The notes under the pieces: model-generated
Database searches by the model: none
What the model was told of the DNA's origin: nothing
The model's input: only the letters and a program-made list of their open reading frames with translations
Made by a program: the position numbers and the translations under genes
Assembly: GCA_025812035.1 (NCBI GenBank)
Contig: GCA_025812035.1_4719.1
Reading direction: 5' to 3' (one strand)
Length of the DNA stretch: 64,000 nt
Source: a phage
Part shown: in pieces, positions 1 through 64,000 of the stretch
Layout of the letters: every line of letters starts with the position of its first letter
Numbering within the stretch: the stretch's first letter is position 1

Positions 1-41
1 CGAAACGTCAACCGCTGCTATTACCGCTCTATTCTCCGCGT

Positions 42-1418
42 GTGCAGACGGAGTACTACGACGAGTATATTAACACAATTTTAGAGACTGTTCACGCTAT
101 TGTCTCGAATCGTCAGAAACCGTCAGAAGAGCAATTAGAGCAGTTTAATAAAGCCGCAATACAAACAGCCGCTGAGCAGGAATACCGCCCGAATGGTCAA
201 GCTCACGATCGAGCGCTGGAACGTAAGGGCAGTCAGTGGACCAACGTACCCGTAGACTCATCCGGCGTTGGTCGCGTTATTCCCGGCATTCCACAACCGA
301 ACCATATTCCTGATGATGTTGAAGCACCACTGACAGGAACGGACGCGATCTATTTCGCTATCCGTAATACGAAATCAGGTGCACCTGCGGTAATGCCGTT
401 ATGGCACAGCGGTATTAAGCTACAATTCAATCCACCGTCGAATGAACGTGTTGCGATTATGCATGAGCGTATTGCGCGCGATAAAATCCTGGGTGGGCGT
501 GATAGTGCGGGGTTCCTGTTTTCGGCAACGTCGATTATCACCATGAAGCATGCGATCGAATTAGCATTAGAATGCTGTTACATGGCCAACGTGCCGAATC
601 TGGACATTCAACGCCTGAAGGACATTATTCCGGTTACCGATGTTCCAGCGTTACTGTTAAACGTGTTGGTAACCATGTATCCGTACGGTTATCCTTACGT
701 ACAAACCTGTTATCAGAATCCAGAAACATGCGATTATCGTGTTGAAGATATCGTAAGCTTTGCGAAGCTTTATCAAGTTGACAACAGCGCAATTACCAAA
801 CGTATGCGACAGATCATGACCGAAGGTCCGGTCATGACAGATGAACTTTTGCGTGAGTATGCGAACGAGTTAGGTGAAACCAACTCCCGTACGCTGGATC
901 TGTCCGACAACGGTTCTGTTATCATCGAACTTGAAGTACCGAAGATCTCACGACAAATCGCCATGGGTGAACGCTGGTTAAGCGATACACTGGAAGATCT
1001 ACGTGATATTCTGTCACGTCCGTCAATGACCGAAGAAGAGCGCGATCGTGTTATTCGTGAACGTCAGTTCTATAGCTGGATGCGCCAGTATGACGCGTGG
1101 ATCAAATCGATGCATGTGTCGGTAAACGGTACCATGCGTCGTGTAAGTGATGCGGATACGGCAACGGTATTAGCACAGCTTTCACGTGACAGCGACCTTC
1201 GTGAGCGCTATATTGACGGACTGATGCAATTCATCGGTGATTCAACCATTGCGCTTGCGGCAATGCCTGCCTGGAAATGTCCGAAATGCAATGCTGATAC
1301 CGCCGATAATCTACGCGACCAGAAATACTACGACCTGATTGCTTTGGATGTACCCCAGCTTTTTTTTACCCTAAACTCCGTCCAATCTCTGCGGGAGGGG
1401 ATGGACGCGGTATTCTAA
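42..1418 (+). CDS. hypothetical protein, possibly 5' truncated at window edge
   Basis: 458-codon ORF from GTG at 42; frame stays open back to nt 3, so the true start may lie upstream of the window; C-terminal CPKC Cys pair; no family recognised. Confidence 0.5.
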   Translation: MQTEYYDEYINTILETVHAIVSNRQKPSEEQLEQFNKAAIQTAAEQEYRPNGQAHDRALERKGSQWTNVPVDSSGVGRVIPGIPQPNHIPDDVEAPLTGTDAIYFAIRNTKSGAPAVMPLWHSGIKLQFNPPSNERVAIMHERIARDKILGGRDSAGFLFSATSIITMKHAIELALECCYMANVPNLDIQRLKDIIPVTDVPALLLNVLVTMYPYGYPYVQTCYQNPETCDYRVEDIVSFAKLYQVDNSAITKRMRQIMTEGPVMTDELLREYANELGETNSRTLDLSDNGSVIIELEVPKISRQIAMGERWLSDTLEDLRDILSRPSMTEEERDRVIRERQFYSWMRQYDAWIKSMHVSVNGTMRRVSDADTATVLAQLSRDSDLRERYIDGLMQFIGDSTIALAAMPAWKCPKCNADTADNLRDQKYYDLIALDVPQLFFTLNSVQSLREGMDAVF

Positions 1419-1510
1419 TCGATCCGCGATATGGGTTACATGGCGGGCAACTTGTTCGTGACGATGAAAAAATCTGGCAGCTACTGTTAGCGCGTAAAGG
1501 CGACGGCGGC

Positions 1511-1840
1511 ATGAAGCTGAACATCGAAATGGGTATTGCGTACGATACCATGTTCGGTTTGTATGACCGCGTTAACGACTGGACACCGTTGAAATGGGTT
1601 GCCCAGCATCCTGCTGAAGACCCATGGGACAGATTAGGGATTAAACCCTTAATCGAGGATTACGTACGATTCGGTATTAAAGAGTTCATGTCGCTCGACG
1701 CATTTTTAAAAGCACCGTATCCTTATGCGCAAACGGTACTCAAGATCGCACAAGACGAGCTGCGGAAACGCAGTGCTGTATTGGACGACGATGAGGACAA
1801 GTTACGACGAGAAGAAGAACGTTTACGAAACGGAAGATAA
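1511..1840 (+). CDS. hypothetical protein
   Basis: 109-codon ORF, co-directional with flanking plus-strand genes; acidic C-terminus; no motif recognised. Confidence 0.4.
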   Translation: MKLNIEMGIAYDTMFGLYDRVNDWTPLKWVAQHPAEDPWDRLGIKPLIEDYVRFGIKEFMSLDAFLKAPYPYAQTVLKIAQDELRKRSAVLDDDEDKLRREEERLRNGR

Positions 1841-1841
1841 A

Positions 1842-2351
1842 ATGGCGAGATTTACCAGTTTGATTGGGTTGGACATTTGGGAGACACCTGCTGACGTTAG
1901 GGTTATTCCCGTTAACACTGTCGGTGTGATGGGACGTGGTCTTGCGAAGCAGGCAGCCGAGCGTGTGCCCGGTCTTCTTGAAGCGTACCGTAAGCACTGC
2001 TCTGATGGATTTAAGGTGGGCGAAGTCGTATCGTATCAGCACGGCGAGAACGATCAGCTCACCTACGTACTGTTTCCATCGAAATCGGATTGGCGTGAAA
2101 AAACACGACGCGAGTATATCGTTAGCGGCTTACTGGCGTTAAAGGCGTGGTTATTGGAGCTTCAGTTCGAAAGAGATGGCTTCTCATACCGGAGTCCGGC
2201 TGAACCGTTGATCGTAGCGATTCCTCCTGTTGGTTCTGGTTGCGGTAATATCGGTTACGGGCAATCCGAAACAATCCAGCCTCAATGGGTACGCGCACAA
2301 ATCAAACAGTATCTTGCCACCGTACCGAACGTTCATTTCTACTTGTTCTAA
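1842..2351 (+). CDS. macro-domain-like protein (putative ADP-ribose binding/hydrolase)
   Basis: ATG at 1842 preceded by GGAAG and placed 1 nt after the upstream stop; motif VIPVNTVGVMGRGLAKQ resembles the N-x-x-G-x-M-G-x-G-x-A core of OARD1/TARG1-type macro domains; ORF-track start 1725 rejected because it overlaps the upstream gene. Confidence 0.55.
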   Translation: MARFTSLIGLDIWETPADVRVIPVNTVGVMGRGLAKQAAERVPGLLEAYRKHCSDGFKVGEVVSYQHGENDQLTYVLFPSKSDWREKTRREYIVSGLLALKAWLLELQFERDGFSYRSPAEPLIVAIPPVGSGCGNIGYGQSETIQPQWVRAQIKQYLATVPNVHFYLF

Positions 2352-2367
2352 CGCAAAGGTAACATAA

Positions 2368-2399
2368 CCCTCCTCCAACCCGTAAGGGAAGGAGGAGGG
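2368..2399. terminator. GC-rich stem-loop (9-bp CCCTCCTCC/GGAGGAGGG stem, inner CCC-GTAA-GGG) between convergent genes; copy 1 of a 3-copy repeat
   Basis: perfect inverted repeat read directly; sits between the plus-strand gene ending at 2351 and the minus-strand gene ending at 2417; only a weak T-rich tail, so terminator role is inferred. Confidence 0.45.
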
Positions 2400-2416
2400 A
2401 ATATGCTGTTATGTTA

Positions 2417-2791
2417 TTAATGTTCGTTCCAAATGGCATCTTCCGGTGGGACGATAGGATCTTTCTTCGGCATTGACGGCACTTCATGACGATGCTTACG
2501 GAATTGCCTATCAATAACCTCACGAAGCCGGTACGCGTCAACCCACGTTGATTTATTGAATAACTCCAACGTCACGGTTAATCGCGTTCTTGACATTGAA
2601 TAGCTTTTCTTTGCAATCAAATCGGGATAATTCAGTTGAGCGAACCAGGCACGTATTTGCGCTTCGGTAAAAGCGATGCTGTAATAACTGAGTTTACCAT
2701 CATTAAAATCGTGCGCGTGGGTGTAACGTCCCGCATAACGCCAGACAAGATGCACATTCAGATCGATCCATGGTGGGGTGGTATCAGCCAT
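2417..2791 (-). CDS. hypothetical protein
   Basis: 124-codon ORF, first gene of the long minus-strand block; no motif recognised. Confidence 0.45.
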   Translation of the reverse strand: MADTTPPWIDLNVHLVWRYAGRYTHAHDFNDGKLSYYSIAFTEAQIRAWFAQLNYPDLIAKKSYSMSRTRLTVTLELFNKSTWVDAYRLREVIDRQFRKHRHEVPSMPKKDPIVPPEDAIWNEH

Positions 2792-2800
2792 GTGTTACCC

Positions 2801-3370
2801 TCAACGATTCTTCATCACTTTACCCAGGCTTTCGATATTATCCCAAAAGCGATTTTTACTTGGTGCGTCGCCAACGATAACCGACATCAAATCACGACGT
2901 TCGCGACTGATGATACCCTGCGATTTCCAGATCACCATCGTCCAACATGCAGCCAGAACGAACAGATGGTTAATACTCGGTTTGGTTTGTGCGATGAACG
3001 CAAGCCATGCCCAGATACCGGTGTATACTATCGTCACTAAAAAGAGAGAGATTGTTGCAACGACAACAACGAAGTTTTGGATGGCTGGCTGATTGGCATT
3101 ATCCTGAAAAGCGGTAAGATCGGGAAGATTACCTTCAACGGAACTCGTTTCATCGATTTCCAAGTCTTCGATTTCTTTTCGTGTGTCAGGAGCTAATCCA
3201 GCATCATCAAGATGCTTCTTTAACCGCTGAATACTTAATCGCTGACCAACAGGAATGCTGATGTTGTCGTAACTATTAAGCGCATCAACCAGGGAACGTC
3301 CGTCAACGAGAACCAAGCTCGCAGTACCCATCGTCTGCGGTTTTATTTTGTAAAGGTCTTTTACTTTCAT
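2801..3370 (-). CDS. hypothetical membrane protein
   Basis: 189 codons; long hydrophobic stretch FVVVVATISLFLVTIVYTGIWAWLAFIA consistent with transmembrane helices. Confidence 0.45.
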   Translation of the reverse strand: MKVKDLYKIKPQTMGTASLVLVDGRSLVDALNSYDNISIPVGQRLSIQRLKKHLDDAGLAPDTRKEIEDLEIDETSSVEGNLPDLTAFQDNANQPAIQNFVVVVATISLFLVTIVYTGIWAWLAFIAQTKPSINHLFVLAACWTMVIWKSQGIISRERRDLMSVIVGDAPSKNRFWDNIESLGKVMKNR

Positions 3371-3391
3371 GTAGACACCACCTCCAACGTG

Positions 3392-6004
3392 TTATGCGTC
3401 CGGCGTAAAATCAAAAGGAACGTCCGTACGAATGATATCATAGCGTTTTCCTAAGAAATAGAACTCCTCGGGGACCTGACCGGGAACAATACTATCGCCG
3501 ATGAACTGCGGATATGCCCAGATGTACTGAGTGAGTCCTTCGAACATATCCAGGTTATTTGCGTGGTTACCCATGATACGTTTCCAAAGTTCGCGTTTAT
3601 ACGGTGTTTTAACATCGAACCCATAAAGCGGTGCAAGATCCACACCAGGCACAAATCCCAGGTAGTAGTGGATCTGACTGACCGGGAAACCAAGCGTATC
3701 TCGCGGAATGGTGATCGCTTGCTCAGCCTTGGTGACATGCGTCTCAATAATCCAGTCGTAGCACTCCGAATAGAACCGATCGAATTTCTCTGGATTATAC
3801 CACGCTTTGGGAAGATTCAATTTCTCCGTAAAATCGTTCGACATGATCGTCGGCAAGAAAGGAAGTATGCCCGTCTTTATTTGCGTGTATTTTGATTTTA
3901 CGCGATTTACCAGATTCCAACAAGCATAACCGAGCTGATCGTTACAGAACTCAACGTACAGATCGTAATCCCCTCCCGATAATGGATTATTAATATCACC
4001 GATATCAGCTGCGTATTTGTTGGGGTATCGTGTATTAAATGCCAGTTTGGTTTGGTAATCGTAAATGCACGGTTTATTGTTCTTCGTGTTAATCCACCAC
4101 CATGGCTCACCTACCTGCACGCAAATGTCCTGGACATGAGGATAGATAATATCAGCAAATGCTGTTAACACATCCCCTAACCACGCCATCGCATGTTGGT
4201 TACATGGAGACAACAACCAAGACGGTGGCGTATATCCGGTTGCTGCTATGTTTCCTTCCCAATCCTGCTGCGCCCACTCGAATGGACACGCTGTACTCAT
4301 CAATTCGTAACTTAAACTGATGGTGACAGAGAAATGGTGTTTTGCGGCGTATGCAGCAAAGGCTTCATGCCATGCAATACAGGGTGGATTTAGTACATCT
4401 GTGGTGTTCACCAGTAACTTACCCGCACTTGGTGTCCAGACAGTATCGTAGAAATGCGACATTCCGACATAGTGCACTAATTCATCCTGATAACCCGCAT
4501 ACACCAGGTTTTCAAATACACGCTCTGGCGTGATGTTGTAATGGTCATCATAAGCGGTTATTGCACGAAGCTCATGCGGTGTGCAACGGTGACGATTAAC
4601 CGTCATTTCCTGGTACACCCCATCGATAGGAAGAATCTCGATGGTTAAACCAAGATCGATCGGCGTTTCCAGATAGGTCGTTTCTGTAGCACCTTCTTTA
4701 TAATGTCGAGAACTCATGCTGAACATCAACGATGTTACCGATTCAAGTTCGATGGGTTCGTCAGCATAGAACCCCGCCATCGCATCGTTGAAATCGATCG
4801 TCACGGTCGCACTCGTACCGTCTTTAGAAACGTCGGTTGCATATCGGGTTAATGAGATATACTGGCGACTATCGTCTTTGTGAACGACGGTTAAAACCGG
4901 TGGGTTTTCAGTATCAGCAAAATTACGCTGGTCGCCAGTAAACGTGATCTTCGCTTTAAAGATCAAACCGAATAACGACGTCATGGGGGCATACGCAACG
5001 CAACCATGATCCAGTGTATCCGTTGTTCGCCATTCTATCCCGACCAACCCGTTAGCGGTATGACATCGCATATACGCGTTAAGTACCATGTCTTCACTGA
5101 CAACCGCGAAGTTCTCTGTTGACTGACCGTTGATAATCCAATACATCGGTTGCCAAAGATTACGAGTACCTTTTGCATAGCGGTAGGTTGGCGCGCCTTT
5201 TGGGTTGCCGTTATTAAGATGGAATACAGCAGTACCTTGGTAGTGATCGTTCGTATTAATCGGAACGCTGTAAGCGTCACCGATATCCGTACGTTCGACC
5301 TTAGCGACTGTTGCGTTTTCAAACAGTCCACGTAGCGTAGGAAGACCAATATCTTCAGGCGCGTTTTCTCGACGAATCGCATCCGCGATGCGATGGGCTA
5401 AGGCGGGGTAAATGACTTCACCTTGTTGCAGGTTCGCAAGCCCTGCGAAACGATCGGGGTCGATGCCAGCAATCAATAACTCGACATCACCCTTCGTTCT
5501 ATCGTCGCGGAGGTATTTCAGTCCAGTAAGATCGAGATGTCGAATTAACGACAACAGATCGTACTTACGGTTTTCAACAGTCAGTTCGAGATCACCTGCC
5601 CAAACCAAACTTCCCTCATCCGCCGCTACTCTAACGGATTGTCGGCCTGTGGTAGATGTTGTTGTCGTTTTATTTAATTGCTCTTGTAGGAAGTCGGTTG
5701 CGAGGTCAAAGGCAACGCCGTAACGGTCAGCGACGGCTTGCATGATTTCACGTAACTGGGTATCTTCTTCAATGATAATCTTGACAGGTATTCCCAAGAA
5801 CGCTTTAGTGAGGTCCCGCTTAACCATCGAGACGAATACGGATTTGTAATACCGGCTTCCATCTTTCCCTTTAAAAAGAATGGAAGTTGTTTCGGGTGAC
5901 GATAGAACACGTGCAAATTCAACATCGTCGAATGTAAGAGAAAGTCCGTTTTTCTCGTTGGTTAATCTTAATATTTCATTTTGCGCGGTTTCATGTAACT
6001 TCAT
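3392..6004 (-). CDS. tail fibre/spike protein, member of shared-N-domain family
   Basis: 870 codons; N-terminal ~170 aa (NEILRLTNEKN...FDDVEF...YKSVFVSMVKRDLTKAFLGIPVKII...YGVAFDLATDFLQEQLNK) is homologous to the N-termini of ORFs at 12028-12555, 12712-14466 and 51773-53227; large unique C-terminal domain. Confidence 0.6.
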   Translation of the reverse strand: MKLHETAQNEILRLTNEKNGLSLTFDDVEFARVLSSPETTSILFKGKDGSRYYKSVFVSMVKRDLTKAFLGIPVKIIIEEDTQLREIMQAVADRYGVAFDLATDFLQEQLNKTTTTSTTGRQSVRVAADEGSLVWAGDLELTVENRKYDLLSLIRHLDLTGLKYLRDDRTKGDVELLIAGIDPDRFAGLANLQQGEVIYPALAHRIADAIRRENAPEDIGLPTLRGLFENATVAKVERTDIGDAYSVPINTNDHYQGTAVFHLNNGNPKGAPTYRYAKGTRNLWQPMYWIINGQSTENFAVVSEDMVLNAYMRCHTANGLVGIEWRTTDTLDHGCVAYAPMTSLFGLIFKAKITFTGDQRNFADTENPPVLTVVHKDDSRQYISLTRYATDVSKDGTSATVTIDFNDAMAGFYADEPIELESVTSLMFSMSSRHYKEGATETTYLETPIDLGLTIEILPIDGVYQEMTVNRHRCTPHELRAITAYDDHYNITPERVFENLVYAGYQDELVHYVGMSHFYDTVWTPSAGKLLVNTTDVLNPPCIAWHEAFAAYAAKHHFSVTISLSYELMSTACPFEWAQQDWEGNIAATGYTPPSWLLSPCNQHAMAWLGDVLTAFADIIYPHVQDICVQVGEPWWWINTKNNKPCIYDYQTKLAFNTRYPNKYAADIGDINNPLSGGDYDLYVEFCNDQLGYACWNLVNRVKSKYTQIKTGILPFLPTIMSNDFTEKLNLPKAWYNPEKFDRFYSECYDWIIETHVTKAEQAITIPRDTLGFPVSQIHYYLGFVPGVDLAPLYGFDVKTPYKRELWKRIMGNHANNLDMFEGLTQYIWAYPQFIGDSIVPGQVPEEFYFLGKRYDIIRTDVPFDFTPDA

Positions 6005-6026
6005 TGAAAACCTCAGCCTTTTAGAA

Positions 6027-6668
6027 TTAGATGTACTGCTTACCGCCCACGAAGGAAGTCAGCCAGTTCCCTGAAACAAGCTGCGATACCCAACCGGGTA
6101 CCGCTCTACCATTCTGGCTCATGATGTTACCACACCAACCAGGGAATCCGGGACGGATATAATAGAAAGTTAAATTGTAGAGATGGCAATTCCACACCGC
6201 AACGTTATGTTTACCAGAAACCGCTTTAAAGACAAACGCAACGGGTAAAGGCGACGATAGCAATTCGGTCACAGGGACGGCTGACCAATTCGCATTCGCG
6301 TTCCACGGTTGCCAGGTATGGCTACGCGAGTCGCAAAATACGTTACCGTTGTTACCGCGCCCACCCGCATTCCACCACAGCGACGGACTCATGTTCTTAA
6401 GTGAGGTAAATTGCTGCGGTGGAATATTAGGAATAATAACAGGGTTGGTACCTTGCCCATGTTTCTTTTCTTTTGCGTTCACATACCCGCTTATCGATTC
6501 GAGGTATTTGACACCAGGATAATTGTTCTGGACTTGTGTCGCAATATCACGAACATCAAACGTCCAGCAGATCATGGTGTTGTAGTAAGCATCGGTGTTG
6601 TCGTACCATGCGTTACCATCTTGTAAACGTGCGCCACTATTCGGTGTTTTATCTGTGTTTATAGCCAT
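6027..6668 (-). CDS. hypothetical protein, paralog sharing C-terminal domain with 6780-7496
   Basis: 213 codons; C-terminal RPGFPGWCGNIMSQNGRAVPGWVSQLVSGNWLTSFVGGKQY is near-identical to the C-terminus of the next gene. Confidence 0.5.
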   Translation of the reverse strand: MAINTDKTPNSGARLQDGNAWYDNTDAYYNTMICWTFDVRDIATQVQNNYPGVKYLESISGYVNAKEKKHGQGTNPVIIPNIPPQQFTSLKNMSPSLWWNAGGRGNNGNVFCDSRSHTWQPWNANANWSAVPVTELLSSPLPVAFVFKAVSGKHNVAVWNCHLYNLTFYYIRPGFPGWCGNIMSQNGRAVPGWVSQLVSGNWLTSFVGGKQYI

Positions 6669-6769
6669 GGTATTGTCCTATACGTTGACGGTTGAGATGT
6701 CGGATGCCGGATGTGTGTTGTCATCCGGTGGTACGTACAGAAACACCCACAGATAAAACAGTAGCTTCT

Positions 6770-6794
6770 CTAACTTCAATTAAATTGAAGTTAG
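6770..6794. repeat. perfect 12-bp inverted repeat with 1-nt spacer (CTAACTTCAATT-A-AATTGAAGTTAG) centred on the stop codon of gene 6780-7496
   Basis: read directly from sequence; AT-rich palindrome straddling a gene end. Confidence 0.4.
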
Positions 6795-7496
6795 ATATTG
6801 TTTACCTCCAACAAACGACGTTAACCAATTACCTGAAACAAGTTGCGATGCCCAGCCAGGCACTGCCCTACCGTTCTGGCTCATCACGTTACCTGCCCAT
6901 CCCGGAAAACCCGGCCGGAAAATATATACTTGAATATGTGTTAAAGCGTTATCATTACCACCGCCAACAGCAACGTTACGACTCCCAGATGACGGGAAAT
7001 ATTCTTTTAAGAACAGAGGATCGGTTGCTAATAAAGATGCGGGCCAAGGGTTCGCGGATGCATCAACATCGAATTCGGTCCATCGCCATTTACGTCCCGT
7101 GTCGAACCATGTCGATGTACCGCCTCCACGCACTGCAAGATTGCGTGCGTCGCGGGCATTGTAAATTGATTCGATGTTACGCCACCCACCTTTTGCGGCG
7201 TTTGCCGCATAGCAAATCGCATTACCACCATTCTTCTTTTCGTAAACAGTTCGTTTGATATGAACACGATCGATGAACGCTTCACCGTATTTGTTGACGA
7301 GCGTTTGTGCGATATCACGAAGATCGTGCATGTGAAAAGCGATGTCTTCGTTATGGAACCATGTTGTCGGGTTCCAGACGGTACCGTTTGGTTCGGCACA
7401 CATCGATCGGATATTGTTGCGTTGATTAACCGCGATAAAACCCATTGTATACCTCGTTCCTATTCTCAAAAAGGAAATTTCATACGATGACGCCAT
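6780..7496 (-). CDS. hypothetical protein, paralog sharing C-terminal domain with 6027-6668
   Basis: start revised to ATG at 7496 (MASSYEISF...), 5 nt downstream of the GGAGGAG arm of the hairpin at 7501-7530; the ORF-track start at 7532 lies inside that hairpin. Confidence 0.5.
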   Translation of the reverse strand: MASSYEISFLRIGTRYTMGFIAVNQRNNIRSMCAEPNGTVWNPTTWFHNEDIAFHMHDLRDIAQTLVNKYGEAFIDRVHIKRTVYEKKNGGNAICYAANAAKGGWRNIESIYNARDARNLAVRGGGTSTWFDTGRKWRWTEFDVDASANPWPASLLATDPLFLKEYFPSSGSRNVAVGGGNDNALTHIQVYIFRPGFPGWAGNVMSQNGRAVPGWASQLVSGNWLTSFVGGKQYLTSI

Positions 7497-7500
7497 AGCA

Positions 7501-7530
7501 GCTCCTCCTTCCCTTACGGGTTGGAGGAGC
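7501..7530 (-). promoter_or_regulatory. GC-rich stem-loop, repeat copy 2; its 3' arm GGAGGAG lies 5 nt upstream of the ATG at 7496
   Basis: 28-nt core identical to the 2368 and 41224 copies; in the transcript the hairpin 3' arm overlaps the Shine-Dalgarno position. Confidence 0.45.
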
Positions 7531-7538
7531 ATACTTAA

Positions 7539-8045
7539 TTACTCGCTGATAACCTCAACGGAATTGGGATCAGCGATCATCGCACGGTCAGTAGAACAAT
7601 TGAAGAAGACCATGCCGACACCATCGCCGTTCGAGTTCAGGGTTGAACTTACGTAAGACAGGGTTGGTTTATTCATGCGGTAGAAGCGTTCGCTGGTAGC
7701 GGTATTGAACCCCAGATCAACGTAGTCTTTCACCGTGGTATACAGCTGCGTGGATTCGAAGACGGTTACCGGAGAGTCAACGGTAAATTGACTACCTTCA
7801 TCCACAACCAGAACCTTATCGTTCCAGATTTCAGTGGTTGAAAACTTCGGTTTCCAATGTTCGAATTCCTGGGTTGCACCCCAGCAAGAATACACAGCAA
7901 GATTGCTGTTCTTCTCAACAGGTTTCAAACCCACCAGTTGTGTCAGGTCTTTATCCAGGTTCGGTAAGCCTTCCAGCGTAGCACACCCGCCCAGAGAAAG
8001 CACCATCAACATACCAAGAACGATCGCGCAAAGTTTCTTCATCAT
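7539..8045 (-). CDS. putative lipoprotein
   Basis: N-terminal MMKKLCAIVLGMLMVLSLGGC gives a signal peptide plus lipobox-like LGGC. Confidence 0.5.
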   Translation of the reverse strand: MMKKLCAIVLGMLMVLSLGGCATLEGLPNLDKDLTQLVGLKPVEKNSNLAVYSCWGATQEFEHWKPKFSTTEIWNDKVLVVDEGSQFTVDSPVTVFESTQLYTTVKDYVDLGFNTATSERFYRMNKPTLSYVSSTLNSNGDGVGMVFFNCSTDRAMIADPNSVEVISE

Positions 8046-8086
8046 CGGATTTCCTTATATGTTAACGGAAGTGATTTCCATAGTAA

Positions 8087-8503
8087 TTACATAGCAGCAG
8101 GAAATTCCGGCCAATCGATATTTGGTGCAGCATCGGTATCGACAGCCGTCACGGCATCGATGTAATCCAAAACAGCATTAAGTTGAGTCGTTTCTTCCGG
8201 AGTCAGTTTTCGCCCAGCCCGTAATTTTAACTGAATAAGATCGATGGAAGCCAGCGCTGAATCAATCTTTGATTGTTTTATCTGTTCTGCCTCGGCGACG
8301 AGATCTTCGTGCTGCCGCTCGGGTTCAGGAGGCGCGATAAACTCGCCATCCGAGTATAACCAACCTATTCCAGGTGACACAGTTACCGCATCGCTAATAC
8401 TAACCAACTGTTGATTGTCGGATATATTGAGCTCTGCCTCACCATCGTAAACGATCGTGTTTACTACTACCCCATTTTCAATAACAGCGTATGATGTACT
8501 CAT
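8087..8503 (-). CDS. tail fibre assembly chaperone (Tfa-like)
   Basis: start revised to ATG at 8503, overlapping the fibre gene stop (TAATG); C-terminal AVLDYIDAVTAVDTDAAPNIDWPEFP resembles the conserved tail of Tfa chaperones; lies immediately downstream of the fibre gene. Confidence 0.6.
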   Translation of the reverse strand: MSTSYAVIENGVVVNTIVYDGEAELNISDNQQLVSISDAVTVSPGIGWLYSDGEFIAPPEPERQHEDLVAEAEQIKQSKIDSALASIDLIQLKLRAGRKLTPEETTQLNAVLDYIDAVTAVDTDAAPNIDWPEFPAAM

Positions 8504-11500
8504 TACATAAACTCCTCGATGATGCAAATCCCATTAGCACCACGCCCACCAGGCTTAGCGCTTCCTGAGAAAGAGTTGTCGTAAGCACCACCACCACCCG
8601 AACCAGGCGCGAGGCCGTTGTGGGCGGTGCCAACACCGGCGCGACCGCCACCGCCCCAATATGACGCACCCCCACACCCACCGACAGTAATAGTACCGGC
8701 TTGTCCGTCGCCACCGTCTCCGCCCGGAATGCGTATATCCCCGGTATTAGGTACGCCCCCATAGCCACCACCAGTGTTTGTGATAGTTGTTTTTCCTGCG
8801 CCTTGCCCGCCGGGAGCGGTTAGCAGGGATGCAAATTTACTATCCCCACCCCCGTTTCCAGATGTTGCTCCAGAGCCGCCGGAACCACCAGAACCAATTA
8901 CAACAGAATAACTAGTAGCTGATATCGTTATAACCGAAATTACTGTTCCACCGGCCCCACCGCCAGCACCAAAAAACGTTTCACCGTTGGAAAAAGCCTG
9001 GCAACCACCGCCACCGCCTCCACCACCGGTTATTGTTACTCTAATCCGTTTTGTTCCTTGTGTTGGGGTGTACGTCCCTGACGATGTGAAAACACGCATG
9101 TTCAGTAAACGTCCGACATATCCGCTAGAATCGGCTAAACCAAGATCTTTAGCTGCTAACGTGATATTAGCTGTACCGTCAAACGGTTTACCGTTAATCG
9201 TGCGCGCAGTCTGCAACTTCGTCGCCGTTGCTGCGTTTCCTGATGTATTCTGGTTTCCCGCGGCGTTAACACCCGGCAGATTGATGTTCGCACTACCGTC
9301 GAAAGACACCCCACCAATGGTGCGAGCTGTTTTCAGTTTTGTCGCCGTGGCAGCATTACCGGTCGTGTCTTGGTTACCGGTGGTGTTTACCCCAGGCAGG
9401 TTGATATTTGCCGTTCCGTTAAATGAAACACCACCAATCGTCCTTGCCGTTTGCAACTTCGTTGCGGATGCCGCATTCCCCGTGGTGTTTTGGTTACCCG
9501 TTGCATTCACGCCCGGGATACTATCCTTAGATGTGTAGATCTGTGCCCATTCCGACCAGTTCGAATCGGTTGCATCACGACGTGAACGTAGGTAAGCTGG
9601 AGCGTGTGCGCCCGCGGTACCTGACCACCCAATAAAGATCTCGCCTTCACCGACCGATGAAGCGCCTTTAAGATGAATGACGTTACCATAAGCGGTAGGA
9701 TATCCGTTATTGTACGCTTCATACATCTGGATGCCCGCATTGCTGCCCTGAGCTGTGTTAGCTAAAGCCGTAACACGACCTTTGGAGGCGAGAGCGGTAA
9801 TACTGAAGCTAATGTCCTTAGTACCGTCAAAGGCGACCCCATTAATCTTCCGTGCTGTTTGGAGTTTCGTGGCAGTAGCCGCATTACCAGAGGTACTCTG
9901 ATTACCTGCTTTGTTCACGCCTGGTAAATCAATGTTGGCTGTTCCATCAAAGGACACGCCCCCTATGGTTCTCGCCGTCTGAAGTTTTGTTGCTGAGCCA
10001 GCGTTTCCGGAAGTGCTTTGATTACCTGCCGCGTTGACACCCGGTAGGTTAATGCTAGCAGAACCATCAAAAGAAACTCCACCTATCGTGATCGGTGTTT
10101 TCAATTTCGTGGCTGTCGCGGCGTTACCCGTCGTATTCTGATTACCGGCTGCATTGACGCCAGGTAATGCGATATCGGCCGTACCGTCGAACGCGACACC
10201 ACCGATTTTACGGGCGGTTTGTAGCTTGGTCGCTGTAGCCGCGTTACCGCTGGTATTTTGCGTGCCCGCTTTATTTACACCGGGAAGATCGATGTTGGCA
10301 GAACCATCGAATCTGACGCCACCTATCGTTCTTGCAGTAGCAAGTTTAGCTGCTGTGGCTGCATTATTGCCCACTTTTAGCCAATCATCCCATGGACCAT
10401 CCTGGCCGTTCCACGACGCCGTTAAACCACGTACGTAAATATTGCCTGTACGTACAGTGTACCGTTGCATCCCACCGAATTGTCCGGCTGGGAGTACTTC
10501 AAGGTAACCTGCGGCATTTGCTTCAGGGAAATTGTGGGCGGCGTCCGCGTTCGTCGCTATTGGTTTAGACCAAATACCCACAGACGCTTCAACCGGACCG
10601 TAGGTATTCAGATTTGCGTCAGCAGGGAGTGGTCCTCGGAAACGCAGTAATTGTATTGGCGTTAACCCCAACGTTCTTTGCATTCCCTCGACACTCGATT
10701 GCGATAAAAGTGCCCGAGCTGTCGACGTGATGGTCGCTAAAGCAACCTTGTCGACTCCAGTGAAATAAGGGAATTTGTTCGCTGATGTCGCTAAACCTGA
10801 AAAGGCGGTCAGTAATGCATTAAGGGGTTGCTTCCCAGCTAACGCTTTCGTTACTGTCGTTGAGAAATTAGGATCACTTCCTATAGCTCGAGCCAGCTTA
10901 TTAAGCGTATTTAGCGCATCTGGAGACGAGTCAATCAACGACGTGATCGCACGCATCACAAATTCCGTGTTGGCAATCTGTCGACTGCTATTGTTAATTG
11001 CTGCGGTGGGTGTTGTTGGAGTACCGGTGAATACAGGACTATTAAGATCCGCCTTGAGAGCAATGAGGCGTTTAAGTGCTTCGACATCGACTTTCAGGTT
11101 TTCCCACCCGATGAGAGAACCGTCTCCGTTGGTATGATAACGGTTATACCAGAAGTCGCCGTTAACACCCCAAAAGAATATACCTTTCTCTTCGTTTTGC
11201 GGGCCGGAACTATTTCGCGATGAGCCGATATATTTGATTTCAATAAGACCCTCAAACACGACTCCCGGGATTATTTTGTTGTCTCCAGCTGACTGTACTA
11301 CTTGATAAACTCCAGGCGTTGCTGCTCTAACCCATGTTAAGAATTCCGTTATTCCAGCGGTGCCACTGAAACGCTTAACGTCGGTAAGTATCGCCCCATA
11401 ACCGAACATACCCGGTAACGCAACTCGTCCGCCGGTACGGTCACGAATATTTGAGGCAACGACGGGCAGCTTTTTACGAACGCTGTTAACCGCCTTAGGT

Positions 11501-12021
11501 GTGGCTGCTTTTGTCTCGTCATCGCTATCGATGGCGTTGCTCAGGATGGTCAGTCCTCGCTTATCTATGGTTGCGTCGGGAAGAAACGCGTTATCCAACA
11601 CTTTAAGCTGTACAGCGCTCGTGTTACTAACAACGAGATACATCTGGCAGTTAAGAACGCTGCTTGCGCCTTCAGTAGGAACAGGCTTGTATCTTTCCGG
11701 TGCGCTGCAGACAGCGACCAGAACACCTCGATCGTCATACAAGCCGATTTCGCGTACCCAGAATCCACCTTGGTTTACAGGAATAATACCCTCAACAATA
11801 ATCCTGGTTGTGTCGTCTGCGTCAACGCGGATGTTAGAAACTTCCCCGCGATAAACTTCGTGTACAAGGGCTGTTTGACTAGCATCGGGAGTTGGTGTAG
11901 AGCCGTTACCGTCACCAACGGCAAAATGTGTAATTTTTAGTTTCTCGCCGTCCGGAAGTAGTGCGGCGGCGATACGTTCAGTACCTTTATCGGTAATGAC
12001 CGTTCTATATGTTGTACTCAT
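8503..12021 (-). CDS. long tail fibre protein (P2 gpH-like N-terminus, fibre repeats, Gly-rich tip)
   Basis: 1172 codons; N-terminus MSTTYRTVITDKGTERIAAALLPDGEKLKITHFAVGDGNG...ALVHEVYR matches the P2 H/lambda-type fibre N-domain; two arrays of a ~40-aa repeat (GNAATATKLQTARTIGGVSFDG.ANI.LPGVN); Gly-rich C-terminal region. Confidence 0.85.
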   Translation of the reverse strand: MSTTYRTVITDKGTERIAAALLPDGEKLKITHFAVGDGNGSTPTPDASQTALVHEVYRGEVSNIRVDADDTTRIIVEGIIPVNQGGFWVREIGLYDDRGVLVAVCSAPERYKPVPTEGASSVLNCQMYLVVSNTSAVQLKVLDNAFLPDATIDKRGLTILSNAIDSDDETKAATPKAVNSVRKKLPVVASNIRDRTGGRVALPGMFGYGAILTDVKRFSGTAGITEFLTWVRAATPGVYQVVQSAGDNKIIPGVVFEGLIEIKYIGSSRNSSGPQNEEKGIFFWGVNGDFWYNRYHTNGDGSLIGWENLKVDVEALKRLIALKADLNSPVFTGTPTTPTAAINNSSRQIANTEFVMRAITSLIDSSPDALNTLNKLARAIGSDPNFSTTVTKALAGKQPLNALLTAFSGLATSANKFPYFTGVDKVALATITSTARALLSQSSVEGMQRTLGLTPIQLLRFRGPLPADANLNTYGPVEASVGIWSKPIATNADAAHNFPEANAAGYLEVLPAGQFGGMQRYTVRTGNIYVRGLTASWNGQDGPWDDWLKVGNNAATAAKLATARTIGGVRFDGSANIDLPGVNKAGTQNTSGNAATATKLQTARKIGGVAFDGTADIALPGVNAAGNQNTTGNAATATKLKTPITIGGVSFDGSASINLPGVNAAGNQSTSGNAGSATKLQTARTIGGVSFDGTANIDLPGVNKAGNQSTSGNAATATKLQTARKINGVAFDGTKDISFSITALASKGRVTALANTAQGSNAGIQMYEAYNNGYPTAYGNVIHLKGASSVGEGEIFIGWSGTAGAHAPAYLRSRRDATDSNWSEWAQIYTSKDSIPGVNATGNQNTTGNAASATKLQTARTIGGVSFNGTANINLPGVNTTGNQDTTGNAATATKLKTARTIGGVSFDGSANINLPGVNAAGNQNTSGNAATATKLQTARTINGKPFDGTANITLAAKDLGLADSSGYVGRLLNMRVFTSSGTYTPTQGTKRIRVTITGGGGGGGGCQAFSNGETFFGAGGGAGGTVISVITISATSYSVVIGSGGSGGSGATSGNGGGDSKFASLLTAPGGQGAGKTTITNTGGGYGGVPNTGDIRIPGGDGGDGQAGTITVGGCGGASYWGGGGRAGVGTAHNGLAPGSGGGGAYDNSFSGSAKPGGRGANGICIIEEFM
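9157..9516 (-). repeat. in-frame tandem repeat array (3 units, ~120 bp each) inside the tail fibre gene
   Basis: protein residues ~836-955 repeat the motif PGVN..GNQ.T.GNAA.ATKL.TARTIGGVSF.G.ANI. Confidence 0.7.
9787..10371 (-). repeat. in-frame tandem repeat array (~5 units, ~120 bp each) inside the tail fibre gene
   Basis: protein residues ~551-745 carry the same ~40-aa fibre repeat. Confidence 0.7.
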
Positions 12022-12027
12022 GGCGTT

Positions 12028-12555
12028 TTATCCCGGGTAAATAGTGATGGTGTCACCAACGAGGGTTGTGGCACCAGAGTAAAGATACGCTGGTGATGCT
12101 TCACGTTGGTTAGTCACGGTAAGATTCATTTGCCCACGCCAAACCATGGAGGTATTCGCGATGGGAATCAAGATCTTCTTGGAAGTATCGTCACGAAAAT
12201 TAATGGTGGTAGCAAGGGTAGCTGAATCAAAATCAACGTCAGGTTCAAAGATGAACCCGTATTGATCTGAAATAGCTTGAATGACCGCTCTTATAGTTGT
12301 TGTTTCAACCGACTCCAAAACGATTTTTATCGGTATTCCTAGAAACGCTTTCGCGATATCACGTCGTGTGTAAGTAATAAAACTCTCACCACACCACCTT
12401 GTTCCTTCATTTGCTGTGACGATCACTTTTGCCCTGTTAGCACCAGAACTCCCATCCAGGGTTAAAGTGAGATCGGAGTTACTGAATACGCTACTGTTAC
12501 GTTGGTTTATCAACGCAATCAGTTCGTCCTTCCACGGCGGGTAAAGTGAACGCAT
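12028..12555 (-). CDS. fibre-family N-terminal domain protein (short paralog)
   Basis: start revised to ATG at 12555, preceded by GGAGGAGGG; 175 aa aligning only to the shared N-domain of the fibre paralogs (WKDELIALINQRN...YTRRDIAKAFLGIPIKIV...YGFIFEPDVDF). Confidence 0.5.
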   Translation of the reverse strand: MRSLYPPWKDELIALINQRNSSVFSNSDLTLTLDGSSGANRAKVIVTANEGTRWCGESFITYTRRDIAKAFLGIPIKIVLESVETTTIRAVIQAISDQYGFIFEPDVDFDSATLATTINFRDDTSKKILIPIANTSMVWRGQMNLTVTNQREASPAYLYSGATTLVGDTITIYPG

Positions 12556-12669
12556 AAGCGCACCCTCCTCCAACAATCAATTAAAATGCAAAACACCTCG
12601 AAACCAGAGTGCGATTCGAAGCAAGCGTAAACGGCCTGAACGACCGCATAAAATTCCGCGCATATTACC

Positions 12670-12699
12670 CCCTCTACCCCGACAAAGCGAGGTAGAGGG
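12670..12699 (-). promoter_or_regulatory. intergenic stem-loop (CCCTCTACC/GGTAGAGGG, 9 bp), followed in the transcript by AATATGCGCG
   Basis: perfect inverted repeat between gene 12712-14466 and gene 12028-12555. Confidence 0.4.
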
Positions 12700-12711
12700 A
12701 GAATAATACGA

Positions 12712-14466
12712 TTATGCTGCTACGTATCCAGGCCAACGTTCTCTTGGCCAGTTTGTTGCACCCTGTCCGACGGTGTCTTTACCAGAAATGACGTTACTTA
12801 CATCCCATCCACTCAGATCCTGATTGAATGCGGTGTTCTCGCGCATCATGAGATCGATCTTACGTAGTGAGTGGGTATTCCAACCAGATATGTCTTGGTT
12901 GAATGCTTTATTGTAGGCAAACATGTTAGACACGTTCTGTAATTTTGACGTGTTCCAACCACTGATGTCGCTATTGAACGACGTGCTTGAGAACATGCTG
13001 CTCGCATCAACAAGATTGTCGGTTTTCCAATTAACCACTTTATCGCCGTCAAATGCATTGCTGCTGCTGAACATAAAACTCATATTGCTAGCTTTGGACA
13101 CATCCCATTTATCTAACCCTTTACCGACGAACTCATTACATGCCGAGAACATCCAGCTCATATCGGTAACCCGACTCACGTTCCATTTGCTGAAGTCAAG
13201 GTTAAGTTTCTGACACCCTAAGAAGGTCTTATACATGTTGGTGATGCGACTAACATCCCACTCTTGGATGTTAGGGTCGTTAAGCGTCGTTAAGTAGTTG
13301 AACAATGTCGCTAACGACGTCCATTTCTCTGGAATCCGGTTTGGTACCGTACGAAGCGATGCAAGGTTGTTGGTTGACGGAGAGCAGAACATACCGTTAT
13401 CCCAATTTACGATTTCCGTAATTTTGGACCCTTTGATCGTCTGAGTGGTATTACCATCTTTCACTATACCCGTAGCAACGATGGTATATTCACCGGTGCC
13501 TGCATAATCGTGGGCGTAGGCACCGTTACTTGAGGTCTCCGTTACTTTATTCCCATCACCCCAATCGATATTAACTTTATCCCACCCACTTAGGTTGAAC
13601 TGTACTTTGCCTCCGGTAGCTTTTAGGATGTATTTACCTCCATTGTCGGTAAAATAGCAGACAACCATTGAACCGTACAGATTACCTATCCGCCAATCAT
13701 CCTTTTCTGTCACTGCGATTTGCGCTAAGCCACGCTGTACGAAGAGTACTGTGCGGTTCTCGTCAGTCTGTAATGTGGCTAATGCTTGGGCCTTATCGTC
13801 CTCGCTAATTTCATTAGCGCTCACTAAAACGCTTAACATTCTTTCGAAGTATTCGATGGGTAATTGACGTCCTACAGACTTATCAACCGACGGTTCAGCA
13901 AGATCGCCCAACGCTGCAGTGGTGGCCAGCATCAACGAACCCTTGGTCATATCTGTTTCTTGTAGGTAGTGCAGTCCTGTAATCTGGTACGCTTGAATAA
14001 TCGTAATCAGGTTCAGCGTATCGTTAACGACCTGTACTTGTAAATGTCCAGACCATACGTAGCTGCTTTCGGCAATTGGTAGTTCGACCGACTGGATACC
14101 TGATGTTTCAAAGGTGATCTTCTTGTTAAGATCGGTTTCCAGGAAATCAACAGCGAGGTCAAAATTTATACCGTACTTCTCAGCGATAGAATCCACGATG
14201 TTTCTGAAAGCAACGTCATTATTTACGATGAAACGTAATGGGATTCCTGCAAACGCTCTAGCAATGTCTCGACGAACATACGTGAGCGACTGCTCGAAGA
14301 AATAGGGGCTACCATCTCGCGGTTTAATGGTCACCTGACATACTTCGGGATATTCAGCTGGGATTAACGACACGAATTCAACATCGGATTCTTTCAATGA
14401 AAGCATATTCTTCCGGTTTACTAATGCCAGAAGATCGGCTTTCCAACCAGGATAAACTGTAGACAT
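12712..14466 (-). CDS. tail fibre-like protein with PKD-like segment and DUF285-type repeats
   Basis: start revised to ATG at 14466 (GGAGTG upstream; MSTVYPGWKADLLALVN aligns with paralog N-termini); IDWGDGNKVT...YAHDYAGTGEYTI is PKD-like; C-terminal repeats of type FNQDISGWNTS..M..MF are DUF285/BspA-like. Confidence 0.6.
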   Translation of the reverse strand: MSTVYPGWKADLLALVNRKNMLSLKESDVEFVSLIPAEYPEVCQVTIKPRDGSPYFFEQSLTYVRRDIARAFAGIPLRFIVNNDVAFRNIVDSIAEKYGINFDLAVDFLETDLNKKITFETSGIQSVELPIAESSYVWSGHLQVQVVNDTLNLITIIQAYQITGLHYLQETDMTKGSLMLATTAALGDLAEPSVDKSVGRQLPIEYFERMLSVLVSANEISEDDKAQALATLQTDENRTVLFVQRGLAQIAVTEKDDWRIGNLYGSMVVCYFTDNGGKYILKATGGKVQFNLSGWDKVNIDWGDGNKVTETSSNGAYAHDYAGTGEYTIVATGIVKDGNTTQTIKGSKITEIVNWDNGMFCSPSTNNLASLRTVPNRIPEKWTSLATLFNYLTTLNDPNIQEWDVSRITNMYKTFLGCQKLNLDFSKWNVSRVTDMSWMFSACNEFVGKGLDKWDVSKASNMSFMFSSSNAFDGDKVVNWKTDNLVDASSMFSSTSFNSDISGWNTSKLQNVSNMFAYNKAFNQDISGWNTHSLRKIDLMMRENTAFNQDLSGWDVSNVISGKDTVGQGATNWPRERWPGYVAA

Positions 14467-14618
14467 AAGCACTCCAATCATGGGGCGGTAACCGCACCCA
14501 ACGGTTAAATTGTCGATTATGGTCGTTGCTGATAAGACGACCATAACCAACGATGTTTAATATGTAGTATATTGATATCATGACGTTATGGGGATCTAAG
14601 TCATACCATGGAGACGGC

Positions 14619-14672
14619 GAAAAAAAAAAGAAAATAGGAAAACGGTGTTCATCCTTTTAGGGATGAACACCG
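14619..14672 (-). terminator. rho-independent terminator (12-bp stem, long U tract)
   Basis: inverted repeat CGGTGTTCATCC/GGATGAACACCG at 14643-14672, followed in minus sense by a T-rich run including ten consecutive T (plus-strand A10 at 14620-14629). Confidence 0.7.
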
Positions 14673-14691
14673 CGTACCATTTGTAAGACGA

Positions 14692-15300
14692 TTAACGAGG
14701 AATCAGATCGTTAAGCTCTTCTTCTTCGATAACAAAGAAGCTGTTCTGGTTGTCTAAATCTGATAACAGGACTTGCCCAACAGTGAAGCAAGTTCCACCC
14801 TTCTTAGGCATCCATACCGGCTCATTCGTTACCTTATCAGGATACCATTTGAAACGGTTGGTATCTAAGAAGAACGCAGCTTTGTTCTCCTTGTCGGTAG
14901 AACGATAGCTAACCAGCGCTGGCCACTCAATCCAGGTATTTGTACATGGTACATGTAAAGGATACCATGCGCGCCAGCGCTTACCAGGACGTTTCGGATC
15001 CTCCCAATATTCAGCGGTTAGCACGGCGTTCTTATATTGTTTCTGTACCAGCATCTCAAGAACAGATTCATTACCGATTGGTAAACGCACCAACTCTCTT
15101 TCGACGTGTGATGAATCTAAAGTCACTTCAGCCATATAAAGAGATTTAGGTAATCCAGCCTGTTTTGTGGGTGGTATTACGACACCGGTAACCAACGGTC
15201 TGCTCGGTTTACGTTTCTGTTCTTTCCGATGCGTGTAAAGGAATAACCCTACAGCTACGACAACAAGTATAATAAACAACACTATCTTAATCCAGCTCAT
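14692..15300 (-). CDS. hypothetical membrane-anchored protein
   Basis: 202 codons; N-terminal hydrophobic anchor IVLFIILVVVAVGLFLY. Confidence 0.45.
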   Translation of the reverse strand: MSWIKIVLFIILVVVAVGLFLYTHRKEQKRKPSRPLVTGVVIPPTKQAGLPKSLYMAEVTLDSSHVERELVRLPIGNESVLEMLVQKQYKNAVLTAEYWEDPKRPGKRWRAWYPLHVPCTNTWIEWPALVSYRSTDKENKAAFFLDTNRFKWYPDKVTNEPVWMPKKGGTCFTVGQVLLSDLDNQNSFFVIEEEELNDLIPR

Positions 15301-16046
15301 TCGTCAATATCTCCTTCTACAAACAGAGTCAATTTGATTTCAGGGTCATAGAACATGGTAATCACACCATCTTGCTCTACTGAACGTTGCGCTGTCCATA
15401 TTAACTGTTCATCCCGAATATCAAATTTATGCCGTTCGTCGCTGACCACAGCTTCCGCATCAACGTAATGGTAAACATCACCAAGAGGATTCTCAATCCA
15501 GCCACGCACCATCAAACGTTCTTTTTGTTTACGTGTGAAGAAGCGATACGGATCTTCGCACGTGCACCATACGTCTCCGCTCTCATTAACCAGCTCATCG
15601 TAAACTTTAGAAAGTTCGTCAGGCACAGGAATCAAAATGTTATCCTGATAGCTCGACCAGAAACGACGTACATCTTGGATTAAATCGTCGCCTTGCAGTT
15701 TAGTTACCGTGTTGCTATGGTCGATCTGAGCAGTATCTATATCAAGACGGGTAAACGGAAGAGCGTCTAGGTTTGCCGCCACGATCTCGATGTCGTCATG
15801 GTGAACATGAACCCACCCGTCAAACCATCGGTACCCGTCAGCTTGATATAACGTTGTATGATATCTGACAACATTGATGTCTTCGAACGAGTCCAATAAA
15901 GCTTTAGCTGCTAGAAGCGGCGAAAAGTTCTTTGATTGTCCTGGCTTACGTATTTCTTCTTTGATGAACAATTTACCAAGAATCGGATGTTCGATAACAA
16001 AACCACAGGAAAGCATGATGCTTCCTTGATAACGTGCTTCTTGCAT
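15297..16046 (-). CDS. hypothetical protein
   Basis: 249 codons; 4-nt overlap with the downstream gene suggests translational coupling. Confidence 0.45.
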   Translation of the reverse strand: MQEARYQGSIMLSCGFVIEHPILGKLFIKEEIRKPGQSKNFSPLLAAKALLDSFEDINVVRYHTTLYQADGYRWFDGWVHVHHDDIEIVAANLDALPFTRLDIDTAQIDHSNTVTKLQGDDLIQDVRRFWSSYQDNILIPVPDELSKVYDELVNESGDVWCTCEDPYRFFTRKQKERLMVRGWIENPLGDVYHYVDAEAVVSDERHKFDIRDEQLIWTAQRSVEQDGVITMFYDPEIKLTLFVEGDIDE

Positions 16047-16165
16047 TTTCTATTCCTCAAACAAAAGATTGTCTTTTAACGCGACATGATTACAAGTACA
16101 CAAGTTACTGAATTTCTGTAAAAGTTAATTTTCGTAAAATAAAAGAAAACGTGTCCGTGTTTCCT

Positions 16166-16202
16166 GGTTCTTCCCCTCCACAGCTTCAGGAAGAGAAGAA
16201 CC
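16166..16202 (-). terminator. imperfect 14-bp stem-loop followed by U-rich tract
   Basis: GGTTCTTCCCCTCC / GGAAGAGAAGAACC with two mismatches; minus-sense downstream GUUUUCUUUUAUUUUAC. Confidence 0.4.
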
Positions 16203-16222
16203 GTTTGCTAAGTTGTTATGTA

Positions 16223-16471
16223 TTAAAACGCATTGATTGGGTTGCTCAACGCTTTATCACGGATTTGAATCGCTGCCAGCATTGCTTTCTGGTACGAATC
16301 GTAAGCATCAACAGAAACCGTCAAATCAACCAATTTCTCTAATACGGATTCAGCCGCTTTTACGCGGACGCGGAACTTGGTGATTGCGTTATCTTTGTTA
16401 CGATAAACCGTGATATGGTGCAGCGGTTGAACTTTGGTTTTAACAGATTTAGTTGCTTTGATCGTTTTCAT
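16223..16471 (-). CDS. hypothetical protein
   Basis: 82-codon ORF. Confidence 0.4.
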   Translation of the reverse strand: MKTIKATKSVKTKVQPLHHITVYRNKDNAITKFRVRVKAAESVLEKLVDLTVSVDAYDSYQKAMLAAIQIRDKALSNPINAF

Positions 16472-16524
16472 GATGATTTCCTTCTTTATTAGGATGATTA
16501 CATTTAGTCAGTTTAACAGCATAA

Positions 16525-16551
16525 ACCCTTCCCGCGTAAGGCAGGAAGGGT
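16525..16551 (-). promoter_or_regulatory. intergenic stem-loop (ACCCTTCC/GGAAGGGT) followed in the transcript by TTATGCTGTTAAAC
   Basis: inverted repeat read directly; loop contains CGTAAGG, as in the 2368 family. Confidence 0.4.
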
Positions 16552-16564
16552 ATACGGATTTGTT

Positions 16565-17062
16565 TTACGCGTGTCGTCGTTTACCAAAGAAAATATGATT
16601 GTCTACCACGGTGATATTGGTAGCGTGTTTTTTGAAGTGTTTAGGGCGAAGATGTTTCGCGTTAAAGAATACGGCTCCTCGTGTTGGATCGGCTTTACGG
16701 TAAGCAACAATGTCGTTATTGCGCAATGTTGCGACCTCTCGTGCTATTGCTCTTGCTCGCTCAAAAGCAGCATGATCACGTATGACGATTCGTTGTTGTC
16801 TTGCCCAGGGGAATTGACCTCTTTGCAGTACGACGTCTCTGACGTTCGTAGGGAATCGGTAGTCCATAGATCGATTATGTATTAAAAACGCCACGGAGTA
16901 TTGCCCTCTTACAGATTCGCCCCTGGCTTCCATATACACAGCACATGCGACGATCTCTTTCCGGCAATCGATTCTAGGTCCTGCGTTCACCGATGCTTGA
17001 CTGAACGGTGCGATAAGCAACATAACAAGCCCTAAAACCAACGTGTGTAAAATACCTTTCAT
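16565..17062 (-). CDS. SleB-like cell wall hydrolase with signal peptide
   Basis: N-terminal signal MKGILHTLVLGLVMLLIAPFSQA; core CAVYMEARGESVRGQYSVAFLIHNR...FPTNVRDVVLQRGQFPW matches the Hydrolase_2/SleB pattern. Confidence 0.55.
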   Translation of the reverse strand: MKGILHTLVLGLVMLLIAPFSQASVNAGPRIDCRKEIVACAVYMEARGESVRGQYSVAFLIHNRSMDYRFPTNVRDVVLQRGQFPWARQQRIVIRDHAAFERARAIAREVATLRNNDIVAYRKADPTRGAVFFNAKHLRPKHFKKHATNITVVDNHIFFGKRRHA

Positions 17063-17315
17063 CTTAATAACCTCACGATAAGGTGCTGTCCACTGGCGTC
17101 ATGATAACGCATCCCGTCTATCGGGTTGTTCTATTCAGCGGGCAGCAGGTTAGCGTCAGATGTTTGCCCGACATCCACGACAGAAATAAATGGTACTGAA
17201 AATGCGGTCTCCTCTGGTTTGGCAATAAACATAACGTTGGATAACAGAACCCATTTTCCGCATCCAACGCGGTAAAGGCGTACATCGTTTGAATTCATAT
17301 AGTTTCTCAAAGATG

Positions 17316-17684
17316 TTAACCTCTACCGTCAAGCCATAAGTTGTACTTATCCCGAACGTATGGCTCACGATAAATACGTCGATAGACTTGATGTGGTATA
17401 AACTTGCAATGTACGAGTTCGTCGCTTAATTTCTGACGTCGTTCCATACCGTTGTGTATACGGCGTATCTCCCGGATATTAAAGGTTGTTTTATTCAAGA
17501 GAATAGACATAATGGCAGATCGATGATCTAGATCAAAGATTGACATCAGGCTTCGTATCTCACGTAAAACAACTTCTCTATCGACAAGGATGCGGTTATT
17601 GAACTTAAGATTCTCGGCGATACCCATAACCTTCACCTTCGACACGTCGACATGCCGGTAAAAATAAACACCAGCTTGTTGCAC
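17316..17684 (-). CDS. hypothetical protein
   Basis: 122-codon ORF; N-terminus overlaps the upstream gene, so the true start may be internal. Confidence 0.3.
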   Translation of the reverse strand: MQQAGVYFYRHVDVSKVKVMGIAENLKFNNRILVDREVVLREIRSLMSIFDLDHRSAIMSILLNKTTFNIREIRRIHNGMERRQKLSDELVHCKFIPHQVYRRIYREPYVRDKYNLWLDGRG

Positions 17685-17976
17685 TGAGGATCGTCATTGC
17701 GATGATATCTGCGACATCACTTAGTCGAGCACCAGCTTGCCACATGACGAGTATAAAAAGAACGTATGCGAATCCATACCAGACAAACCGTTTGATGTTA
17801 CGTGTCGACCAAGTACAAATATACAAAAGGGGAAGTTGTCCTATAACACTAACGATGTTTCGGATAACATAATAGGCGCGTTCCGTCGTTGCCTCGAAAT
17901 CGATGTTCGTTGCAGAAATCCCAATCAATATAAAAGTGATAAAGCAATAGATTTTTGCGTACGTTTTTAAACTCAT
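17605..17976 (-). CDS. hypothetical membrane protein (holin-like candidate)
   Basis: 123 codons with several hydrophobic helices; near the cell wall hydrolase gene. Confidence 0.4.
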   Translation of the reverse strand: MSLKTYAKIYCFITFILIGISATNIDFEATTERAYYVIRNIVSVIGQLPLLYICTWSTRNIKRFVWYGFAYVLFILVMWQAGARLSDVADIIAMTILSATSWCLFLPACRRVEGEGYGYRRES

Positions 17977-17991
17977 AACTTTTCCCGTTCG

Positions 17992-18225
17992 TTATTTGCG
18001 TTTCCCTATACTCCTCAACAATGTGACGATAACGAATACCGCTGTCATCAAGAAGAGGAACCATAACCCTACGTTAATTCGGGCGGCGGGTTCATCTACC
18101 ATGAAGAACATCGTTCCACAAAACCCAATAACCATCCAGGTTAAGACCATCCCTGTTAATCCCCGTAGTAGCATATGCCCCATCATGAACTCCTTCTTAC
18201 TTTTTCTGATAAAGCGACGATTCAA
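17992..18225 (-). CDS. small membrane protein
   Basis: 77 codons, two hydrophobic helices. Confidence 0.4.
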   Translation of the reverse strand: MNRRFIRKSKKEFMMGHMLLRGLTGMVLTWMVIGFCGTMFFMVDEPAARINVGLWFLFLMTAVFVIVTLLRSIGKRK

Positions 18226-18359
18226 GTTTTAGAAACATCGCTAACGCGAATGCGATTATTATCGCACGTATCCACATACCTCCTTGACAACTGTTGTACA
18301 ACATAAAGACCAGAGCGATGCCGCCCATATGCAGGCGGCACTTATCGAACAGTGTGGGT

Positions 18360-18587
18360 TTATACATAGGAAATTAATCGTTGAATGATTTTTACTTTGC
18401 CTTTACCTGGGCCTTTCTTGCGACGATTCAACAGACGGATACGGTTTCCAATTACGGAATCGCCATCATAATCAGCACGTAACTGTGGTGGGAGAGCAAG
18501 ATGTTCGCGATTGACACCCGGGTTGTTATAAAAACGATTGAAACTTAAAAGATGGTTAGTTGGAATCATTGTATTGTCCTTATTCAA
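18360..18587 (-). CDS. small basic protein with KKGPGKGK motif
   Basis: 75 codons; ...NRIRLLNRRKKGPGKGKVK...; motif shared with ORFs at 36428-36631 and 36854-37000. Confidence 0.4.
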   Translation of the reverse strand: MNKDNTMIPTNHLLSFNRFYNNPGVNREHLALPPQLRADYDGDSVIGNRIRLLNRRKKGPGKGKVKIIQRLISYV

Positions 18588-18944
18588 TTATTTACCCAGA
18601 TAGAGATATTCAGCGCCCTGAACAACGCCGGTTGTTGGATCAACCAGTACGCGAACCCGTGCGTAGGTCTTGAAAGAGGGATTGAAAACTTCGAAGTCAG
18701 CCACTTTCAATTTCACGCTAGGGTTGATAGGGTTCTTAACACCCGGAAGTTCTTTCGGTAACCCGAAATCGACTCCATCTTCTTCAAGGTCTGCTGGCGT
18801 CATGTTCTCCATGGCCATGTAGACCGCTTTTGCTTTATCGTAAACTTCTGGGCTATCCAGCAACCCAGCCTGTGCTGAACCGACAACACCACCGAACAGA
18901 ATAGCAACAGCAACAAACAATTTCGCTAACGTTTTCATGATCAT
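18588..18944 (-). CDS. secreted hypothetical protein
   Basis: signal-peptide-like N-terminus MIMKTLAKLFVAVAILFGGVVGSAQA. Confidence 0.5.
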   Translation of the reverse strand: MIMKTLAKLFVAVAILFGGVVGSAQAGLLDSPEVYDKAKAVYMAMENMTPADLEEDGVDFGLPKELPGVKNPINPSVKLKVADFEVFNPSFKTYARVRVLVDPTTGVVQGAEYLYLGK

Positions 18945-18973
18945 CTCCTTAAGAGTAAATGGTACAATACTTA

Positions 18974-19396
18974 TTAACGTACGGCAGCAACGCTACCAGC
19001 ACATGCCTGAATATCATCTGTATTTACGATGATGGTTTCGTTAAACGCACGAATACGTGCACGACGTGCTTCTTTAAGGCTAGCAATTGCGTTAGCAGCT
19101 TGATCTGTATTCGCAAGGCTAATAACCGGGATCAAACGCATATCGGGACTGCAGATATTCAATGCTTGGTACACACGTCCGTTAATTCCTACGGTATCAG
19201 ACATCGGATAGTGCGCACGACATTGAAATTGACCCATGACAACAAGCGAACGATCTGAGATACCAATCTGATAACGACCATCTTCACTGTAGGCGTAGCA
19301 GTTTTGACCACGAGCCATCCAGTTAGCTTGTGCTTGTGTGCTAACAAAAGCCAGGGTGGTGACGATAGCAAATACGATATTTTTGAACAGTTTCAT
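18974..19396 (-). CDS. secreted hypothetical protein
   Basis: signal-peptide-like N-terminus MKLFKNIVFAIVTTLAFVSTQAQA. Confidence 0.5.
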   Translation of the reverse strand: MKLFKNIVFAIVTTLAFVSTQAQANWMARGQNCYAYSEDGRYQIGISDRSLVVMGQFQCRAHYPMSDTVGINGRVYQALNICSPDMRLIPVISLANTDQAANAIASLKEARRARIRAFNETIIVNTDDIQACAGSVAAVR

Positions 19397-19453
19397 GATA
19401 GAGATCCTTATTGAAATAAAATCGGTATAAAGCCCCCCATTAGGGGGACCTGA

Positions 19454-19771
19454 TTAGTTTGCACGTAAGAAATGACCCAGAACCGTTACGATTGGGAACA
19501 GTCCTGTGACGGTATTATCACCCGAAAACATCATGTTTGAGCCGTTAACGGTGATGAAGCGGATGTCGGTTGCGGACCCATCAATAGCGACAAAACGCAT
19601 TGAGTTCGGTGGAAGATCCTCAACAACATCCTCGAGGTATTCGCGATTTTCAAAGGCTTCTTTAACACGACGCATGAAACGAATCAAGGTTCCTTCCGCG
19701 TCGGCTTCCAAATGACCTAAGATATCGCGATTGTTGCGAATAGCGAATACAGCCATTTTAAACATACACAT
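19454..19771 (-). CDS. hypothetical protein
   Basis: 105-codon ORF with AAGAGGA upstream. Confidence 0.45.
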   Translation of the reverse strand: MCMFKMAVFAIRNNRDILGHLEADAEGTLIRFMRRVKEAFENREYLEDVVEDLPPNSMRFVAIDGSATDIRFITVNGSNMMFSGDNTVTGLFPIVTVLGHFLRAN

Positions 19772-19835
19772 CTTGACATCCTCTTATATTGGATTGATTG
19801 CTAATAATTCAAGGTGAAGCTAATTACTGCATTGC

Positions 19836-19872
19836 TTCACCTAGGTAATATAGCCGTGAAAATTAATGCATT
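19836..19872. promoter_or_regulatory. 37-nt conserved intergenic element, copy A
   Basis: TTCACCTAGGTAATATAGCCGTGAAAATTAATGCATT; shares an exact 17-mer GTAATATAGCCGTGAAA and flanking TCAC/TGCATT with the element at 49420-49456. Confidence 0.4.
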
Positions 19873-19879
19873 AATCCAT

Positions 19880-20833
19880 TCACGCCTTTGCTATATAGGG
19901 TTGGATCTCATTGATACGTTTAACCACAACCTCAGGGAAAAGTTTGAGTATTTCATCGGGTGGTATTGCACCTTCTGTCCAACGATAGCGTTCAACCTTC
20001 TCGATGCGTGGACTCCCTCCGACGTCAGCGATACGAAAGATACAGGCAATGCCTAAATCAAAACACACGCTGTAAATATCTTCCGTGCCTCCTTTATCAG
20101 CAAGTATTTTCGCAAAATGTTCGTTATCAGGAAGAATGGCTAAATTACGTATACGCCAAACATTATTACCCATTTCTTCAAGGATTGGGTATGTTAAAGT
20201 GTGTCCGTGTCGTGTTAACCATCGATGATTTTCGAGGTAGAAGTCCTTATCCCCTGGCCGGTAACCCAATATCACTCTGGTGTAGAAGAGATTGGGCATG
20301 TCGAGCAGTTCTTGAATCGTTGGACCGGTATACTCCCAGAGACAGATTTGTTTGCGGTCTATATCGTAATCTGTGACGTTACTCACCTCCCAACTTATCG
20401 TAAGTTCGTCAACAACATGCCAACCGAAAGTGTGTTCGCAGCCAAGCAGATTAACAATCGCTGATATCTCATGCTTGTCAAATACCCCCAAATTACATGG
20501 TGGCTGCATCGTACGTAATGGTTCCCACAACACACTGTAATCATAAAGCAAATGGCGACATAAACTTTTTGTTAAGGGTGTATGTTCAGTAAACAGTGGA
20601 AGAATCACCGTATCTAACAGTGGACGTAATGGATGGTTGTCAGGCGGTAGAGGAGAAACCAGACGACCTCCTTCTTTAGGGTAATCAAGACCAAACCCGT
20701 AACGCTCCGAAATGAGTGCGATCAGCACTTTTGCTACGCGATTACGTAGCATGCGATGGATATCATCACTGTAACTGAATTTCGGTTTATTTCCGCAAAC
20801 GAAGGTGAAGTATCTAGGTGATAACTTAACCAT
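19880..20833 (-). CDS. hypothetical protein
   Basis: start revised to ATG at 20833 (AAGGAAAA upstream), which removes a 62-nt overlap; 317 aa, no motif recognised. Confidence 0.45.
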   Translation of the reverse strand: MVKLSPRYFTFVCGNKPKFSYSDDIHRMLRNRVAKVLIALISERYGFGLDYPKEGGRLVSPLPPDNHPLRPLLDTVILPLFTEHTPLTKSLCRHLLYDYSVLWEPLRTMQPPCNLGVFDKHEISAIVNLLGCEHTFGWHVVDELTISWEVSNVTDYDIDRKQICLWEYTGPTIQELLDMPNLFYTRVILGYRPGDKDFYLENHRWLTRHGHTLTYPILEEMGNNVWRIRNLAILPDNEHFAKILADKGGTEDIYSVCFDLGIACIFRIADVGGSPRIEKVERYRWTEGAIPPDEILKLFPEVVVKRINEIQPYIAKA

Positions 20834-20843
20834 AATCTTTTCC

Positions 20844-21290
20844 TTAATCCAAATAGTACGTGATGGATAGGTCTTTTCCATTGAATACAATATCCGTACA
20901 GTCATGGATCGTCGGTAATACCATTTTGGCGGCTACCGGAACATACGCCTGCAACTCCATGAAGTTATCCATACGGAATGCACGACGCACCATCAACGGT
21001 GTTAGTGTAAATGTTACGCTGACGTTACCGCTTGGAGTCAAGTGCATTATCGCATGCCCATGATCGCACCAACAATGGTTTTCGATCCATCCAGTGTAAA
21101 TCAGAATATTTTTATCCTCGTCGTAATAAGCAATGCCAGTCTGCTTTAAACGGCTGGTAAATCGAGAGGCTTGCTCATAGCCTGCACGCAACATTCGAGC
21201 AACCAGGCGAGTGTTGTTAGCGATTCGATTCTGTTCGTTGGTTTTTGTGGTTTTGAAAAGTTCGATACGTTCTGCTTTTGTAATTTGCAT
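20844..21290 (-). CDS. hypothetical protein
   Basis: 148-codon ORF. Confidence 0.45.
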   Translation of the reverse strand: MQITKAERIELFKTTKTNEQNRIANNTRLVARMLRAGYEQASRFTSRLKQTGIAYYDEDKNILIYTGWIENHCWCDHGHAIMHLTPSGNVSVTFTLTPLMVRRAFRMDNFMELQAYVPVAAKMVLPTIHDCTDIVFNGKDLSITYYLD

Positions 21291-21295
21291 GATTA

Positions 21296-21709
21296 CTAAC
21301 CTAATGAATTGCGTTTAAATAATTGGATGTATGGGGTACCAAATAAAGGACTGTATGAATGTATTCGGTTCTCCTCTGATTCGTAATACTCGATAGGCCA
21401 CGATATTGGTTTAGGTAAGCGATCTAACGCTTGCAACACGGCGAGTTTAACGCTATTACTTTCGATCGGATACGGAAGTACCGTTGACGAACAGAACACA
21501 TGTGTTCGATGCAAATAAATGAGATGCTGCTGTAGCTTAGACAAACGCCTACGCTTGATTAAGAAACCAGTTACGTGGCAATCGGAGTGATCGTAGTGAT
21601 AACGTGCGCTATCGAAATAAACCTGTTCTCCTCTAACAATGAGATACTTTATCGCTTGCATGAAAGAGTAACGGCGTAATTCTCCATTAGCCAACATGAC
21701 ACGAATCAT
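21296..21709 (-). CDS. hypothetical protein
   Basis: 137-codon ORF. Confidence 0.4.
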   Translation of the reverse strand: MIRVMLANGELRRYSFMQAIKYLIVRGEQVYFDSARYHYDHSDCHVTGFLIKRRRLSKLQQHLIYLHRTHVFCSSTVLPYPIESNSVKLAVLQALDRLPKPISWPIEYYESEENRIHSYSPLFGTPYIQLFKRNSLG

Positions 21710-22308
21710 TACTTAGGCTCCAGAATCGGTCCGAACAACCAGAAAGTCAGACGCTGGTAGATCTGTTCGATGACTGCGGATTCTGTTTGCTCTTCTAGTG
21801 ATTTCCCTTTTTTATGCTGTATTTCTGGCGGGATGTCGCCAGTGTAAACATACCCTGTTGAGAAGTCCCATGCTAGCCGTTTACCGAAAGTGGGTAAGAA
21901 CACCTCTTCGAATCGGAACGCTTTCGAATTCCAATGAAGCAGCTGATCGGATTCAACATGTAAAGCTTTGTTACGTTTGCTTGGCATGTTTCCGAAGTAC
22001 TGAACGATAGCTGATTTCATAACCCGGTCTGCGAAGTCTTTGGCTTCGGCCTCATCGAGGGGAGGCAGGCGATGCGATAGATTCAGCTTGCGTTGTTCAA
22101 CATCAATCTTACGCATCGCTTTAATCAAATCACTAGGAACGATTTTACCCTTATGTCCTTCCTGTCGGTGTATGAAACACCCCTGGAATAACACGCAAAG
22201 TTCTTGAGGTGCGGTACTTTCCATTCGTCCGTAAGCAACGATCACCGAACGGCGACGGTCGATAACTTCGCGGATAAACCGCGGCTCAGTAATACTCACC
22301 ACTGTCAT
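21709..22308 (-). CDS. hypothetical protein
   Basis: 199-codon ORF. Confidence 0.45.
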   Translation of the reverse strand: MTVVSITEPRFIREVIDRRRSVIVAYGRMESTAPQELCVLFQGCFIHRQEGHKGKIVPSDLIKAMRKIDVEQRKLNLSHRLPPLDEAEAKDFADRVMKSAIVQYFGNMPSKRNKALHVESDQLLHWNSKAFRFEEVFLPTFGKRLAWDFSTGYVYTGDIPPEIQHKKGKSLEEQTESAVIEQIYQRLTFWLFGPILEPK

Positions 22309-22352
22309 TTAAAGCCCTCTTTATCTTTTTCCATTTCTCTTTACATAACCAC

Positions 22353-23039
22353 TTAAGACGTTGCCATCTTATCTTCCAGAGACTTCTTCGGTAAACCATG
22401 GATAACTCCTTTCGGGGTTAAGAACACACAGTCTGGATTCTGCGTTCGCGAACGGTCGTCTGGAGTGTTCAACGAGAACAACAACGCAGAAATACCTTTT
22501 GTCCGGTTTAACGTCGCTACGATCACGTCAAGCTGTCGTAGTGCATCCGATACCGTTCGATGAGGAACGATTCGTGACTGTTTGAAGCTGGCTAACCGCC
22601 AAGTCTCGAACAAACAACGTAGTTTAAACACGTCGGACGGAACAGCAGTAGATCCCTGTTCGATAACCTCAACCCGATCAGCTTCAGGGTAACCTACAGC
22701 AACCGCACTAAAGTGTCTTACCCCGTTATGAAAATCATCGATAGATGCTTCAGCGTATTTACATACCGTGCCAGAAACGACCATCACTTTTGCTAAACCG
22801 CGATAGTTGATCGTCAGCGGAATACGAAATACACGTAAAGCATGTTCCGGATTTAATGAGACGTCGTTAACCTTTGTTGCGGTCAGCTTACCACGCTCGT
22901 AACGTGCGGTGAACGGCAGACCGTCATAAACGGGATTGATCACAACGCCCCCTGGGGAGGCGTTAGCATTGAGATGGGTGTTAAGCCAATCGGATACTTC
23001 CTGTCTACTAGTTACGATTAACATAAAACGATCCTCCAT
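22353..23039 (-). CDS. hypothetical protein
   Basis: start revised to ATG at 23039 (AAAGGA upstream) to avoid overlap with the methyltransferase gene. Confidence 0.45.
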   Translation of the reverse strand: MEDRFMLIVTSRQEVSDWLNTHLNANASPGGVVINPVYDGLPFTARYERGKLTATKVNDVSLNPEHALRVFRIPLTINYRGLAKVMVVSGTVCKYAEASIDDFHNGVRHFSAVAVGYPEADRVEVIEQGSTAVPSDVFKLRCLFETWRLASFKQSRIVPHRTVSDALRQLDVIVATLNRTKGISALLFSLNTPDDRSRTQNPDCVFLTPKGVIHGLPKKSLEDKMATS

Positions 23040-23049
23040 TTCTTTTCCT

Positions 23050-23700
23050 TTATTCATGACGAGTATCTTCCAAATCATCCCTTTGTTTTGTAAATTCTGA
23101 TTGCTTGCGATAAACCGTCCATGAGTCGTATATGCCGTGAAAGTTCAGATGACGTGCGTTTAAGTTAACGGTGAATTCCTCCACGTTAACGAAATCTGAA
23201 CGAAGCATCAGATGAAAGTTATCGTCCCCGGTGCAGCCGCCGTATCCTTCGCCCTGATAGACCAAAAGCTGATGTGGTTGAATACGCGAGGCAACCAACG
23301 CAGCTTGTGGTTCGCAGTAAGGCGGCCACGACAGTAAAATAACATCGTACTGTGAAAGATCGATGTTCGTGTAGTCGACCTGCTGAATGTCCTCGATAAA
23401 CGGGTGGGGATGTAATTCCGTATCGTAAGCGGTAATGTCCTCAACACCAAGTTTACGCAGGACGTAAGTCAGGTAACCTGTCCCACAACCCAGGTCAGCG
23501 ACACGTCTACCGTAACAGATGTTCGCCAACTGGAGTGCTGTATCCATAGTTAACAACGACCATCCAACGTGCTGGGTATATTCTTCACGTACATCCCACT
23601 GTTGGCGGTACGTCATGGGTTCTATGATATCCGCAAGCCGTGGATACGGCAACGGCATTTTGGTTTCGCCTTGCGTGAGTAATGCAATAACGTCGTTCAT
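23050..23700 (-). CDS. putative SAM-dependent methyltransferase
   Basis: motif I VADLGCGTGYLT and a downstream LLSWPPY (PPY-type motif IV, as in amino-methyltransferases); substrate not determinable. Confidence 0.5.
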   Translation of the reverse strand: MNDVIALLTQGETKMPLPYPRLADIIEPMTYRQQWDVREEYTQHVGWSLLTMDTALQLANICYGRRVADLGCGTGYLTYVLRKLGVEDITAYDTELHPHPFIEDIQQVDYTNIDLSQYDVILLSWPPYCEPQAALVASRIQPHQLLVYQGEGYGGCTGDDNFHLMLRSDFVNVEEFTVNLNARHLNFHGIYDSWTVYRKQSEFTKQRDDLEDTRHE

Positions 23701-23716
23701 TTTATTTCCTTTTTAT

Positions 23717-23744
23717 CGGCATAAGCCCTCCCATAACGGGAGGG
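23717..23744 (-). promoter_or_regulatory. stem-loop (CCCTCCC-loop-GGGAGGG) followed by CTTATGCCG box
   Basis: hairpin 23726-23744 plus box 23717-23725 in minus sense, between the stop of gene 23750-24178 and the start of the methyltransferase gene. Confidence 0.45.
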
Positions 23745-23749
23745 TACGA

Positions 23750-24178
23750 TTATTCATTTTCAATAACTTTAAGATTCGGTGTACCGAGTGTTTTCTTCAC
23801 GAGTGCCTCGGCAACGCGTTTCTCGATGAAATCGGTTGCATTGCTTCCGTCTATCGTACGCATATCACCACGGAAGTTATTGAAGACCATAAACAAGTCG
23901 CAACCATCAATGGGTATCGCAAGGTCGTAGCTGACTTGCGATGCTGTGAAGTGGACACCAACGACAACAGCGGGGACGAATTCAACGGCGGTGTTATCTC
24001 CTTCTTCTCCAGTTCCGAACGGAAGCTCAACACGATCGCCGATAGAAAATTGCGCAACATCACCGATGATACGAGTTAACGCTGCTCGTTGCATGTCGGC
24101 GATGGTTTCCTTATTTGCATCGCATGGTAAATCTAAGACTTCTTCCAGCGTGAGGAATTTACGATCGAACCAACTCAT
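23750..24178 (-). CDS. hypothetical protein
   Basis: 142-codon ORF. Confidence 0.4.
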   Translation of the reverse strand: MSWFDRKFLTLEEVLDLPCDANKETIADMQRAALTRIIGDVAQFSIGDRVELPFGTGEEGDNTAVEFVPAVVVGVHFTASQVSYDLAIPIDGCDLFMVFNNFRGDMRTIDGSNATDFIEKRVAEALVKKTLGTPNLKVIENE

Positions 24179-24179
24179 G

Positions 24180-24719
24180 TTAAGCTCCTTTCTGTTTTGT
24201 TTTGATTGATGATGTTAACCAGGACGATCTTACAGTGAAACCCTCAGACTCATAGAACGCCTGGGCTTCGTCGTTATCAGCACGAACATCCAGACCGATA
24301 GAATGCCCACCGCATCGGTAAGCGATGTTACGTGCTTCATTCATCAAGGCGTGGCCGATACCACGTCCACGGTATTCTGGTTTTACAACAATCGATGTAA
24401 CGTCATGAATGCCCATATGGCTCTCTGTATTCACTTCCAAGAGACCTACTGGTATCGAAGCGACGGCGTCGATCATAACGACCAACTTTGCGGTGTCCGG
24501 TAAACGCTTTTCTAATTCTAAGGCATCGTATTCACGTTTTAAGTCAGGGATATTCTCGAACATAAACGTGGTGGCCCACGCCTCTGATTCTACATCGTCG
24601 AGAATACGATACAGTTCACGAATCTGTTGTTTATGTGGATAAAGGTGTGGGTCAGCGGCCGTTGAGGCGATAACGCAATAGAACGGTCGTTCATTAATAA
24701 CTACTGTTTTGATGCTCAT
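24180..24719 (-). CDS. GNAT family N-acetyltransferase
   Basis: motif A VVKPEYRGRGIGHALMNEA and C-terminal ...AQAFYESEGF; start overlaps the stop of the upstream HTH gene by 4 nt. Confidence 0.65.
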   Translation of the reverse strand: MSIKTVVINERPFYCVIASTAADPHLYPHKQQIRELYRILDDVESEAWATTFMFENIPDLKREYDALELEKRLPDTAKLVVMIDAVASIPVGLLEVNTESHMGIHDVTSIVVKPEYRGRGIGHALMNEARNIAYRCGGHSIGLDVRADNDEAQAFYESEGFTVRSSWLTSSIKTKQKGA

Positions 24720-25222
24720 GCTAAAATTCCCTCATTACCTAACAGTCGATTACAGTGACGTCGGTACATTTGACAAAGTGTTGTGATTTGATAAAGTTTG
24801 TTATAGCGTATCTCGATACGTTTTTGCACCTCTTTCCATGGAAGTTTATCGTATTGTCGGTAACGATGAATTTCATTTAACATACGAAGACGAGTAGGAT
24901 CGGTATTCTTTATTGTCGTGAGCTTCACGCGTTGGTATCCGCGCTGTAGTCCCGATTCCGAATACGTGACACCAAACTCATCCTGAATGATAGTGATGAT
25001 CTCCCGCCATCGGCGCTTCTCACCGTCACGTAAGTGCACAACCCGTGCCAGAATGTCGTTCCGATTACGATGACTCAGTTTAATATTAAGCATCGAAGCG
25101 ATCGCGCTAATTGCTCTCTGACTCCGTCCTAATGCTTCACCGATTTCTTTTGATGTCATGACGCCAGCGTTTCGGCGTATGAATGCGATTTCGGTTGTTG
25201 TGTATTCTTTACCTGCTGCCAT
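24716..25222 (-). CDS. Myb/SANT-like HTH repeat protein (array member 6)
   Basis: repeats with pattern W/Y-x2-[ED]-E-x-x-x-[LI]...IA..L.RS..AI; paralogous to the five upstream genes; alternative start at 25159 possible. Confidence 0.5.
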   Translation of the reverse strand: MAAGKEYTTTEIAFIRRNAGVMTSKEIGEALGRSQRAISAIASMLNIKLSHRNRNDILARVVHLRDGEKRRWREIITIIQDEFGVTYSESGLQRGYQRVKLTTIKNTDPTRLRMLNEIHRYRQYDKLPWKEVQKRIEIRYNKLYQITTLCQMYRRHCNRLLGNEGILA

Positions 25223-25692
25223 TTCTTACCACGTGTGTTATAATAGTAACGCTGACAAAGATGTGTGTGATGATACTCCCGCTTGAACTCAACACTGATG
25301 ATGCGAGCAACTTCTCTCCAGTTAACCCCTTCACGTCGAAGTGCTGTGATGCGGTCTGAAATTTTGCACCATTCGCCAGGATCGTATCGTCGTAGCTTAT
25401 GACGTCGTATCACAGAGGCGACGCTTGCTTTCGAGCGGCCAAGGTGATTCGCCATTTGTTTAACCGAGTATCTGTGGATATTGCTACGGATATAGGAAAG
25501 CTCATCGTCAGTATACGTGGCGTTGGTTCTCGGCGAAGGGAACAACACGTACAACTTATTCTTAATCGCGCTTTCTGTACGTTGAAATACAGTAACCAGA
25601 TCACTAATCGGTGGTCTGGGTATCTGATATGCGTAATTCTCGAGGCGTGTGAGTTCCTCATCTGTCCAGCGACGGTACTTGCGCATGGGCAA
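25156..25692 (-). CDS. Myb/SANT-like HTH repeat protein (array member 5)
   Basis: three repeats (RWTDEELTRLENYAY...; TYTDDELSYIRSNIHRYSVKQMANHLGRSKASVASVI; third repeat ...CQRYYY). Confidence 0.5.
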   Translation of the reverse strand: MPMRKYRRWTDEELTRLENYAYQIPRPPISDLVTVFQRTESAIKNKLYVLFPSPRTNATYTDDELSYIRSNIHRYSVKQMANHLGRSKASVASVIRRHKLRRYDPGEWCKISDRITALRREGVNWREVARIISVEFKREYHHTHLCQRYYYNTRGKKWQQVKNTQQPKSHSYAETLAS

Positions 25693-26161
25693 CTCCTTTG
25701 TTTTTCATGTAGTAGCACCAACGTTGATACAACGCATGTTTATTCGTTGTAATCCCAAATTTAACAACAACGTCGTACGTAATAACATTCCAATTTTGGG
25801 TAACGTTAAGTCGTTCCGCGATAAACGCGATGATCGCTTCCCGTTCTTGCTTGGTTAATGCACGACGAATTCCATTAAGCCGTATAAACTGACGAACTGA
25901 GTCATACGAACGGTTTAAATCGTACGCGATCTCACGCAACGATTTTTGTTTGATTACGGACTTAATATACGCACGTTCTTCTTCCGTATATGGTCGATGC
26001 TTTTGGCGTTGGCGTATTCCCAAACGCCCCAGACACGCGTCGATGCTGGCGTGTGTTCGTCCTGTCCGTTGTGCAATTTCATCAATCGTCAGCGACGTGT
26101 TCAAGTACAGATGTGTAACATCTTTTAACTCATCGTTACGCCACGGCCGAGGTTGTCCCAT
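25658..26161 (-). CDS. Myb/SANT-like HTH repeat protein (array member 4)
   Basis: three repeats (PWRNDELKDVTHLY...; PYTEEERAYIKSVIKQKSLREIAYDLNRSYDSVRQFI; ...YQRWCYY). Confidence 0.5.
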   Translation of the reverse strand: MGQPRPWRNDELKDVTHLYLNTSLTIDEIAQRTGRTHASIDACLGRLGIRQRQKHRPYTEEERAYIKSVIKQKSLREIAYDLNRSYDSVRQFIRLNGIRRALTKQEREAIIAFIAERLNVTQNWNVITYDVVVKFGITTNKHALYQRWCYYMKNKGVAHAQVPSLDR

Positions 26162-26639
26162 CGTGTATCCCTCTTTTCTTTCTATGATGCCACCAACGCT
26201 GATAAACAGCTTGCTTCGTCCGTGTTATGCCAAAATGCGCATTAACCCGTTCAGCAATGTGGTACCAATCCTGCGTTTCTTCTAACAATGCATCAACGAA
26301 GGCTATGAAGATCTTAGTATCATCCTCGCTTAACCGCTTGAAGCCATGGCGGTGTGCTATTGTTCGAATACTGTTTGGATCTCTGTTTAAATCGCGTGCA
26401 AGCTGTTTGTAACTTTTGTGCTTACAGTGTAGCCTGATATGTTCCAATTCATCGACGCTGAAACGTTTATGTGGTTTACGGCGTTCGACGTTTAAGTACC
26501 TCAACCTCGATTCGATTGCACCGTACGTCGTTTCCATGATTTCCGCGATTTCACGGATTTTTAATTTCGGACGACGGTCGTACAATTTCAGCAACTGTTC
26601 GTCGTACTGACGATTCCATCGTCGTATAGGTGGTTTCAC
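26136..26639 (-). CDS. Myb/SANT-like HTH repeat protein (array member 3)
   Basis: three repeats (RWNRQYDEQLLKLY...; FSVDELEHIRLHCKHKSYKQLARDLNRDPNSIRTI; ...YQRWWHH); GTG start. Confidence 0.5.
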   Translation of the reverse strand: MKPPIRRWNRQYDEQLLKLYDRRPKLKIREIAEIMETTYGAIESRLRYLNVERRKPHKRFSVDELEHIRLHCKHKSYKQLARDLNRDPNSIRTIAHRHGFKRLSEDDTKIFIAFVDALLEETQDWYHIAERVNAHFGITRTKQAVYQRWWHHRKKRGIHDGTTSAVA

Positions 26640-26652
26640 AACTAAGATTCTC

Positions 26653-27120
26653 CTATTCTACGCGTCTTAATGCCTGAGTGTAGTAAAGAGCATGAACTCC
26701 GCTTAACGTGTAATGGGTGTTAAATTCGTTATTGATGATATTCCGTATTCTCTCCCAGGTTTTCTTCTCTTTTCTAAGAGTGTGTATTCGATGATAAATC
26801 ATCTCTCTACGTTGCGCCTTGCATGCAACGATGCCGTAACGGTAGCAGAGTTTAGCGATCGCGTCCACGCTACGATTGAACATTACGGCGGCTTCTTTTA
26901 CGCTGTGTGTTTTAAGATAATCGGCTAACATTACCCGTTCTTCGAAACAACAATAGCGGTGACGTGACATGAGTTTCCAGCGCTTGCGATTGCGGTTAAT
27001 TCGACCTTGAACCGAACCTTCCGTTCGGCCAAGCCGTACCGCAATCTCTTGCATCGGGATACCGTTTCGATAGAGGGTAATCAACAACGCATCTTCTTCG
27101 GGTGTCCAGTCCTTGACCAT
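26653..27120 (-). CDS. Myb/SANT-like HTH repeat protein (array member 2)
   Basis: WTPEEDALLITLYRNGIPMQEIAVRLGRTEGSVQGRI is a close match to the SANT/Myb pattern, followed by two further repeats. Confidence 0.55.
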   Translation of the reverse strand: MVKDWTPEEDALLITLYRNGIPMQEIAVRLGRTEGSVQGRINRNRKRWKLMSRHRYCCFEERVMLADYLKTHSVKEAAVMFNRSVDAIAKLCYRYGIVACKAQRREMIYHRIHTLRKEKKTWERIRNIINNEFNTHYTLSGVHALYYTQALRRVE

Positions 27121-27132
27121 AATGCCACCCCA

Positions 27133-29820
<2,688 letters not shown>

Positions 29821-29840
29821 AAAATTGTCAAAACGTACAT

Positions 29841-29875
29841 CGGCATAACGCCCGTGCCCGCCCGCAATGGGAGGG
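29841..29875 (-). promoter_or_regulatory. stem-loop (CCCUCCC/GGGCGGG with one G-U pair) followed 7 nt later by GTTATGCCG box
   Basis: read directly; intergenic between gene 29901-30533 and gene 29509-29820. Confidence 0.35.
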
Positions 29876-29900
29876 ACACAGGCAATACGCTTTTATTTCC

Positions 29901-30533
29901 TCAGGACTTCACGACGCATTCGACTTCGTCGTTCATATAGGCTTCGTATAAAGACAGCACTTCCTTCATTTTAATTTCAGGTAACGCAACGGAACGAATC
30001 GCTTTTAGGATATTGCGTGTTTGATGGTGTTTAACCTTCGCCTCGCGTAGTTTACAGAATTGACGGATACAGGTATTAACCTTGCCACCGTCTGCACGTT
30101 CGAGGGCGACATGCAGTTTCAGGTCCAGTAATACTTCCGTGAGTTCCTGGGTGGCAGGATCGTTACGAATAAGCCGCACGGTACGTTCATCCGGGTTCAG
30201 CATCGTGAGAAACTGAAGCTTGACCTGTTCAGGTACGGGTTTCGTGTTCATCATGATGGCGTCAAACTGTTCTTTAACATCCAACTCATTGAACACATAA
30301 CGTTCGATATGTACGACGTGTGCTTTTCCTGATTCACCGTAAACCGCCATCGCGCGATAATCATCAAACAACACGACATACATCAGATCTTGTTCCGGTC
30401 CGATGGTACCATCCATGAGTTTCGGCGCGTGCTTCTTAAAGAAGCCATAGCGAACAGCCTCATCCGGCATGAGCGTCCACGCTTTAACGGGTTGCTTTAC
30501 GAGTTCCATGTAACACCTCATCAAGATTATCAC
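29901..30533 (-). CDS. hypothetical protein
   Basis: 210-codon ORF; start may be internal (M9) given overlap with the upstream ORF. Confidence 0.45.
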   Translation of the reverse strand: MIILMRCYMELVKQPVKAWTLMPDEAVRYGFFKKHAPKLMDGTIGPEQDLMYVVLFDDYRAMAVYGESGKAHVVHIERYVFNELDVKEQFDAIMMNTKPVPEQVKLQFLTMLNPDERTVRLIRNDPATQELTEVLLDLKLHVALERADGGKVNTCIRQFCKLREAKVKHHQTRNILKAIRSVALPEIKMKEVLSLYEAYMNDEVECVVKS

Positions 30534-30804
30534 TTACACCTGGCGGTACTACGATACCGGTGCGAATCACAGCAGCAACTTCCTGCATGCCTTTACCCTT
30601 CAACGCATATGTTTCATGTACCACATTACGTCGAGTCGTTAATCCAACAAATTTACATACCACCATGTTGTTTTCTGAAAGGTAAGCGGTATCAAGTTCA
30701 CCATGCAACAATTCTTTTTCTTTGGTATCGATACCTAATAATGCAATTTGATAAGCCGAAAGTTTCCAATAACGCATGTTATCACCCAAACTGTTAAGAA
30801 GCAT
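30484..30804 (-). CDS. hypothetical protein
   Basis: 106-codon ORF; overlaps neighbours at both ends, so boundaries are uncertain. Confidence 0.35.
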   Translation of the reverse strand: MLLNSLGDNMRYWKLSAYQIALLGIDTKEKELLHGELDTAYLSENNMVVCKFVGLTTRRNVVHETYALKGKGMQEVAAVIRTGIVVPPGVSDNLDEVLHGTRKATR

Positions 30805-31210
30805 CCTGTTTAATGTTGATGACTATTTCCGTTCGAACCGGGTTGGTCAGCACAGCTCGCATGCGTTCAAGCATCGCTAAGTTATCCGTAACCACCACAT
30901 CGGCGTAACACAGTGGATGACTTTCGAACGCTTCGGTGTCGCTTACTAACAGAACACCCATCACATTTACGTATTGCGGTATACGACCACGAATGCGCTG
31001 CCACAGGTCATGAGTAAGGTCTTCGCTTTCTAATGCAACCACGACGACAGGACTGATATTTACCGGGAAACGCGGATGTACCGTACGACGAAATGTTATC
31101 CAGTTTTCGATGTGGGATAACGCAAGTTCAAGGGAACAACATTTTGGAGAAATCTGTATGTTTATTTGTTGAATCAATGAAAGGGGGTTTTGTACAGTCG
31201 CTTCAGCCAT
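30794..31210 (-). CDS. hypothetical protein
   Basis: 138-codon ORF. Confidence 0.4.
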   Translation of the reverse strand: MAEATVQNPLSLIQQINIQISPKCCSLELALSHIENWITFRRTVHPRFPVNISPVVVVALESEDLTHDLWQRIRGRIPQYVNVMGVLLVSDTEAFESHPLCYADVVVTDNLAMLERMRAVLTNPVRTEIVINIKQDAS

Positions 31211-32188
31211 TTACTTTTTCCTGAAAATCAATGTCGGTAAACCGTTCCTTACGGCATAGTACAACACTAAGAGGTTAATCTTACCAGCGGATACCGTAAG
31301 CATCTTACGACGACGTGGTAAACTAACCGGTACGGTCGACGCCATCGTCGCACTGTTCTTAAACGTTTGGGAATAACGTCGCAGCGATGCTTCACCTAAC
31401 AACGGAAGGAAAAGATCCTCGGTAAGAACATCATCGCAGATATACGTGATCGCAAGTAACGATGGATTCCACTCGTTCAGGAACTCGAAAATCTCGTTTG
31501 CGATACCCAACGCATTATTAGGAAGCGGAACCTCACGAACGTATTTCTGATTGCCTTTATCCAACAGGATTCTCGACATACAGTAATCGTGGATAATACC
31601 CGCAACGTCATCGGCTGTTTCTGCTGACTGCATCAACGCTTGTGCTTCTTCCCAGGCCAGTTGACGTTTTGTTTCGTAATAGGTTGGTTTCAATACCGCG
31701 TAGAAATCGTGGATCAAACGACCAACGTCCCCACGAGTTTTTGCTGCCAGCGCGATGGCGTATGCTTTCTTCTCCGCATCCGTTAAGATCTGATTACGCC
31801 AGAGCACATATTCGTCTAACAGCTCGGTGTATTTAGCCGTCCATTCAGAGGAAAGATAATAACCGATACTATCAATCAACTCGTGTGTTAAAACACCCAG
31901 ATTCTCGCGTCGTGGATCGGCCGACGGCTCGTAGACGAAAGGTAGCTTCGGTTTTTCAAAACCACCGGCTACAATGGTATCTGAAAAAGCGTTAGCAAAA
32001 ACACCCATCGGTTTCCACGACGTAAGGAGATCCTGATACAGCATCGGATGGACGTTATTAATCGCTGTGAATTTATCATCGAAAAGACTCACGCTTGGAT
32101 GTTCGGCATTCGCAAGCTCAAAATAAATTCTTTCGAGCAATGCCTTTACCGCATCGCGTGTCTTATCAATCGGGCCAACAGAAGCCAT
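31211..32188 (-). CDS. hypothetical protein
   Basis: 325-codon ORF; no motif recognised. Confidence 0.45.
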   Translation of the reverse strand: MASVGPIDKTRDAVKALLERIYFELANAEHPSVSLFDDKFTAINNVHPMLYQDLLTSWKPMGVFANAFSDTIVAGGFEKPKLPFVYEPSADPRRENLGVLTHELIDSIGYYLSSEWTAKYTELLDEYVLWRNQILTDAEKKAYAIALAAKTRGDVGRLIHDFYAVLKPTYYETKRQLAWEEAQALMQSAETADDVAGIIHDYCMSRILLDKGNQKYVREVPLPNNALGIANEIFEFLNEWNPSLLAITYICDDVLTEDLFLPLLGEASLRRYSQTFKNSATMASTVPVSLPRRRKMLTVSAGKINLLVLYYAVRNGLPTLIFRKK

Positions 32189-32202
32189 TTAAATTATCCT
32201 CG

Positions 32203-32469
32203 TTAAAAAGTACCCATGACGGATAGGGCAACATGGTCTTTGTTCGCACGTGCTTGTATCGACATATCGAGACCGTTTTTCTTAATATGCCAACGTGCTA
32301 CCAGTTCCGGCTGGTCAACAGAATACAGCCCTTCTCGATGTTGATTCAACCATTTAGCAATCGGATGCAATTTATCAGGATTAACCACACCCAATTCCAA
32401 GCCACCCGGGGTTAATGGTTTAGAATAAAAGTCAAGTGCGTTCCGTAAAAAGTCATCCTCGATACTCAT
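32203..32469 (-). CDS. hypothetical protein
   Basis: 88-codon ORF. Confidence 0.4.
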   Translation of the reverse strand: MSIEDDFLRNALDFYSKPLTPGGLELGVVNPDKLHPIAKWLNQHREGLYSVDQPELVARWHIKKNGLDMSIQARANKDHVALSVMGTF

Positions 32470-32582
32470 CGTAGCATACCTACCATGCCAATTATGGCAA
32501 ACAGTATACCAACAGCGCTATATGCAAGCAGTGCTTTAGCAACCCAAGATTTTATTTCAGCACACTCTTCATGGTTCACCAT
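32466..32582 (-). CDS. small membrane protein (38 aa), not in the ORF track
   Basis: ATG at 32582 preceded by GAGGTG; encodes MVNHEECAEIKSWVAKALLAYSAVGILFAIIGMVGMLR with one hydrophobic helix; stop TGA overlaps the ATG of the downstream gene (ATGA). Confidence 0.35.
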   Translation of the reverse strand: MVNHEECAEIKSWVAKALLAYSAVGILFAIIGMVGMLR

Positions 32583-32658
32583 TTTTTTCACCTCGTTTGG
32601 TTATTGTCTGATCTCATACCTTTACCTAAGCGTACCCCGCCATTAAGACGGGGGCTTA

Positions 32659-33033
32659 TCACCAGAGACGATTACCTTCCTCATCCCACCACGCGATTGC
32701 TTGCGTCGACTCAAATGAGTTAGGACGTAATACCATACCCTTACGGTCAACGATTAACCGCAATTCGGTACCGAACCATTCAATCGAGATAAACAAACCT
32801 TGACGAATGATTGCTTGATAACCTGATAGCCGGTCAAAGAGTCGTTGAAAGAGTTCATCGTGTTCGCACGACGTTAACGCTTCTGAATAACGTTGCATCG
32901 ATCTTGCATCAGTAGGTAAACGTGTTTTACAGTTCCACCACGACACAGCGTACATCAATGCGGCGTTACGCAACCGTAACGATTGAACCGGCGTTAGTTG
33001 CCGTCCTTCAACATCATCGATAATGACATACAT
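32659..33033 (-). CDS. hypothetical protein
   Basis: 124-codon ORF. Confidence 0.45.
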   Translation of the reverse strand: MYVIIDDVEGRQLTPVQSLRLRNAALMYAVSWWNCKTRLPTDARSMQRYSEALTSCEHDELFQRLFDRLSGYQAIIRQGLFISIEWFGTELRLIVDRKGMVLRPNSFESTQAIAWWDEEGNRLW

Positions 33034-33039
33034 TGCGTC

Positions 33040-33228
33040 TTATTCCGCGTTTGTTTCCTTAACATGGACACATTCCGCATCGATAGTCACACCGGTAGAA
33101 CGATTGGTCTCGTTGGTATAATCGAATCCGCTGTTGAACAACATTGCGAACGTGTTATTATCCATACGAGCAAAGGTCTCCGCAATACGATCGGGATGAA
33201 AATCGGTGCGGTTGATGGTCGATTTCAC
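33040..33228 (-). CDS. hypothetical small protein
   Basis: 62 codons from GTG with AGGAG 8 nt upstream; fills an otherwise empty gap. Confidence 0.3.
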   Translation of the reverse strand: MKSTINRTDFHPDRIAETFARMDNNTFAMLFNSGFDYTNETNRSTGVTIDAECVHVKETNAE

Positions 33229-33267
33229 AAAAAACTCCTGTAAACAATTTAATTATTGGTATTAAGA

Positions 33268-33753
33268 TTAAAGCAGGATCTGCGGACAGCAGCATGATTC
33301 GTAACCACCTTCATGCGGTAACGTATTGCTGGTGTCAGGCCAGACAAGCTGAATACCTGCAACTTTCTTACCGTATCGGGCGGCAGCAGCTATCGCATAC
33401 ACTTCATTGAAGGATTCAATATCCTCAATTTCGCGTACGTCGAGACGCAACGTTTCGCCCGTACCCTTCAAAGTCAGATTGCCATCGAACGCGCCTAACG
33501 GGATGGTCTTTGCTTTCACCATGAAGTTACCCAGCTTGTTGATTGCTGAACCGAGGGCTGGGCAGTAACCGGATACGAAGATTTCCGGCATCCCATGTTC
33601 GGTTAGACCAACAGTATACATAAAGCCAGGCTCGTCGCTTCCCTCATCAGGAGCGACACTGATAATAGCCCACTGCTTTTTCTCGATATATTCTTCGACA
33701 AAATCGTCCAGTTTTGAAAAATTGTTTTCATTAAGTTTAACTGTGTTACTCAT
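33268..33753 (-). CDS. hypothetical protein
   Basis: 161-codon ORF; C-terminal CCCP. Confidence 0.45.
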   Translation of the reverse strand: MSNTVKLNENNFSKLDDFVEEYIEKKQWAIISVAPDEGSDEPGFMYTVGLTEHGMPEIFVSGYCPALGSAINKLGNFMVKAKTIPLGAFDGNLTLKGTGETLRLDVREIEDIESFNEVYAIAAAARYGKKVAGIQLVWPDTSNTLPHEGGYESCCCPQILL

Positions 33754-34027
33754 GTTCTTTATCCTTTAATGCGTTTTCTAACCAGCGGACATAACTTTCA
33801 CGATAAACATGAATATGTCTTTTACCGTCGCGAAAGTTAGGGTCAATAAGATGAATCGCAGCGTGGGTTGAGGCAGCCGCATGCTGCAAATGTTTTCGTG
33901 TTAATCGTCCACGTTTTACCCAGCGTTGAATATACCGCGCATCTGCTGCGAGACAGGTACGTTCATCGATGAAAGGTACCAATACCTGAACGATACTACC
34001 GTAATACACCATCGAACTGTTGAACAT
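33746..34027 (-). CDS. hypothetical protein
   Basis: 93-codon ORF. Confidence 0.4.
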   Translation of the reverse strand: MFNSSMVYYGSIVQVLVPFIDERTCLAADARYIQRWVKRGRLTRKHLQHAAASTHAAIHLIDPNFRDGKRHIHVYRESYVRWLENALKDKEHE

Positions 34028-34057
34028 CTGCGTCTCCGTGCAAATGGATGAAGCTGA

Positions 34058-34363
34058 TTAGTGAAGAATTACCGTTTGCATCCGTCTCTCGTATTCGGAT
34101 TGCAACTCGTCATAACGACGATTAACTCTTTCAATAGCATCGTCTATATCTTCGAGGGAGAAGTCTTTTGTTCTTCCGCGTGACGATTCTAGTCGATATA
34201 TAAAAGCATCGCGCATACCTTCAGCGGCGGCAAGTTCACACATCGCGTGATGCTTATCTTCATGGAATATGATGACTGGCTTATCGTATTCACTTGCAGT
34301 AAAGTAGTTACGAATTTCAGCCAATCGTTCCTCTGAGATTGTTACACTGATATTTTCGCTCAT
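34058..34363 (-). CDS. hypothetical protein
   Basis: 101-codon ORF. Confidence 0.4.
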   Translation of the reverse strand: MSENISVTISEERLAEIRNYFTASEYDKPVIIFHEDKHHAMCELAAAEGMRDAFIYRLESSRGRTKDFSLEDIDDAIERVNRRYDELQSEYERRMQTVILH

Positions 34364-34375
34364 CTTGTATCCCTC

Positions 34376-34708
34376 TTAAAGTTTTAACGTATTGACGCCG
34401 CTTATAAAGGCGTTGATTTCATTGTCGATGTTACCAGTTTGTTCGATAATCTTCTCCACCATCAATCTTGGTTTGTTGTAAGCGATACTTACAGCATCAG
34501 GGCCATTTCCATACATGCTCGCGACGTAAATTCGAAGTTCTTTTAAACGATCAAGTAACAACTGTGTGATATCCAGAACTTCTTCTGTGGCGGTCCGTGT
34601 GTTGCTTTCGCGTAACTTGTGCTCTAACAGCGATGTCGCGGCATCGAGCATGGATGTGTATTTACGATAGTTATAAATATCAATTATAGCTGTCTGATTC
34701 ATATACAC
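34376..34708 (-). CDS. hypothetical protein
   Basis: 110-codon ORF. Confidence 0.4.
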   Translation of the reverse strand: MYMNQTAIIDIYNYRKYTSMLDAATSLLEHKLRESNTRTATEEVLDITQLLLDRLKELRIYVASMYGNGPDAVSIAYNKPRLMVEKIIEQTGNIDNEINAFISGVNTLKL

Positions 34709-34713
34709 GTTAT

Positions 34714-35082
34714 TTATTTATCGGGGTCTGGAAAATAGTAAAATCGCCAATGCAAAATAGAAATCGCATTTCTTATTTGATTCGCACGAACACAGCGTCC
34801 GAGAAAGGATTTGTAGCAAGAATCGCAATCCATAAACAACTCGTGGCTCGATTTCATCAAAACCACGATGTCTCTTATATACGAATTGCAGTACTCGATA
34901 AACGGATCTGTATCGTACGTATATTTCCTCGCACTACCTATCCCCAACTCTCTATTTAACTCACGACAATTTATCATGAGCTTCACATAACGGATAAGCC
35001 GAACGAAGTCACGTAAATTACGATTAAACCAATATCGATACCAAAATGACTGTATGCCCCAAACAGTTCTATTTAACTTCAT
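34714..35082 (-). CDS. hypothetical protein
   Basis: 122-codon ORF. Confidence 0.4.
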   Translation of the reverse strand: MKLNRTVWGIQSFWYRYWFNRNLRDFVRLIRYVKLMINCRELNRELGIGSARKYTYDTDPFIEYCNSYIRDIVVLMKSSHELFMDCDSCYKSFLGRCVRANQIRNAISILHWRFYYFPDPDK

Positions 35083-35710
35083 TGATACCCTCTATTAGTT
35101 GTACGGCAACTTCTCTTTCGGTGTTATAAAAGAACTTGCGATGGAACTGAACAAGAAGTTTTTCGAATTTACATTGAACGATCTTTTTACGTTCGATGTG
35201 ACCCAGGGAGAGCAAAGCACCCATGCAACGTACTGCTTGTTCGAGAACTTGTTTCGCGGTATCGTGATCGTCAGGCAACGGTAAATCTTCCTCATCATCT
35301 TTAGCGATAAGGCGTCTGATGATGTTATCAATACGTATCTCATCACCGTTAATAAAAGCCCCCTTCTCCCAGTCATCGAATCGTTGATGGATTCGACGTT
35401 GTAAGTTGGCCCTGTCTTCCATTAACTCTTTCAACTGGTTTTCTAAGTTGAATACGGTACGGCGATCTGTTTCAGTGAATCTTTCCGACTCTTTGTACCA
35501 CCAATCATTACGTGCCAGTAAATCATTGACACGCGATACCATCCGACGACATTCACCAACAAGTCCATCACCATTCGGTAGCTCTGTACCGAAATAGCAT
35601 TTGTATTTATAACGCATAACACGGATTAAATGTTTTGCTAGAAAACCTTGTTTTTCCAGTTTCTTCTTCAGTTGCGTGTATTTCTCTTCTTTTGTTTCCA
35701 TTAATTCCAT
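35069..35710 (-). CDS. hypothetical protein
   Basis: 213-codon ORF, charged and helix-rich. Confidence 0.45.
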   Translation of the reverse strand: MELMETKEEKYTQLKKKLEKQGFLAKHLIRVMRYKYKCYFGTELPNGDGLVGECRRMVSRVNDLLARNDWWYKESERFTETDRRTVFNLENQLKELMEDRANLQRRIHQRFDDWEKGAFINGDEIRIDNIIRRLIAKDDEEDLPLPDDHDTAKQVLEQAVRCMGALLSLGHIERKKIVQCKFEKLLVQFHRKFFYNTEREVAVQLIEGINEVK

Positions 35711-36099
35711 GATGTTGTACCTCGTTCAGCAATCAGGAGGGTCGTGGTTGTGCTTTTCACTAATCTATTAAAGTCTTGATATATCCGCCTGAGGGATGAT
35801 TTCAAATCGCAATAACGACTGAAATAAGCCTTCAGGTCATCTTTTGTCACCGTCTCCGTATTTATTTTCGTAGAAACACCGAGATCGATAAACTCTTTTC
35901 TTAATTGGGATAATTCGTCAAGAAGTCGATGATGGCTTAGATAAATAATAGATTTATCGGATAATAACTCGCCGGTTATCCGGCTCTGGCGTTCATCGAG
36001 ATATTGGAGCCGCCATTCAATTCGCTTGCGTAATTTATCAAGTAAATCAACAAAAGCGGTATAGCTGTTAACGGCTAGGTTAACTTGACTCGCTATCAT
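35701..36099 (-). CDS. hypothetical protein
   Basis: 132-codon ORF. Confidence 0.4.
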   Translation of the reverse strand: MIASQVNLAVNSYTAFVDLLDKLRKRIEWRLQYLDERQSRITGELLSDKSIIYLSHHRLLDELSQLRKEFIDLGVSTKINTETVTKDDLKAYFSRYCDLKSSLRRIYQDFNRLVKSTTTTLLIAERGTTSWN

Positions 36100-36446
36100 T
36101 CCACATTCTCCGTTATATGCTTTAAACTGTTACGTATACTTCTCAATCGATGGTTAAATCCGGAACGATAACATTTCCGTTCAAACCGTGCCGCTCGCGA
36201 TTTATTCGCCTGATGAAGCTGTTCGTTCACCTGCGACGCTATACGTAAACGCTCTAATAAAGACCTCAGCCGAACGACAACCAACGGCTGTTCTTTCACC
36301 TTCTCTAGTTTGAGTAAATTGTCAACACGAAACTTTATTTCGATAATCTGATTCCTGTTTTTGCGGTACTGATGAATATACCAACATCGACGAAAATAGG
36401 CGATGCTAAACATAGGGTAGGTCCTTTTCAACGCCACCTCCAACAA
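36096..36446 (-). CDS. hypothetical protein
   Basis: 116-codon ORF, basic. Confidence 0.4.
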   Translation of the reverse strand: MLEVALKRTYPMFSIAYFRRCWYIHQYRKNRNQIIEIKFRVDNLLKLEKVKEQPLVVVRLRSLLERLRIASQVNEQLHQANKSRAARFERKCYRSGFNHRLRSIRNSLKHITENVE

Positions 36447-36631
36447 TAAAACGGATTAGGTGCTTTATGGTATTTATAAATACCCACTTTCTTCCGTCTG
36501 CCTTTACCCGGTCCTCGTTTAATACGTTTGTTATAAACACGACCCAAATATCGAGTGACGATAGATCGGGATAAATACATCGGATCGATATAATCCAGAG
36601 TACCCGCTTCTGTTTCTTCGAGACATTGCAT
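36428..36631 (-). CDS. small basic protein with KRGPGKGRRKK motif
   Basis: 67 codons; shares the basic Gly-Pro-Gly-Lys-Gly motif with ORFs at 18360-18587 and 36854-37000. Confidence 0.35.
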   Translation of the reverse strand: MQCLEETEAGTLDYIDPMYLSRSIVTRYLGRVYNKRIKRGPGKGRRKKVGIYKYHKAPNPFYCWRWR

Positions 36632-36657
36632 ACGTAACTCCTCTTTCCTCTAAGAAG

Positions 36658-36864
36658 TCAATCCAGCATAAGCCATGGCATCGCTTTCGCGATAGAATCC
36701 ACCGCAGCATTTGCTATCCTTCGTTCAGTCATTGGCACCACGTGCGCAACGAACCGTTTCCCTTTATTGCAACCTTTCTTGTGTTTTCCTTTGACTAAAC
36801 GAACACCGATCATGTCGTTGATAACATGATTTAGTATGTAGCGCTGTAGAGAATTAATCATCAC
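36658..36864 (-). CDS. hypothetical protein
   Basis: 68-codon ORF with GTG start. Confidence 0.35.
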   Translation of the reverse strand: MMINSLQRYILNHVINDMIGVRLVKGKHKKGCNKGKRFVAHVVPMTERRIANAAVDSIAKAMPWLMLD

Positions 36865-37000
36865 TTTTACTCCAGGCAGAGAAGACCCTCGGTTTTAGTT
36901 CTATCTGTCCGCATATCCAGGTGTATCTCCATTTACCTTTACGAGGACCTTTCTTATTTTTAACGCCTATCAGAATACGATAGGGATATGACCAAGTCAT
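36854..37000 (-). CDS. small basic protein (48 aa) with KKGPRKGK motif, not in the ORF track
   Basis: ATG at 37000 preceded by AAGGGGGG; encodes MTWSYPYRILIGVKNKKGPRKGKWRY... Confidence 0.3.
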   Translation of the reverse strand: MTWSYPYRILIGVKNKKGPRKGKWRYTWICGQIELKPRVFSAWSKSDD

Positions 37001-37012
37001 TCTAAACCCCCC

Positions 37013-37306
37013 TTAATGCAGCCGCTTCTCGAAGTCAGTTTTAAGAAGCACCACTCTTTCATCGATGGTATCCAACGCTTTCAGTAATGATTTACGCTGT
37101 TCCTTTGTAAGCATCTCCGTCTTAAGACGCTTGTTAATTGTTACTTTAAGCTGCACCGCTAGAGTCTGAACAAGCACGCTATCAGCTTCTATCTCGTAAC
37201 TATTTTCTGGCGGTGATAGCACCTCGCTAACGCCAGCGAGATAACAACCTATAACGGTCATTCGTCTATCCATTGCTTCCAGCAACTCAGAACTTACTTC
37301 ATCCAC
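37013..37306 (-). CDS. hypothetical protein
   Basis: 97 codons; GTG start with GGAGGG upstream. Confidence 0.4.
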   Translation of the reverse strand: MDEVSSELLEAMDRRMTVIGCYLAGVSEVLSPPENSYEIEADSVLVQTLAVQLKVTINKRLKTEMLTKEQRKSLLKALDTIDERVVLLKTDFEKRLH

Positions 37307-37344
37307 GATAACCCTCCGCGAGTTTCTCTATTTCGTTCTGTGTT

Positions 37345-37366
37345 GCGGGTGGATACACCCACCCGC
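37345..37366 (-). promoter_or_regulatory. intergenic 8-bp stem-loop (GCGGGTGG/CCACCCGC) just downstream of thyA
   Basis: perfect inverted repeat read directly; no U tract. Confidence 0.3.
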
Positions 37367-37375
37367 ATCGTTAAT

Positions 37376-38395
37376 TTACACCGCCACCTTAGCCTTGATA
37401 GCCGGATGCGATTGATATCCAACGAACACAAAGTCTTCGTAACGGTAATCCGTAATACTTTCCGGTTTACGTACGATCGTTAGCTTCGGTAATGGATACG
37501 GCTCACGACTGAGCTGCTCTTTAACCTGTTCGAAGTGGTTGTGATAGATGTGACAATCTCCACCAGTCCACACGAACTCACCGACGTCCATATTCAGCTG
37601 TTGGGCAAGCATATGCGTTAACAACGAATATGAGGCGATGTTAAAGCTCCAACCCAAGAGCGTGTCGCACGAACGCTGATAAAGCTGACAGGATAAAGCA
37701 CGTGTTGGTACGTTATGTGTGTTCAACCAAAGTTCTATTTCACTACGTCGTACATCATCCATAACCCACTGGGTTCTTAGTACGTCGTTGCGTCGGACAT
37801 AATCAACGCGTTCATCGATCGTGAGTTCGTGGGTATAGAACTGATAGAAACTGTGGCACGGGGCGAGGTGCATGTCGTCTAAATCGCCTACGTTCCACGC
37901 GCTAACGATGATCCGTCGAGAATCAGGATCTTCTTTAAGCTGACGCATCACGTTTGCAATCTGATCGTGATGTTTAACATACACGAGGTGTTTTAGCATA
38001 CCGTCGTTAAGAATACCACAATACTCGTAACCGCGTTGCATCAACTCGCGAGTACGTTCTGTATCGTGCGGAACAACCACTTTGTAGTCAATCCATTCCC
38101 GCCATTGGCTACCGTAAATCGGTCCTAGATTCCCTTCTTCGTCAGCCCACTCATTCCAAATACGAACACCGTTATCTTGAAGATAAGCAACGTTTGTATC
38201 ACCATTAAGAAACCAGAGCAGTTCGTGGATAACGCTCTTAAGGTGAATCTTCTTAGTGGTTACCAGCGGGAATCCTTTCTTCAAGTCAAAACGCATTTGA
38301 CGTCCGAATACCGAACGGGTACCAGTACCTGTGCGGTCGGCTTTATCGCGACCATTATCCATGATGTCTTGCAAAAGGTCCAAATACTGTTTCAT
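37376..38395 (-). CDS. thyA: thymidylate synthase with two large insertions
   Basis: strong collinear match to ThyA: [40 protein letters not shown], catalytic [31 protein letters not shown]; 339 aa versus ~264 for typical ThyA, owing to two inserted segments. Confidence 0.9.
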
Positions 38396-38604
38396 TTTAA
38401 TCCTCTAAGTGTTTTAACTAGTTCCTGTAATTTGTAATGATATTTAGAATCGCTTAACGTGTAGCAGCAACCACGTAACACGTTATACGCGAAATCAGCT
38501 TGTAAACCACGAACCTTCGGATCCGATGATAGGTTCAATGACGCATCATCAAAAATCCACGCTTCAATGTTCCTCTTAGATTCCTTCGTTAACATCGTTC
38601 TCAC
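38392..38604 (-). CDS. hypothetical protein
   Basis: 70 codons; 4-nt overlap with thyA start. Confidence 0.4.
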
Positions 38605-38666
38605 CTCGTAGTAAAAGTAAATAGGATTTGTCGAGACGCCCTAATTACTTACAACGTAGGTTCTCC

Positions 38667-39551
38667 TCAATAACGGCCGTAGCGTTCCTCGAGCCGTTCT
38701 GGTTTTCTCAGAAGGCTATCTTTAAGCGGTACGACGTCGATATCAACACTCTCTGAGTAATAGCCGTTAGAACTACCATACCAACGGATGACAACACAGC
38801 CCTTCGCAGTGCGGATATGGTAGAATGTCCATTGTGTACGTTCGCTATAATAGCCGTAGTCATCGGTTCTTTCCTCGGTTCTTTCTTCAGCACTGAGTAT
38901 CTTTTCACCGATGATATCGTTAATATCGCCCTCAATGTCTTCAAGATACACCTCTTCGCAGCAATCCTGCTGATGACAGAATTCGACAACGTTTCCATCG
39001 CCGCGATAGAAAAGAAGGGCGATACCGTTTCGTAATTGCTCGCTCGTTACATCAGACACGCAATGCAAACTTTTATCGTCGGTTATCACCAAGACATTGT
39101 TGATTACATGCCCGGCAAGCGCTCCAATCTTATTTACCGTAACAATCGGACGAACCGGTTCAGATTGAACGATAGGAATACGGACACAACCAATTAAGGC
39201 CATCCGTCCTTTCGTTGGTCTAACCGCAAGATAAGGTGATTTTCTTGGGTGGTTATGTAGTCGTATTTCTACTTCGTTGAATTTAATCCCGTATGAACAC
39301 AGAAAATAATTGAATAGTTTACGGAATTCCTCGGTTGCTTCTTGCAACGTGATGTTATTTACTGTGAGTTTATGTCCCCTAAACACCCGGGTTAAATCGA
39401 TAACATCCAGTGTTTTGAAATATATTTCCGTAAGGGGATGACCCGTGTATTCCAGGCAAGTAATTGTTCTTTGAACCACGATTTTAGGCGGTGCGCCTTT
39501 AAAACGTTTCAGGTATTTAACGCGATAACGGGTATGATCTGACGTTAACAT
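38667..39551 (-). CDS. hypothetical protein
   Basis: start revised to ATG at 39551 (AGGAGAGGAG 7 nt upstream); the ORF-track N-terminus at 39552-39650 coincides with a hairpin+TTTATGCCG element and is more likely 5' UTR. Confidence 0.5.
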   Translation of the reverse strand: MLTSDHTRYRVKYLKRFKGAPPKIVVQRTITCLEYTGHPLTEIYFKTLDVIDLTRVFRGHKLTVNNITLQEATEEFRKLFNYFLCSYGIKFNEVEIRLHNHPRKSPYLAVRPTKGRMALIGCVRIPIVQSEPVRPIVTVNKIGALAGHVINNVLVITDDKSLHCVSDVTSEQLRNGIALLFYRGDGNVVEFCHQQDCCEEVYLEDIEGDINDIIGEKILSAEERTEERTDDYGYYSERTQWTFYHIRTAKGCVVIRWYGSSNGYYSESVDIDVVPLKDSLLRKPERLEERYGRY

Positions 39552-39616
39552 TTTAATCTCCTCTCCTGGCTTCAGAGAATTCTCAAAATCCGTTAGTTTT
39601 GATAGACGGGATAAGA

Positions 39617-39646
39617 CGGCATAAAAGCCTCCCGTATTGGGAGGCT
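39617..39646 (-). promoter_or_regulatory. stem-loop (AGCCTCCC/GGGAGGCT, 8 bp) followed by TTTATGCCG box
   Basis: hairpin 39626-39646 and box 39617-39625 in minus sense, about 65 nt upstream of the revised start at 39551. Confidence 0.45.
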
Positions 39647-39658
39647 CCATTAATCGGC

Positions 39659-40207
39659 TTATTTCACAAGGACAGCGAATTCGAGAACGTAAATAGCTTC
39701 ATCGTCCATCGGATTTGTCGTGGTATAACCAACGAAGCAATAACCCATAAGCGAGATAAACTCGCTAAGTTTATCGATGACTGATGCCTCGATACGATCG
39801 TCAACAGACAGACGACATTTACGGGTTATGCTACATCCGCGAGGAACGCCAGATAATACGGATAGGAAATGCACGATCCGGTTATTGGTTGTGAACTGTG
39901 CATAATCGTCGTAGTGTTTAAGGTCTTTCATCGTAACCTCTACCGCCACACGGCGATCGGGTGCTACGTATTCAGAGTACGCATACGATGCGATCGTACG
40001 ACGATCTTCAGTTAGGTAAGTATTCCCATCAGGATGATAGCTTTCGATTGTTCCGTCTTCATAGGTGATGGTTACAACAGGTGCGCCGTATTCGTCGCGA
40101 CCGAAATCAACTTTACATTTGTCCGAAAGCGGTAGAACCGTACAAGGCTTTGCATTGTTCTCATCAGGGAGATCGTAACCACTCATCATTTTCAAGAACA
40201 TAGACAT
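39659..40207 (-). CDS. hypothetical protein (tandem paralog A)
   Basis: 182 codons; N-terminus MSMFLKMMSGYDLPDENNAKPCT parallels MSVIVKVMANCDTSDRNNAKPFT of the next gene. Confidence 0.45.
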   Translation of the reverse strand: MSMFLKMMSGYDLPDENNAKPCTVLPLSDKCKVDFGRDEYGAPVVTITYEDGTIESYHPDGNTYLTEDRRTIASYAYSEYVAPDRRVAVEVTMKDLKHYDDYAQFTTNNRIVHFLSVLSGVPRGCSITRKCRLSVDDRIEASVIDKLSEFISLMGYCFVGYTTTNPMDDEAIYVLEFAVLVK

Positions 40208-40237
40208 AATAGAACCTCATGATAATAGATAATAGAA

Positions 40238-40283
40238 ATGATAGATAGTACAACAAATTGAGGGGGTATTATCCCACCCCCTC
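40238..40283 (-). terminator. stem-loop (GAGGGGGT/ACCCCCTC) with downstream U-rich tract
   Basis: hairpin 40260-40283; minus-sense downstream AAUUUGUUGUACUAUCUAUCAUUUCUAUU. Confidence 0.45.
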
Positions 40284-40293
40284 GTAGGGATTG

Positions 40294-40827
40294 CTACTTA
40301 ACGATCGCGATGATTTTGCCGCCCGCACCGGCGTAATATGCCGTTAACTTACCAGTAAACAACTCTTGTAAAAGACGATTTACGTGACTAACAAAGTTAG
40401 GATTGTCTGATTTTACAAAATCGATGTTTCGCGTTTGTTTTATATCACGATCGATTAAGCGTATTTCCAACAACGCACAAATAAGGCGATCGTCGAGTTT
40501 ACCACTCGTATCCAGCACTTCCCCATACTTCGTAGCACGGACGTCCGCATACATACGGTCAACATCATCCTTCCCAAAACCACAGGAATAGGCGTACGTT
40601 GCGATGGTATTACCATTGTCCATCACGTAAACGTTACCGCCTGGGTAATCGATAAATCGTTGATCCTTATCACCATGAGCGACGAACTCCAGTGTCGGTC
40701 TACCCATCGAATCACGGTTGAATTCAATTGTGGTCAAGCGATCTGGTACCACATGCAACGTAAACGGTTTTGCGTTGTTACGATCGCTAGTATCGCAGTT
40801 AGCCATTACTTTTACAATAACACTCAT
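40294..40827 (-). CDS. hypothetical protein (tandem paralog B)
   Basis: 177 codons; paralogous to 39659-40207. Confidence 0.45.
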   Translation of the reverse strand: MSVIVKVMANCDTSDRNNAKPFTLHVVPDRLTTIEFNRDSMGRPTLEFVAHGDKDQRFIDYPGGNVYVMDNGNTIATYAYSCGFGKDDVDRMYADVRATKYGEVLDTSGKLDDRLICALLEIRLIDRDIKQTRNIDFVKSDNPNFVSHVNRLLQELFTGKLTAYYAGAGGKIIAIVK

Positions 40828-40901
40828 GTTTTATTCCTTAGTAGTCCTAGTAGTAGTATTGAGGAATTTCACCTCATTAGATAGTCTATTTTGGTAATGT
40901 T

Positions 40902-41201
40902 TTACTGAAACAAGACATTAAATTCGACGAGATACCCATCGGATCTATCACCACGATATCTGTTGCAGAAAACACCGAATTTCATCAAGAACTCACATAA
41001 CTCTTCGGCTTTGTATAGCGGAATACGATTTTCGTCGAGCAGAGGGCACTTATGGCTAACCCGCTCCGACGAATCAACGCAACACAAATAAAGAAGGAAT
41101 CGAACAATAGCTCGGTTCTTAGTGAAGCTCTCGAATTCACCTGCGGTTCTGAACTCATCGAGGAGCTTTGTCGTTTTCTTCAATCGTTCACGATCAAGCA
41201 T
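40902..41201 (-). CDS. hypothetical protein
   Basis: 99-codon ORF. Confidence 0.4.
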   Translation of the reverse strand: MLDRERLKKTTKLLDEFRTAGEFESFTKNRAIVRFLLYLCCVDSSERVSHKCPLLDENRIPLYKAEELCEFLMKFGVFCNRYRGDRSDGYLVEFNVLFQ

Positions 41202-41223
41202 GTTAACCTCAATACGAACATAA

Positions 41224-41255
41224 CCCTCCTCCTTCCCTTACGGGTTGGAGGAGGG
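41224..41255. repeat. GC-rich stem-loop, repeat copy 3 (32/32 identical to the reverse complement of copy 1)
   Basis: CCCTCCTCCTTCCCTTACGGGTTGGAGGAGGG on the plus strand; intergenic between two minus-strand genes. Confidence 0.5.
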
Positions 41256-41264
41256 GATATGCTG

Positions 41265-41579
41265 TTATTCTGTTTTCGGTGTTGAACCGTTCTTCTTGAA
41301 GTCGGATTCGTATTTCACGTTAGAATCGAGAACCTCACGAACGGTTTTATCCGTACAACCACGAGCGATGTATGCATTAAGATCGTCACGTAATTTACGC
41401 ATCGTTGTTTTATCCGCATCAGAAACATCTGACTTGGTAAGACGGAATGCGATTGCGTCGCGAATCTTATTCAGCATTGCTGGGTTATTACGCTGTTCTG
41501 TAAATACCGCTTTGATGAATTTATCGCTATCTTTCGAAGCGATGGCGGCATCAAGAATCTCAATATGCTTTTCAGACAT
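41265..41579 (-). CDS. hypothetical protein
   Basis: 104-codon ORF, Lys/Asp-rich. Confidence 0.4.
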   Translation of the reverse strand: MSEKHIEILDAAIASKDSDKFIKAVFTEQRNNPAMLNKIRDAIAFRLTKSDVSDADKTTMRKLRDDLNAYIARGCTDKTVREVLDSNVKYESDFKKNGSTPKTE

Positions 41580-41630
41580 CTTCTTTCCTTTATTAAACGA
41601 TCATCGTCATATTCATTGCGCGTGACGTCA

Positions 41631-42860
41631 TCACTTCAGAAGCTTAGACGCCGCCATGCTACGTGCCTTCGCAACGTCATACGCATCCATGATCGCGTCG
41701 CCGATAGCGGTATGACGAATCAACGGAATACCCATGTCTGGATACTCTTTGGTGCCTAAGATGGATACTGGTTTGTCTTGATACGCGGCAAGCATCGAAC
41801 GGATATCCTGAACCTGGTTATACCGACAAACTGGCTTAAAGCCTGCTTTACGGAACCAATGCTCTAATTGAGGCCAATCTGTTTCACCGCGAGCAAGATA
41901 ATAGAAGGTATCTTTACCGTAGTATTCGGTCATCTCATCACGGATATTGTTAACAAATGCATTTACTGTAGCAATGGCTTCTTTATAGTCCATCACTCCG
42001 TCATGCTGAAAACAATAGTCGCGCGCTTCCTTCGGTGCTTTGGTTTGCCACCATTCTACCGTGGACTTACTAATATCACCGCCATCAGCGATTTGACCGT
42101 AAACGTCAGGGAAGATATCTATACGTGGGCCGTTAATAACAGATTCTGGATTAGCCAGATCGAAGAACAAGATGCCGATTTCCAGCAATACCCCGTTCTT
42201 TTCTAGACTGAGATTCTCCACATCCAGGCAAAACGCAGGTTTCTCTACCGCTGAAAAATCAAAATATTCTTCGAGACGCGGCGTTGGTTCGGCGGCGAAA
42301 AACGTCTCATGAATGAACTGGGCGAATGTCTTATTCATTGCTACTAAGTCAATGCCCAATTTACTTAGCAGAGGTATAATCGCGTGGTCATTCTGCTGTA
42401 TCACCACCCACTCTCGGCTTTTGATAGAACGACCAATTGAGTAAAAGAGATGAACGATGTCTAACGGTTTGTACGGAGCCTCAAAAGTTGTTCCCTGGAA
42501 CGACTCAGCCAGCGCCTTATGCGTTTCTTCACGATGATTCATCAGTTGGAGAATAGCGCGGCGCAGATAATACCGTAATGTTATCTCGTGAAGGTGTGAT
42601 ATATCTTCCTGAAATAACGTCATGAAACCGTGGTATGTATAATGCTCGCCTCTTTTAATTTCGTCGAAGAGTTCTTTGTTCCCCTTTATTTCTTCTGGTG
42701 TTACCTGTTTGATTTGATCGTGGATAATGTTGAGCAGGTCACTGCCGTGTACCTTAAACAGTTTTTCAACGCTAAAATCGGGTAATGTCGCAATTGCTGC
42801 GTACATTAATGTTTCTGCGGGATTAAGTTCTTTATTGTCAATTGTGATGGTTAAAGCCAT
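41631..42860 (-). CDS. protein with C-terminal DEDDh-type 3'-5' exonuclease-like domain
   Basis: start revised to ATG at 42860 (GAGGT upstream); candidate Exo I FCLDVENLSL and Exo III HTAIGDAIMDAYDV motifs; N-terminal ~200 aa unassigned. Confidence 0.5.
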   Translation of the reverse strand: MALTITIDNKELNPAETLMYAAIATLPDFSVEKLFKVHGSDLLNIIHDQIKQVTPEEIKGNKELFDEIKRGEHYTYHGFMTLFQEDISHLHEITLRYYLRRAILQLMNHREETHKALAESFQGTTFEAPYKPLDIVHLFYSIGRSIKSREWVVIQQNDHAIIPLLSKLGIDLVAMNKTFAQFIHETFFAAEPTPRLEEYFDFSAVEKPAFCLDVENLSLEKNGVLLEIGILFFDLANPESVINGPRIDIFPDVYGQIADGGDISKSTVEWWQTKAPKEARDYCFQHDGVMDYKEAIATVNAFVNNIRDEMTEYYGKDTFYYLARGETDWPQLEHWFRKAGFKPVCRYNQVQDIRSMLAAYQDKPVSILGTKEYPDMGIPLIRHTAIGDAIMDAYDVAKARSMAASKLLK

Positions 42861-42885
42861 TTTATTATACCTCATCGAAATCAAA

Positions 42886-43227
42886 TTAGTTAAATTCAGG
42901 TTTATCAGCAGCCAGACCAAGTCCAGCCAGTATTACGTAATCATACCAAGCTTTTACTTTCGCTTTCGCATCATCTAAACTATCTGCGTTGATGTGCGGA
43001 AACTCATCGTTGACTGGGAAAGGTAAATCGCAGTCGTAGCTTGTATAGTCTTTCCAACCTTTCCATTCGATAGTTAGAGGACCAAAAACGGTCTCAGCAA
43101 CAACATGGTTATAGCGACAGTTTTCACATGGCGGGTGCTCTTCCGACCAAACAAGCTCATGTCGCGCTAAAAGTTGTTGTACGACCGATAATGGTTGCTC
43201 TTCATTAAGTTCGATACTGTCTATCAA
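42886..43227 (-). CDS. hypothetical protein
   Basis: 113-codon ORF. Confidence 0.4.
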   Translation of the reverse strand: MIDSIELNEEQPLSVVQQLLARHELVWSEEHPPCENCRYNHVVAETVFGPLTIEWKGWKDYTSYDCDLPFPVNDEFPHINADSLDDAKAKVKAWYDYVILAGLGLAADKPEFN

Positions 43228-43820
43228 CGTATACCCTCCTTTTCTTTATCGTAATTACTACAAATATTGACAAACGCAGTATTATCAGACAGCATGCTGA
43301 CCATCTGACGGATTGCGGCCAACGGTTCAAGTTTAGGATTGATTGATTCACCGGTCAACGCGCTTATTGCCCGTGTGATCTCAACCAAATCGACGTTCGG
43401 GTCGTTATCATCAATAATGAGCAGACTCTTCGCTGGTTTCTGACGACGTTTGATGATTAACAAATACGTGATGAGATTCTCACGCCAAGCGTCAGAATCC
43501 AGATTGCGTATTACGGTTAACGCACGACGCTCTTCCGCCCATGATGGTTTCTCACGGATAACAGGCATGTAAGATAATTGCTCAGCAAGCCCTTTCAAGC
43601 TGACGCGGTTGGTGCCACCAGGATGCTCACTAATCCGCAGCATCTCGGTTAACAGACGGACATATGCGGCTGTTGTAGAAACACCCCGCAGCGGCAGGAA
43701 CAAATTATGTCCCGGAACCCCATCGTGACTCAGCGGTGCGATATACGCCATGAATCGCCGAATATCATCGTCGGTCTGTTCTCCAGCAACGAACTTAAAC
43801 GCTTCACGTAAAACGCTCAC
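43224..43820 (-). CDS. hypothetical protein
   Basis: 198-codon ORF. Confidence 0.45.
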   Translation of the reverse strand: MSVLREAFKFVAGEQTDDDIRRFMAYIAPLSHDGVPGHNLFLPLRGVSTTAAYVRLLTEMLRISEHPGGTNRVSLKGLAEQLSYMPVIREKPSWAEERRALTVIRNLDSDAWRENLITYLLIIKRRQKPAKSLLIIDDNDPNVDLVEITRAISALTGESINPKLEPLAAIRQMVSMLSDNTAFVNICSNYDKEKEGIR

Positions 43821-44106
43821 TATGAAGTCTCCTTAATGTTTCTTGCATACGTAGTCTCTTCGGCAGATATAGACGTTTGTATAGATCAACTAACAGATAA
43901 CGCATAACGGAAGCAACCACCAGGTATTCACCTTCGGCTTCCGAATAGCGTATCATGTTAATTGGGTAATTCAAATAAGAATAAGAAAAGAGATCATCGT
44001 TGGTGAGGCGATGATCTTCAAGATACTGGCGAAACAATTCTGCTAAGGCATCGTACTCCATTCCGTAGTAACACAACGATACCTGTCTTACCGACAGTCG
44101 TTTCAT
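43804..44106 (-). CDS. hypothetical protein
   Basis: 100-codon ORF. Confidence 0.4.
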   Translation of the reverse strand: MKRLSVRQVSLCYYGMEYDALAELFRQYLEDHRLTNDDLFSYSYLNYPINMIRYSEAEGEYLVVASVMRYLLVDLYKRLYLPKRLRMQETLRRLHSERFT

Positions 44107-44945
44107 GCTGGGTTACCTTTTAGTTTTTCACGTATCATGTCAACAACGCGTGAGGGATCAGAAATAACATTGGTGATAAGATGATCGATAGGCAGGTCGA
44201 GAACGATTTTCTCCAGCTGGAAAGTCGTATCGTTACAGCGCACACCGTAGAACATTCCTTCTTTAAACACAACCTCGTATGAAATGGGGAGCTGGTTGAT
44301 GATGGTGTTGGCATAGTCACCCAACCACATCGACCCTGCCATCAGATGCACACAAATCAAATGGCTCATACGCACATCCTTGTTCTTCTTGTTAGCATCT
44401 CCGGTTTTCGACATGGTGACCAGAAGCTCACCGATCTTACTCAACAAACCGTCATATACCCCAAAGAACTTAATCAGTTGTTGGGCACCTAACGATATAA
44501 ATGTTTCTCGTGGTAAAACACAACACACCTGCGGTAACGTTCCAACCCCATAAACGCAACTGTGTGGTGATAATGGAAGCAAATCAGCAACCGCATCCTT
44601 GATGTTGTTATACTCAACGATATCGTTGAACGGTGAAAGACCTTTCGTAACCGGTTTATCAATCGCTACATCGAACTCCGCGAACGTCCATGCTGCTTTA
44701 CGAGGTTCCCCTTTCTGGTATGGTGGAGCCAGTACAGCAACAACACGAAGCCGGTATTCGTTGGTATCGCGTAGCTTAAGTTGAATGCCTTCACCGTCGC
44801 CTTTGCGCACGAGCGTGTAGCGGCTTGCGCAACCGTCGCAGACCACCGTTGGTTCATGTTGGCCGTATGCGGCAAGCATCGGTTTACTAAGATCTTTATC
44901 GCAACGACTGCAGCGATGATCCTGTTCCTGGTAACTGATTTTCAC
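44103..44945 (-). CDS. hypothetical protein with N-terminal Cys4 zinc-ribbon-like motif
   Basis: start revised to GTG at 44945 (AAGGGAG upstream), which removes a 98-nt overlap; CSRCDKD...CDGCASRY. Confidence 0.45.
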   Translation of the reverse strand: MKISYQEQDHRCSRCDKDLSKPMLAAYGQHEPTVVCDGCASRYTLVRKGDGEGIQLKLRDTNEYRLRVVAVLAPPYQKGEPRKAAWTFAEFDVAIDKPVTKGLSPFNDIVEYNNIKDAVADLLPLSPHSCVYGVGTLPQVCCVLPRETFISLGAQQLIKFFGVYDGLLSKIGELLVTMSKTGDANKKNKDVRMSHLICVHLMAGSMWLGDYANTIINQLPISYEVVFKEGMFYGVRCNDTTFQLEKIVLDLPIDHLITNVISDPSRVVDMIREKLKGNPA

Positions 44946-44961
44946 ACCGAGACTCCCTTTA

Positions 44962-45918
44962 TTAATGCAATACGCGATCTGCTGGAATTGTCGAAGCGTT
45001 GCTGGCAGACAGATCCGTCGCTTTACGATCAGGACTGAATCGACGAGCGTTCTCTTCATGATAGTTGACGGGGTTATCCTGTTTTAACAGTTCCATTGCT
45101 TCATCAAACGCCAACTCACGAAATCCTCTTGGATAGAGGAACAGAGGCTCATCAACATCCAGCCCTTTAACAAACCCATGCGACAGCCAGACACTACCAT
45201 CAGCACTGTAGAGAACCGGCTCAACATCGTAATCCAAAACGTATTGATACCAGTAATTAAACAGTTGGGCGATCCACCGATTACGTAATAAGTAATCGAT
45301 CACAATCGCACTACGCACGCTATGACACCAGCCGATCTTACCATCAACTTTCTGCAACAACGTACCGTCGTTTGCTTGATGAATAACCGCATTAAATAAC
45401 CACGCAAGATCGGTTGCGAAAAGCGCCGCTTCTTGAATATCGTTAATGTAGCGCACGGGTATCGTCAGATGGGTGCGGTAATGCGCCATCGCCTCTTCGT
45501 AGTTGTCTCCATCGATGCAGAGAATACCGTTTGGCGATAGATGTCCTTGATTCAACGACTGGTTGATGTAAAGATCGGTAATCTCGTTAATATGTTCGAC
45601 GGTACCCAAGGTTAACTCGGACATAAAACGACCGATATCAACAGACATTGATGTACCGGAAACAAACGGATTAGCCGGGTGAGTTGTATTCGAGAAAATA
45701 ATTGACCAAACCGCTTCGTGTTTTTCATCCGACGGGACGAACGAAATATGCCGTTCTGCGCTATCGTCATCAACAGCTACCTTTACTGTTTTCAAACAGC
45801 TGGTACAAACATAGCACGTGTTCGGCAGTGGCATATCCGAAAACATATCGTAACGAATTGATGCGAGAGAAATATCATATCCACAATGGGGGCATGTGTT
45901 ATCGATAAGCGTTTTCAT
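44962..45918 (-). CDS. hypothetical protein with N-terminal zinc-ribbon-like motif
   Basis: 318 codons; CPHCGYD...CYVCTSC. Confidence 0.45.
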   Translation of the reverse strand: MKTLIDNTCPHCGYDISLASIRYDMFSDMPLPNTCYVCTSCLKTVKVAVDDDSAERHISFVPSDEKHEAVWSIIFSNTTHPANPFVSGTSMSVDIGRFMSELTLGTVEHINEITDLYINQSLNQGHLSPNGILCIDGDNYEEAMAHYRTHLTIPVRYINDIQEAALFATDLAWLFNAVIHQANDGTLLQKVDGKIGWCHSVRSAIVIDYLLRNRWIAQLFNYWYQYVLDYDVEPVLYSADGSVWLSHGFVKGLDVDEPLFLYPRGFRELAFDEAMELLKQDNPVNYHEENARRFSPDRKATDLSASNASTIPADRVLH

Positions 45919-46184
45919 TGTTGAATTCCTTTTGATAAAAATAACTGGATATCGGTAAGCTGGTCTTCAGGAACATCATCGGCGGCAGTTAGAACCTTAG
46001 GGCCGTGTTCGCTGAGGTAAGCTTCCTGTTGAAGATGATAAAGTCGATTGGCTTCTTGGAACTCACTGTCCGTCATGTAAACCAACTTAAACTTCGAGCG
46101 TTTATTCGGATTATATTTCTTATTACGTTTCTTTGGTTTCTTCGCCATAATAGCCTCGTGAAGGTGGATGGGTTTACCATCCAC
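45915..46184 (-). CDS. hypothetical protein
   Basis: 89 codons, basic N-terminus. Confidence 0.4.
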   Translation of the reverse strand: MDGKPIHLHEAIMAKKPKKRNKKYNPNKRSKFKLVYMTDSEFQEANRLYHLQQEAYLSEHGPKVLTAADDVPEDQLTDIQLFLSKGIQQ

Positions 46185-46195
46185 CTTCCTCCATG

Positions 46196-46717
46196 TTAAA
46201 GTGCGTTCATCTCTTCAGGTGTACGTACAGTACGAGTGCTGGGATCGACCATTGCTGGCACGCCTGCCGGACATTTACGGACATCGATTCGCATCTCCGG
46301 TTCAATCGGACGAACGCGATAGGTTTTGCCGTCGTCGGTTAACACCGAAATCGTCAACGCCTGGTTCAGCTCATTAACGAAATTCACTAAACGCTGTTGT
46401 CCACCCTTCGTCCAGAAGTTAAGATCGGTTTCACCGTTGAAATAACTGATTCCTTCAGCTGTTCCAATCGTGATTTTAACGATGCCTGGATAATCACGAA
46501 GAAGGGGTGCTTGATAGCCTTCGTCTTCCGTATCCAATTTTACCCATGCGCCTCCTGTGGATAAGCAGTTAACTTCCAGGGCGGTTGGCGCACTAACTTC
46601 TGCTGATGACCAGGTATACATCGTGCCTAGTTTAGCGTGTCCGGTTTCCAGTTCGCTGTAATCCCAAGCATGTGCTGATGCTGTAATAAAGAAAGCCGCA
46701 AGAAATAACTTTTTCAT
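46196..46717 (-). CDS. secreted hypothetical protein
   Basis: signal-peptide-like MKKLFLAAFFITASAHA. Confidence 0.5.
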   Translation of the reverse strand: MKKLFLAAFFITASAHAWDYSELETGHAKLGTMYTWSSAEVSAPTALEVNCLSTGGAWVKLDTEDEGYQAPLLRDYPGIVKITIGTAEGISYFNGETDLNFWTKGGQQRLVNFVNELNQALTISVLTDDGKTYRVRPIEPEMRIDVRKCPAGVPAMVDPSTRTVRTPEEMNAL

Positions 46718-46772
46718 TCTTTTCTATTCCTATTAAAAGTGACCGATTTCTGTGGTCAGGATTGCTAATAAA

Positions 46773-47234
46773 TTAATTCCGGTTTTGTTTCCGTATCGCA
46801 CGGTTACGTTTACGTTCTTGGTCCTTGACTGTACCAAGAAACTGCTTTAATTCTGACGGTTTGATCGTGCCCTCGCGCACCACACCGTTTTGTTCGATAT
46901 GGTACGACCAATAACCAACTTCAGCCGTTAAGGTTAACGTTGTCGGCTGTTCATCGGGTAACGATCGGGGTGAGAAAATAAAGAGTAATTCAAAAGGTGT
47001 TTCTCGGCTGATGATAGGACGGATACTAACATCAAGACCCTCCCATCGCTGAGGTTTAAATATTCCTCCAGCAGCAATGATTGTCTCCGAGCGTTGATCT
47101 ACAAGCTCGGCTAATTCACGATCATCGTTGAAATAAATATCGTGAAGAATATCTGTGTCGATAAAAAACCCGCGTTCCAAATCGTGACGAACAATGGAAT
47201 TCTTCATTCTGCTGCCTTTGTTGTTTGTTTTCAT
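46773..47234 (-). CDS. hypothetical protein
   Basis: 153-codon ORF. Confidence 0.4.
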   Translation of the reverse strand: MKTNNKGSRMKNSIVRHDLERGFFIDTDILHDIYFNDDRELAELVDQRSETIIAAGGIFKPQRWEGLDVSIRPIISRETPFELLFIFSPRSLPDEQPTTLTLTAEVGYWSYHIEQNGVVREGTIKPSELKQFLGTVKDQERKRNRAIRKQNRN

Positions 47235-47283
47235 GTCCTATACGAACACGAAAAACCGTTAATTTTTACCATAACCACGTGCG

Positions 47284-47559
47284 TTAAAATTCCACACCAC
47301 GACCTGTCATCGACGAAGGAACCGCGCGATAATAGAAGTAGATGTAATGGTCACGATGGCTAAAATAGTTTTTGCAAGCATAGAACTCTCCGGATCCAAT
47401 GAATGATTTAATACGTGTAACTTGAGGGTGTCGTGCGATTAACGCCTGTATGACGATTTCCATTTGGTGTGCACTCAAACCAGGTCGAGCTGCAACATGA
47501 TAATGAAGCTCCCTAAGAAATCGTTTCCAGGGGTCGGATTGGGTCGATGATCGAGACAT
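47284..47559 (-). CDS. hypothetical protein
   Basis: 91 codons with AAGGAGA upstream. Confidence 0.4.
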   Translation of the reverse strand: MSRSSTQSDPWKRFLRELHYHVAARPGLSAHQMEIVIQALIARHPQVTRIKSFIGSGEFYACKNYFSHRDHYIYFYYRAVPSSMTGRGVEF

Positions 47560-47588
47560 CTTTATCTCCTTAACGGTTGCTGGTAACG

Positions 47589-47615
47589 CGGCATAAACCC
47601 TCCCCGAAGGGAGGG
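47589..47615 (-). promoter_or_regulatory. stem-loop (CCCUCCC-UUCG-GGGAGGG) followed directly by TTTATGCCG box
   Basis: hairpin 47598-47615 with a UUCG tetraloop in minus sense, box 47589-47597; between the phosphatase gene and the next gene. Confidence 0.45.
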
Positions 47616-47625
47616 TGATTAACGA

Positions 47626-48183
47626 TTACTCCATCCATACTTCTTCGTCGTAATGATTTTCTATCGCATTACGCCAAAAACGCACGGTGTCTAAACTAAT
47701 CGGTGCATAAAAGTGCTGGTCGACGCCTACATTAAGTCCGTTGGCTTTCGCTAACATACAGCGATGAATATGTCCGAATAGATTGAAGTAGCCTGGGTTT
47801 CTTTCGCTGGGTTTATGGCAGAGCCAGTAGGATTCGTCATTGCTGATTGGCAACACCAACGGATGTTCATAAACCGCAGCAAACCCCATACCGAGCAGTT
47901 TATCACGCCAAGCTTCGAAGCTTAACCCTGTTGCTCTGCATGCGTCTTCGTCCCAATTCCCCAACACCAATTGAACCTGGATATCAGAACGAATGGCTTC
48001 CACGAACTCAAACTTACCCCAATCACCCAAATGCCATAAGACACTGTTCTTTGGAAGATTGTTGATGGCTTTCAGCATATGCTGGTTCATATCAGCGACG
48101 CTTGCAAACGGGCGACGTGAATACTTCCAGGTACGCTCGCTATCAAAATGGGTATCCGACGTAAAGAAGATGGGTGGGGTCAT
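47626..48183 (-). CDS. calcineurin-like metallophosphoesterase (Ser/Thr phosphatase-like)
   Basis: motifs FTSDTHFD, LGDW, GNWD and GHIH in the order typical of the metallophosphatase fold. Confidence 0.65.
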   Translation of the reverse strand: MTPPIFFTSDTHFDSERTWKYSRRPFASVADMNQHMLKAINNLPKNSVLWHLGDWGKFEFVEAIRSDIQVQLVLGNWDEDACRATGLSFEAWRDKLLGMGFAAVYEHPLVLPISNDESYWLCHKPSERNPGYFNLFGHIHRCMLAKANGLNVGVDQHFYAPISLDTVRFWRNAIENHYDEEVWME

Positions 48184-48662
48184 TGATCTAATTGCTCCAG
48201 AAACGCACGTCCCGATTTACTTGCTCGTAAATGTTGTTCTGCGGAAGTAAGCAATACGTCAGTTGGTGTATATGCGACGCTACCTTTCCACTCCGTTTTC
48301 AACTTACCCTTTTCGATACTGAACTGAATCAGTTGTTGGGTGCCGAAGTTAAGCGTGTTCGTCGCGGCACTAAATACACCGCCCATCATGCTGTAACCAA
48401 AGACTTTCGCATCTTCTGCGTAAAAGTCATTGTCAATCAATTTGCTCTGAAGCTCAAGTTGGTCGGACGGCAGCAGCCCACCATCAAAGATACTTAAAAT
48501 ACCCGCCAGGCGATAGAGACTCACCTTTCCTGAAACACCTACCACGTAGTTGCCGTACTGTGTTTCCTCCAGTTTGCCAACAACGGTGCGATCGTCGGAG
48601 GTTTTCATCGAAACCTCGATACCGTCCTCAACTTCCGTTAACGTTAAATCAACAATACTCAT
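48180..48662 (-). CDS. hypothetical protein
   Basis: 160 codons; 4-nt overlap with the phosphatase start. Confidence 0.4.
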   Translation of the reverse strand: MSIVDLTLTEVEDGIEVSMKTSDDRTVVGKLEETQYGNYVVGVSGKVSLYRLAGILSIFDGGLLPSDQLELQSKLIDNDFYAEDAKVFGYSMMGGVFSAATNTLNFGTQQLIQFSIEKGKLKTEWKGSVAYTPTDVLLTSAEQHLRASKSGRAFLEQLDQ

Positions 48663-48685
48663 TTATTACTCTCCGCGTTCTCGTT

Positions 48686-49372
48686 TTAACACATGATTTC
48701 GCCATGTTTCTTTTCAACATACATATAAACGTCATCCAAATAAGCGATGAGTTTATCACGATTCGCACAAAGCGATTTAATCATTGCAATCTCTCTCATG
48801 TAAAGCTGCTTACCTAATGCCGGATAAGTAATCCAAGCATAGCCGTCAGGGGCAAATTTAGAAATAAGATAATCAGCAGTTTCCTGCAAGGCGAACTCTT
48901 TGCTCATCTGACCGTAACGATGCTCGATTGCACGGATACCAAAACGTTCGCTGTCAAGACGACCCATATCCGCCAAACGAAGAACCTGTGAAGCAACCGA
49001 GCTGCGAGGACCGGAATAGGAGGCGCGATGTTCAGCAATAAGCACGCGTATCTCCTCGATGTCTTCCGGTGTGAAAATATCTTGCTCGTTACGAAGCAAA
49101 ATAACTGACGCACGAATACCACCGATAAGGTGGTGGTATGTTCTGTTTTCGTGGCAAGCAATATCATGCATAAAAGCAGCGGTTAATAAACGACGACGTT
49201 CCGTGGGTCTAATGATACCAACCACGTCAGCAAGTTCATTTGCCAGTTCGACAACCGCGAGTACATGCTCTTCTTGATGCGCAAGATCATTCTTACGAAT
49301 ATTTTCAATTACTTCGGCGCGTGTTTCCTGAGTTAAGAACTTTAAACAATCCAACGAATATAAAGATTTCAT
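48686..49372 (-). CDS. HD-domain phosphohydrolase-like protein
   Basis: HQEEH...AAFMHDIA pattern (H...HD) consistent with the HD superfamily. Confidence 0.55.
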   Translation of the reverse strand: MKSLYSLDCLKFLTQETRAEVIENIRKNDLAHQEEHVLAVVELANELADVVGIIRPTERRRLLTAAFMHDIACHENRTYHHLIGGIRASVILLRNEQDIFTPEDIEEIRVLIAEHRASYSGPRSSVASQVLRLADMGRLDSERFGIRAIEHRYGQMSKEFALQETADYLISKFAPDGYAWITYPALGKQLYMREIAMIKSLCANRDKLIAYLDDVYMYVEKKHGEIMC

Positions 49373-49419
49373 CGTACGTACCTCTTTGAATCGGTAAATA
49401 TATTAATAAATATTGTTTA

Positions 49420-49456
49420 CTCACGTAAGTAATATAGCCGTGAAAGGATTTGCATT
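49420..49456. promoter_or_regulatory. 37-nt conserved intergenic element, copy B, in the divergent region
   Basis: CTCACGTAAGTAATATAGCCGTGAAAGGATTTGCATT; exact 17-mer shared with 19845-19861. Confidence 0.4.
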
Positions 49457-49526
49457 GGTCCGTTTCGATGACCATCGTATTTTATGGATTGTCGAATGAC
49501 GTCATTTTTAAAGGGACATCCCCGGC

Positions 49527-49560
49527 CTCCTCCCCGGGAAAGGTGCGGGGAGGAGTTTTT
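49527..49560 (+). terminator. plus-strand stem-loop (10-bp CTCCTCCCCG/CGGGGAGGAG) followed by TTTTT, ~30 nt upstream of the helicase start
   Basis: read directly; location upstream of a gene makes attenuator or 5'-UTR structure an alternative. Confidence 0.4.
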
Positions 49561-49589
49561 ACATACTTTCTATTAATTCGAGCGCGATT

Positions 49590-51671
49590 ATGTTGGATAG
49601 AATAAATCGTCTAATGAACCGAATAGCGGTTAAAAATCAGAGTAACAACACCGTGCATATCGGGGGTATCGATGCCTGGCGTCTTTCAGATGACATTCAG
49701 AGAATATGGGGTACCTCCCGATTTATGAAACATATGTTTCGTAATTTCTCTTCCAGTGGACTCAGTCTTCACAACTTTTACCTTCCCGATTTCGTTTATA
49801 TTCTTGAAACGATCATCGAGGCAAAGAATACCCGCAGTAACAAACGCATGCTGAAACACCTTATCGAGGTGCTGCTGCAGGAAACATGGCTGCAAAATAC
49901 CACAATCGAGCAACCTGCAATCCTCGATAAAGCGCGCATGAAGAAAATGATGACGCTTTCTTTGTTCGATTATCAAGATGAGTTTATCGACATCTATAAC
50001 CGTAACGTACCTAAATATCGACTGAAAGGATACGTGTGTGCGATGGGTGCCGGTGCCGGTAAAACTATTACCGCCTTGGCCTTAAGTGCCGCCATGAACG
50101 TCGACGTGTTTGTGGTGTGTTGTCCTAAAAATACGATGCGTTCAGCATGGCAATCCGATGTAAACAAAGCCATCGTTGACCCTGCAACAGAAACCGCGTT
50201 CTGGTCAGATACCATGCCACCATCACAACTACAGAAAAGCGATAAGTACTATTTCCTGCATTACGAATCGATGGGCTTATTAAACGATGTAATGATCAAA
50301 CATAAACGTACAGCGAAACGCGTTCTTATTGTTGTTGACGAAAGCCATAACTTCAACGACAAGAACAGTCAACGTTCCCAACGATTGGTTGATCTTGTAC
50401 AGACGATGCGTCAGACCATGAATGCGGATGTGCATGTCTTGTTTATGTCGGGTACGCCTGTTAAGCAGATGGGTTCTGAGATGATCCCGTGTTTAGGTTG
50501 TATTGACCCGATGTTCCAAGGACAGGTGGTCGATAGCTTCAAATCAATTTACGGTTTAACCAGCAGCCGTGCTAACGATATCCTCAGACATCGTCTTGGG
50601 TTCATGATGCACGTTGTACCTAAAGAAGCTTATCGTAAAACCCGCCCGGAAGTTCAGGACGTTTACGTGAAACTTCCTAACGGTAGCGATTATACCATCT
50701 CGAGTATCCGTGACGATATGGCGATATTTGTACGCGATCGGGCTAAGTATTACAAGGATAACTGGGGGCATTACCGAAAGATCTTTGATGACGCCTTGGA
50801 TTATTACCGTAAAACTATCCGTACTGATGGAGAACGTAGAGAGCTGTCTCGATATGAATCGATTGTCGCTCGTTTCCAGAAAGGTTACGATCCTGTCAGA
50901 GACAAAGAAGATGCGATGTTCTGCAACGCGTTTGAAAAACGTTCCATCATGCCGGTTCTTCCTTCCGATTTAAGGATCGCTTTCAAAGACGCCAAGAGCG
51001 TCATCAAGTACGTTGGGTTGAAAATTCAGGGTGAAGCGTTAGCTCGTGTTCTAGGTGCTGCCCGCATTCGGTGTCATGTCGACATGGTGGAGTACATTGA
51101 CTTCGAAGGGTACATCAACAACGCTGAAGCCAAGGTGTTGATCTTCACGTCGTATGTTCAGGTGGTTGAACGTGTCGACACCATGCTTCGCGATGCTGGT
51201 TTCTTACCTGAACCGATTTACGGGAAGACTAACAAGAACATCAACCAGATACTTGCTCGTTTACGTGACGATCCTGACAGCGGTCCCGCTATCGCAACAT
51301 TTGATAGTTTGGCTGAAGGGGTTCCAATGCTGATGTGTAATGTGGGCCTTTTCCTGAACAACCCATGGCGTTCGTCTGATGAAATTCAGGCCATCAGCCG
51401 TCTCGATCGTGTAGGGCAAACGCAACCTGTTCGGATTTATCGTTTCATGTTAGACACAGGAAGTGAGGGTAACGTTTCTACACGTAGTCATGAGATCATG
51501 GAGTTAAGTCGACAGCTTGTTGAAGAAATCACTGGCGTCAAATACGTAGTGAACAAGCAAGATGATGTTAACTTGCAAGAAACGTTAGCGATGGAAGGAT
51601 ACGATCAATACGTTACCGTAAACCCTAAGGAATACGATATTAAACCGCGGTCTGTGTTCTTGGAATGGTGA
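49590..51671 (+). CDS. SNF2-family helicase
   Basis: Walker A MGAGAGKT, motif II VVDESHNF, motif III FMSGTPVKQ, motif VI QAISRLDRVGQTQPVRIYRF. Confidence 0.8.
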   Translation: MLDRINRLMNRIAVKNQSNNTVHIGGIDAWRLSDDIQRIWGTSRFMKHMFRNFSSSGLSLHNFYLPDFVYILETIIEAKNTRSNKRMLKHLIEVLLQETWLQNTTIEQPAILDKARMKKMMTLSLFDYQDEFIDIYNRNVPKYRLKGYVCAMGAGAGKTITALALSAAMNVDVFVVCCPKNTMRSAWQSDVNKAIVDPATETAFWSDTMPPSQLQKSDKYYFLHYESMGLLNDVMIKHKRTAKRVLIVVDESHNFNDKNSQRSQRLVDLVQTMRQTMNADVHVLFMSGTPVKQMGSEMIPCLGCIDPMFQGQVVDSFKSIYGLTSSRANDILRHRLGFMMHVVPKEAYRKTRPEVQDVYVKLPNGSDYTISSIRDDMAIFVRDRAKYYKDNWGHYRKIFDDALDYYRKTIRTDGERRELSRYESIVARFQKGYDPVRDKEDAMFCNAFEKRSIMPVLPSDLRIAFKDAKSVIKYVGLKIQGEALARVLGAARIRCHVDMVEYIDFEGYINNAEAKVLIFTSYVQVVERVDTMLRDAGFLPEPIYGKTNKNINQILARLRDDPDSGPAIATFDSLAEGVPMLMCNVGLFLNNPWRSSDEIQAISRLDRVGQTQPVRIYRFMLDTGSEGNVSTRSHEIMELSRQLVEEITGVKYVVNKQDDVNLQETLAMEGYDQYVTVNPKEYDIKPRSVFLEW

Positions 51672-51772
51672 TTAAGAAGCTCTGCCTGATGTCAGGCAGA
51701 GCTTTATGCTGCGTTTACTGCAAAATCGTATGACGTATATACGTCGTAATGATTAAAAATAGGGCAGAACAC

Positions 51773-53227
51773 ATGAAACTCAAACAAAGCTGGAAAAACG
51801 AACTCCTTGCATTAGTAAACAGCAAAAACAGTTTACAACTGACATTAGACGACGTAAAATTTGAACTAACCGAACCGGTAAGCGAAGTGCCTGGAACGGT
51901 CGTTGTTACGATCAAACCGAACGATAATAGTCGCTACTTTAACGAGCAGTCTCTGACCTACGTCCGTCGAGACATTGCTAAAAACTTCACCGGGATTCCG
52001 TTACGGGTTATCGTTAAAAAAGATACCGCCGTAAGGGATATCATCAGTACGATTGCTAAACGTTACGGACTGGTATTTGATACCACTGTCGACTTCCTCG
52101 AATCAGAACTGAATAAGCAAATTACTTTCGCAGACACCGGTATTAAAGACGTTACGGTTCCGGTTGCCAATACGTCTTATGTTTGGGCCGGTAATCTTCA
52201 GTTCAATATCGCTAACGATACGTTAAGCTTGATTACTATCATCAAGAAAACCGATCTTACGAATCTGGTTTATCTGGATGGTGTTGAAGCTGACACATCG
52301 GGGTCGTTACTGTTAGCAACCGCAGCACTTGTTAACGAACACGTAAATGAACCGATGGTTGAAAACGAAGATATCGTTAATGAATTCATTAACGTTCTTA
52401 ATGCTCTAGCCAAATATGGTGACATAACCGGCGATGAATTAGATGCCGCCTTACAAGCGTACGATGAAGCAGAAAACAGGAATAAAACCACGGTAATAAC
52501 TCTTGGTGATATCGAGTGCGTTGCAACCGAAAAAGACGATTGGGAAATTGGACATTTACGCGGTCGGATGGTTCTCGCGCTCAAATCCGATAAACAACCG
52601 GAGCTCGATAACACGTTCAGGTTGTTTACGAATGGTGGTGATGTATCGCTAACGTTAAACACAATGAAAGATATAAGTATCGATTGGGGTGATGGGAATA
52701 AAGTAACGTTGGATGCCGAAGAAAGATACGCGCACCACACATATGCCGACAATAACCAATACCAAATCGAAATTGTGTCTCGTACGGACCCAGATGTGCT
52801 GCGACCAAATTATATTTCTGGGAGTGAGATAACCGAAGTAATTCACTGGGCTACTACTTCAACAATAGCTCTGAATTTTGTTGGATGCGATAATTTAGCG
52901 ACTGTTCCAGATGAGATCCCAACTTCGTGGACAACGTTGGACAGCATGTTTGAAAGTTGTACGAATTTGAATGATCCGTCTATCTCTAACTGGAATACAA
53001 GTAACATCACATCAATGAATGGTATGTTCGGCGGATGCACTAAATTTAACCAACCTTTAGCTGCCTGGGATGTCAGCTCGGTAACTGACATTGGTGGTAT
53101 GTTTGTCGGGTGTAGCAGTTTTAACCAAGATTTAAGTGGATGGCGATTACCGTCTGGAGTAAACCACCGCGATTACGATAGTGGTGCTTTCTCGTGGCAG
53201 ACGGAACATAAACCGACGTTCAAGTAA
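51773..53227 (+). CDS. tail fibre-like protein (shared N-domain, PKD-like segment, DUF285-type repeats)
   Basis: start revised to ATG at 51773 (MKLKQSWKNELLALVN aligns with paralog N-termini); IDWGDGNKVT...YAHHTY; C-terminal ...FNQPLAAWDVSSVTDIGGMF...FNQDLSGW. Confidence 0.55.
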   Translation: MKLKQSWKNELLALVNSKNSLQLTLDDVKFELTEPVSEVPGTVVVTIKPNDNSRYFNEQSLTYVRRDIAKNFTGIPLRVIVKKDTAVRDIISTIAKRYGLVFDTTVDFLESELNKQITFADTGIKDVTVPVANTSYVWAGNLQFNIANDTLSLITIIKKTDLTNLVYLDGVEADTSGSLLLATAALVNEHVNEPMVENEDIVNEFINVLNALAKYGDITGDELDAALQAYDEAENRNKTTVITLGDIECVATEKDDWEIGHLRGRMVLALKSDKQPELDNTFRLFTNGGDVSLTLNTMKDISIDWGDGNKVTLDAEERYAHHTYADNNQYQIEIVSRTDPDVLRPNYISGSEITEVIHWATTSTIALNFVGCDNLATVPDEIPTSWTTLDSMFESCTNLNDPSISNWNTSNITSMNGMFGGCTKFNQPLAAWDVSSVTDIGGMFVGCSSFNQDLSGWRLPSGVNHRDYDSGAFSWQTEHKPTFK

Positions 53228-53247
53228 AAAAAAAATAGTTAGCATAT

Positions 53248-53280
53248 CTTCCTCCCCGCCCATAACGGGCGGGGAGGAAG
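53248..53280. terminator. bidirectional terminator candidate (14-bp stem CTTCCTCCCCGCCC/GGGCGGGGAGGAAG) between convergent genes
   Basis: perfect inverted repeat; preceded by A10 on the plus strand (U tract for the minus strand) and followed by GTTTATGCGC. Confidence 0.55.
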
Positions 53281-53297
53281 GTTTATGCGCTTATGAC

Positions 53298-53636
53298 TTA
53301 GAACCAGAGTTCTTTCATGAAGTAGGCTTCCATATCGTAGATAAGCCACTCATCAGGGATTTCTAAAGGATCGTCTTCGGTTAAGGTCAGCATGTGCAGG
53401 GCGAACGCACGCTTAATATCTTCCAGCAGCTTATCGTCACCGTAATCTTCGGGTAGTTTATTATCAACCAACTGGGTTTGTTTATAAACATCACGGAACG
53501 CTTCAGGACTATGTTTGTCCATTGGGAATTGTTCGGCAGCCTGGACCATCGATAACGTCCAGCTCACAACGTTGTAACGTTCGTCGTTAATTCCACTGAA
53601 CTTATCATCGATTAAACAAATTTGTTGTACGTTCAT
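53298..53636 (-). CDS. hypothetical protein
   Basis: 112-codon ORF, acidic. Confidence 0.4.
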   Translation of the reverse strand: MNVQQICLIDDKFSGINDERYNVVSWTLSMVQAAEQFPMDKHSPEAFRDVYKQTQLVDNKLPEDYGDDKLLEDIKRAFALHMLTLTEDDPLEIPDEWLIYDMEAYFMKELWF

Positions 53637-54598
53637 TCAATTTCTCCATTCTTATCTTGGTCGCAGTCGCATTCTTCGTTGTTCTTCTTACTTAAACGTA
53701 AGACACCGAGTGCAGCATGCTTGAGTTCTTGCAAGGCGCTTTTCAGCTGACCTTCTTCGTCGAAATCAAAATACTTCTCGTTGTAGCTTAATGCTGGAAT
53801 CATATTTACGAGAGGTTCGATGGCAGGCATCAGCATTTCAATGACGACCTTAGGGTCAACAAAACGTTCAAACCCTTCAGGAAGTTTACTTGCCACAACC
53901 TTATCGTTCTTGATGTAGAATTTGTTCTTGAACAAATCGTCAAGAATAGCGTTTTCTTCATCCGTGCGTTCCGCATAAGGACGATCGATCATCTGAACGA
54001 AAACACCATTCAATGTTTCAGGTACAGATGGATTTTCACGAATCGAAACCCCACCAGGAATCTCAATATCGATCTTCGCCCACTCAACTACCTGATGGTC
54101 TCGCGTGTAGATAACATCTACTTCCCACGCCAGACCGTCAGGACTTTCTACGGTGTAACGTGTTTTCGCTTGACCTTCCGGAGCCATACGCTCAATGGCA
54201 TCAAACATCTCGACCGGAATTTCTACTTCGCTTTCCGTCGCGTCACCTGGACCGCGATACACCTTCGTGGTCATGATGTATTTCGGTTCTTCGTTACCGA
54301 TCTGTATCGCACGTGCGCGCACCTGACCTTTCACACCACCAACGGCTGTGTTATCGAACAACCATTGATGTTGCACCATATGTTCAATTTTCGATGCTAC
54401 TTGACGAAGACGTTCAACGCCATCTTCGGCCAGTTTGCCAAAGAAGACCAGCTCACGTTCCTGCTGTGTCTCACCACTTAACATCATTAAATTGGCGATT
54501 TGTTTCACGCCTCTTACTTTTGACATACATGCTCCGGTTATAAGGGTCTGTTTCCAGACCCCTCGTTGATTTTTGATTTCACCAAACGCTATCGTCAC
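53633..54598 (-). CDS. hypothetical protein
   Basis: 321 codons; 4-nt overlaps with the genes on both sides suggest an operon with the helicase. Confidence 0.45.
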   Translation of the reverse strand: MTIAFGEIKNQRGVWKQTLITGACMSKVRGVKQIANLMMLSGETQQERELVFFGKLAEDGVERLRQVASKIEHMVQHQWLFDNTAVGGVKGQVRARAIQIGNEEPKYIMTTKVYRGPGDATESEVEIPVEMFDAIERMAPEGQAKTRYTVESPDGLAWEVDVIYTRDHQVVEWAKIDIEIPGGVSIRENPSVPETLNGVFVQMIDRPYAERTDEENAILDDLFKNKFYIKNDKVVASKLPEGFERFVDPKVVIEMLMPAIEPLVNMIPALSYNEKYFDFDEEGQLKSALQELKHAALGVLRLSKKNNEECDCDQDKNGEIE

Positions 54599-56856
54599 AA
54601 TTCGAAATCTTCATCGATAACGCGCTGTGTGAGCACCTTGTCACTGAAGAACTCTACTTTGCGCTGATGGTATTTACGGTGCGCTTCGATAGAGGTACAC
54701 ACCAGATACCAGAACGTTGGCGTCATTCCTTCAAACTTCCCTTTCAGCTGACGCAGTCGCCCCAACACCTGAATGTTACCGGTTCGTGATCCCATCGCTA
54801 ACGTCATGAACGCCATCACCAAATCAGGGAGGTCGATACCTGTCCCCGCCGATTTCACGGTTGTAACGCTGATATCGTTATCCAACAAGACCATGAAATC
54901 TTCTTCAGCGGTATAAGGACCGATCTCTAACTCGGGAATACGTTCACTGAGATAGTGCGACAATGACTTACACATATCAACGGTTGCACAATACACCAGC
55001 ATCTTCATACCTTCCTGATACTGGTTCATGAAACCTTTGATGATAACCGTATAGATAAAGTTGAAATACGCGAGTTTGAGTTGCTTATTCTTCATGATAG
55101 ACTGTTCGAATATCGTGTGTGAATAAGAACCCCCAAAGCCTTTGTATCTGATTTTATCTGTACTACGTAGTCGATACGTCACGGCATTTACCGCAATGTA
55201 TTTCTTGTATTCGCCTTTTGCGAAACGCGCTTCTTTCGGATACATCAAATACAACATCCGCTCGATGAACGGATCATCGGATACCGCTGTTGCCGACAGA
55301 TAAATGATTTCCGGAATATTGGCGTAACACTTGACTTTAAACAAGAAATGCAAGGCTTCGTGACATTCGTCGTGAATCAGTAGACCTATACCCGTCTTTT
55401 CCCAAAACTCAGCGGGATGGAAGGCGTATGGCGCAACGCAGTTATTCTTCTCGTAGTCCGCAATATAACGTTGGAACATGTTCAAGGAGAATAACGCGAT
55501 TTTGAAATCCAGCTCGCCTTGTTCCACCAACGTCTGGAATTCCAGCATGCTGTAACGAGGAATGTCGGGATGCGGTGGATCCTCCTTAGCGTTCCCGCGT
55601 ATCTCAATAACGTCCCCTGGTTCCATTCCGAAGAAGTTCAGCAATGAGCTTCGCCAACCTGGCATATACCGTGGAGAGAGTATGATGCCTGTGCGTACAC
55701 CACGTCGAAACACGATTTCCTGTGACATCGCGGTGTTGTGTGTGACGATGTGGTCTTTAATGACATAAAGGCTTTCGTCATTATCCACCGTGATGCAACG
55801 TGCTTTCGCTTTAACTGTCGGTACGATGCTATCAATCGCTAAACCAGGAAGCCTGTTAACAGGGAGATCGTCTGGAATCTCAACGTCGTCAGGAATAAGC
55901 TTAAGTAAATCGGAATGATAAATTAATGTCTCCATCGTGTAACTATCGATGGGGCATTTATACGCAATTCCTCCTAACTGATACGCCAACTCCCAAACCT
56001 TGGTTGTTATCTGTGAATCAACGGTTCTGACCGCAAGGTGAGCCTGTCCGTTTTCGATTCGCAACTCACAACGACCTTTGACCACCACCTTAAATTCTTC
56101 GAGACCTACGAGTTCTTTCGGTTCGTAAAGTCGGATTCTTATCGGACGGGGTCTGGCAGGTTTATCGTAAAGACATTCCATGATTTCGTCTGTGCTGAGA
56201 ACCTTATCGGGGTCAGTACAACGCCAGAGATGATCGCCACAAGCTTCAACCATTCTACCGTCCTCAAAGAAGATAGCATAAAGCTGAATATTGTCATGAT
56301 CGAAGATCGCTGTAACGTTGGTCGGTAGCCCATTCGCACCAATAACCCGATCCCCTACTTGAAGCTCACCAATCGGCTTCCAACCACCTGGAACCTTTAC
56401 AGGCGTATGAAGCGCTAGCGCTTTGCCACTGCCTGTTTGAGCGGTGTTTAGGCTCATTCTGAAGGGGGTATCCTTACCCCCGTTCATGTACTCCAGCCAT
56501 TCTTGCTGATCTTCTCGCCACGGAAACTTCCATTTCTTTACGAACTCCACTTCCTTACCGGGTACCGGATCATGGTAAACGATCTCCAGCCACTCTTTTC
56601 GGATTCCTCGGGAAAAGATAAAATCCAAAAACGATTTCAACTGTTCGCGGAGTAAGTATACCTCGCTATAATCGCTTCTCGCTGCGGCATACGTGTTTAT
56701 GGTATCGGTAACCATTCTCCGTGTACGAGGGTCACGTCGTTTCCTCAGATGCAAACAACGGTCTCGAAGGTAATGGCCGATAAGATGGGCAAATCGAAGT
56801 CCGTATCCGCTCAGCTTCATGCCATGCGAGAAGACGTCGATACGAGCTAACTTCAT
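54595..56856 (-). CDS. DExH-box helicase interrupted by an intein
   Basis: Walker A AQTGSGK...T split by an insertion; motif II LIHDECHE; SAT; motif V/VI VKSAGTGIDLPD and QVLGRLRQ. Confidence 0.7.
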   Translation of the reverse strand: MKLARIDVFSHGMKLSGYGLRFAHLIGHYLRDRCLHLRKRRDPRTRRMVTDTINTYAAARSDYSEVYLLREQLKSFLDFIFSRGIRKEWLEIVYHDPVPGKEVEFVKKWKFPWREDQQEWLEYMNGGKDTPFRMSLNTAQTGSGKALALHTPVKVPGGWKPIGELQVGDRVIGANGLPTNVTAIFDHDNIQLYAIFFEDGRMVEACGDHLWRCTDPDKVLSTDEIMECLYDKPARPRPIRIRLYEPKELVGLEEFKVVVKGRCELRIENGQAHLAVRTVDSQITTKVWELAYQLGGIAYKCPIDSYTMETLIYHSDLLKLIPDDVEIPDDLPVNRLPGLAIDSIVPTVKAKARCITVDNDESLYVIKDHIVTHNTAMSQEIVFRRGVRTGIILSPRYMPGWRSSLLNFFGMEPGDVIEIRGNAKEDPPHPDIPRYSMLEFQTLVEQGELDFKIALFSLNMFQRYIADYEKNNCVAPYAFHPAEFWEKTGIGLLIHDECHEALHFLFKVKCYANIPEIIYLSATAVSDDPFIERMLYLMYPKEARFAKGEYKKYIAVNAVTYRLRSTDKIRYKGFGGSYSHTIFEQSIMKNKQLKLAYFNFIYTVIIKGFMNQYQEGMKMLVYCATVDMCKSLSHYLSERIPELEIGPYTAEEDFMVLLDNDISVTTVKSAGTGIDLPDLVMAFMTLAMGSRTGNIQVLGRLRQLKGKFEGMTPTFWYLVCTSIEAHRKYHQRKVEFFSDKVLTQRVIDEDFEL
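55735..56421 (-). other. intein (~229 aa) inserted in the helicase P-loop
   Basis: N-terminal block ALALHTPVKVPGGWKPIGELQVGDRVIG resembles intein block A but begins with Ala; C-terminal block ...SLYVIKDHIVTHN followed by Thr; removing it restores GSGKT. Confidence 0.55.
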
Positions 56857-58859
56857 AACGTGAATACATCCTCTGGTTTAGGTTCTTTACGCGGTAAAAG
56901 CATGTAGTCGATCGGATGATCCGGCTTCATGGTTGGGATATAACTGTTCGGGTTTTGGAACGCATCCAGCTGCTCTTGGTGGGCGAACTTCATACTCAAG
57001 GAGCGCATGTTCATGTTCTTCTTGAAGGTACTGAAGTATCGTGTTGTTCCCTGTTTCGGCATGCGATAATCTTTCGTGTGTGGCGAACGAATCATGCTAG
57101 CGTAGAGAATAACATCGAGATGCGAGAGGTTCATTCGCAGACGCTGGGCACATAGACGATGCCAATAATACAGCACGTTTGCAACTTCTTCCGGCGTTGC
57201 TTCGTCTTCCGAAAGGAATCCAGCACTGAAAGAACCTTTCCCGAATTTGAATTCACGTTCGATTTCTTTTGCGTATTCCATCATGTTTTTGTGGATTAAC
57301 GGCATCTGGAATAACGTACGTGAATTGTCCCAATGTTTCAAGTCGAAAATCACAATCCCATCGGACGTCACTTCCCAGCTATGGCGTTTGAGATAACGGA
57401 TAAACGCTTTACTCGGCACAACGGGACGCCCACAGAAATCGAAATTGACTTTGAGCTTACGATAGCTTTCATCTTTCCTGTCGTAAATCTCCATATCACA
57501 AAGCGTCATGTTAAACAAACGCTGCGGTATCAGCGAACTGATTTCTTCCGCTTCTGCTACGTCGTACAACATGTTGGCAAGACCTAACTTCATCTTAATC
57601 AACACATGTTTACCTTTCAGCTCACGTGCGAGTTTGATGTCGTTCATGTTCTGGCTGTAGCGAAGGATATGTTGATATTCCGGCGGGATCGGTGCTGTGG
57701 ATACCGTCGACGAACCATCGTGGTGTTTGGTAGAAAGAATGTTCTGTGTTACCTGTTGCGAACAGGTACGCGCTGCACCATCGCCAACATTATCGGTTAA
57801 TGCGAAGTTATGGCTTAATTCACCATAACACGTCGTGCACACCCCGGCTGGATCGGGATGATGGCAATAGTTAACGGAGCGCATACGCACTGTCGTGCCG
57901 ATTAATTCTTTCATATGCGGCTGTATCGCTACCAATGAACCGTCGTCGCGAATAATGAATCGACCGTGGAATCCACGTAGGTCGGTCTCATCACGGATTG
58001 GCATCGGGATGGTCTCTTTACTACCACAATCACCAGGATGGAGTCGTTGTACAACCGCTGTCGCTATCTGAAGTTCACGACCGAAATACTCAGACTTTTT
58101 AATCTGCTCTTTGTTGAACAGCAACGATTTCGCTGCAGAACGGCTTTCTTTCAAGCTGTCGGGAAGAGAGATCAAACCGGCTGCGTATGACCGCATTACC
58201 GGGTCACGGAATATCTCGGAGTTAATATCAGTTAAGAATCCACGCATTCCGATACATTGCAACACCTGCCCGATCGAAACGTGTTCGGTTCTTACCGCAC
58301 GTGCGATAGGGTTAGCATGCAACGTTTTATCGGTGCTTAACACCTTCGTCAGTTTCTTGTATGCGCTTTCGATGCCTTCGCGGGTAGGCTCCGCTTCAGC
58401 GATGATTTTCTTAACTTCAGGGTGTACGGTAATCTGATAAAAATCGTCCGCGCAAATAGTTGTTACGTATTCCTCCAACGCATACGTAAAGAAGTTATAT
58501 ACGTTATTAAACATATCGAACAGTGCTTTCCAGAGAACCTCGCGATTCTCTTGCGGATAAGCATACATGCACTGACGATATGCGGCGCTTTGCAACGCAA
58601 CCGATGAACCAGCGGTAAACTTGCGTTTATCGACCAGGTTCTCTTTTGTCAACGGTGTCTCAGGGTACATGCGATGCACAGACCAATGCATGTAGCTAAA
58701 GAAAATGCGTCGCGCACGCAGTTCATGAACACCATCATCCATCTCGATATACACGCGGTCATTAGGCTGTGCCCACTCGAACACCTCATCAACAGGCCAA
58801 TGCATAAGCTCGCGTGCCCGCACACGGCGTTTCGTGCCGGTCATCTGTGTTGTAGTCAT
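56853..58859 (-). CDS. hypothetical large protein (668 aa), co-operonic with the helicase
   Basis: 4-nt overlap with the helicase start; Cys/His cluster CHHPDPAGVCTTC; no family recognised. Confidence 0.5.
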   Translation of the reverse strand: MTTTQMTGTKRRVRARELMHWPVDEVFEWAQPNDRVYIEMDDGVHELRARRIFFSYMHWSVHRMYPETPLTKENLVDKRKFTAGSSVALQSAAYRQCMYAYPQENREVLWKALFDMFNNVYNFFTYALEEYVTTICADDFYQITVHPEVKKIIAEAEPTREGIESAYKKLTKVLSTDKTLHANPIARAVRTEHVSIGQVLQCIGMRGFLTDINSEIFRDPVMRSYAAGLISLPDSLKESRSAAKSLLFNKEQIKKSEYFGRELQIATAVVQRLHPGDCGSKETIPMPIRDETDLRGFHGRFIIRDDGSLVAIQPHMKELIGTTVRMRSVNYCHHPDPAGVCTTCYGELSHNFALTDNVGDGAARTCSQQVTQNILSTKHHDGSSTVSTAPIPPEYQHILRYSQNMNDIKLARELKGKHVLIKMKLGLANMLYDVAEAEEISSLIPQRLFNMTLCDMEIYDRKDESYRKLKVNFDFCGRPVVPSKAFIRYLKRHSWEVTSDGIVIFDLKHWDNSRTLFQMPLIHKNMMEYAKEIEREFKFGKGSFSAGFLSEDEATPEEVANVLYYWHRLCAQRLRMNLSHLDVILYASMIRSPHTKDYRMPKQGTTRYFSTFKKNMNMRSLSMKFAHQEQLDAFQNPNSYIPTMKPDHPIDYMLLPRKEPKPEDVFTL

Positions 58860-58885
58860 TATCGCTTTCCGATTTAAATGGTTTT

Positions 58886-58913
58886 ATCATACGGTTTACC
58901 AATTCCGTTGGAA
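58886..58913 (-). promoter_or_regulatory. candidate sigma70-like promoter for the 58859 operon
   Basis: minus-strand TTCCAA, 16-nt spacer, TATGAT about 30 nt upstream of the start; weak -35. Confidence 0.25.
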
Positions 58914-59004
58914 TTTACTATCGCTGTGATAGCATTGGGAATCCCTTCCCTTAGGTTATGTAGGTGTTAATATATCTCCACTACTGACGTAAAGGTCAGC
59001 AGCA

Positions 59005-59490
59005 TTATCCAGCTTTCTGTTGTAAAGCGTATGGATCCATAGCGTCCGACATATCAGCAAAAACGGTGAGAATAAACCCCTTTATCTGTCTCACTTCAGT
59101 GACACGAAATCCTTTATCGTTACGATATACGTTTTCCTCACCAACTAACTTTGGCCGAATAGCATAAACCCCATCAACAAACGGGAATGTCGAATACGGA
59201 TAAACACCAATACGAATGATGTTTGGGTGATCGCCTAGAAGGTCACGTCCGAACTTATCGACTCGACCATAGATCGTTCCATCCGTACCTTCCACTTCAA
59301 TGAGGTTATTTCGAATATCCTGAAATAGCTGCTCTAACGTGTCAGCGGGGTACGTGTATGCGATACCTAACGCAGGATCCTCGATCGTTTTGACACTGAA
59401 TCCGTTAAGCCAAACAATCCGTTCATCTGCCCATGTATCTTTATATATTGTTAATCCATCGCCGTATATGTTGGCGCGTGCTATCTCCAT
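59005..59490 (-). CDS. hypothetical protein
   Basis: 161-codon ORF. Confidence 0.45.
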   Translation of the reverse strand: MEIARANIYGDGLTIYKDTWADERIVWLNGFSVKTIEDPALGIAYTYPADTLEQLFQDIRNNLIEVEGTDGTIYGRVDKFGRDLLGDHPNIIRIGVYPYSTFPFVDGVYAIRPKLVGEENVYRNDKGFRVTEVRQIKGFILTVFADMSDAMDPYALQQKAG

Positions 59491-59580
59491 AATCTCATTT
59501 CCTCTTCTACGTTAGGATAGATGACATGTTGGATATATGTTGCCTTTGCATATATTGCTTTATTTCCGTCAGAAATAACG

Positions 59581-59633
59581 GAAAAATAAACAACAACATA
59601 AAACCCTCCCACCTCCACGCGGGAGAGGGAGGG
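59581..59633 (-). terminator. stem-loop with bulge (CCCUCCC...GGGAGGG) followed by UUUUAUGUUGUUGUUUAUUUUUC
   Basis: hairpin 59604-59633 plus U-rich run in minus sense downstream of gene 59652-60014. Confidence 0.5.
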
Positions 59634-59651
59634 CGATTGGTTAATCTTTCG

Positions 59652-60014
59652 TTACTCTATACTGTCTTCTTCTGTATCTTCCTCTTCGGAACCATCGAAC
59701 GTTTTCTGCACTACCGTGGTATCCCAGTTAGCGGCGTAATCGGCCATCGCCTCACGTAACGCTTCTTCACCAGCATCACCAGCCAGGTCAAGTATGACCA
59801 ACCCTTGTGCGACGTTTTGAGCAACGGTATCAATAACGGTAGCATCTTCTTCGAAACTACGTACCGGCTCAATGGTGCCTACGTCAACAGCATAGTTCGT
59901 GGTTGCTGTAAGCACTGCGACTTGTAACGCATTGCTATCCTCATCGTGCAGTGCTGCTTCAATACCGATCGGACGGGCCAGTTCTTGCAGTGTCAATTTG
60001 CGAATTAAGTTCAT
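59652..60014 (-). CDS. hypothetical acidic protein
   Basis: 120-codon ORF, C-terminal acidic tail. Confidence 0.4.
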   Translation of the reverse strand: MNLIRKLTLQELARPIGIEAALHDEDSNALQVAVLTATTNYAVDVGTIEPVRSFEEDATVIDTVAQNVAQGLVILDLAGDAGEEALREAMADYAANWDTTVVQKTFDGSEEEDTEEDSIE

Positions 60015-60037
60015 TATGTCTTTTCCTCAGGTGAATG

Positions 60038-60388
60038 TTAGCAATCGTTTAAAACTTTTTCAATACGGTGGTTGACGAGTTCATTGAACGACTCTTCAAC
60101 TTGTTCGATAATTTCATCAACATCGATATCCAATTGTTGGGGTTGAATAACGTGCTCTTTCATGGTTTCTAGCCAGTATTCGGCTTTAACCATAACGTTA
60201 GCTACTTGTTCGACCTGGCTGCGTATGTCGATGATCTGGCAGTCTGGATTTTTAATGTCGATGATGTGTCCGTGATGACTGATAAAACCGAGCTTATTCG
60301 ATGCCTTTACCGCATCGCGGGCAAGTTCTTGCAAGATTAAATTATTTACGTAGTTCACTGCTACGGAACGATTTTCTTTATCACTCAT
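60038..60388 (-). CDS. hypothetical protein
   Basis: 116-codon ORF. Confidence 0.4.
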   Translation of the reverse strand: MSDKENRSVAVNYVNNLILQELARDAVKASNKLGFISHHGHIIDIKNPDCQIIDIRSQVEQVANVMVKAEYWLETMKEHVIQPQQLDIDVDEIIEQVEESFNELVNHRIEKVLNDC

Positions 60389-60467
60389 ACCAGGGATCCT
60401 CTTTTAAGTGGTCACATTCTAGTGTTAAGCAGTTAAAATAAACCGTCCCTTTAATCAGCATAAACAT

Positions 60468-60496
60468 CCTCCTCCCACCACATGGGCAGGAGGAGG
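60468..60496 (-). promoter_or_regulatory. stem-loop (CCTCCTCC/GGAGGAGG) followed in the transcript by GAUGUUUAUGCUG
   Basis: perfect 8-bp inverted repeat with 13-nt loop, intergenic. Confidence 0.4.
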
Positions 60497-60507
60497 CGTA
60501 ATATACA

Positions 60508-60921
60508 TCAGAAAGGTGTGCGGTTTTTATATTCGAATAGTGTCTGAAGGACGCATCGCGCTAGCGAGTTTTGTAATTCGATACGTCCTTGTTCTCCGAA
60601 CAGATCCAACACCATCATCCCTTTTGCTGTTTTCTCTGCCACTTCTTCACAAATCTGTAAATTGTACATGTCGTCATTACCGAGTTCCTTTCGACCGATC
60701 GAACTGACATGCATCAACTCACCTTTACTATCGCGAACATCGGAGAATGCATCATAGACCGCATCGATGTTCGCAGAACGCGTCAAACCCTCCGCTTCAC
60801 GCCATTCTCGGTATGTATCATCAAGCGTTTGTTCCTCGCTCGAGGTCGTTGATTCACCGTTAGTAGTTGGACGAATCAAATTGGGTGTTATCATTGCTAT
60901 TACGCTATCGTAATGCTCCAT
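60508..60921 (-). CDS. hypothetical protein
   Basis: 137-codon ORF. Confidence 0.4.
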   Translation of the reverse strand: MEHYDSVIAMITPNLIRPTTNGESTTSSEEQTLDDTYREWREAEGLTRSANIDAVYDAFSDVRDSKGELMHVSSIGRKELGNDDMYNLQICEEVAEKTAKGMMVLDLFGEQGRIELQNSLARCVLQTLFEYKNRTPF

Positions 60922-60932
60922 CGTTTACCTCG

Positions 60933-63101
60933 TTAGCTTTCACAGTCATCTGCGTCGATGATTTGTCCGCCAGCAACGTTCAGTTGATGATACAGAATCC
61001 TCAACGCACGGTTACCGCCAATGGGATACTTCTCGAAGTTGGTCGCAATAGGAATCGCTGATGGCTTATCGGTCGCATAGATACTCTCAGTGATGCTATC
61101 CACCTGTTTTGGATTGTTCGCATAGTCCATAAAGACGCTCGCGAACCATCCGCCAGCAAAGGCGGTAACTTCACGATGTTCAGATTCACCGCAGTAACGA
61201 GTCGGTTGCTCTTTACCAGGAGAACTGTATTTATCGCTATTACTGAGTTTCGACGGTAACCCATGTGCTTGAAGTTTAGGGATACCCACCGCCGACCAAT
61301 CGTTCGCCGTTTTCTCCAACATCATGATGTACGTGTCGCCGATCGCAATAGCGTTCTTGGTTGTCCGCCACTGCCCAGAACGCCCACGGTACCGTACAGG
61401 ACCTTTCTTCAACGGGAACTCACGAATCAGATTCTCCATACGTTCTGAACCTGCTGCGATACTGTCTGTCGGGATATAAACCTCCGTACCATGGCGTTGT
61501 ACGTACCGTAAATGATCCCATTTATCCTCATCCGTGATACAGTGTTTCTCAACAACCTGTTCCACGAATTCAGGACTGACGATATAGTAGTAACGCATCA
61601 ATGTGTTCCATGCTGTCTCCAGATCACCGGCATCCATCACCGGTTTCAGCTCACGCATGATCTGGTCACCAACACCGTTGATGTATGGCGCATTAACACG
61701 ACTTAAGCTCATCCTTTTGATTACTGTACTATCGTCGAACATGAAGTCCGCAACATTGCCCCATTGGTCAACCGGCATCTCATCGTCTTCCATGATGTCG
61801 GTTACGACGAATTTATCGCCAGCCATCCCAGTGAATTTAAACCCGATGCCCGGAACAACGTCGTACGTGTATGTGATAGTCACACGCCAATCATCAAGAT
61901 TCTCTTTACGATAATCGCGGGTCGGCAACACATGACGTAGCTGTCCGTTAGGGTTGCGGATATCAATACCGTGTTCAGCATCAGCCAGGTTCAACCACCA
62001 CATCACGGTTTGATGATGGCGTATTGGTGTACCGACACGTTCACGTTCGTACTTACGAACAGCATCCTGAATCCGGGTGTAAAGCAAACCGATCGCGTTC
62101 TCGTATTTCAGGAATTGACGATACGGAGGACGCATCTTCTCTTCCATCATAATCGCACGCTCGCGGGCTTGACGTCCAGAACGACGGTGTCGATCGCTGA
62201 CAACATCAATATCCGTTACACGCGCATTCGGTTCGGCGTAAGTGAGATCATCGTAAACATAATCCACACGCTGAAGATTGCATGTCATCATGTCAACAAC
62301 GCTGAGAATAGGATCTATTTCACGTGTTGCTGCAAGTAACCCATCTTTACGAATACGCTCACCGTTCTCGGGTATCGCTTGATATACCTCGTCATCACCG
62401 TAGAGATTGATTGGGTATCGCGATTTACCTGATGTAATTGTTCGCTTCTCAATACCGGTACTGGTGAAATGCTTCAATACACCACGACGGGCAACACCAC
62501 CATCTTCAATACACTGGTAGAAGCTACCGAAACACACCTTGCAATCGCGACCGTAACCCCACTCGCGTGTTTCTTGATTGATCGCTGGGCTTTCCATCAA
62601 ACGAGAATATCGCGGTACGATCTGGCCTCGACGAAGGGAATGGAACAAATTGGTTGGTCGAAAACGGAAACCGTACTGCTGATGCATGATGTGATGCTCA
62701 GGCACTTCAAGCAATCGTAGTTCATGGCGGTTACCATCCTCTTGGTTTTCATACAGCACGTAATGCATCGTGTTTGTTTTGATGCTGTTTGCTGTATGCC
62801 CCGGCTGAAAACGTGGGATGATATCTATGATGCGAGATTCAACTGGAAACTCTACTGACCACGTGTTCTGTCCGTACTGGTATTCGATCCCCGTCGTCAG
62901 TCTGGACGGCTTCGCATCCTTGATAACTAAGGCTTGACTAAGGTGACCGCCAAACATCGCAGCACGCTGCGCTGAGTTATAATGCAATAGCCCGTTAAGT
63001 CCAGTCCCTACACCAGTATACTCCTGTTTAATGGGGATGATTTTACCTTCAGCGATTGCCTGCTTCACAGATTCATAAAGAGGTTTTTCTTTATAATGCA
63101 T
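60933..63101 (-). CDS. hypothetical large protein (722 aa)
   Basis: start revised to ATG at 63101 (AGGAAG upstream; MHYKEKPLYES...), which removes overlap with the divergent plus-strand gene; no family recognised. Confidence 0.5.
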   Translation of the reverse strand: MHYKEKPLYESVKQAIAEGKIIPIKQEYTGVGTGLNGLLHYNSAQRAAMFGGHLSQALVIKDAKPSRLTTGIEYQYGQNTWSVEFPVESRIIDIIPRFQPGHTANSIKTNTMHYVLYENQEDGNRHELRLLEVPEHHIMHQQYGFRFRPTNLFHSLRRGQIVPRYSRLMESPAINQETREWGYGRDCKVCFGSFYQCIEDGGVARRGVLKHFTSTGIEKRTITSGKSRYPINLYGDDEVYQAIPENGERIRKDGLLAATREIDPILSVVDMMTCNLQRVDYVYDDLTYAEPNARVTDIDVVSDRHRRSGRQARERAIMMEEKMRPPYRQFLKYENAIGLLYTRIQDAVRKYERERVGTPIRHHQTVMWWLNLADAEHGIDIRNPNGQLRHVLPTRDYRKENLDDWRVTITYTYDVVPGIGFKFTGMAGDKFVVTDIMEDDEMPVDQWGNVADFMFDDSTVIKRMSLSRVNAPYINGVGDQIMRELKPVMDAGDLETAWNTLMRYYYIVSPEFVEQVVEKHCITDEDKWDHLRYVQRHGTEVYIPTDSIAAGSERMENLIREFPLKKGPVRYRGRSGQWRTTKNAIAIGDTYIMMLEKTANDWSAVGIPKLQAHGLPSKLSNSDKYSSPGKEQPTRYCGESEHREVTAFAGGWFASVFMDYANNPKQVDSITESIYATDKPSAIPIATNFEKYPIGGNRALRILYHQLNVAGGQIIDADDCES

Positions 63102-63132
63102 AGGACTTCCTATTATCGAATTGAGGTACGTT

Positions 63133-63486
63133 ATGTCTAACACGCCCCTGAACGACTTCCTTAAGACAAACCCCGATGACCTCATCCACGATCTTGATTT
63201 CAGGAACGTTGTTGAGATGCATCTGGAATATTTCAAAAATGCCGGACTGGTCTCTACAATAGACATACCACCCGAACGCGCCTACGAATTCGATGGTAAC
63301 TTTTATGGATTGTGTCGTGTTCTGCTTGGCGAGGGCAGTGAAACAATGCACTGGATCACCATGAGACTCAGTGGTTATCGTGACCCTACGGAATACACCG
63401 CCGATGTTCTAACCATGAAGATTGTCGATGCAAGCGCAATCAACACACTAAAACAGCAATATCGTACAATCCACTACAGCGCTTAA
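63133..63486 (+). CDS. hypothetical protein (isolated plus-strand gene)
   Basis: ATG at 63133 with GAGGT upstream (ORF track begins at an in-frame TTG at 63121); 117 aa. Confidence 0.4.
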   Translation: MSNTPLNDFLKTNPDDLIHDLDFRNVVEMHLEYFKNAGLVSTIDIPPERAYEFDGNFYGLCRVLLGEGSETMHWITMRLSGYRDPTEYTADVLTMKIVDASAINTLKQQYRTIHYSA

Positions 63487-63490
63487 GATA

Positions 63491-63531
63491 ACCCTCCCGC
63501 GACGTTAAGCGTAGGGAGGGTATTTATGCCG
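63491..63531 (+). terminator. stem-loop (ACCCTCCC/GGGAGGGT) followed by ATTTATGCCG, at the 3' end of the plus-strand gene
   Basis: hairpin 63491-63521 plus box 63522-63531; no plus-strand gene downstream, so a 3'-end role is favoured here. Confidence 0.5.
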
Positions 63532-63550
63532 TCGTCTATGGTTTAACGCA

Positions 63551-64000
63551 TCAGAAACGATTTACGGTACGTCCTGTCCACGCATTCAAGATGCTGTTAC
63601 GTTCCATCTCAGCGCGACGACGTAAACCGTTTGGCGTCTGCGGTGCTGGCGGCATCCCCCATCCAGCAGGCTGCATACCCATACCTGGCCAAGCGGCATT
63701 ATTGAACGTCGTACCGTTGCGTTCTGCGACACGGCTCATCAACGCATCAAATGCGCTATTCCCTGCCGGTTGGTTACCGCCACTTTCCCATTGATTAGGT
63801 TGAACCGGAGCGGTTTTACCTAACAGGTTATCGATCACATTGCCCGTTGCACCAGGACGCGACTGCATGCCTTCATGTGCGGCTGCTGATGGGTTTGGCT
63901 TAACCGTCGGCTGTGGACGACTGTTCAGCGTTACACCCATGTTGTATTTCGCTGGCGGAATCTGACCACGATGTTGGTTAATCGGTTCAAAATCCTCGAC
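63551..64000 (-). CDS. Gly/Pro/Gln-rich hypothetical protein, probably 5' truncated at window edge
   Basis: ORF-track start at 63940, but the frame stays open to nt 64000 with no stop, so the gene may begin beyond the window. Confidence 0.4.
   Translation of the reverse strand, partial: VEDFEPINQHRGQIPPAKYNMGVTLNSRPQPTVKPNPSAAAHEGMQSRPGATGNVIDNLLGKTAPVQPNQWESGGNQPAGNSAFDALMSRVAERNGTTFNNAAWPGMGMQPAGWGMPPAPQTPNGLRRRAEMERNSILNAWTGRTVNRF

Follow-up and report, generated by a model that had tools for sequence, protein, structure and literature searches.

We identified a gene in a Goslar-like jumbo phage whose 175-aa product combines an N-terminal DUF7941 domain (residues 1–151) with a short C-terminal tail (residues 152–175) that is homologous to the end of the P2 baseplate protein gpI. 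The gene directly precedes that of a long tail fibre with a P2 gpH-type N-terminus. The N-terminal domain is a docking domain of the chimalliviruses and the tail is a gpI-type tether; the gene is therefore, with little doubt in our view, a chimera of the two. The protein is probably a structural adaptor for the fibre, which its tail is predicted to bind. In the literature searched, neither the chimeric architecture nor the link to the fibre has been described; the membership of Goslar gp091 in the DUF7941 family is already published.

Gene and genomic context

The window, the whole stretch of 64,000 nucleotides that was analyzed, shares approximately 84% identity with the nucleus-forming Escherichia jumbo phage Goslar and is the DNA of a Goslar-like chimallivirus. 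The gene of the candidate adaptor occupies positions 12028–12555 on the minus strand, with an ATG at 12555 and a TAA at 12030–12028. It is the ortholog of Goslar gp091 (YP_009820776). Both proteins are 175 aa long, and the two genes align without indels at 86% nucleotide and 83% amino acid identity. A Shine-Dalgarno sequence, GGAGGAGGG, is located 7 nt 5' of the ATG (12563–12571, minus strand) and is also kept in Goslar. This sequence occurs five times in the window compared with an expected 0.15 occurrences.

A spacer of six nucleotides (AACGCC; 12022–12027, minus strand) lies between the stop codon and the ATG of the fibre gene (8503–12021, minus strand), and the two open reading frames share one frame in the window. 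The fibre, an ortholog of Goslar gp090, is 1172 aa long and matches the Pfam families Phage_tail_fib, Phage_fiber_2 and Gly_rich_2 as well as PHROG tail-fibre families. It consists of a P2 gpH-type N-terminal domain followed by fibre repeats and a glycine-rich C-terminal domain. The P2 gpH-type adaptor domain comprises residues 1–141 (11599–12021, minus strand; PF12571, E 2e-44), and the fibre N-terminus is 43% identical to the N-termini of Peduovirus gpH proteins. We propose this domain as the candidate partner of the gpI-like tether. The following gene (8087–8503, minus strand) encodes a tail fibre assembly protein of the P2 gpG/lambda Tfa type (PF02413 Caudo_TAP, E 1e-20) and rounds off a P2-like order of I-tail, H and G. 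The Caudo_TAP family HMM does not match the 175-aa protein; Tfa is a separate gene. In Goslar, gp091 likewise sits upstream of the fibre gp090, which is followed by the Tfa gp089. An earlier reading of the window, made from the sequence alone, had given the coordinates, length and surroundings of the gene correctly, and its assignment of a gpH-type N-terminus to the fibre is confirmed by the PF12571 match and the identity to Peduovirus gpH.

The C-terminal tail is homologous to the gpI tether

In P2-like phages gene I directly precedes gene H, and we therefore compared the protein with gpI of Wphi. This hypothesis-driven BLASTP comparison gave an E-value of 3e-5 and aligned the C-termini to the final residue. 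Both proteins terminate in ...ITxYPG-stop, the window protein as ...TNQREASPAYLYSGATTLVGDTITIYPG-stop and gpI as ...ITRD-IPGYLFAGGVAYDNDIITVYPG-stop. The tail of the window protein (residues 152–175, EASPAYLYSGATTLVGDTITIYPG; 12031–12102, minus strand) is thus a gpI-type tether, homologous to the extreme C-terminus of P2 gpI (...DIPGYLFAGGVAYDGDVITVYPG). Nearly all of 89 full-length gpI homologs terminate in GD[IT]ITVYPG, and a few terminate in GDIITIYPG, the same ending that is found in the Goslar-type orthologs.

Profile searches gave the same result. With hhalign, a profile of the orthologs aligned with a profile of gpI at 92.5% probability (E 4.7e-7). An HMM of the gpI tail scored the gp091 orthologs at E-values of 2e-8 to 4e-5, and the next best of 905 sequences, a set that included 146 representatives of the DUF7941 family and all ORFs of the window, at 0.66. 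The most distant ortholog, P0052, ends in ...FAILPG and received no score with this HMM. A matrix of the C-terminal 12-mer scored the window protein at 26 bits versus a maximum of 6.5 over the 51,722 12-mers of the window.

An unbiased tblastn search with the last 31 aa in 50,697 phage genomes (2.3 Gb) identified 62 records, two of them Goslar and 60 P2-like. Each Goslar record was matched at one place and, among the matches listed, those in P2-like phages are all at the annotated 3' end of gene I. Some of the P2-like tails are identical to the tail of the window protein at 15 of 23 positions. A scan of IMG/VR with a DNA pattern for GDxITIYPG-stop returned 24 loci, which are 21 canonical gpI genes and three Goslar-like genes. 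The motif at these loci is 6–11 nt upstream of a gpH-type fibre gene, with the exception of one contig in which the fibre is deleted and the motif lies upstream of Tfa. The gap to the fibre gene is 6 nt in the window versus 10–11 nt at the I–H junctions of P2-like phages.

The alignments with gpI are confined to residues ~127–175 of the window protein, and a home-made HMM of full-length gpI scored it at just 11 bits. The Pfam model Tail_P2_I (PF09684) did not match any of 18 sequences even at E-values up to 10, because the shared terminal segment is too short for that model. The N-terminal region of gpI that forms the (gpJ)2–gpI triplex has no counterpart in the protein, residues 1–151 being DUF7941. 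In an AlphaFold2 (AF2) monomer model, residues 154–175 are disordered. The description of the protein in the sequence-only reading as nothing but the N-domain of the fibre paralogs needs correction at this point: residues 152–175 are a separate conserved module that the paralogs lack and that is homologous to the C-terminus of gpI.

A cryo-EM study of P2 (preprint, 2026) describes the C-terminal segment of gpI as a flexible tether for the gpH fibre. In that study gpI is flexible from R153 onward, and an AF2-multimer model places the tether between two chains of the trimeric gpH N-terminal adaptor domain, with beta-sheet contacts. P2 R153 (the R before DIPGY in ...NITRDIPGY...) aligns with R151 of the window protein. 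Attachment of receptor-binding proteins to a wedge protein of the BW3/gpI class is described for T4 (gp7) and A511 (gp104) as well as for P2 (gpI), and in XM1 the attachment is at the C-terminal region of this protein. Later papers, as far as they describe it, report the same type of attachment for the pyocin protein PA0619.

The N-terminal DUF7941 domain

Residues 1–151 (12103–12555, minus strand) constitute a DUF7941 domain, which we regard as the docking module. The 175-aa protein matches PF25613 with 64.1 bits (E 1.8e-17) versus a cut-off of 27, and the match covers profile positions 7–155 of 276 only. It also matches phrog_1037 and phrog_2935. Residues 1 to ~151 are 28–32% identical to three larger paralogs in the window, all of which have DUF7941 according to Pfam. 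The longest of these (870 aa; 3392–6004, minus strand), an ortholog of Goslar gp086, has a complete DUF7941 together with NCTSP_N and a TIM barrel. The other two join the DUF7941 N-domain to DUF285 and are 584 aa (12712–14466, minus strand) and 492 aa (51749–53227, plus strand) in length. An N-domain common to the three larger receptor-binding paralogs had been recognized from the sequence beforehand, and its extent and its identity as DUF7941 are now established.

The AF2 monomer model, calculated from an alignment of 18 sequences, is of moderate quality (overall pLDDT 69). Residues 1–152 are folded, and the pLDDT of the N-domain is about 70–85. The sole significant match in a Foldseek search of the PDB is 9xqd chain 0 (E 7e-6, probability 1.00, TM-score merely 0.36–0.41). 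This 150-residue chain of the phiKZ outer baseplate is the N-terminal domain of gp127, which caps the gp139 spoke at the periphery of the baseplate (phiKZ atlas, Nat Commun 2026).

In the literature searched, DUF7941 in phages is treated only by a preprint on Goslar (Basu et al., bioRxiv 2026). There gp91 is one of ten DUF7941 proteins for which mutual interaction is predicted. Basu et al. model these proteins as head-to-tail filaments with their anchor at the periphery of the baseplate. Within a filament, each N-terminal domain is the acceptor that is gripped by the arm of the preceding subunit, an arm made of the linker and the C-terminal domain. No connection between gp91 and the fibre gp90 is drawn. 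The authors divide gp127 into N-terminal domain and linker at residue 150, which matches the switch from N-domain to tail at approximately residue 151 of the window protein.

The arm region of DUF7941 (profile positions 156–276) is missing from the 175-aa protein. Behind its N-domain the paralog at 12712–14466 has a canonical linker motif that the 175-aa protein lacks, and this motif of the close long paralogs was found in none of 30 orthologs. The canonical-linker HMM is too narrow for a family-wide test, since it matches 2 of the 50 short members and 20 of the 62 long ones, and we restrict the claim to the presence of the motif in the close paralogs and its absence from the orthologs. The absence of the linker motif and the occurrence of a gpI-like tail at the domain boundary suggest that the DUF7941 arm, consisting of the linker and C-terminal domain or of a fused receptor-binding domain, was swapped for a 24-residue gpI tether.

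Conservation among related phages

The gene is under purifying selection, with a dN/dS of ~0.2 relative to Goslar gp091. Approximately 30 full-length orthologs with identities from 99% down to 42% are all 173–176 aa long, and the tail ...GDxITIYPG is kept in every Goslar-like ortholog. None of the related genomes compared has a longer gene at this position.

The order of adaptor gene and fibre gene is conserved among relatives. In L003–L005 and L009 the distal fibre has been swapped for a Peptidase_S74-type end without Tfa, and the adaptor–fibre pair is still present. A gpH-type N-terminus again comes next in L013, which carries a 42%-identical ortholog. The adaptor and the fibre N-terminus diverge in step among relatives. 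The adaptor and fibre residues 1–180 are, respectively, 66% and 73% identical to the window in the L003 lineage, 83% and 84% in Goslar, and 89% and 79% in L011; the flanking genes in these phages are 86–98% identical. L009 is a natural chimera in which recombination with the upstream paralog has replaced the first ~70 residues of the adaptor. It retains the C-terminal half of the adaptor and a fibre N-terminus that is 99% identical.

One lineage without the fibre (L010, L002 and IMG/VR L037, from three data sets) retains an intact adaptor gene. The fibre ORF in this lineage has been deleted between 9-nt repeats (ATGAGTACA) that open both the fibre gene and the Tfa gene. The fibre-specific Tfa is also retained, with a mutated start codon in L010, so the persistence of the adaptor gene in these phages is weak evidence against an adaptor function.

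Matches found by tblastn in jumbo phages of Erwinia, Serratia and Salmonella (25–31% identity) were rejected as orthologs; they are longer DUF7941 paralogs in other contexts. A wider protein search with the paralog alignment, which used a word index, gave almost no additional homologs, and a search of IMG/VR for related loci returned two loci only.

Abundance in Goslar virions

Copy numbers in Goslar were estimated by label-free mass spectrometry of virions, from a preparation in which non-virion assemblies were present as well (Basu et al., Table S4). The fibre gp090 is present at ~43 copies per virion (range 29–68), and gp091 at ~1.2 copies, from two peptides and 17% coverage. The values for gp092, gp093 and gp086 are ~4.9, ~4.8 and ~4.5 copies, respectively. 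A P2-like adaptor to fibre ratio of 1:3 predicts ~14 copies of gp091, and the shortfall is therefore ~12-fold, on label-free estimates that are rough for small, rare proteins. By inspection of its sequence the 175-aa protein yields at least eight tryptic peptides of good size; low detectability alone is therefore no easy explanation of the shortfall, which genuinely counts in favor of a sub-stoichiometric or transient role.

Alternative explanations

The protein may act only during assembly, its tail binding the fibre N-terminus in order to stabilize or deliver the fibre, in which case it would mostly not be kept in the virion and the fibre would be attached otherwise. The ~1.2 copies of gp091 beside ~43 fibre subunits favor such a factor, and the homology with the gpI tail fits it equally well. 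An analogy is T4 gp63, which promotes fibre attachment and is not itself a component of the virion. However, DUF7941 N-terminal domains are structural modules, occurring in the baseplate of phiKZ and in Goslar proteins that are abundant in virions. In addition, the fibre already has its own dedicated chaperone, the Caudo_TAP protein encoded downstream, and neither the window nor Goslar showed another socket that would take a gpH-type N-terminus. We regard a purely transient factor as unlikely. Less likely still is a role as an ordinary, minor component of the DUF7941 filaments, or as one of their chain ends, in which case nothing specific would tie the protein to the fibre and its position would be due to a hot-spot of receptor-binding genes. 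Stand-alone proteins of 140–200 aa are common in the family (50 of 146 representatives, about one third), and gp91 is included among the ten Goslar proteins with predicted mutual interactions. However, an ordinary subunit leaves unexplained why the tail matches the gpI tether to the last residue, why the canonical linker is missing, and why the pairing with a gpH-type N-terminus persists through fibre swaps and in the 42%-identical ortholog.

The sequence-only reading had also considered a truncated remnant of a full-length fibre gene. Such a remnant would stem from a complete DUF7941 receptor-binding gene that insertion of the fibre cassette had cut short and that is now decaying. The probable origin of the gene does replace the 3' part of a DUF7941 gene, and the protein is of low abundance in Goslar. 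However, a length of 173–176 aa that is constant across ~30 variants, a dN/dS of ~0.2 and a conserved tail already largely refute a pseudogene. The Shine-Dalgarno sequence is strong and conserved, two gp091 peptides were detected in purified Goslar virions, and relatives have no longer gene at this position. We consider the remnant effectively ruled out. Read-through of the stop codon, which would fuse the DUF7941 domain to a fraction of the fibre subunits, would make use of the in-frame 6-nt junction (TAA AAC GCC ATG), which is kept as TAA AAC RCC ATG in the window, Goslar, L011 and L009. However, the gap in the L003–L005 lineage is 8 nt and out of frame, and an in-frame spacing is expected by chance in one third of cases. 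A TAA stop with a following A is not known to be leaky in E. coli. The ending ...YPG-stop, which is conserved, also mirrors that of gpI, itself a separate protein. With the in-frame junction not kept in L003–L005, we set read-through aside as extremely improbable.

Proposed mechanism of fibre attachment

The explanation that we favor remains a structural adaptor. The sequence-only reading had suggested an adaptor that docks the long fibre, and the match of the 24-residue C-terminus to the gpI tether for gpH supports this suggestion as a prediction from sequence. A gpI-type tether is present on a docking domain of a jumbo phage, so a P2-type fibre from another phage has probably been hung on the tail. 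The DUF7941 domain would dock on the outer baseplate, or on the arm of another DUF7941 subunit or the filament network. The gpI-like tail would grip the trimeric gpH-type N-terminus of the downstream fibre, with beta-sheet pairing as modeled for P2, and one adaptor per fibre trimer would be expected. The paralogs have receptor-binding domains fused to them, and the fibre would then be the non-covalent counterpart of these domains. The likely origin of the arrangement is the capture of a P2-like cassette, consisting of the 3' end of I followed by H and G, by recombination at the boundary of the DUF7941 domain.

A more speculative possibility, to which we give only limited credence, is that the 24-residue gpI peptide is portable and suffices by itself as a socket for P2-type fibres. 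Goslar-like phages would have obtained this peptide along with the fibre and grafted it onto a DUF7941 subunit at the domain boundary, where it took the place of the arm. The fibres would in that case hang from the DUF7941 network and not from the baseplate wedge, possibly from the ends of long DUF7941 filaments. A portable socket would provide a general plug-and-tether route for the exchange of fibres between phages with unrelated baseplates.

Phages often exchange receptor-binding genes, and the recipient gains nothing from a foreign fibre that cannot be fixed to its tail. How this is solved across unrelated baseplates is seldom visible in sequence. Here the solution can apparently be read directly: the fibre would have come with the final 24 residues of the protein that had served as its socket, and these would have been fused to the universal docking domain of the recipient. 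An adaptor of this kind would give a function to one of the ten Goslar DUF7941 proteins and would link the peripheral baseplate in nucleus-forming jumbo phages with the long fibres. For phage engineering, it would provide a minimal tag with which P2-type fibres could be mounted on other scaffolds.

Comparison with known systems

The closest parallel to the tail is P2 gpI itself (BW3/Tail_P2_I; R2-pyocin PA0619, PDB 6u5b). The two proteins share the terminal 23–24 residues with GDxITxYPG-stop, are of similar total length (175 aa and 176 aa for gpI), and are encoded immediately upstream of a gpH-type fibre gene that is followed by a Tfa gene. The way of holding the fibre is proposed to be the same. 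However, residues 1–151 of the window protein bear no similarity to gpI, the part of gpI that enters the (gpJ)2–gpI wedge triplex being replaced by the DUF7941 domain. The protein must consequently be anchored elsewhere on the virion than gpI.

The N-terminal domain is that of the Goslar DUF7941 proteins (gp22, gp23, gp86, gp92 and gp161) and of phiKZ gp127 and gp126, and its docking site is probably likewise at the outer baseplate or on the arm of another subunit. In contrast to these proteins, the window protein carries a foreign fibre tether in place of the arm or the fused receptor-binding domain, and the fibre would thus be attached non-covalently.

T4 gp8 and A511 gp105, which connect BW3 with the tail-fibre network, differ in both fold and role. 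These connectors bind the BW3 chain and carry no copy of the BW3 tether, whereas the window protein does carry one. No homology between it and T4 gp8 or A511 gp105 was detected.

A further parallel is gp37 of phages K1-5 and SP6, reportedly a stand-alone adaptor related to the N-terminus of T7 gp17. As in the present case, a virion-docking domain is said to exist there as a separate small protein, which allows interchangeable receptor-binding proteins on a conserved site. However, the two are not related in sequence, and the gp37-type adaptors are reportedly trimeric podovirus proteins. Unlike in gp37, the putative cargo-binding element of the protein described here is a short peptide that appears to have been imported together with the gene for its cargo.

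Recombination and module exchange at the adaptor-fibre locus

The DUF285 receptor-binding gene has been lost from several Goslar-like loci through recombination between tandem paralogues. The resulting natural chimeras (P0031 and P0033; L009 5426-5956, L002 2024-2554 and L037, a 182-kb IMG/VR contig) were compared with window 12028-14466, which spans the adaptor gene and the 584-aa DUF7941+DUF285 paralogue upstream of it. The N-terminal ~70 residues of P0031 and P0033 derive from this paralogue, the junction falls in a conserved YVRRDIAKAFLGIP motif, and beyond it the sequence is the remainder of a gp091-type protein.

A Goslar-like lineage lacking the long fibre is present in three independent data sets (L010 3702-4653, L002 2024-2978 and L037, compared with window 8087-12027). 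The endpoints of the fibre ORF deletion lie exactly at a 9-nt repeat, ATGAGTACA, which forms the beginning of both the fibre (MSTTY) and Tfa (MSTSY) genes. The lineage retains the adaptor gene and Tfa, the latter with an ACG start codon in L010.

The fibres of relatives L003 (10537-14343) and L009 (5963-9760) share their N-terminal ~550 residues with the window fibre (8503-12021). However, they end in Peptidase_S74, an intramolecular chaperone, and the Tfa gene is absent, whereas the window and Goslar fibres carry Gly_rich_2 instead, with a separate Tfa. This difference is a swap of the distal module.

The stop codon of the adaptor gene is in frame with the start codon of the fibre gene (TAA AAC GCC ATG, window 12019-12030). 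Goslar, L011 and L009 keep this arrangement, but L003, with an 8-nt gap, does not. The shared frame is probably coincidental.

Repeated motifs and neighbouring genes

The motif GGAGGAGGG, with an expected count of 0.15, is present five times in the window. Two hairpin-like elements (2368-2399 and 41224-41255), made up of inverted pairs with a spacing of 23 nt, account for four copies, and the fifth (12563-12571) is the Shine-Dalgarno of the adaptor gene. A separate hairpin, CCCTCTACC-N10-GGGGTAGAGGG, follows the stop codon of the 584-aa gene on the minus strand, ahead of the adaptor gene (12670-12699), and is also kept in Goslar. It was not called in the terminator scan because no T-run follows it.

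Two adjacent minus-strand genes encoding 250 and 213 aa (6780-7532 and 6027-6668) have no match in Pfam or PHROG. The C-terminal ~60 residues of their products are near-identical (…RPGFPGW.GN.MSQNGRAVPGW.SQLVSGNWLTSFVGGKQY). Goslar has the 213-aa gene alone, and L003 has both.

Comparison with Goslar and a distant orthologue

P0052, a distant orthologue of the adaptor (173 aa, 42% identity), is encoded on a short contig, L013 (92-913; Logan ERR10140725). It ends in ...QRFAILPG, and a diverged gpH-type N-terminus starts 68 nt after the gene. The P0052 tail and this fibre N-terminus are each unlike the Goslar type.

In Goslar (L001 15001-19441), gp093, a DUF7941-only protein of 276 aa, is encoded immediately upstream of gp092, a 1198-aa tail protein, and their estimated copies per virion are almost equal (4.8 and 4.9, respectively). 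The window lacks both genes, and the 584-aa DUF285 fusion is found upstream of the adaptor gene instead. All three gene types are present in L003.

Follow-up and report, generated by a model that had tools for sequence, protein, structure and literature searches.

The window analyzed here, a stretch of 64,000 nucleotides of phage DNA that shares ~91% identity with Goslar, a nucleus-forming jumbo phage, encodes a SleB-type cell-wall hydrolase that is almost certainly exported through Sec and that lies among other genes whose products are targeted to the envelope. The explanation that we favor, and to which we give slightly less than an even chance, is that these envelope-targeted genes of a Goslar-like jumbo phage of E. 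coli make up one conserved transcription unit, in which the hydrolase is a second, auxiliary exported lysin. That the cluster forms a lysis system that is both new and self-contained is unlikely. Enzymes of this type are already known from many large phages, and the Goslar protein gp098 is already annotated as an endolysin.

Lysis by nucleus-forming jumbo phages has been worked out only recently, in phiKZ, and the phiKZ cassette is unrecognizable in the Goslar-like coliphages. The candidate lysis parts of the Goslar-like phages of E. coli are two wall hydrolases, a conserved 2-TMD protein, and a new 56-aa membrane gene, with no spanin. Secreted SleB-like enzymes are encoded in about a thousand of the phages sequenced so far, among them the model phage T5. 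Their automated label "endolysin" is putative, and it is doubtful for the T5-like phages because these have a different, well-known endolysin.

Organization of the gene cluster

The features of the region are given below with their Goslar counterparts; a slash in a leader sequence marks the predicted cleavage site.

14642-14673, minus strand: intrinsic terminator (13-bp stem and T-run) that divides the cluster from the downstream tail genes and closes the unit
14692-15300, minus strand: type II membrane protein, 202 aa, gp094, final gene in the unit (TM scan; omega 0.07; ORFan)
16223-16471, minus strand: small basic soluble protein, 82 aa, net charge +8, gp097 (omega 0.06-0.20)
16565-17062, minus strand: SleB-type (Hydrolase_2) cell-wall hydrolase, 165 aa, gp098 (Pfam, PHROG, PDB, AF2/Foldseek)
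17125-17340, minus strand: almost invariant block of ~200 nt that holds a 55-aa ORF at 17131-17298 (alignment of seven Goslar-like genomes)
17316-17627, minus strand: soluble basic protein, 103 aa, gp099 (no TMD; omega 0.10-0.13; no Pfam or PHROG match)
17605-17976, minus strand: accessory multi-pass membrane protein, 123 aa, gp100 (TM scan, 2-4 hydrophobic segments)
17992-18186, minus strand: 2-TMD protein, ~63-64 aa, gp101 (TM scan; Shine-Dalgarno sequence GAAGGAG; 7/7 genomes)
18197-18367, minus strand: small membrane protein, 56 aa, unannotated in the Goslar RefSeq entry (open in 7/7 genomes; omega 0.19)
18360-18569, minus strand: small cationic protein, 69 aa, net charge +9, gp102 (charge, hydrophobic moment, conservation)
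18588-18944, minus strand: secreted protein, 116-118 aa, gp103 (leader ending GSAQA/G; omega 0.12-0.22; no lipobox Cys)
18974-19396, minus strand: secreted protein, 140 aa, gp104 (leader ending TQAQA/N; omega 0.05-0.10; no lipobox Cys)

The hydrolase, membrane, and secreted ORFs named by an earlier note on this DNA are all present and all lie on the minus strand. Its placing of membrane and secreted proteins around the hydrolase is upheld, as 7 of the 12 consecutive genes at 14692-19396 are envelope-targeted compared with 11 of ~98 across the window, which is far above chance (P ~1.5e-5, or ~1e-3 once corrected for window position, in a test that was post hoc). The two secreted proteins that it reported at 18588-19396 are also found, with leaders that end in AQA. 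The 56-aa membrane ORF (18197-18367), the protein with an N-terminal TMD (14692-15300), and the terminator (14673-14642) did not appear in that note.

The cluster genes are all under purifying selection when compared with those of relatives (omega 0.05-0.35), and the core genes are syntenic in 7 Goslar-like genomes; Goslar gp096 is missing from the window. In a promoter search sigma-70-like sites were depleted, the only enriched intergenic 8-mers were Shine-Dalgarno and terminator words, and the phiKZ-type early motif TATATTAC showed no enrichment. The almost invariant block lies just upstream of the hydrolase gene and has a dS of 0.05, compared with 0.66-2.9 for its neighbors. It is present in a single copy and is lineage-specific, its sense-strand RNA fold has a z of -2.76, and an Rfam search of the block gave no match. 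The block is possibly a regulatory or RNA element, or else it may encode a very constrained peptide.

Fold and active site of the hydrolase

The protein matches the Pfam profile Hydrolase_2 (PF07486) over positions 1-100 of 100 with E=3.7e-16 and 60 bits (cut-off 27), and its PHROG match is PHROG 938, "endolysin". When the AF2 model (pLDDT 88) was compared with the PDB using Foldseek, the sole significant matches were the SleB catalytic domains 4F55 and 4FET, with a probability of 1.00. Residue E45 (nt 16930-16928) aligns with the glutamate of the SleB "YGE" motif, which is YME here, and E45, R64, and H156 are invariant in a 50-sequence family alignment. The Pfam, PHROG, and Foldseek results together with the invariant E45 bear out the SleB-like hydrolase that had been proposed at 16565-17062. 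Against the NCBIfam SleB equivalog model TIGR02869 the score was 42.5 bits, below the cut-off of 236.5, and the match covered model positions 88-199 only. The gene has an omega of 0.11-0.37 and a GAGG Shine-Dalgarno sequence ~8 nt 5' of its ATG, and the mature protein (142 aa) has a net charge of +15 and two Cys residues (C33 and C40).

Bacillus SleB requires muramic-delta-lactam, which E. coli murein does not contain. Activity of the phage hydrolase on vegetative E. coli murein is therefore an assumption, under which the enzyme would be muralytic in this host. The only experimental information found in the literature on the hydrolase or any phage homolog is an unpublished remark that the SleB-like protein of Certrevirus CB7 (CB7_83) is toxic when expressed in E. 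coli.

The leader and its occurrence in the SleB-like family

Heuristic analysis of the n-, h-, and c-regions and of the -3/-1 site places a signal peptide at residues 1-23 (nt 17062-16994), with predicted cleavage after residue 23 (SQA/S). The leader, MKGILHTLVLGLVMLLIAPFSQA followed by SV, consists of K2, an 18-residue Leu-rich hydrophobic core, and Pro at -5 ahead of the S-Q-A site. This c-region is kept in 7/7 Goslar-like genomes, and SQA/S recurs in T5.083. The leader had been described as cleavable-looking, and the heuristic check, which gave all three regions as well as SQA/S, agrees; cleavage of the signal peptide is thus predicted. Given so canonical a predicted leader, Sec export of the hydrolase to the periplasm is almost certain, as the earlier note had argued in preference to release by a holin, and an enzyme exported in this way can get to the wall without a holin hole.

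An N-terminal hydrophobic or lipoprotein leader is found in 135 of the 151 nearest family cluster representatives (~89%), and leader-bearing homologs are present in ~980 phage records, including T5.083, rV5, Certrevirus, and Sugarlandvirus. AxA-type leader ends occur independently in Arash, CR9, UPEC06, DevonBitter, and T5.083. Across this whole family the signal peptide is ancestral, and signal peptides of this kind are common in phages; the leader does not mark a special lysis strategy of the Goslar-like phage. A trait carried by most of the closest family representatives is not unusual, and the description of the module as non-canonical on this ground is weakened.

In the large virulent phages of enterobacteria that carry the family (T5, rV5, Certrevirus, Sugarlandvirus), the SleB-like gene lies away from the known holin/endolysin pair. 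T5-like and Certrevirus phages have, in addition to the SleB-like enzyme, a separate endolysin or second wall hydrolase. In T5 the lys (T5.040) and holin (T5.041) genes are adjacent at 19.9-21.0 kb and T5.083 is at 42.3 kb. The lysozyme and holin of AKFV33 are ORF41/42 and its SleB is ORF81, and, besides a signal peptide-bearing SleB, Certrevirus CB7 encodes another wall hydrolase, with Rz/Rz1 at a different position. In CB7 and in UPEC06 the SleB-like gene is overlapped by a candidate class II holin with 2 TMDs. Early promoters and tRNA genes surround T5.083, while the CR9 and UPEC06 homologs adjoin helicase and phosphatase genes. A knock-down screen in T5 (CRISPRi-ART) classed T5.083 as "Not Fit", but the known endolysin T5.040 was also "Not Fit", so the screen cannot tell "auxiliary" from "redundant".

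Small membrane proteins

The Shine-Dalgarno sequence of the 2-TMD gene lies just ahead of an ATG-ATG (18186/18183), which indicates a product of ~63-64 aa and not 77 aa. In the 64-aa form the TMDs span residues ~8-29 and 39-57, with a loop (DEPAAR) between them and a tail (RSIGKRK) after them, and the predicted topology is N-in/C-in with a +4 C-terminal tail, which is the topology of class II holins and pinholins. The gene is present in 7/7 genomes with an omega of 0.08-0.20 and lies ~0.9 kb upstream of the hydrolase gene, with 2-4 genes between them that include a variable slot. No match was found in Pfam, PHROGs, or NCBIfam, there is no similarity to the 2-TMD protein of UPEC06, and a homolog search with the 64-aa protein returned Goslar-like phages only. 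By its topology the protein is the best local holin candidate, and any role that it is given below is putative. A dual-start motif in the gene (MMGHM) was considered and dropped for lack of conservation in relatives.

The 123-aa membrane protein is encoded by a dispensable accessory insertion. Its gene occupies the variable slot, which holds 0-2 such genes, and is absent from 3 of 7 related genomes: the segment ~17503-18012 is missing in L012 and L013, and L019 has no called gene at this position. Genome L018 has a 125-aa homolog (46% aa identity) in the slot and L020 has two membrane genes. Pfam matches to VanZ (the 123-aa protein) and P53 were below threshold and were ignored.

The 56-aa membrane gene is real. 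Its ATG overlaps the stop region of the upstream gene, it is called as a gene in L018-L020, and the comparison with L018 shows 18 synonymous changes and the omega given above, with stops in the other frames. The 202-aa protein has an N-terminal TMD and a periplasmic domain of ~180 aa; a homolog search returned Goslar-like phages only, and the gene has neither an embedded lipobox ORF nor an o-spanin partner.

None of the cluster membrane proteins matched the holin or spanin models of Pfam, PHROGs, or NCBIfam. Both of the multi-helix membrane proteins of the earlier note exist, but the one drawn at 17992-18225 is really ~64 aa long and starts at 18186. Of the suggestion that they could be holin-like, the part that holds is a conserved 2-TMD protein with class II topology; there is no holin family match, and the 123-aa protein is accessory. 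Further holin-like proteins are encoded at 29509-29820 of the window and by Goslar gp004.

Secreted, cationic, and soluble neighbors

Homolog searches returned Goslar-like phages only for the 118-aa secreted protein, and the 140-aa secreted protein is likewise an ORFan outside of these phages. The latter has four Cys residues in its mature part, and its AF2 model (pLDDT 48) is unusable. The gene for the 82-aa basic protein lies directly downstream of the hydrolase gene.

The 69-aa cationic protein has an invariant C-terminal RLLNRRKKGPGKGKVKIIQRLISYV. It passes a crude disruptin screen that uses the criteria of small size (<80 aa) and strong cationic charge (bioRxiv 10.1101/515445), but its maximum hydrophobic moment is 0.46 compared with 0.89 for LL-37, and Gly-Pro-Gly interrupts its basic stretch. 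The protein is a weak candidate for a disruptin-like protein resembling phiKT gp28.

Searches for other lysis genes in Goslar and the window

Goslar gp024 is an endolysin of canonical soluble type (GH108 and PG_binding_3; PHROG 315, "endolysin") that is encoded outside of the region covered by the window; as no gp024 homolog lies within the window, we infer its presence in this phage from Goslar. The gp024 gene is located among virion structural genes, and a TM scan of its neighborhood found no membrane-protein neighbors, so there is no lysis cassette at that position.

A spanin and lipobox scan of the window and of Goslar (except ~2.1 kb inside the tail-fiber gene gp090) found nothing near the cluster, and no lipobox ORF is present in any frame at 14000-20000. 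The sole lipoprotein in the window (7539-8042) follows a tail-fiber assembly gene and has no C-terminal TMD. The cluster is not spanin-like because it has no lipobox, and the proposal that its membrane proteins could be spanin-like fails, as no lipoprotein signal is found in, or embedded in, any cluster gene.

The phiKZ lysis cassette consists of gp141/141.1/142/143/144 (Manohar et al. 2026, PMC12894885). Searches of Goslar and the window with phiKZ gp141-144 (tblastn) found no homologs. From this phiKZ region only the RuvC protein gp140 was matched, which corresponds to Goslar gp010.

Proposed role of the hydrolase

In the mechanism that we favor, a single-domain SleB-type enzyme (Glu45) would be made with a cleavable Sec signal peptide and exported, and signal peptidase I would free it in the periplasm, where it would build up in a restrained state. 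De-energization of the inner membrane would then let it join in the breakdown of the wall, with the conserved 64-aa 2-TMD protein, a candidate membrane-depolarizing (pin)holin, as the presumed trigger. Neither of the two secreted proteins is a spanin, and the phage can dispense with the accessory 123-aa membrane protein. Lys44 of the Oenococcus phage fOg44 and SAR endolysins are restrained until the inner membrane is de-energized, and the restraint and triggering of the periplasmic hydrolase are proposed by analogy with these enzymes. The auxiliary role is suggested by family analogy and by the canonical endolysin gp024 of Goslar. Since T5, T5-like, and Certrevirus phages carry a second endolysin or hydrolase and gp024 lies elsewhere in Goslar, the cluster is not established as "the" lysis module. 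The lysis module of the earlier note is therefore kept in part: the exported hydrolase and the conserved 2-TMD protein fit it, and the separate endolysins of T5-like phages, Certrevirus, and Goslar and the lack of a spanin do not.

It is unlikely, though less so than the other alternatives considered, that the cluster is the primary and self-contained lysis cassette, of a non-canonical kind, in which a Sec-exported endolysin acts with a pinholin-like 2-TMD trigger and a spanin substitute (for example, a disruptin such as the 69-aa gp102-like protein), leaving gp024 as a virion or accessory enzyme. The lack of detectable homologs of the phiKZ gp141-144 cassette and of a spanin pair in Goslar and the window would agree with this, as would the position of gp024 among virion structural genes with no membrane-protein neighbor. 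Core gene order is kept in 7 genomes, the hydrolase is accompanied by two conserved small membrane proteins and by a cationic (+9) protein that passes the crude disruptin screen, and a 2-TMD gene adjoins the SleB-like gene in Certrevirus and UPEC06. However, the T5, T5-like, and Certrevirus phages that were checked have another endolysin or wall hydrolase, the 2-TMD protein has no holin family match and is separated from the hydrolase by 2-4 genes including the variable slot, and the cationic protein combines a low amphipathic moment (0.46 compared with 0.89 for LL-37) with the Gly-Pro-Gly break. A role apart from terminal lysis is doubtful; examples would be local murein remodeling in infected cells that makes room for swelling of the cell around the nucleus of the phage, superinfection exclusion, or disturbance of host envelope processes. 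E. coli itself has soluble periplasmic transglycosylases, and such an enzyme is not necessarily lytic. Lineage-specific, strongly constrained secreted ORFans abound in the cluster, its hot spot for accessory membrane genes is a typical feature of loci for host interaction, the T5 knock-down screen shows T5.083 to be dispensable, and the T5, CR9, and UPEC06 genes lie in the early-promoter, tRNA, helicase, and phosphatase gene contexts described above. The true lysis genes of T5 are also classed in the early region, however, so that gene position says little; the reported toxicity of CB7_83 on expression fits a lytic enzyme, and no positive evidence was found for any specific alternative role. 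We hold with equally little conviction a broader proposal, that the leader-bearing SleB-like hydrolases of T5-like, rV5-like, Goslar-like, and other large virulent phages form a pan-lineage, pre-lysis class of periplasmic murein-remodeling factors and are not endolysins, acting in Goslar-like phages with the co-conserved secreted and membrane ORFans and perhaps controlled by the invariant 200-nt element.

It is improbable that the N-terminal segment stays uncleaved as a SAR domain that tethers an inactive enzyme until a pinholin collapses the proton motive force, as for P1 Lyz and phage 21 R. Signal-peptide predictors often label SAR domains as signal peptides, the 2-TMD protein is close by, and some relatives have a weakly basic or uncharged n-region (MQGIL..., MHGIL...). 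The hydrolase does not, however, have the weakly hydrophobic, G/A/S-rich TMD without a cleavage site that defines SAR endolysins. Its core is 73% L/I/V/F/M and 20% G/A/S/T, which indicates a strong anchor or a signal peptide, the two classes not being separated by this measure, compared with 40-60% G/A/S/T in two SAR domains. As the ordinary E. coli signal peptides of OmpA (60%) and MalE (53%) are also rich in G/A/S/T, this fraction cannot separate SAR domains from signal peptides, and the case against a SAR domain therefore rests on the cleavage site and the hydrophobicity of the core. The canonical c-region is kept in 7/7 genomes with SQA/S again in T5.083, and in the established SAR model so hydrophobic a helix is not expected to leave the bilayer spontaneously.

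Comparison with known systems

The auxiliary exported lysin that we favor resembles several known systems in part. Sec-dependent, holin-independent export is likewise found for fOg44 Lys44 and for the SAR endolysin and pinholin systems (P1 Lyz, phage 21 R/S21, and phiKMV), and there too a small membrane protein is presumed to be the trigger. The catalytic folds of these enzymes differ from that of the hydrolase, whose leader looks cleavable and not SAR-like and for which trigger and restraint are a proposal. phiKZ belongs to the nucleus-forming jumbo phage family shared with Goslar and illustrates that ordinary multigene lysis is possible in such phages (PMC12894885), but its five cassette genes have no detectable homolog in Goslar or the window, and for the type of endolysin, the class of holin, and the spanins the counterparts either differ or were not found.

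The Bacillus spore-cortex lytic transglycosylase SleB (4F55, 4FET) has the catalytic-domain fold and the catalytic Glu motif in common with the phage hydrolase, which, unlike SleB, has no N-terminal peptidoglycan-binding domain. T5.083, the rV5 "SleB", Certrevirus CB7_83 and CR9 gp095, the Sugarlandvirus "endolysin", and gp62 of Salmonella phage Arash each have a single Hydrolase_2 domain (145-190 aa) and, like the hydrolase studied here, are basic in their mature form and start with a Sec-type leader. These homologs are only 28-45% identical to it, and their genes lie among replication or tRNA genes, whereas the gene in the window is in a cluster for exported proteins upstream of tail genes. 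Some of the relatives adjoin a small 2-TMD protein, but that of the window is unrelated in sequence and its gene does not overlap that of the hydrolase. The orthologue is Goslar gp098 (YP_009820783; "endolysin" or "putative cell wall hydrolase"), which has 91% amino-acid identity to the hydrolase and the same length, leader, and neighbors, and differs from it by sequence drift only.

The hydrolase and its leader

Escherichia phage vB_EcoM_Goslar, a nucleus-forming jumbo phage of 237 kb that infects E. coli, was the only megablast match for window 14000-22000 (90.8% identity, 92% of the query), and its counterpart of the window lies at roughly 93.5-157.5 kb. The minus strand carries every gene of the region. 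The ORFs named in an earlier note on this DNA are all real, and the cluster includes the following:

14692-15300 (-), gp094-like protein with an N-terminal TMD
16565-17062 (-), SleB-type cell wall hydrolase, 165 aa
17605-17976 (-), 123-aa protein, two to four hydrophobic segments
17992-18186 (-), protein with two TMDs (2-TMD protein)
18197-18367 (-), 56-aa membrane ORF
18360-18569 (-), cationic 69-aa protein, gp102-like
18588-18944 (-), secreted protein SP118
18974-19396 (-), secreted protein SP140

The hydrolase is orthologous to Goslar gp098, annotated as 'putative cell wall hydrolase' in GenBank and 'endolysin' in RefSeq, so that the main subject of the finding has an annotation in a published relative already. 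It matches the whole Pfam Hydrolase_2 profile (E=3.7e-16, 60 bits vs a cut-off of 27) and PHROG 938 'endolysin'. Its only PDB-sequence matches (phmmer) are the SleB catalytic domains 4F55 and 4FET, with the motif AVYMEARGE paired with AVYGESRGE of SleB, and the same two entries are the only significant Foldseek matches in the PDB (probability 1.00, target-normalised TM 0.73) of an AlphaFold model built from a 50-sequence alignment (mean pLDDT 88, catalytic core >90). Residues E45, R64, and H156 are invariant in the family alignment (n=50 sequences). The hydrolase belongs to a known, widely distributed family whose function is predicted from sequence. The SleB equivalog identity was rejected, as the score of 42.5 bits falls short of the 236.5-bit cut-off and the match is confined to the model's catalytic half; unlike SleB, the hydrolase has no peptidoglycan-binding domain.

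The N-terminus of the hydrolase (MKGILHTLVLGLVMLLIAPFSQA/SVNAG, where the slash marks the predicted cleavage site) combines a core rich in leucine (73% L/I/V/F/M and 20% G/A/S/T) with Pro at -5 and the site S-Q-A. Sequence analysis thus bears out the cleavable-looking signal peptide described earlier, and the leader looks like a cleavable Sec signal peptide.

Leader-bearing relatives in other phages

The hydrolase family was found by tblastn in 980 phage records, mostly from Escherichia, Salmonella, and Klebsiella phages, and including rV5, T5, Sugarlandvirus, Certrevirus, and a PA5oct-like Pseudomonas jumbo phage. The alignments start past query residue 17-38, and every homologue extracted brings its own leader.

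Leader ends of SleB-like proteins from other phages
Arash: ...PVLA/S
CR9: ...TALA/K
UPEC06: ...VTYA/K
DevonBitter: ...HAQA/K
T5.083: ...SSQA/S

When 1.84 billion cluster representatives were searched exhaustively, 3336 matched the hydrolase, and among the nearest 151 of these a hydrophobic N-terminal leader is present in 130 and a lipoprotein-type leader in 5. Since leaders are widespread among the nearest representatives, export is the ancestral condition of the single-domain subfamily; judged by these sequences, the signal peptide is not special within its family. Published work has recorded this pattern before: the SleB-like CB7_83 of Certrevirus CB7 also has a signal peptide, has homologues across the Vequintavirinae, was toxic on expression in E. 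coli ('data not shown'), and its gene overlaps that of a class II holin candidate of 65 aa with two TMDs (PMC7344957). An equivalent 70-aa two-TMD ORF overlaps the SleB-like gene of UPEC06, and no overlapping two-TMD ORF was found at the SleB-like gene of CR9 or DevonBitter.

Organization and conservation of the cluster

Both small membrane proteins of the earlier note have hydrophobic segments or TMDs, but the span given for the second needed correction. A Shine-Dalgarno sequence (GAAGGAG) precedes ATG-ATG at 18186/18183, so the 2-TMD product has ~64 aa rather than the 77 aa of the TTG form. The two secreted proteins stand as described, with leaders that both end in AQA/ and a lipobox in neither. 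Seven of 12 consecutive genes are envelope-targeted vs 11 of ~98 in the window (P ~1.5e-5, post hoc), and P is ~1e-3 in this post hoc test once window position is allowed for. A terminator with a 13-bp stem (14673-14642) ends the unit ahead of the tail genes. Sigma-70-like promoter matches are depleted in window 14000-20500 (5 vs 14.6 +/- 3.4 expected), in line with phage-encoded RNA polymerases transcribing the region.

The window was compared with six relatives: Goslar, the close metagenomic contigs L012 and L013, and the more divergent L018-L020. The core order is common to all seven genomes: SP140, SP118, the cationic 69-aa protein, the 56-aa membrane ORF, the 2-TMD protein, a variable slot, a gp099-like gene, a 55-aa ORF, the hydrolase, gp097-like, (gp096), gp095-like and the N-TMD gp094-like genes, and the tail genes.

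Omega values vs L018
2-TMD protein: 0.08
SP140: 0.10
Hydrolase: 0.11
56-aa ORF: 0.19 (18 synonymous changes; other frames carry stops)

The 2-TMD gene is the most constrained small gene of the cluster. The 56-aa membrane ORF (window 18197-18367(-), Goslar 112140-112310) is missing from both Goslar annotations (RefSeq and GenBank); its substitution pattern identifies it as a real gene under purifying selection. The variable slot holds the 123-aa gene: the segment ~17503-18012 is absent in L012 and L013, no gene is called in L019, L018 carries a 46%-identical version, and L020 carries both an L018-type version and an unrelated membrane gene of 114 aa. By this pattern the 123-aa gene occupies an accessory hot spot and cannot be essential for lysis in the lineage, which weakens the earlier suggestion that its product could be holin- or spanin-like. 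A second indel site (window ~16046-16223 vs Goslar 109585-110085) corresponds to gp096 (166 aa), present in Goslar, L013, and L018-L020 and absent in the window and L012.

A block of ~200 nt near the hydrolase (within 17125-17340(-), mainly 17335-17135), spanning the last gp099-like codons through the 55-aa ORF, is near-invariant in all seven genomes while flanking genes differ by 10-40% (dS 0.05 vs 0.66-2.9 in neighbours). It is single-copy and lineage-specific, has no match in Rfam, and its sense-strand fold has z=-2.76, with 1 of 200 shuffles as stable; its invariance rules out a covariation test. It could represent an RNA that serves the hydrolase as leader or regulator, or else the trace left by a recombination sweep in the recent past.

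Holin, spanin, and disruptin candidates

No cluster membrane protein matches the holin or spanin models of Pfam, PHROGs, or NCBIfam. The 2-TMD protein has class II topology (short N-terminus, loop DEPAAR, tail RSIGKRK), is confined to Goslar-like phages, and shows no similarity to the UPEC06 two-TMD candidate. In a six-frame lipobox scan, no gene of the cluster encoded a lipoprotein or had one embedded in it. The sole clear window lipoprotein (7539-8042(-), 167 aa, LGGC/A; Goslar gp088) lies directly after the tail-fibre assembly gene, is of outer-membrane type (MKKLCAIVLGMLMVLSLGGC/A), and belongs to PHROG 9559 of unknown function. It was rejected as a spanin, as it has neither an i-spanin partner nor a C-terminal TMD. 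Of the earlier description 'holin- or spanin-like', the holin part thus keeps the topology of the 2-TMD protein in its favour and the spanin part is unsupported. T5 Llp is a receptor-blocking lipoprotein, and the position of the 7539-8042 gene resembles that of such lipoproteins, making its product a possible superinfection-exclusion factor by analogy.

The gp102-like 69-aa protein carries a strong positive charge (net +9), and its C-terminus is invariant. It passes a crude screen for disruptins, cationic peptides that substitute for spanins (shorter than 80 aa, net charge +4 or higher; bioRxiv 10.1101/515445), yet its amphipathic moment is low, so it is a weak lead only.

Outside the cluster, a gene at 29509-29820(-) (Goslar gp122) that overlaps the start of the NAD-dependent DNA ligase gene encodes a protein of 94-103 aa with holin-like topology, in which two TMDs precede an exceptionally charged C-terminus. 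At the left end of the Goslar genome (L006:818-2528), gp002-gp004 are three adjacent membrane proteins, with N-terminal TMDs in gp002 and gp003.

Possible role of the hydrolase in lysis

Comparative evidence suggests that the hydrolase is probably not the sole endolysin. The established lysis genes of T5, lys (T5.040) next to holin (T5.041), occupy 19.9-21.0 kb, and T5.083 lies at 42.3 kb amid early promoters and tRNA genes; in T5-like AKFV33 the lysozyme and holin are ORF41/42 and SleB is ORF81. Certrevirus genomes encode another wall hydrolase besides, their Rz/Rz1 genes lie elsewhere, and 'two lytic proteins' are described for a Phapecoctavirus. In Goslar, gp024 (211 aa, no leader or TMD; Glyco_hydro_108, 2e-19; PG_binding_3, 8e-20; PHROG 315 'endolysin') is the soluble, modular type of endolysin that is classic for Gram-negative phages, and gp204 is a giant virion protein with a lysozyme domain. 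As gp024 has no membrane-protein neighbour, its holin would have to be encoded elsewhere. RefSeq calls T5.083 (T5 42290-42739) 'endolysin', the established T5 endolysin being T5.040; this label derives from the PHROG/Hydrolase_2 family name and is probably misleading for T5-like phages. In a T5 CRISPRi-ART screen the holin was 'Fit' and lys and T5.083 were both 'Not Fit', scores that suit redundancy or incomplete knock-down alike and decide nothing.

The observation of the earlier note is confirmed and refined, and its interpretation as a possible non-canonical lysis module is partly borne out. The strong form of that interpretation, that the cluster is a complete primary lysis cassette, is unlikely. 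A non-lytic periplasmic role for the hydrolase is slightly less likely still. Least probable by some distance is an uncleaved signal-anchor-release (SAR) anchor; the N-terminus is hydrophobic but unlike SAR domains, which are Gly/Ala-rich and uncleaved, although the composition measure alone separates the classes poorly.

These results provide a clear candidate list for unravelling Goslar-type lysis and flag the 'endolysin' label on the SleB-like family as doubtful for T5-like phages.

The lysis cassette of phiKZ is made up of a spanin pair (i-spanin and o-spanin), a class III holin, a regulator, and the endolysin gp144 (PMC12894885). No counterpart of this cassette could be detected in either Goslar or the window, the neighbouring RuvC alone being shared. 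Goslar gp004 (218 aa), in which a large soluble N-terminal domain is followed by a single C-terminal TMD, has the gross topology of the phiKZ class IIIb holin gp142, and gp002-gp004 showed no sequence similarity to phiKZ genes. In the reading preferred here, the hydrolase would very probably be exported by Sec and cleaved after Ala23, and a periplasmic disulfide could then link the two conserved cysteines that shortly precede its catalytic Glu. We lean towards it acting, as in other phage lineages, as a second, holin-independent wall hydrolase. The 2-TMD protein is tentatively the best local trigger candidate, and the hydrolase would be held in check until de-energisation of the inner membrane, like secreted and SAR endolysins.

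Follow-up and report, generated by a model that had tools for sequence, protein, structure and literature searches.

The window analyzed here, a stretch of phage DNA 64,000 nucleotides in length, contains four small genes (A, B, C, and D) that share a short, Lys/Gly-rich peptide motif. All four are on the minus strand, gene A being solitary and genes B, C, and D arranged in tandem, and the genes and their motifs are organized as follows.

18360–18569, minus strand: gene A, 69 aa, orthologue of Goslar gp102, pI 11.0, net charge +9
18396–18419, minus strand: motif KKGPGKGK of gene A, at the end of strand 1 and the loop (G53–K58) of a predicted β-hairpin
36428–36631, minus strand: gene B, 67 aa, orthologue of Goslar gp137, pI 10.1, net charge +11
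36497–36520, minus strand: motif KRGPGKGR of gene B, with 3 synonymous and 0 non-synonymous differences from Goslar
36658–36861, minus strand: gene C, 67 aa from the ATG, orthologue of Goslar HOV27_xxxxx (YP_009820823), pI 10.5
36757–36780, minus strand: motif KKGCNKGK of gene C, whose Cys position is C, Y, or V in relatives
36854–37000, minus strand: gene D, 48 aa, orthologue of Goslar gp139, pI 10.2
36932–36955, minus strand: motif KKGPRKGK of gene D

Both motif loci align to Escherichia phage vB_EcoM_Goslar (NC_048170, 237 kb, Goslarvirus), a nucleus-forming chimallivirus, with 91% nucleotide identity at ~17–20 kb and 86.5% at ~36–37.6 kb, and no phage record other than Goslar matches the two loci. 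From the sequence matches at both loci we assign the window to a Goslar-like jumbo phage. The Goslar orthologues of genes A–D are 71–98% identical at the amino acid level, have the same order and strand, and are all annotated as CDSs, but carry no functional annotation in RefSeq. Goslar, IMGVR_UViG_3300011560, and a divergent contig (L012) all preserve the reading frames, and intact orthologues of all four genes are present in each Goslar-like genome found; the gene order thyA-97aa-D-C-B-116aa is kept even in L012. The RefSeq orthologue of gene C (Goslar NC_048170 coordinates 130920–131123; L002 coordinates 2066–2269) is listed with HOV27_xxxxx as a placeholder locus tag, and this annotation glitch has been passed on into a published RNA-seq table. 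A literature search found no mention of the accession numbers or locus tags of the Goslar orthologues, or of the shared motif.

The sequence-only reading of this DNA had reported three small basic ORFs with a common motif, and all three are found where it placed them, together with their motifs, on the minus strand. The count was one short, however, as gene C, with its motif KKGCNKGK, lies between the two clustered members and was overlooked. The 48-aa ORF described as untracked does exist but has an annotated Goslar orthologue (gp139), and the ORF delimited as 18360–18587 is likewise genuine but probably begins further downstream, position 18587 being a TTG that simply marks the limit of the maximal ORF. 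The ATG at 18569 is most likely the true start of gene A, given its AAGGA Shine-Dalgarno site and its agreement with the annotation of Goslar gp102. Shine-Dalgarno sites precede the starts of all four genes. Gene C has an alternative start, a GTG one codon upstream (36864), and its start is overlapped by the gene D stop (GTGATGA); overlaps of this type, also seen between gene A and the ORF downstream of it, are usual in phage operons.

The four proteins have pI values of 10.1–11.0 and net charges of +8 to +11, and none contains a hydrophobic segment or a signal peptide. The N-terminal half of protein A is variable, is predicted to be disordered, and contains nearly all of the amino acid change relative to Goslar; it is followed by a conserved C-terminal module (ADYDGDxVIGNxIRLLNRRKKGPGKGKVKIIQRLISYV). 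The ADYDG segment in this module (the region of residues 32–37; 18465–18482, minus strand) is invariant in 21/21 aligned A homologues, and the final Asp of ADYDGD is nearly so, being Glu or Asn in three of the 21. This D-x-D-G-D pattern is reminiscent of loops that bind metal in RNA polymerases and in Ca-binding proteins. Protein B has an acidic N-terminus followed by ...RVYNKRIKRGPGKGRRKKVGIYKYHKAPNP..., and B and D share a downstream K-x-P...[FY]..W pattern. Subfamily B tolerates substitution of the second Gly of the motif, which is replaced by Ser or Asp in homologues P0063, P0074, P0075, and P0077 (KRGPGKSR, KRGPGKDR/K). The C-terminus of protein C, AKAMPWLMLD, is invariant.

Several further features lie close to the two loci.

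17605–17976 and 17992–18225, minus strand: transmembrane proteins near gene A
18197–18367, minus strand: hydrophobic ORF of 56 aa (MYKPTLFDKCRLHMGGIALVFMLYNS...), beginning inside the gene A stop (ATGTATAA)
18320–18339: perfect GC-rich inverted repeat, GCCGCC-N8-GGCGGC, just downstream of gene A and inside the 56-aa ORF
18588–18944 and 18974–19396, minus strand: signal-peptide proteins near gene A
37344–37367: GC-rich stem-loop with a 9-bp stem and no T-run, immediately 3′ of the thymidylate synthase gene
37376–38395, minus strand: thymidylate synthase, 339 aa

Gene A belongs to a run of small genes (17316–19396, minus strand) downstream of the orthologue of the Goslar gp98 endolysin, and the make-up of this run suggests an envelope-related cassette, albeit one with early-type transcription. 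The 56-aa ORF is intact and ~93% conserved in Goslar and IMGVR_UViG_3300011560, corresponds to an unannotated gap between gp101 and gp102 in the Goslar RefSeq entry, and is probably a small membrane-protein gene that has been missed. The inverted repeat is 100% conserved in the three genomes compared, and could form a terminator-like or RNA-stability hairpin. At the other locus, the stem-loop is conserved in Goslar-like genomes, with a compensatory change (T:A to C:G) in L012, and the phage RNA polymerases may use it as a signal for transcript ends or for processing. Scans for promoters and terminators show no enrichment over shuffled sequences at either locus. The thymidylate synthase is longer than Escherichia coli ThyA (~264 aa), which points to an insertion or an extension.

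In a six-frame scan of the window, the strict motif [KR][KR]GPx[KR]G[KR] has three matches (genes A, B, and D), and a fourth, in gene C, is recovered once the Pro position is left free. All four are in the coding frame of small minus-strand genes that are annotated in Goslar. Over 300 second-order Markov simulations the strict motif is expected 0.003 times per window and the loose one 0.07 times, and the three and four matches observed exclude a chance origin of the motif. These four genes are also the only matches to the motif, and to a 31-column HMM of the core, in the complete 237-kb genome of Goslar. At the DNA level, the approximate core that the sequence-only reading had noted is indeed shared, and takes the exact form CCTTTACNNGGNCC, which occurs 3 times where shuffles predict 0.01.

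The excess of this core could be taken to mean that what is conserved is a stretch of nucleotides (a protein-binding site or RNA motif, for example) that happens to be translated, and the sequence-only reading had raised a repeated nucleotide motif read through in frame as its alternative to a protein family. We consider this very improbable. The codons for G-P-x-K-G impose the core except for one shared base, the middle G of the x codon (GGT/GGT/CGT). A codon table comparing the window, Goslar, IMGVR_UViG_3300011560, and the more divergent L012 shows that the motif residues are fixed apart from one R/K swap, whereas the codons used for them include GGA, GGC, GGG, and GGT for Gly, CCA, CCC, CCG, and CCT for Pro, AAA and AAG for Lys, and TGC and TGT for Cys; every four-fold degenerate position varies among both paralogues and orthologues. 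Since third positions vary while the amino acids do not, the DNA core just mirrors the codons: it is the footprint of G-P-x-K-G, and selection acts on the peptide. Gene C keeps the peptide motif without the DNA core, the motif is always in the coding frame and on the coding strand, and neither Rfam nor tRNA searches give a match anywhere in the window.

Substitution patterns point in the same direction. Within each subfamily the motif is the most conserved segment, and dN/dS values against Goslar (Nei-Gojobori) are 0.51 for gene A, 0.27 for B, 0.11 for C, and 0.03 for D, the last being the most constrained of the four. When the 25-aa cores are pooled and compared with Goslar there are 15 synonymous differences in 70 sites and 5 non-synonymous differences in 230 sites, so that the synonymous versus non-synonymous comparison proposed with the sequence-only reading shows constraint at the protein level. 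Frameshifted contexts in relatives, which that reading had named as contrary evidence, do not occur, the frames being intact in all relatives. Its suggestion of a small protein family is thus well founded in conserved in-frame ORFs, purifying selection, ribosome-binding sites, and the transcription in Goslar described below.

It could also be argued that low-complexity basic stretches in unrelated ORFs resemble one another by chance, or that the ORFs are spurious and non-coding, as the proteins are tiny and have no database homologues beyond one phage genus. This too is hardly credible: it is contradicted by the dN/dS values, the motif simulations, and the codon table, three of the four genes are adjacent to one another, and the ribosome-binding sites and transcription speak against spurious ORFs. 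Genes A–D are thus four protein-coding genes that are paralogous or share a module.

We define the family as basic proteins of 48–96 aa, encoded in Goslar-like genomes, with the motif [KR][KR]G[PCYV]x[KR][GSD][KRQS] between two strand-like segments; the four window genes and 104 database proteins recovered with the family profile fit this description. The latter come from a search of the family-wide profile against 5.8 billion proteins, are 41–83 aa long, and all fall within the four subfamilies. Homologue clusters number ~110 in all (41–96 aa), with 32 for A (47–96 aa, from a search with protein A) and about 78 for B, C, and D together, a joint B/C/D profile search yielding 70 clusters. The homologues are on contigs of Goslar size (233–250 kb) wherever the contig is long enough to judge, and assemblies of E. 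coli, Salmonella, Shigella, and Enterobacter are among their sources. The C profile, run with HMMER in an exhaustive search of 1.84 billion cluster representatives, retrieved only three clusters, each of them from the C family; a tblastn search of B against 50,697 phage records identified Goslar alone, and IMG/VR scans found Goslar and one sister genome and nothing else. In Pfam and PHROGs the four proteins have no credible match, the only hits being ICMT at 16.6 bits (cutoff 24) and phrog_33538 at an E-value of 0.28, and PDB sequence and profile searches (A, B/D, D, core, and C) were empty or gave irrelevant hits such as LSD1 (E 1.5) and PTPRZ (E 7.3). Because all of the homologues found fall in the four subfamilies and no outside matches were seen, the family is, as judged from these searches, restricted to the Goslarvirus lineage.

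The subfamilies are not equally close to one another. A aligns with B/D over 19 columns (hhalign E 1.7e-5, probability 78%), and C aligns with the other subfamilies over just 12 columns. With leave-one-out HMMs, A, B, and D rank right after the training subfamilies and ahead of the non-family ORFs of the window, with scores that are meaningful for A (E 0.003) and of E 1.4–2.8 for B and D; C is not recovered. Membership of C is indicated mainly by the motif, by the hydrophobic/basic strands that flank it, and by the position of the gene between B and D. Six A homologues of 96 aa (P0012, P0014, P0015, P0020, P0022, and P0025) contain an internal duplication of the acidic-loop/strand module, with DRDSDSAVKEHIRLLVRRKNSDN beside DYDGDTVIGNSIRLLNRRKKGPG and without the GPGKGK turn in the first copy, showing that the module does duplicate.

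Published RNA-seq data for Goslar 30 min after infection (doi 10.1101/2023.09.20.558163) include reads for all four orthologues, with 274–322 in the control strain for gp102, 174–222 for gp137, 191–219 for HOV27_xxxxx, and 62–92 for gp139. Expressed as reads per kilobase, three of the four are within ~1.5-fold of long genes such as gp38 or the major capsid protein, and gp139 is about three-fold below them. In that study, knock-down of the nuclear-shell protein ChmA lowers late genes by 3–7 log2 units, and genes insensitive to it are read as early genes transcribed from the early infection vesicle (doi 10.1101/2023.09.20.558163). The four orthologues change by −1.0 to +1.3 log2 units, as early genes do, and are thus transcribed in Goslar with an early, nucleus-independent profile. 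A search of the Goslar virion mass-spectrometry paper and its supplementary material did not reveal any of the four, nor did a search of the supplementary material of the nucleus-interactome study, and our searches returned no proteomic or other direct sign of translation for A–D.

An AlphaFold2 model of protein A, built from a 21-sequence alignment, predicts a β-hairpin with strands at residues 44–52 and 59–67 joined by a loop at G53–K58 (GPGKGK), following a disordered N-terminal stretch of 42 residues. Mean pLDDT values in 10-residue blocks are 63–79 over residues 41–69, such that the motif is placed at the tip of the predicted hairpin with moderate confidence. The model of C is of low confidence (pLDDT 61) and has no hairpin centered on the motif, so that model support for the hairpin comes only from A.

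We compared the family with known proteins that have short basic arms or hairpins. The AT-hook and SPKK peptides, to which the sequence-only reading had alluded in likening the motif to minor-groove binders, are also short, basic, and Gly/Pro-containing. The AT-hook has an R-G-R-P core, and SPKK has an S/T-P-[KR]-[KR] core that is usually repeated. However, both occur in disordered regions, whereas the K-G-P-x-K-G of this family is at a predicted hairpin turn; the R-G-R-P core is absent and the AT-hook family (PF02178) is not matched in Pfam at E≤10, and for SPKK/S(T)PXX there is no Ser/Thr before the Pro and only a single copy of the motif per protein. KOW proteins (PF00467; L24/NusG) and Cren7/Sso7d resemble the family in size (48–69 aa), in their high Lys content, and in having a hairpin whose loop is rich in G and K, and by eye the L24 ...VLTGKDKGKRGKVKNV... 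and Cren7 ...APKGRKGVKIG... segments resemble the motif, a lead rather than evidence. Neither is supported as a relative: KOW has no Pfam match, an hhalign value of 0.56% against E. coli L24, and PDB profiles without L24 or NusG, and Cren7 has an hhalign probability of 0.15% with empty PDB profile searches. Relative to the SH3-like five-stranded barrel, the A model contains a two-stranded hairpin alone.

HU and IHF have a basic two-stranded β-arm with a Gly/Pro turn and a tip of the form ...R-N-P-x-T-G-K-x-[IV]..., and the apical Pro of this arm inserts into the DNA minor groove. The hhalign comparison pairs KGPGKGKVK with the arm-tip sequence RNPQTGKEI but at a probability of 0.09% (against E. 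coli HU-α), there is no Pfam or PDB match, and the proteins are too short for the helical body. The resemblance to β-arm DNA binders is thus to be seen as functional analogy and not as family membership. The AP2/integrase-type domain, a three-stranded sheet packed on a helix that is found in phage HNH endonucleases, is not supported, as none of the four proteins has a Pfam match at E≤10 and the PDB profiles contain neither AP2 nor the integrase N-terminal domain. The sole PDB match with E<1 for any family member is in C, where residues 33–67 (34 aa; 36658–36762, minus strand) weakly match GGxFxLRIEDTD...AMxWLGLD of two Xanthomonadales GluRS structures (5h4v, 7k86; E 0.025–0.1). HIGH and EDTD are absent from C, other GluRS structures are unmatched, the E-value fails correction for multiple searches, and the exhaustive profile search returned the C family alone; we judge this likeness to be chance.

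We propose that A–D are Goslarvirus-specific basic β-hairpin mini-proteins that bind a polyanion, most likely DNA or RNA, and give this a probability of roughly one half. The shared element would be a short basic β-hairpin whose two strands carry many hydrophobic and basic residues and are connected by the Lys/Gly-rich turn K-K-G-[P/C]-x-K-G-K, and it would serve as a polyanion-binding arm. The flanking Lys and Arg residues could contact phosphates, and the G-P/G-x-x-G turn could position its apex residue, which is Pro or (in C) Cys, Tyr, or Val, for contact with a groove. The four proteins would then have an early accessory role, with the nucleic acid of the host or the phage as their target. 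This proposal is prompted by the extreme charge around the turn, the strict conservation of its Lys and Gly residues, the turn-forming G-P/G-x-x-G, and the residue at the apex. Homology to nucleic-acid-binding families is not detectable for A–D in the Pfam, PHROGs, PDB, and HMM searches, and nucleic-acid binding appears plausible from the sequence features just listed.

Two other roles merit consideration. The motif may be a docking or targeting epitope that takes four otherwise unrelated early proteins to one partner or place, the candidates being the shell or import machinery of the phage nucleus, the early infection vesicle, and host proteins such as a chaperone, a protease, RNA polymerase, or the ribosome. 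The similarity between subfamilies is limited to the motif and a few flanking residues (the 12–19 columns aligned by hhalign), the leave-one-out HMMs barely recover an omitted subfamily, the flanks and termini are subfamily-specific and strongly conserved (e.g. AKAMPWLMLD in C and ADYDGD in A), and all four genes are transcribed in the early class; a short shared motif with distinct conserved termini is the look expected of distinct effectors with one address tag. We nonetheless think this role possible but rather unlikely, as the motif is in a predicted structured hairpin and not in a disordered tail, no partner is known, polyanion binding is a simpler account of the high positive charge, and a review of chimallivirus import describes cargo as being recognized by surface residues of the folded protein and not by a signal sequence (PMC12908238). 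Less likely again is that the proteins are membrane- or envelope-active cationic, amphipathic hairpins that bind anionic lipids or lipopolysaccharide and function in lysis timing or in membrane compartments. The setting of gene A among small signal-peptide and transmembrane proteins downstream of the endolysin gene would suit such a role, as would the overlap of its stop with the start of the conserved 56-aa hydrophobic ORF; but genes B, C, and D are elsewhere, adjoining thymidylate synthase among soluble-looking small proteins, A–D lack hydrophobic segments and signal peptides, and early-class transcription is ill-suited to lysis.

A bolder idea, and decidedly a long shot, is that nucleus-forming phages use the K-K-G-P-x-K-G-K hairpin as an address or adaptor module that can be transplanted, a linear-like epitope that delivers several unrelated early mini-effectors to one destination, which may be the early infection vesicle, a single host machine, or the phage nucleus with its import machinery. 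Chimallivirus import is currently thought to rely on folded surface patches alone, and if true this would be the first sequence-recognizable targeting signal in the chimalliviruses.

As an ORFan paralogue family of a well-studied model phage, A–D are not surprising in kind. The direct gain is in annotation: four Goslar-like 'hypothetical proteins' are grouped here into one family with a defined conserved module, and the relationship of gene C is added. If the hairpin does not prove to be a shared targeting or nucleic-acid-binding module, the family is one more lineage-restricted orphan (ORFan) family; if it does, it would be a useful minimal tag. Goslar is a leading model of nucleus formation by phages in E. 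coli, and hardly any of its early accessory genes have been characterized. Four early, highly basic mini-proteins, available as synthesizable peptides, are a cheap and tractable target among these genes, and the family could help in finding host-takeover or nucleic-acid-handling factors.

Follow-up and report, generated by a model that had tools for sequence, protein, structure and literature searches.

The window analysed in this work is a stretch of phage DNA of 64,000 nucleotides. It is about 91% identical to the Escherichia coli phage Goslar (Chimalliviridae), a 237-kb nucleus-forming jumbo phage. The window contains two copies of a short element, called copy A and copy B below. The exact 17-mer GTAATATAGCCGTGAAA shared by them is present on the plus strand at 19845-19861 and 49429-49445, as the original prediction claimed, and the 37-nt consensus proposed for the two places holds as well (29 of 37 positions of the two stretches are identical in register). 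Beyond the motif, the sequences around A show no relation to those around B.

Both copies had been described as intergenic, and the coordinates of the neighbouring genes confirm this. Copy A is located between the stop codon of the gene 19880..20905(-) and ATG 19771 of the gene 19454..19771(-); the last base of its core is 74 nt upstream of this ATG. Copy B indeed occupies the divergent gap between an HD-domain gene (ATG 49372) and an SNF2-type helicase gene (ATG 49590; the helicase name follows the Goslar annotation), 57 nt upstream of ATG 49372. Almost all genes near both sites are encoded by the minus strand. The element, too, is read on the minus (here coding) strand, in agreement with the hint at the bottom strand in the original prediction. 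On this strand copy A is ATTAATGCATTAAT-TTTCACGGC-TATATTAC-CTAG-GTGA and copy B is ACCAATGCAAATCC-TTTCACGGC-TATATTAC-TTAC-GTGA, with the shared form TTAAYNCA-N5-TTTCACGGC-TATATTAC-YTNN-GTGA. The spacer between TCAC and GTGA, given previously as 16 nt, measures 15 nt in each copy. The features are as follows.

19830..19875, minus strand: copy A, full 46-nt early-promoter match ATTAATGCATTAATTTTCACGGCTATATTACCTAGGTGAAGCAATG (42.1 bits), intergenic, in the orientation of the downstream gene
19867..19874, minus strand: upstream element of copy A, TTAATGCA, region of about -35..-28 (family consensus TTAAYNCA)
19856..19861, minus strand: TTTCAC of copy A, about -23..-18, formerly described as the GTGAAA arm; conserved in the motif family
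19845..19852, minus strand: core of copy A, TATATTAC, about -14..-7, equal to the published phiKZ early-promoter core
19837..19840, minus strand: initiation box GTGA of copy A, formerly described as the TCAC arm; the spacing of TG after the core is fixed
about 19838 (+/-2 nt), minus strand: predicted +1 of copy A
19772..19838, minus strand: predicted 5' leader after copy A, about 67 nt, derived from the predicted +1
19454..19771, minus strand: first gene after copy A, 105 aa, ortholog of Goslar gp105
49414..49459, minus strand: copy B, full 46-nt early-promoter match ACCAATGCAAATCCTTTCACGGCTATATTACTTACGTGAGTAAACA (36.9 bits), pointing toward the HD gene
49440..49445, minus strand: TTTCAC element of copy B, conserved in the motif family
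49429..49436, minus strand: core of copy B, TATATTAC, exact match
49421..49424, minus strand: initiation box GTGA of copy B, assigned by the same reasoning as in copy A
about 49422, minus strand: predicted +1 of copy B, with a predicted leader of about 50 nt to ATG 49372
48686..49372, minus strand: first gene after copy B, HD-domain phosphohydrolase (Pfam HD, E=5e-8), Goslar gp159
58940..58985, minus strand: possible third, weaker site with core TACATAAC and box GGGA (16.4 bits), intergenic and correctly oriented

A search of the 105-aa protein encoded by 19454..19771(-) gave no Pfam match. If the element is a promoter, its upstream part (TTAAYNCA here, an A-tract in other copies) would lie at about -35..-28, TTTCAC at about -23..-18 and the near-invariant core TAYATTAC at about -14..-7, all with fixed spacing. 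The initiation box YTNN(G/A)TGA would come next, and the start is predicted at the G of TG. The +1 positions were placed at about 19838 and 49422 because the literature on phiKZ and 201phi2-1 centres the core near -10 and because an invariant TG stands 6-7 nt past the core.

The repeat taken alone is only modest evidence, since about 0.24 pairs of 17-mers are expected to recur by chance in 64 kb. About six such pairs of places were found in the window, most of them other real repeats. The pattern from the original prediction, with at most 3 mismatches allowed, matched at least twice in 3 of 100 shuffled sequences. The strong evidence is the motif family to which the two copies belong.

To describe this family, the Goslar genome was assembled from five segments and then scanned for the motif. 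The scan returned 12 strong sites of the form TTTCACGRC-TAYATTAC-YTNN(G/A)TGA on the minus strand and none on the plus strand. All 12 are intergenic and stand 32-212 nt upstream of a minus-strand ATG; one of them precedes the gene of chimallin, the nuclear shell protein. The orthologs of copies A and B are among the 12, with 17-mers identical to those of the window; the Goslar annotation marks no promoter at either of these two orthologous sites. The core TAYATTAC is near-invariant throughout the 12 sites, TG follows it after 5 nt in every case, and the upstream element is TTAAYNCA in eight sites and ATTGAAAAAAA in the other four. The looser pattern TAYATWAC-YT-NN-NTG has 13 matches in Goslar and two in the window, every one of them on the minus strand. 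Taken together, Goslar has 12 strong sites and one or two variants.

A weight matrix was then built from 10 Goslar sites, leaving out the orthologs of A and B, and 200 dinucleotide shuffles of the window were used as a control. With this leave-out matrix copy A reaches 42.1 bits and copy B 36.9 bits; the shuffles have a maximum of 16.5 and a mean of 2.8. The whole-genome search for the 17-mer, recommended along with the original prediction, was run on Goslar and gave four occurrences; each large Goslar-like contig of IMG/VR has 3-4. The element is therefore not confined to two places, and its family comprises 12-13 sites in Goslar. Searches of IMG/VR for the 17-mer and for relatives of the HD protein returned only Goslar-like contigs and one unrelated chance match, and no distant orthologous promoters. 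The alignment of the window with Goslar is uninformative on selective conservation of the element, because the intergenic regions of A and B are 95-97% identical throughout.

Published expression data allow the sites to be compared with the transcription of Goslar. Armbruster et al. (bioRxiv 10.1101/2023.09.20.558163) found that knockdown of chimallin (ChmA) stalls Goslar at the early infection (EPI) vesicle, which contains the genome and the virion polymerase (vRNAP); according to these authors, vRNAP expresses the early programme there. We used the per-gene RNA-seq values of their Supplementary Table 2 (knockdown vs control). Replicate A log2FC was taken for genome-wide statistics, and for key genes all three replicates, which agree, are quoted. 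These data describe Goslar, about 91% identical to the phage of the window, and log2FC is a ratio affected by normalisation. We infer that the result applies to the window's phage too.

The Goslar log2FC values have a bimodal distribution, with 146 features above -2, 103 at or below it and none between -2.4 and -1.4. The first genes after the motif sites are all expressed (12/12, log2FC 0.49-1.32, median 1.04). There are nine 5' boundaries of minus-strand blocks, i.e., places where an expressed gene has a silent upstream neighbour, and all nine carry the motif (eight strong sites and one weak variant; hypergeometric P=3.9e-11). The median step in log2FC is 4.21 at motif sites vs 0.00 at the 204 other junctions (Mann-Whitney p=3e-8).

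Copy B is located at one of the sharp steps. The divergent helicase gene gp160 has log2FC of -5.1/-5.3/-5.8 in the three replicates, and gp159, on the other side, +1.11/0.90/0.96. From gp159 onward the values decay to about 0-0.2 by gp106 (0.19/0.23/-0.06 for gp106 itself). After copy A they return to 1.08/1.01/0.96 at gp105, remain at about +1 through gp096 and reach -5.4 at gp093. The step at copy A is only about +0.9 because the genes upstream of it are already transcribed. We also observed that gp159..gp094 form a block of 66 minus-strand genes, from about 49372 to about 14300 in window coordinates, over which the knockdown/control ratio falls smoothly from copy B and resets at copy A. This profile fits a role of copy B as the head of an early block of about 35 kb and of copy A as its internal booster. 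Copy B would start the long leftward block headed by the HD phosphohydrolase gene, and copy A, internal to it, would restore full transcription for the next ten or so genes. For the window this means that the minus-strand genes in the run of about 35 kb from the HD gene most likely form an early unit, with copy B as its driver and copy A boosting it again, and that the divergent helicase gene most likely belongs to the later, nucleus-dependent programme. Two early promoters apparently serving about 35 kb would imply either very long vRNAP transcripts or further unrecognised promoters.

The variant at 58940-58985 reads AGTGGAGAT...CC-TACATAAC-CTAAG-GGA and lies upstream of an RNA polymerase beta-like gene, 56853..58859(-). 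It is not significant from sequence alone, because its 16.4 bits equal the shuffle maximum. The corresponding step in Goslar log2FC is from 0.07 to 0.50. Its sibling at Goslar 187617-187662, upstream of gp225, is a true block boundary (-5.47 to +1.12). The two variants may represent a second, weaker sub-class of early promoters.

One published detail concerns the position of the start site. In the Goslar paper, the legend of Extended Data Fig. 4 has the displayed chmA "TSS sequence" starting 91 nt upstream of the ATG. This point is 2 nt before the TTT element, and if it were the true +1, the motif itself would be transcribed. The legend gives the identical 91 nt for the next gene, which suggests that the figure shows a stretch of set length and not a mapped +1.

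The same expression data bear on which of the phage polymerases uses the element. It might be a middle or late promoter of nvRNAP instead of a vRNAP promoter: both enzymes are phage-encoded multisubunit polymerases, chimallin of phiKZ has early as well as middle start sites, and the subunit genes of nvRNAP are transcribed in the knockdown. However, the motif-headed genes are fully on in the pre-nucleus stall, while 103 other features are down by 3-8 log2 units. Besides, the element differs from the motifs published for middle (AAAATTACC / TACT at about -22) and late (TATG at +1) promoters, and the phiKZ enzyme gave no robust in vitro transcription from an early-promoter template. We regard use by nvRNAP as very unlikely.

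The element closely resembles published consensus sequences. The core of the phiKZ early-promoter consensus is TATATTAC; the early-promoter consensus of 201phi2-1 is TTTRARR_BTATATTACDWHDGTG, and that of N1M2 is TTTCARRYAKATATTATYWAAGTG. The counterpart in the window is TTTCACGGC-TATATTAC-CTAG/TTAC-GTG. TTTCA or TTTRA is a part of the published consensus of N1M2, OBP and 201phi2-1. According to reviews and papers on start-site mapping, early start sites lie about 10 bp downstream of the AT-rich core. Early promoters of phiKZ are described as having a T-rich motif upstream of -19, and those of 201phi2-1 as conserved at -10, -20 and -30. In these papers, phiKZ-like early promoters are assigned to the virion polymerase that enters with the DNA.

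When a 30-kb segment of phiKZ was scanned with the Goslar matrix, the top five matches were all on the coding strand. Four of the five are intergenic and directly upstream of PHIKZ041.3, 068, 054 (chimallin) and 058.1; an early primary start site of PHIKZ054 has been mapped by dRNA-seq. We also compared regions upstream of chimallin genes found by tblastn (the threshold E<=1e-20 gave four records, and 1e-4 was used thereafter). The comparison covered Klebsiella phage Eowyn, PhiPA3, Ralstonia phage RSL2, Erwinia phage RAY, Pseudomonas phage Noxifer, Proteus phage 10, Goslar and phiKZ. All eight genera have an A-tract or T-rich element, TATAT(T/C)AC, N5 and TG at fixed spacing upstream of chimallin. 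The layout TTT-N6-core-N5-TG is common to both window copies, the 12 Goslar sites and the regions upstream of chimallin in the eight genera.

These results leave a negligible chance that the repeat is a functionless coincidence or the remnant of a recent duplication. The expectation of about 0.24 17-mers and the 3 of 100 shuffles mentioned above speak for coincidence. A duplication could be suspected from leaders: the ribosome-binding region of the copy A leader (AATCCAATATAAGAGGATGTCAAGATG, 19772-19800(-)) is almost the same as in the leader of gp075 in Goslar, a gene that is motif-headed too, and the near identity of the gp075 and gp105 leaders in Goslar suggests that some promoter-leader cassettes have been duplicated. 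Yet the flanks of A and B share nothing outside the motif, and the leave-out scores are far above those of shuffles. The matrix scores, the RNA-seq boundaries and the conservation in eight genera, together with the single orientation of the family, refute this reading.

The original prediction offered two functions for the element, a promoter core or a site for a dimeric regulator. The first is supported by the motif family, the published consensus and the block starts in Goslar. The second would make the TCAC-N15-GTGA inverted repeat an operator. Both window copies and 10-11 of the 12 Goslar sites do have a short inverted TCA...TGA pair, and TTTCA...GTG recurs in the consensus published for N1M2 and for OBP. 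Against it, the symmetry is limited to 3-4 bp per arm, with only TCA/TGA symmetric, and the TATATTAC core between the arms is asymmetric: none of the 12 sites is complementary at three consecutive pairs. A symmetric operator needs no fixed orientation, whereas the 12-13 sites share one orientation and none is on the plus strand. The sites also coincide with the starts of transcription blocks, and the left arm differs from genus to genus (TTTGAG, TTTACA, ATTACA), with TG at a constant spacing. An operator is thus most improbable, and TTTCAC and (G/A)TGA are better read as separate directional elements of a promoter.

A promoter could in principle be a host one. TATATT agrees with the sigma-70 -10 hexamer TATAAT in 5/6 positions and copy A has TTAATG 16 nt upstream of it, as might be expected if E. 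coli RNA polymerase used the element at the start of infection. A consensus scan for sigma-70-type promoters found no match at either site, however, and copy B shows CCAATG at the -35 position. The conserved TTTCAC at -20, the final C of the core and the TGA box are not sigma-70 elements. Moreover, expression of these genes takes place while the genome is inside the EPI vesicle, phiKZ infection is rifampicin-resistant, and the motif also occurs in phages of Pseudomonas, Ralstonia, Erwinia and Proteus. We consider recognition by the host enzyme to be very improbable.

With these alternatives weighed, we conclude that copies A and B serve a nucleus-forming jumbo phage of the Goslar type (Chimalliviridae) as early promoters, directed along the bottom strand and read by the injected vRNAP; the probability of this reading is, in our estimate, about 0.92. 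The vRNAP genes themselves are located outside the window; packaging of the enzyme is known from Goslar (about 91% identical), in whose virions all five vRNAP subunits have been detected. We infer, as does the literature, that vRNAP recognises the motif; our literature search found no report of direct vRNAP binding to the motif or of in vitro transcription from it for any chimallivirus.

Several other sequence features are found near the two promoters. The palindromes ATTAATGCATTAAT (14 bp, 19862-19875) and AATGACGTCATT (12 bp, 49495-49506) have the coordinates ascribed to them. The 14-bp palindrome overlaps the upstream part of copy A, but neither Goslar nor an IMG/VR relative has it, and it is therefore incidental. 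Similarly, the TGCATT arm included in the proposed 37-nt consensus is present in both window copies, but it is not conserved, since Goslar has AATACA and AACACA there (AATGCA in the window vs AATACA in Goslar illustrates how the upstream element varies). The AATGACGTCATT palindrome is conserved in Goslar, yet it is outside the promoter. Its only other copy in Goslar is in the 5' leader of chimallin, and chance would give about 0.014 copies per genome. Its offset from the promoter differs between the two places (about -73..-84 at copy B and about +25..+36 at chmA). It could be a regulator site.

The predicted transcript from copy A opens with the hairpin GGTGAAGC-N13-GCTTCACC at 19813-19841(-) (dG -7.3, z -2.1), whose stem is kept and whose loop differs in Goslar and an IMG/VR relative. 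A stem-loop formed from the (G/A)TGA box is present at copy A and at about half of the Goslar sites: 5'-terminal hairpins were predicted at 7/13 of them vs 28% of random windows (p=0.045, mean z -1.4). The genome-wide signal is too weak to claim. It is conceivable, though doubtful, that the (G/A)TGA box also serves as the 5' strand of a stem-loop on early mRNAs, as a shared feature of vesicle-stage transcripts. Such hairpins might, e.g., protect the transcripts from host 5'-end-dependent RNases or mark them for export from the EPI vesicle, and the TCA...TGA pair would then reflect a constraint acting on the DNA as well as on the RNA.

Hairpins of other kinds were also observed. The GC-rich hairpin CCCTCCTCC-AACCCGTAAGGG-AAGGAGGAGGG occurs in three near-identical copies, at about 2366-2405 (+), 7500-7535 (-) and 41222-41258 (-), each directly followed by (A/T)TATG. 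Similar modules of a hairpin and TTTATG are found upstream of Goslar gp156, gp183 and gp236. The phiKZ late (nvRNAP) promoter consensus is TATG with G at +1, so these modules could combine a terminator and a late promoter. A terminator-like hairpin, CTCCTCCCCG-N9-CGGGGAGGAG-TTTTT, lies at about 49521-49558 (+), just upstream of the helicase ATG 49590. No plus-strand gene precedes it, the Goslar annotation marks it as a terminator, and TATG is present at 49483-49486. This hairpin could stop antisense read-through or be situated in the helicase leader. Finally, a 31-bp identical inverted stretch (13540-13570 and 52678-52708) is not a regulatory repeat. It lies in the open reading frames 12712..14550(-) and 51749..53227(+), is read in the same sense in both, and is a coding segment common to two related proteins.

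In E. coli, Goslar serves as the principal model of the phage nucleus and of the early infection vesicle, and the sequence-defined sites explain every vesicle-stage block boundary in the published RNA-seq. The motif provides a simple rule for calling vRNAP-dependent units in the Goslar genus. The copies are compact candidate parts for reporters and engineering, as well as defined templates for biochemical studies of vRNAP promoters. The motif class is well known, so its presence here is no conceptual surprise. We found no published promoter consensus for Goslar-type coliphages; as far as could be found, the consensus and the list of sites are a useful annotation for these phages.

The element can be compared with early promoters of other phages that inject a polymerase. 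Early genes of N4 are likewise read by an injected virion polymerase from phage-specific promoters, but that vRNAP is a single-subunit enzyme and recognises a DNA hairpin. The window element has no comparable stable DNA hairpin, because its sole pairing is a 4-bp stem with a 15-nt loop. In AR9 and PBS2, which follow the same strategy, the injected polymerase is multisubunit and the early promoters have an AT-rich element of about 10 nt centred at about -10. They differ in consensus, uracil DNA, the lack of a phage nucleus and family.

The phages 201phi2-1, OBP, N1M2 and EL belong to other hosts and genera, and the exact bases at -20 and -30 differ. The consensus sequences of 201phi2-1 (obtained by ONT-cappable-seq) and N1M2 match the window element nearly position for position, including GTG; the early promoters of N1M2, OBP and EL are predictions only. 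The phiKZ early promoters, 28-32 of which were mapped by primer extension, RNA-seq and dRNA-seq, have the same core TATATTAC, a T-rich element upstream at the same spacing (TTT-N6-core) and TG 5 nt past the core. Likewise, they are intergenic, lie on the coding strand and number tens per genome, and one precedes chimallin and nvRNAP genes. Compared with TTTGAGATY of phiKZ, the -20 element of Goslar-type sites, TTTCACGRC, is more G+C-rich and more strongly conserved. Goslar-type sites also have a conserved GTGA box, most of them have TTAAYNCA at -30 rather than an A-tract, and their core tolerates C at position 3 (TACATTAC). With these differences of detail, the window element is the standard early promoter of the phiKZ-like phage family.
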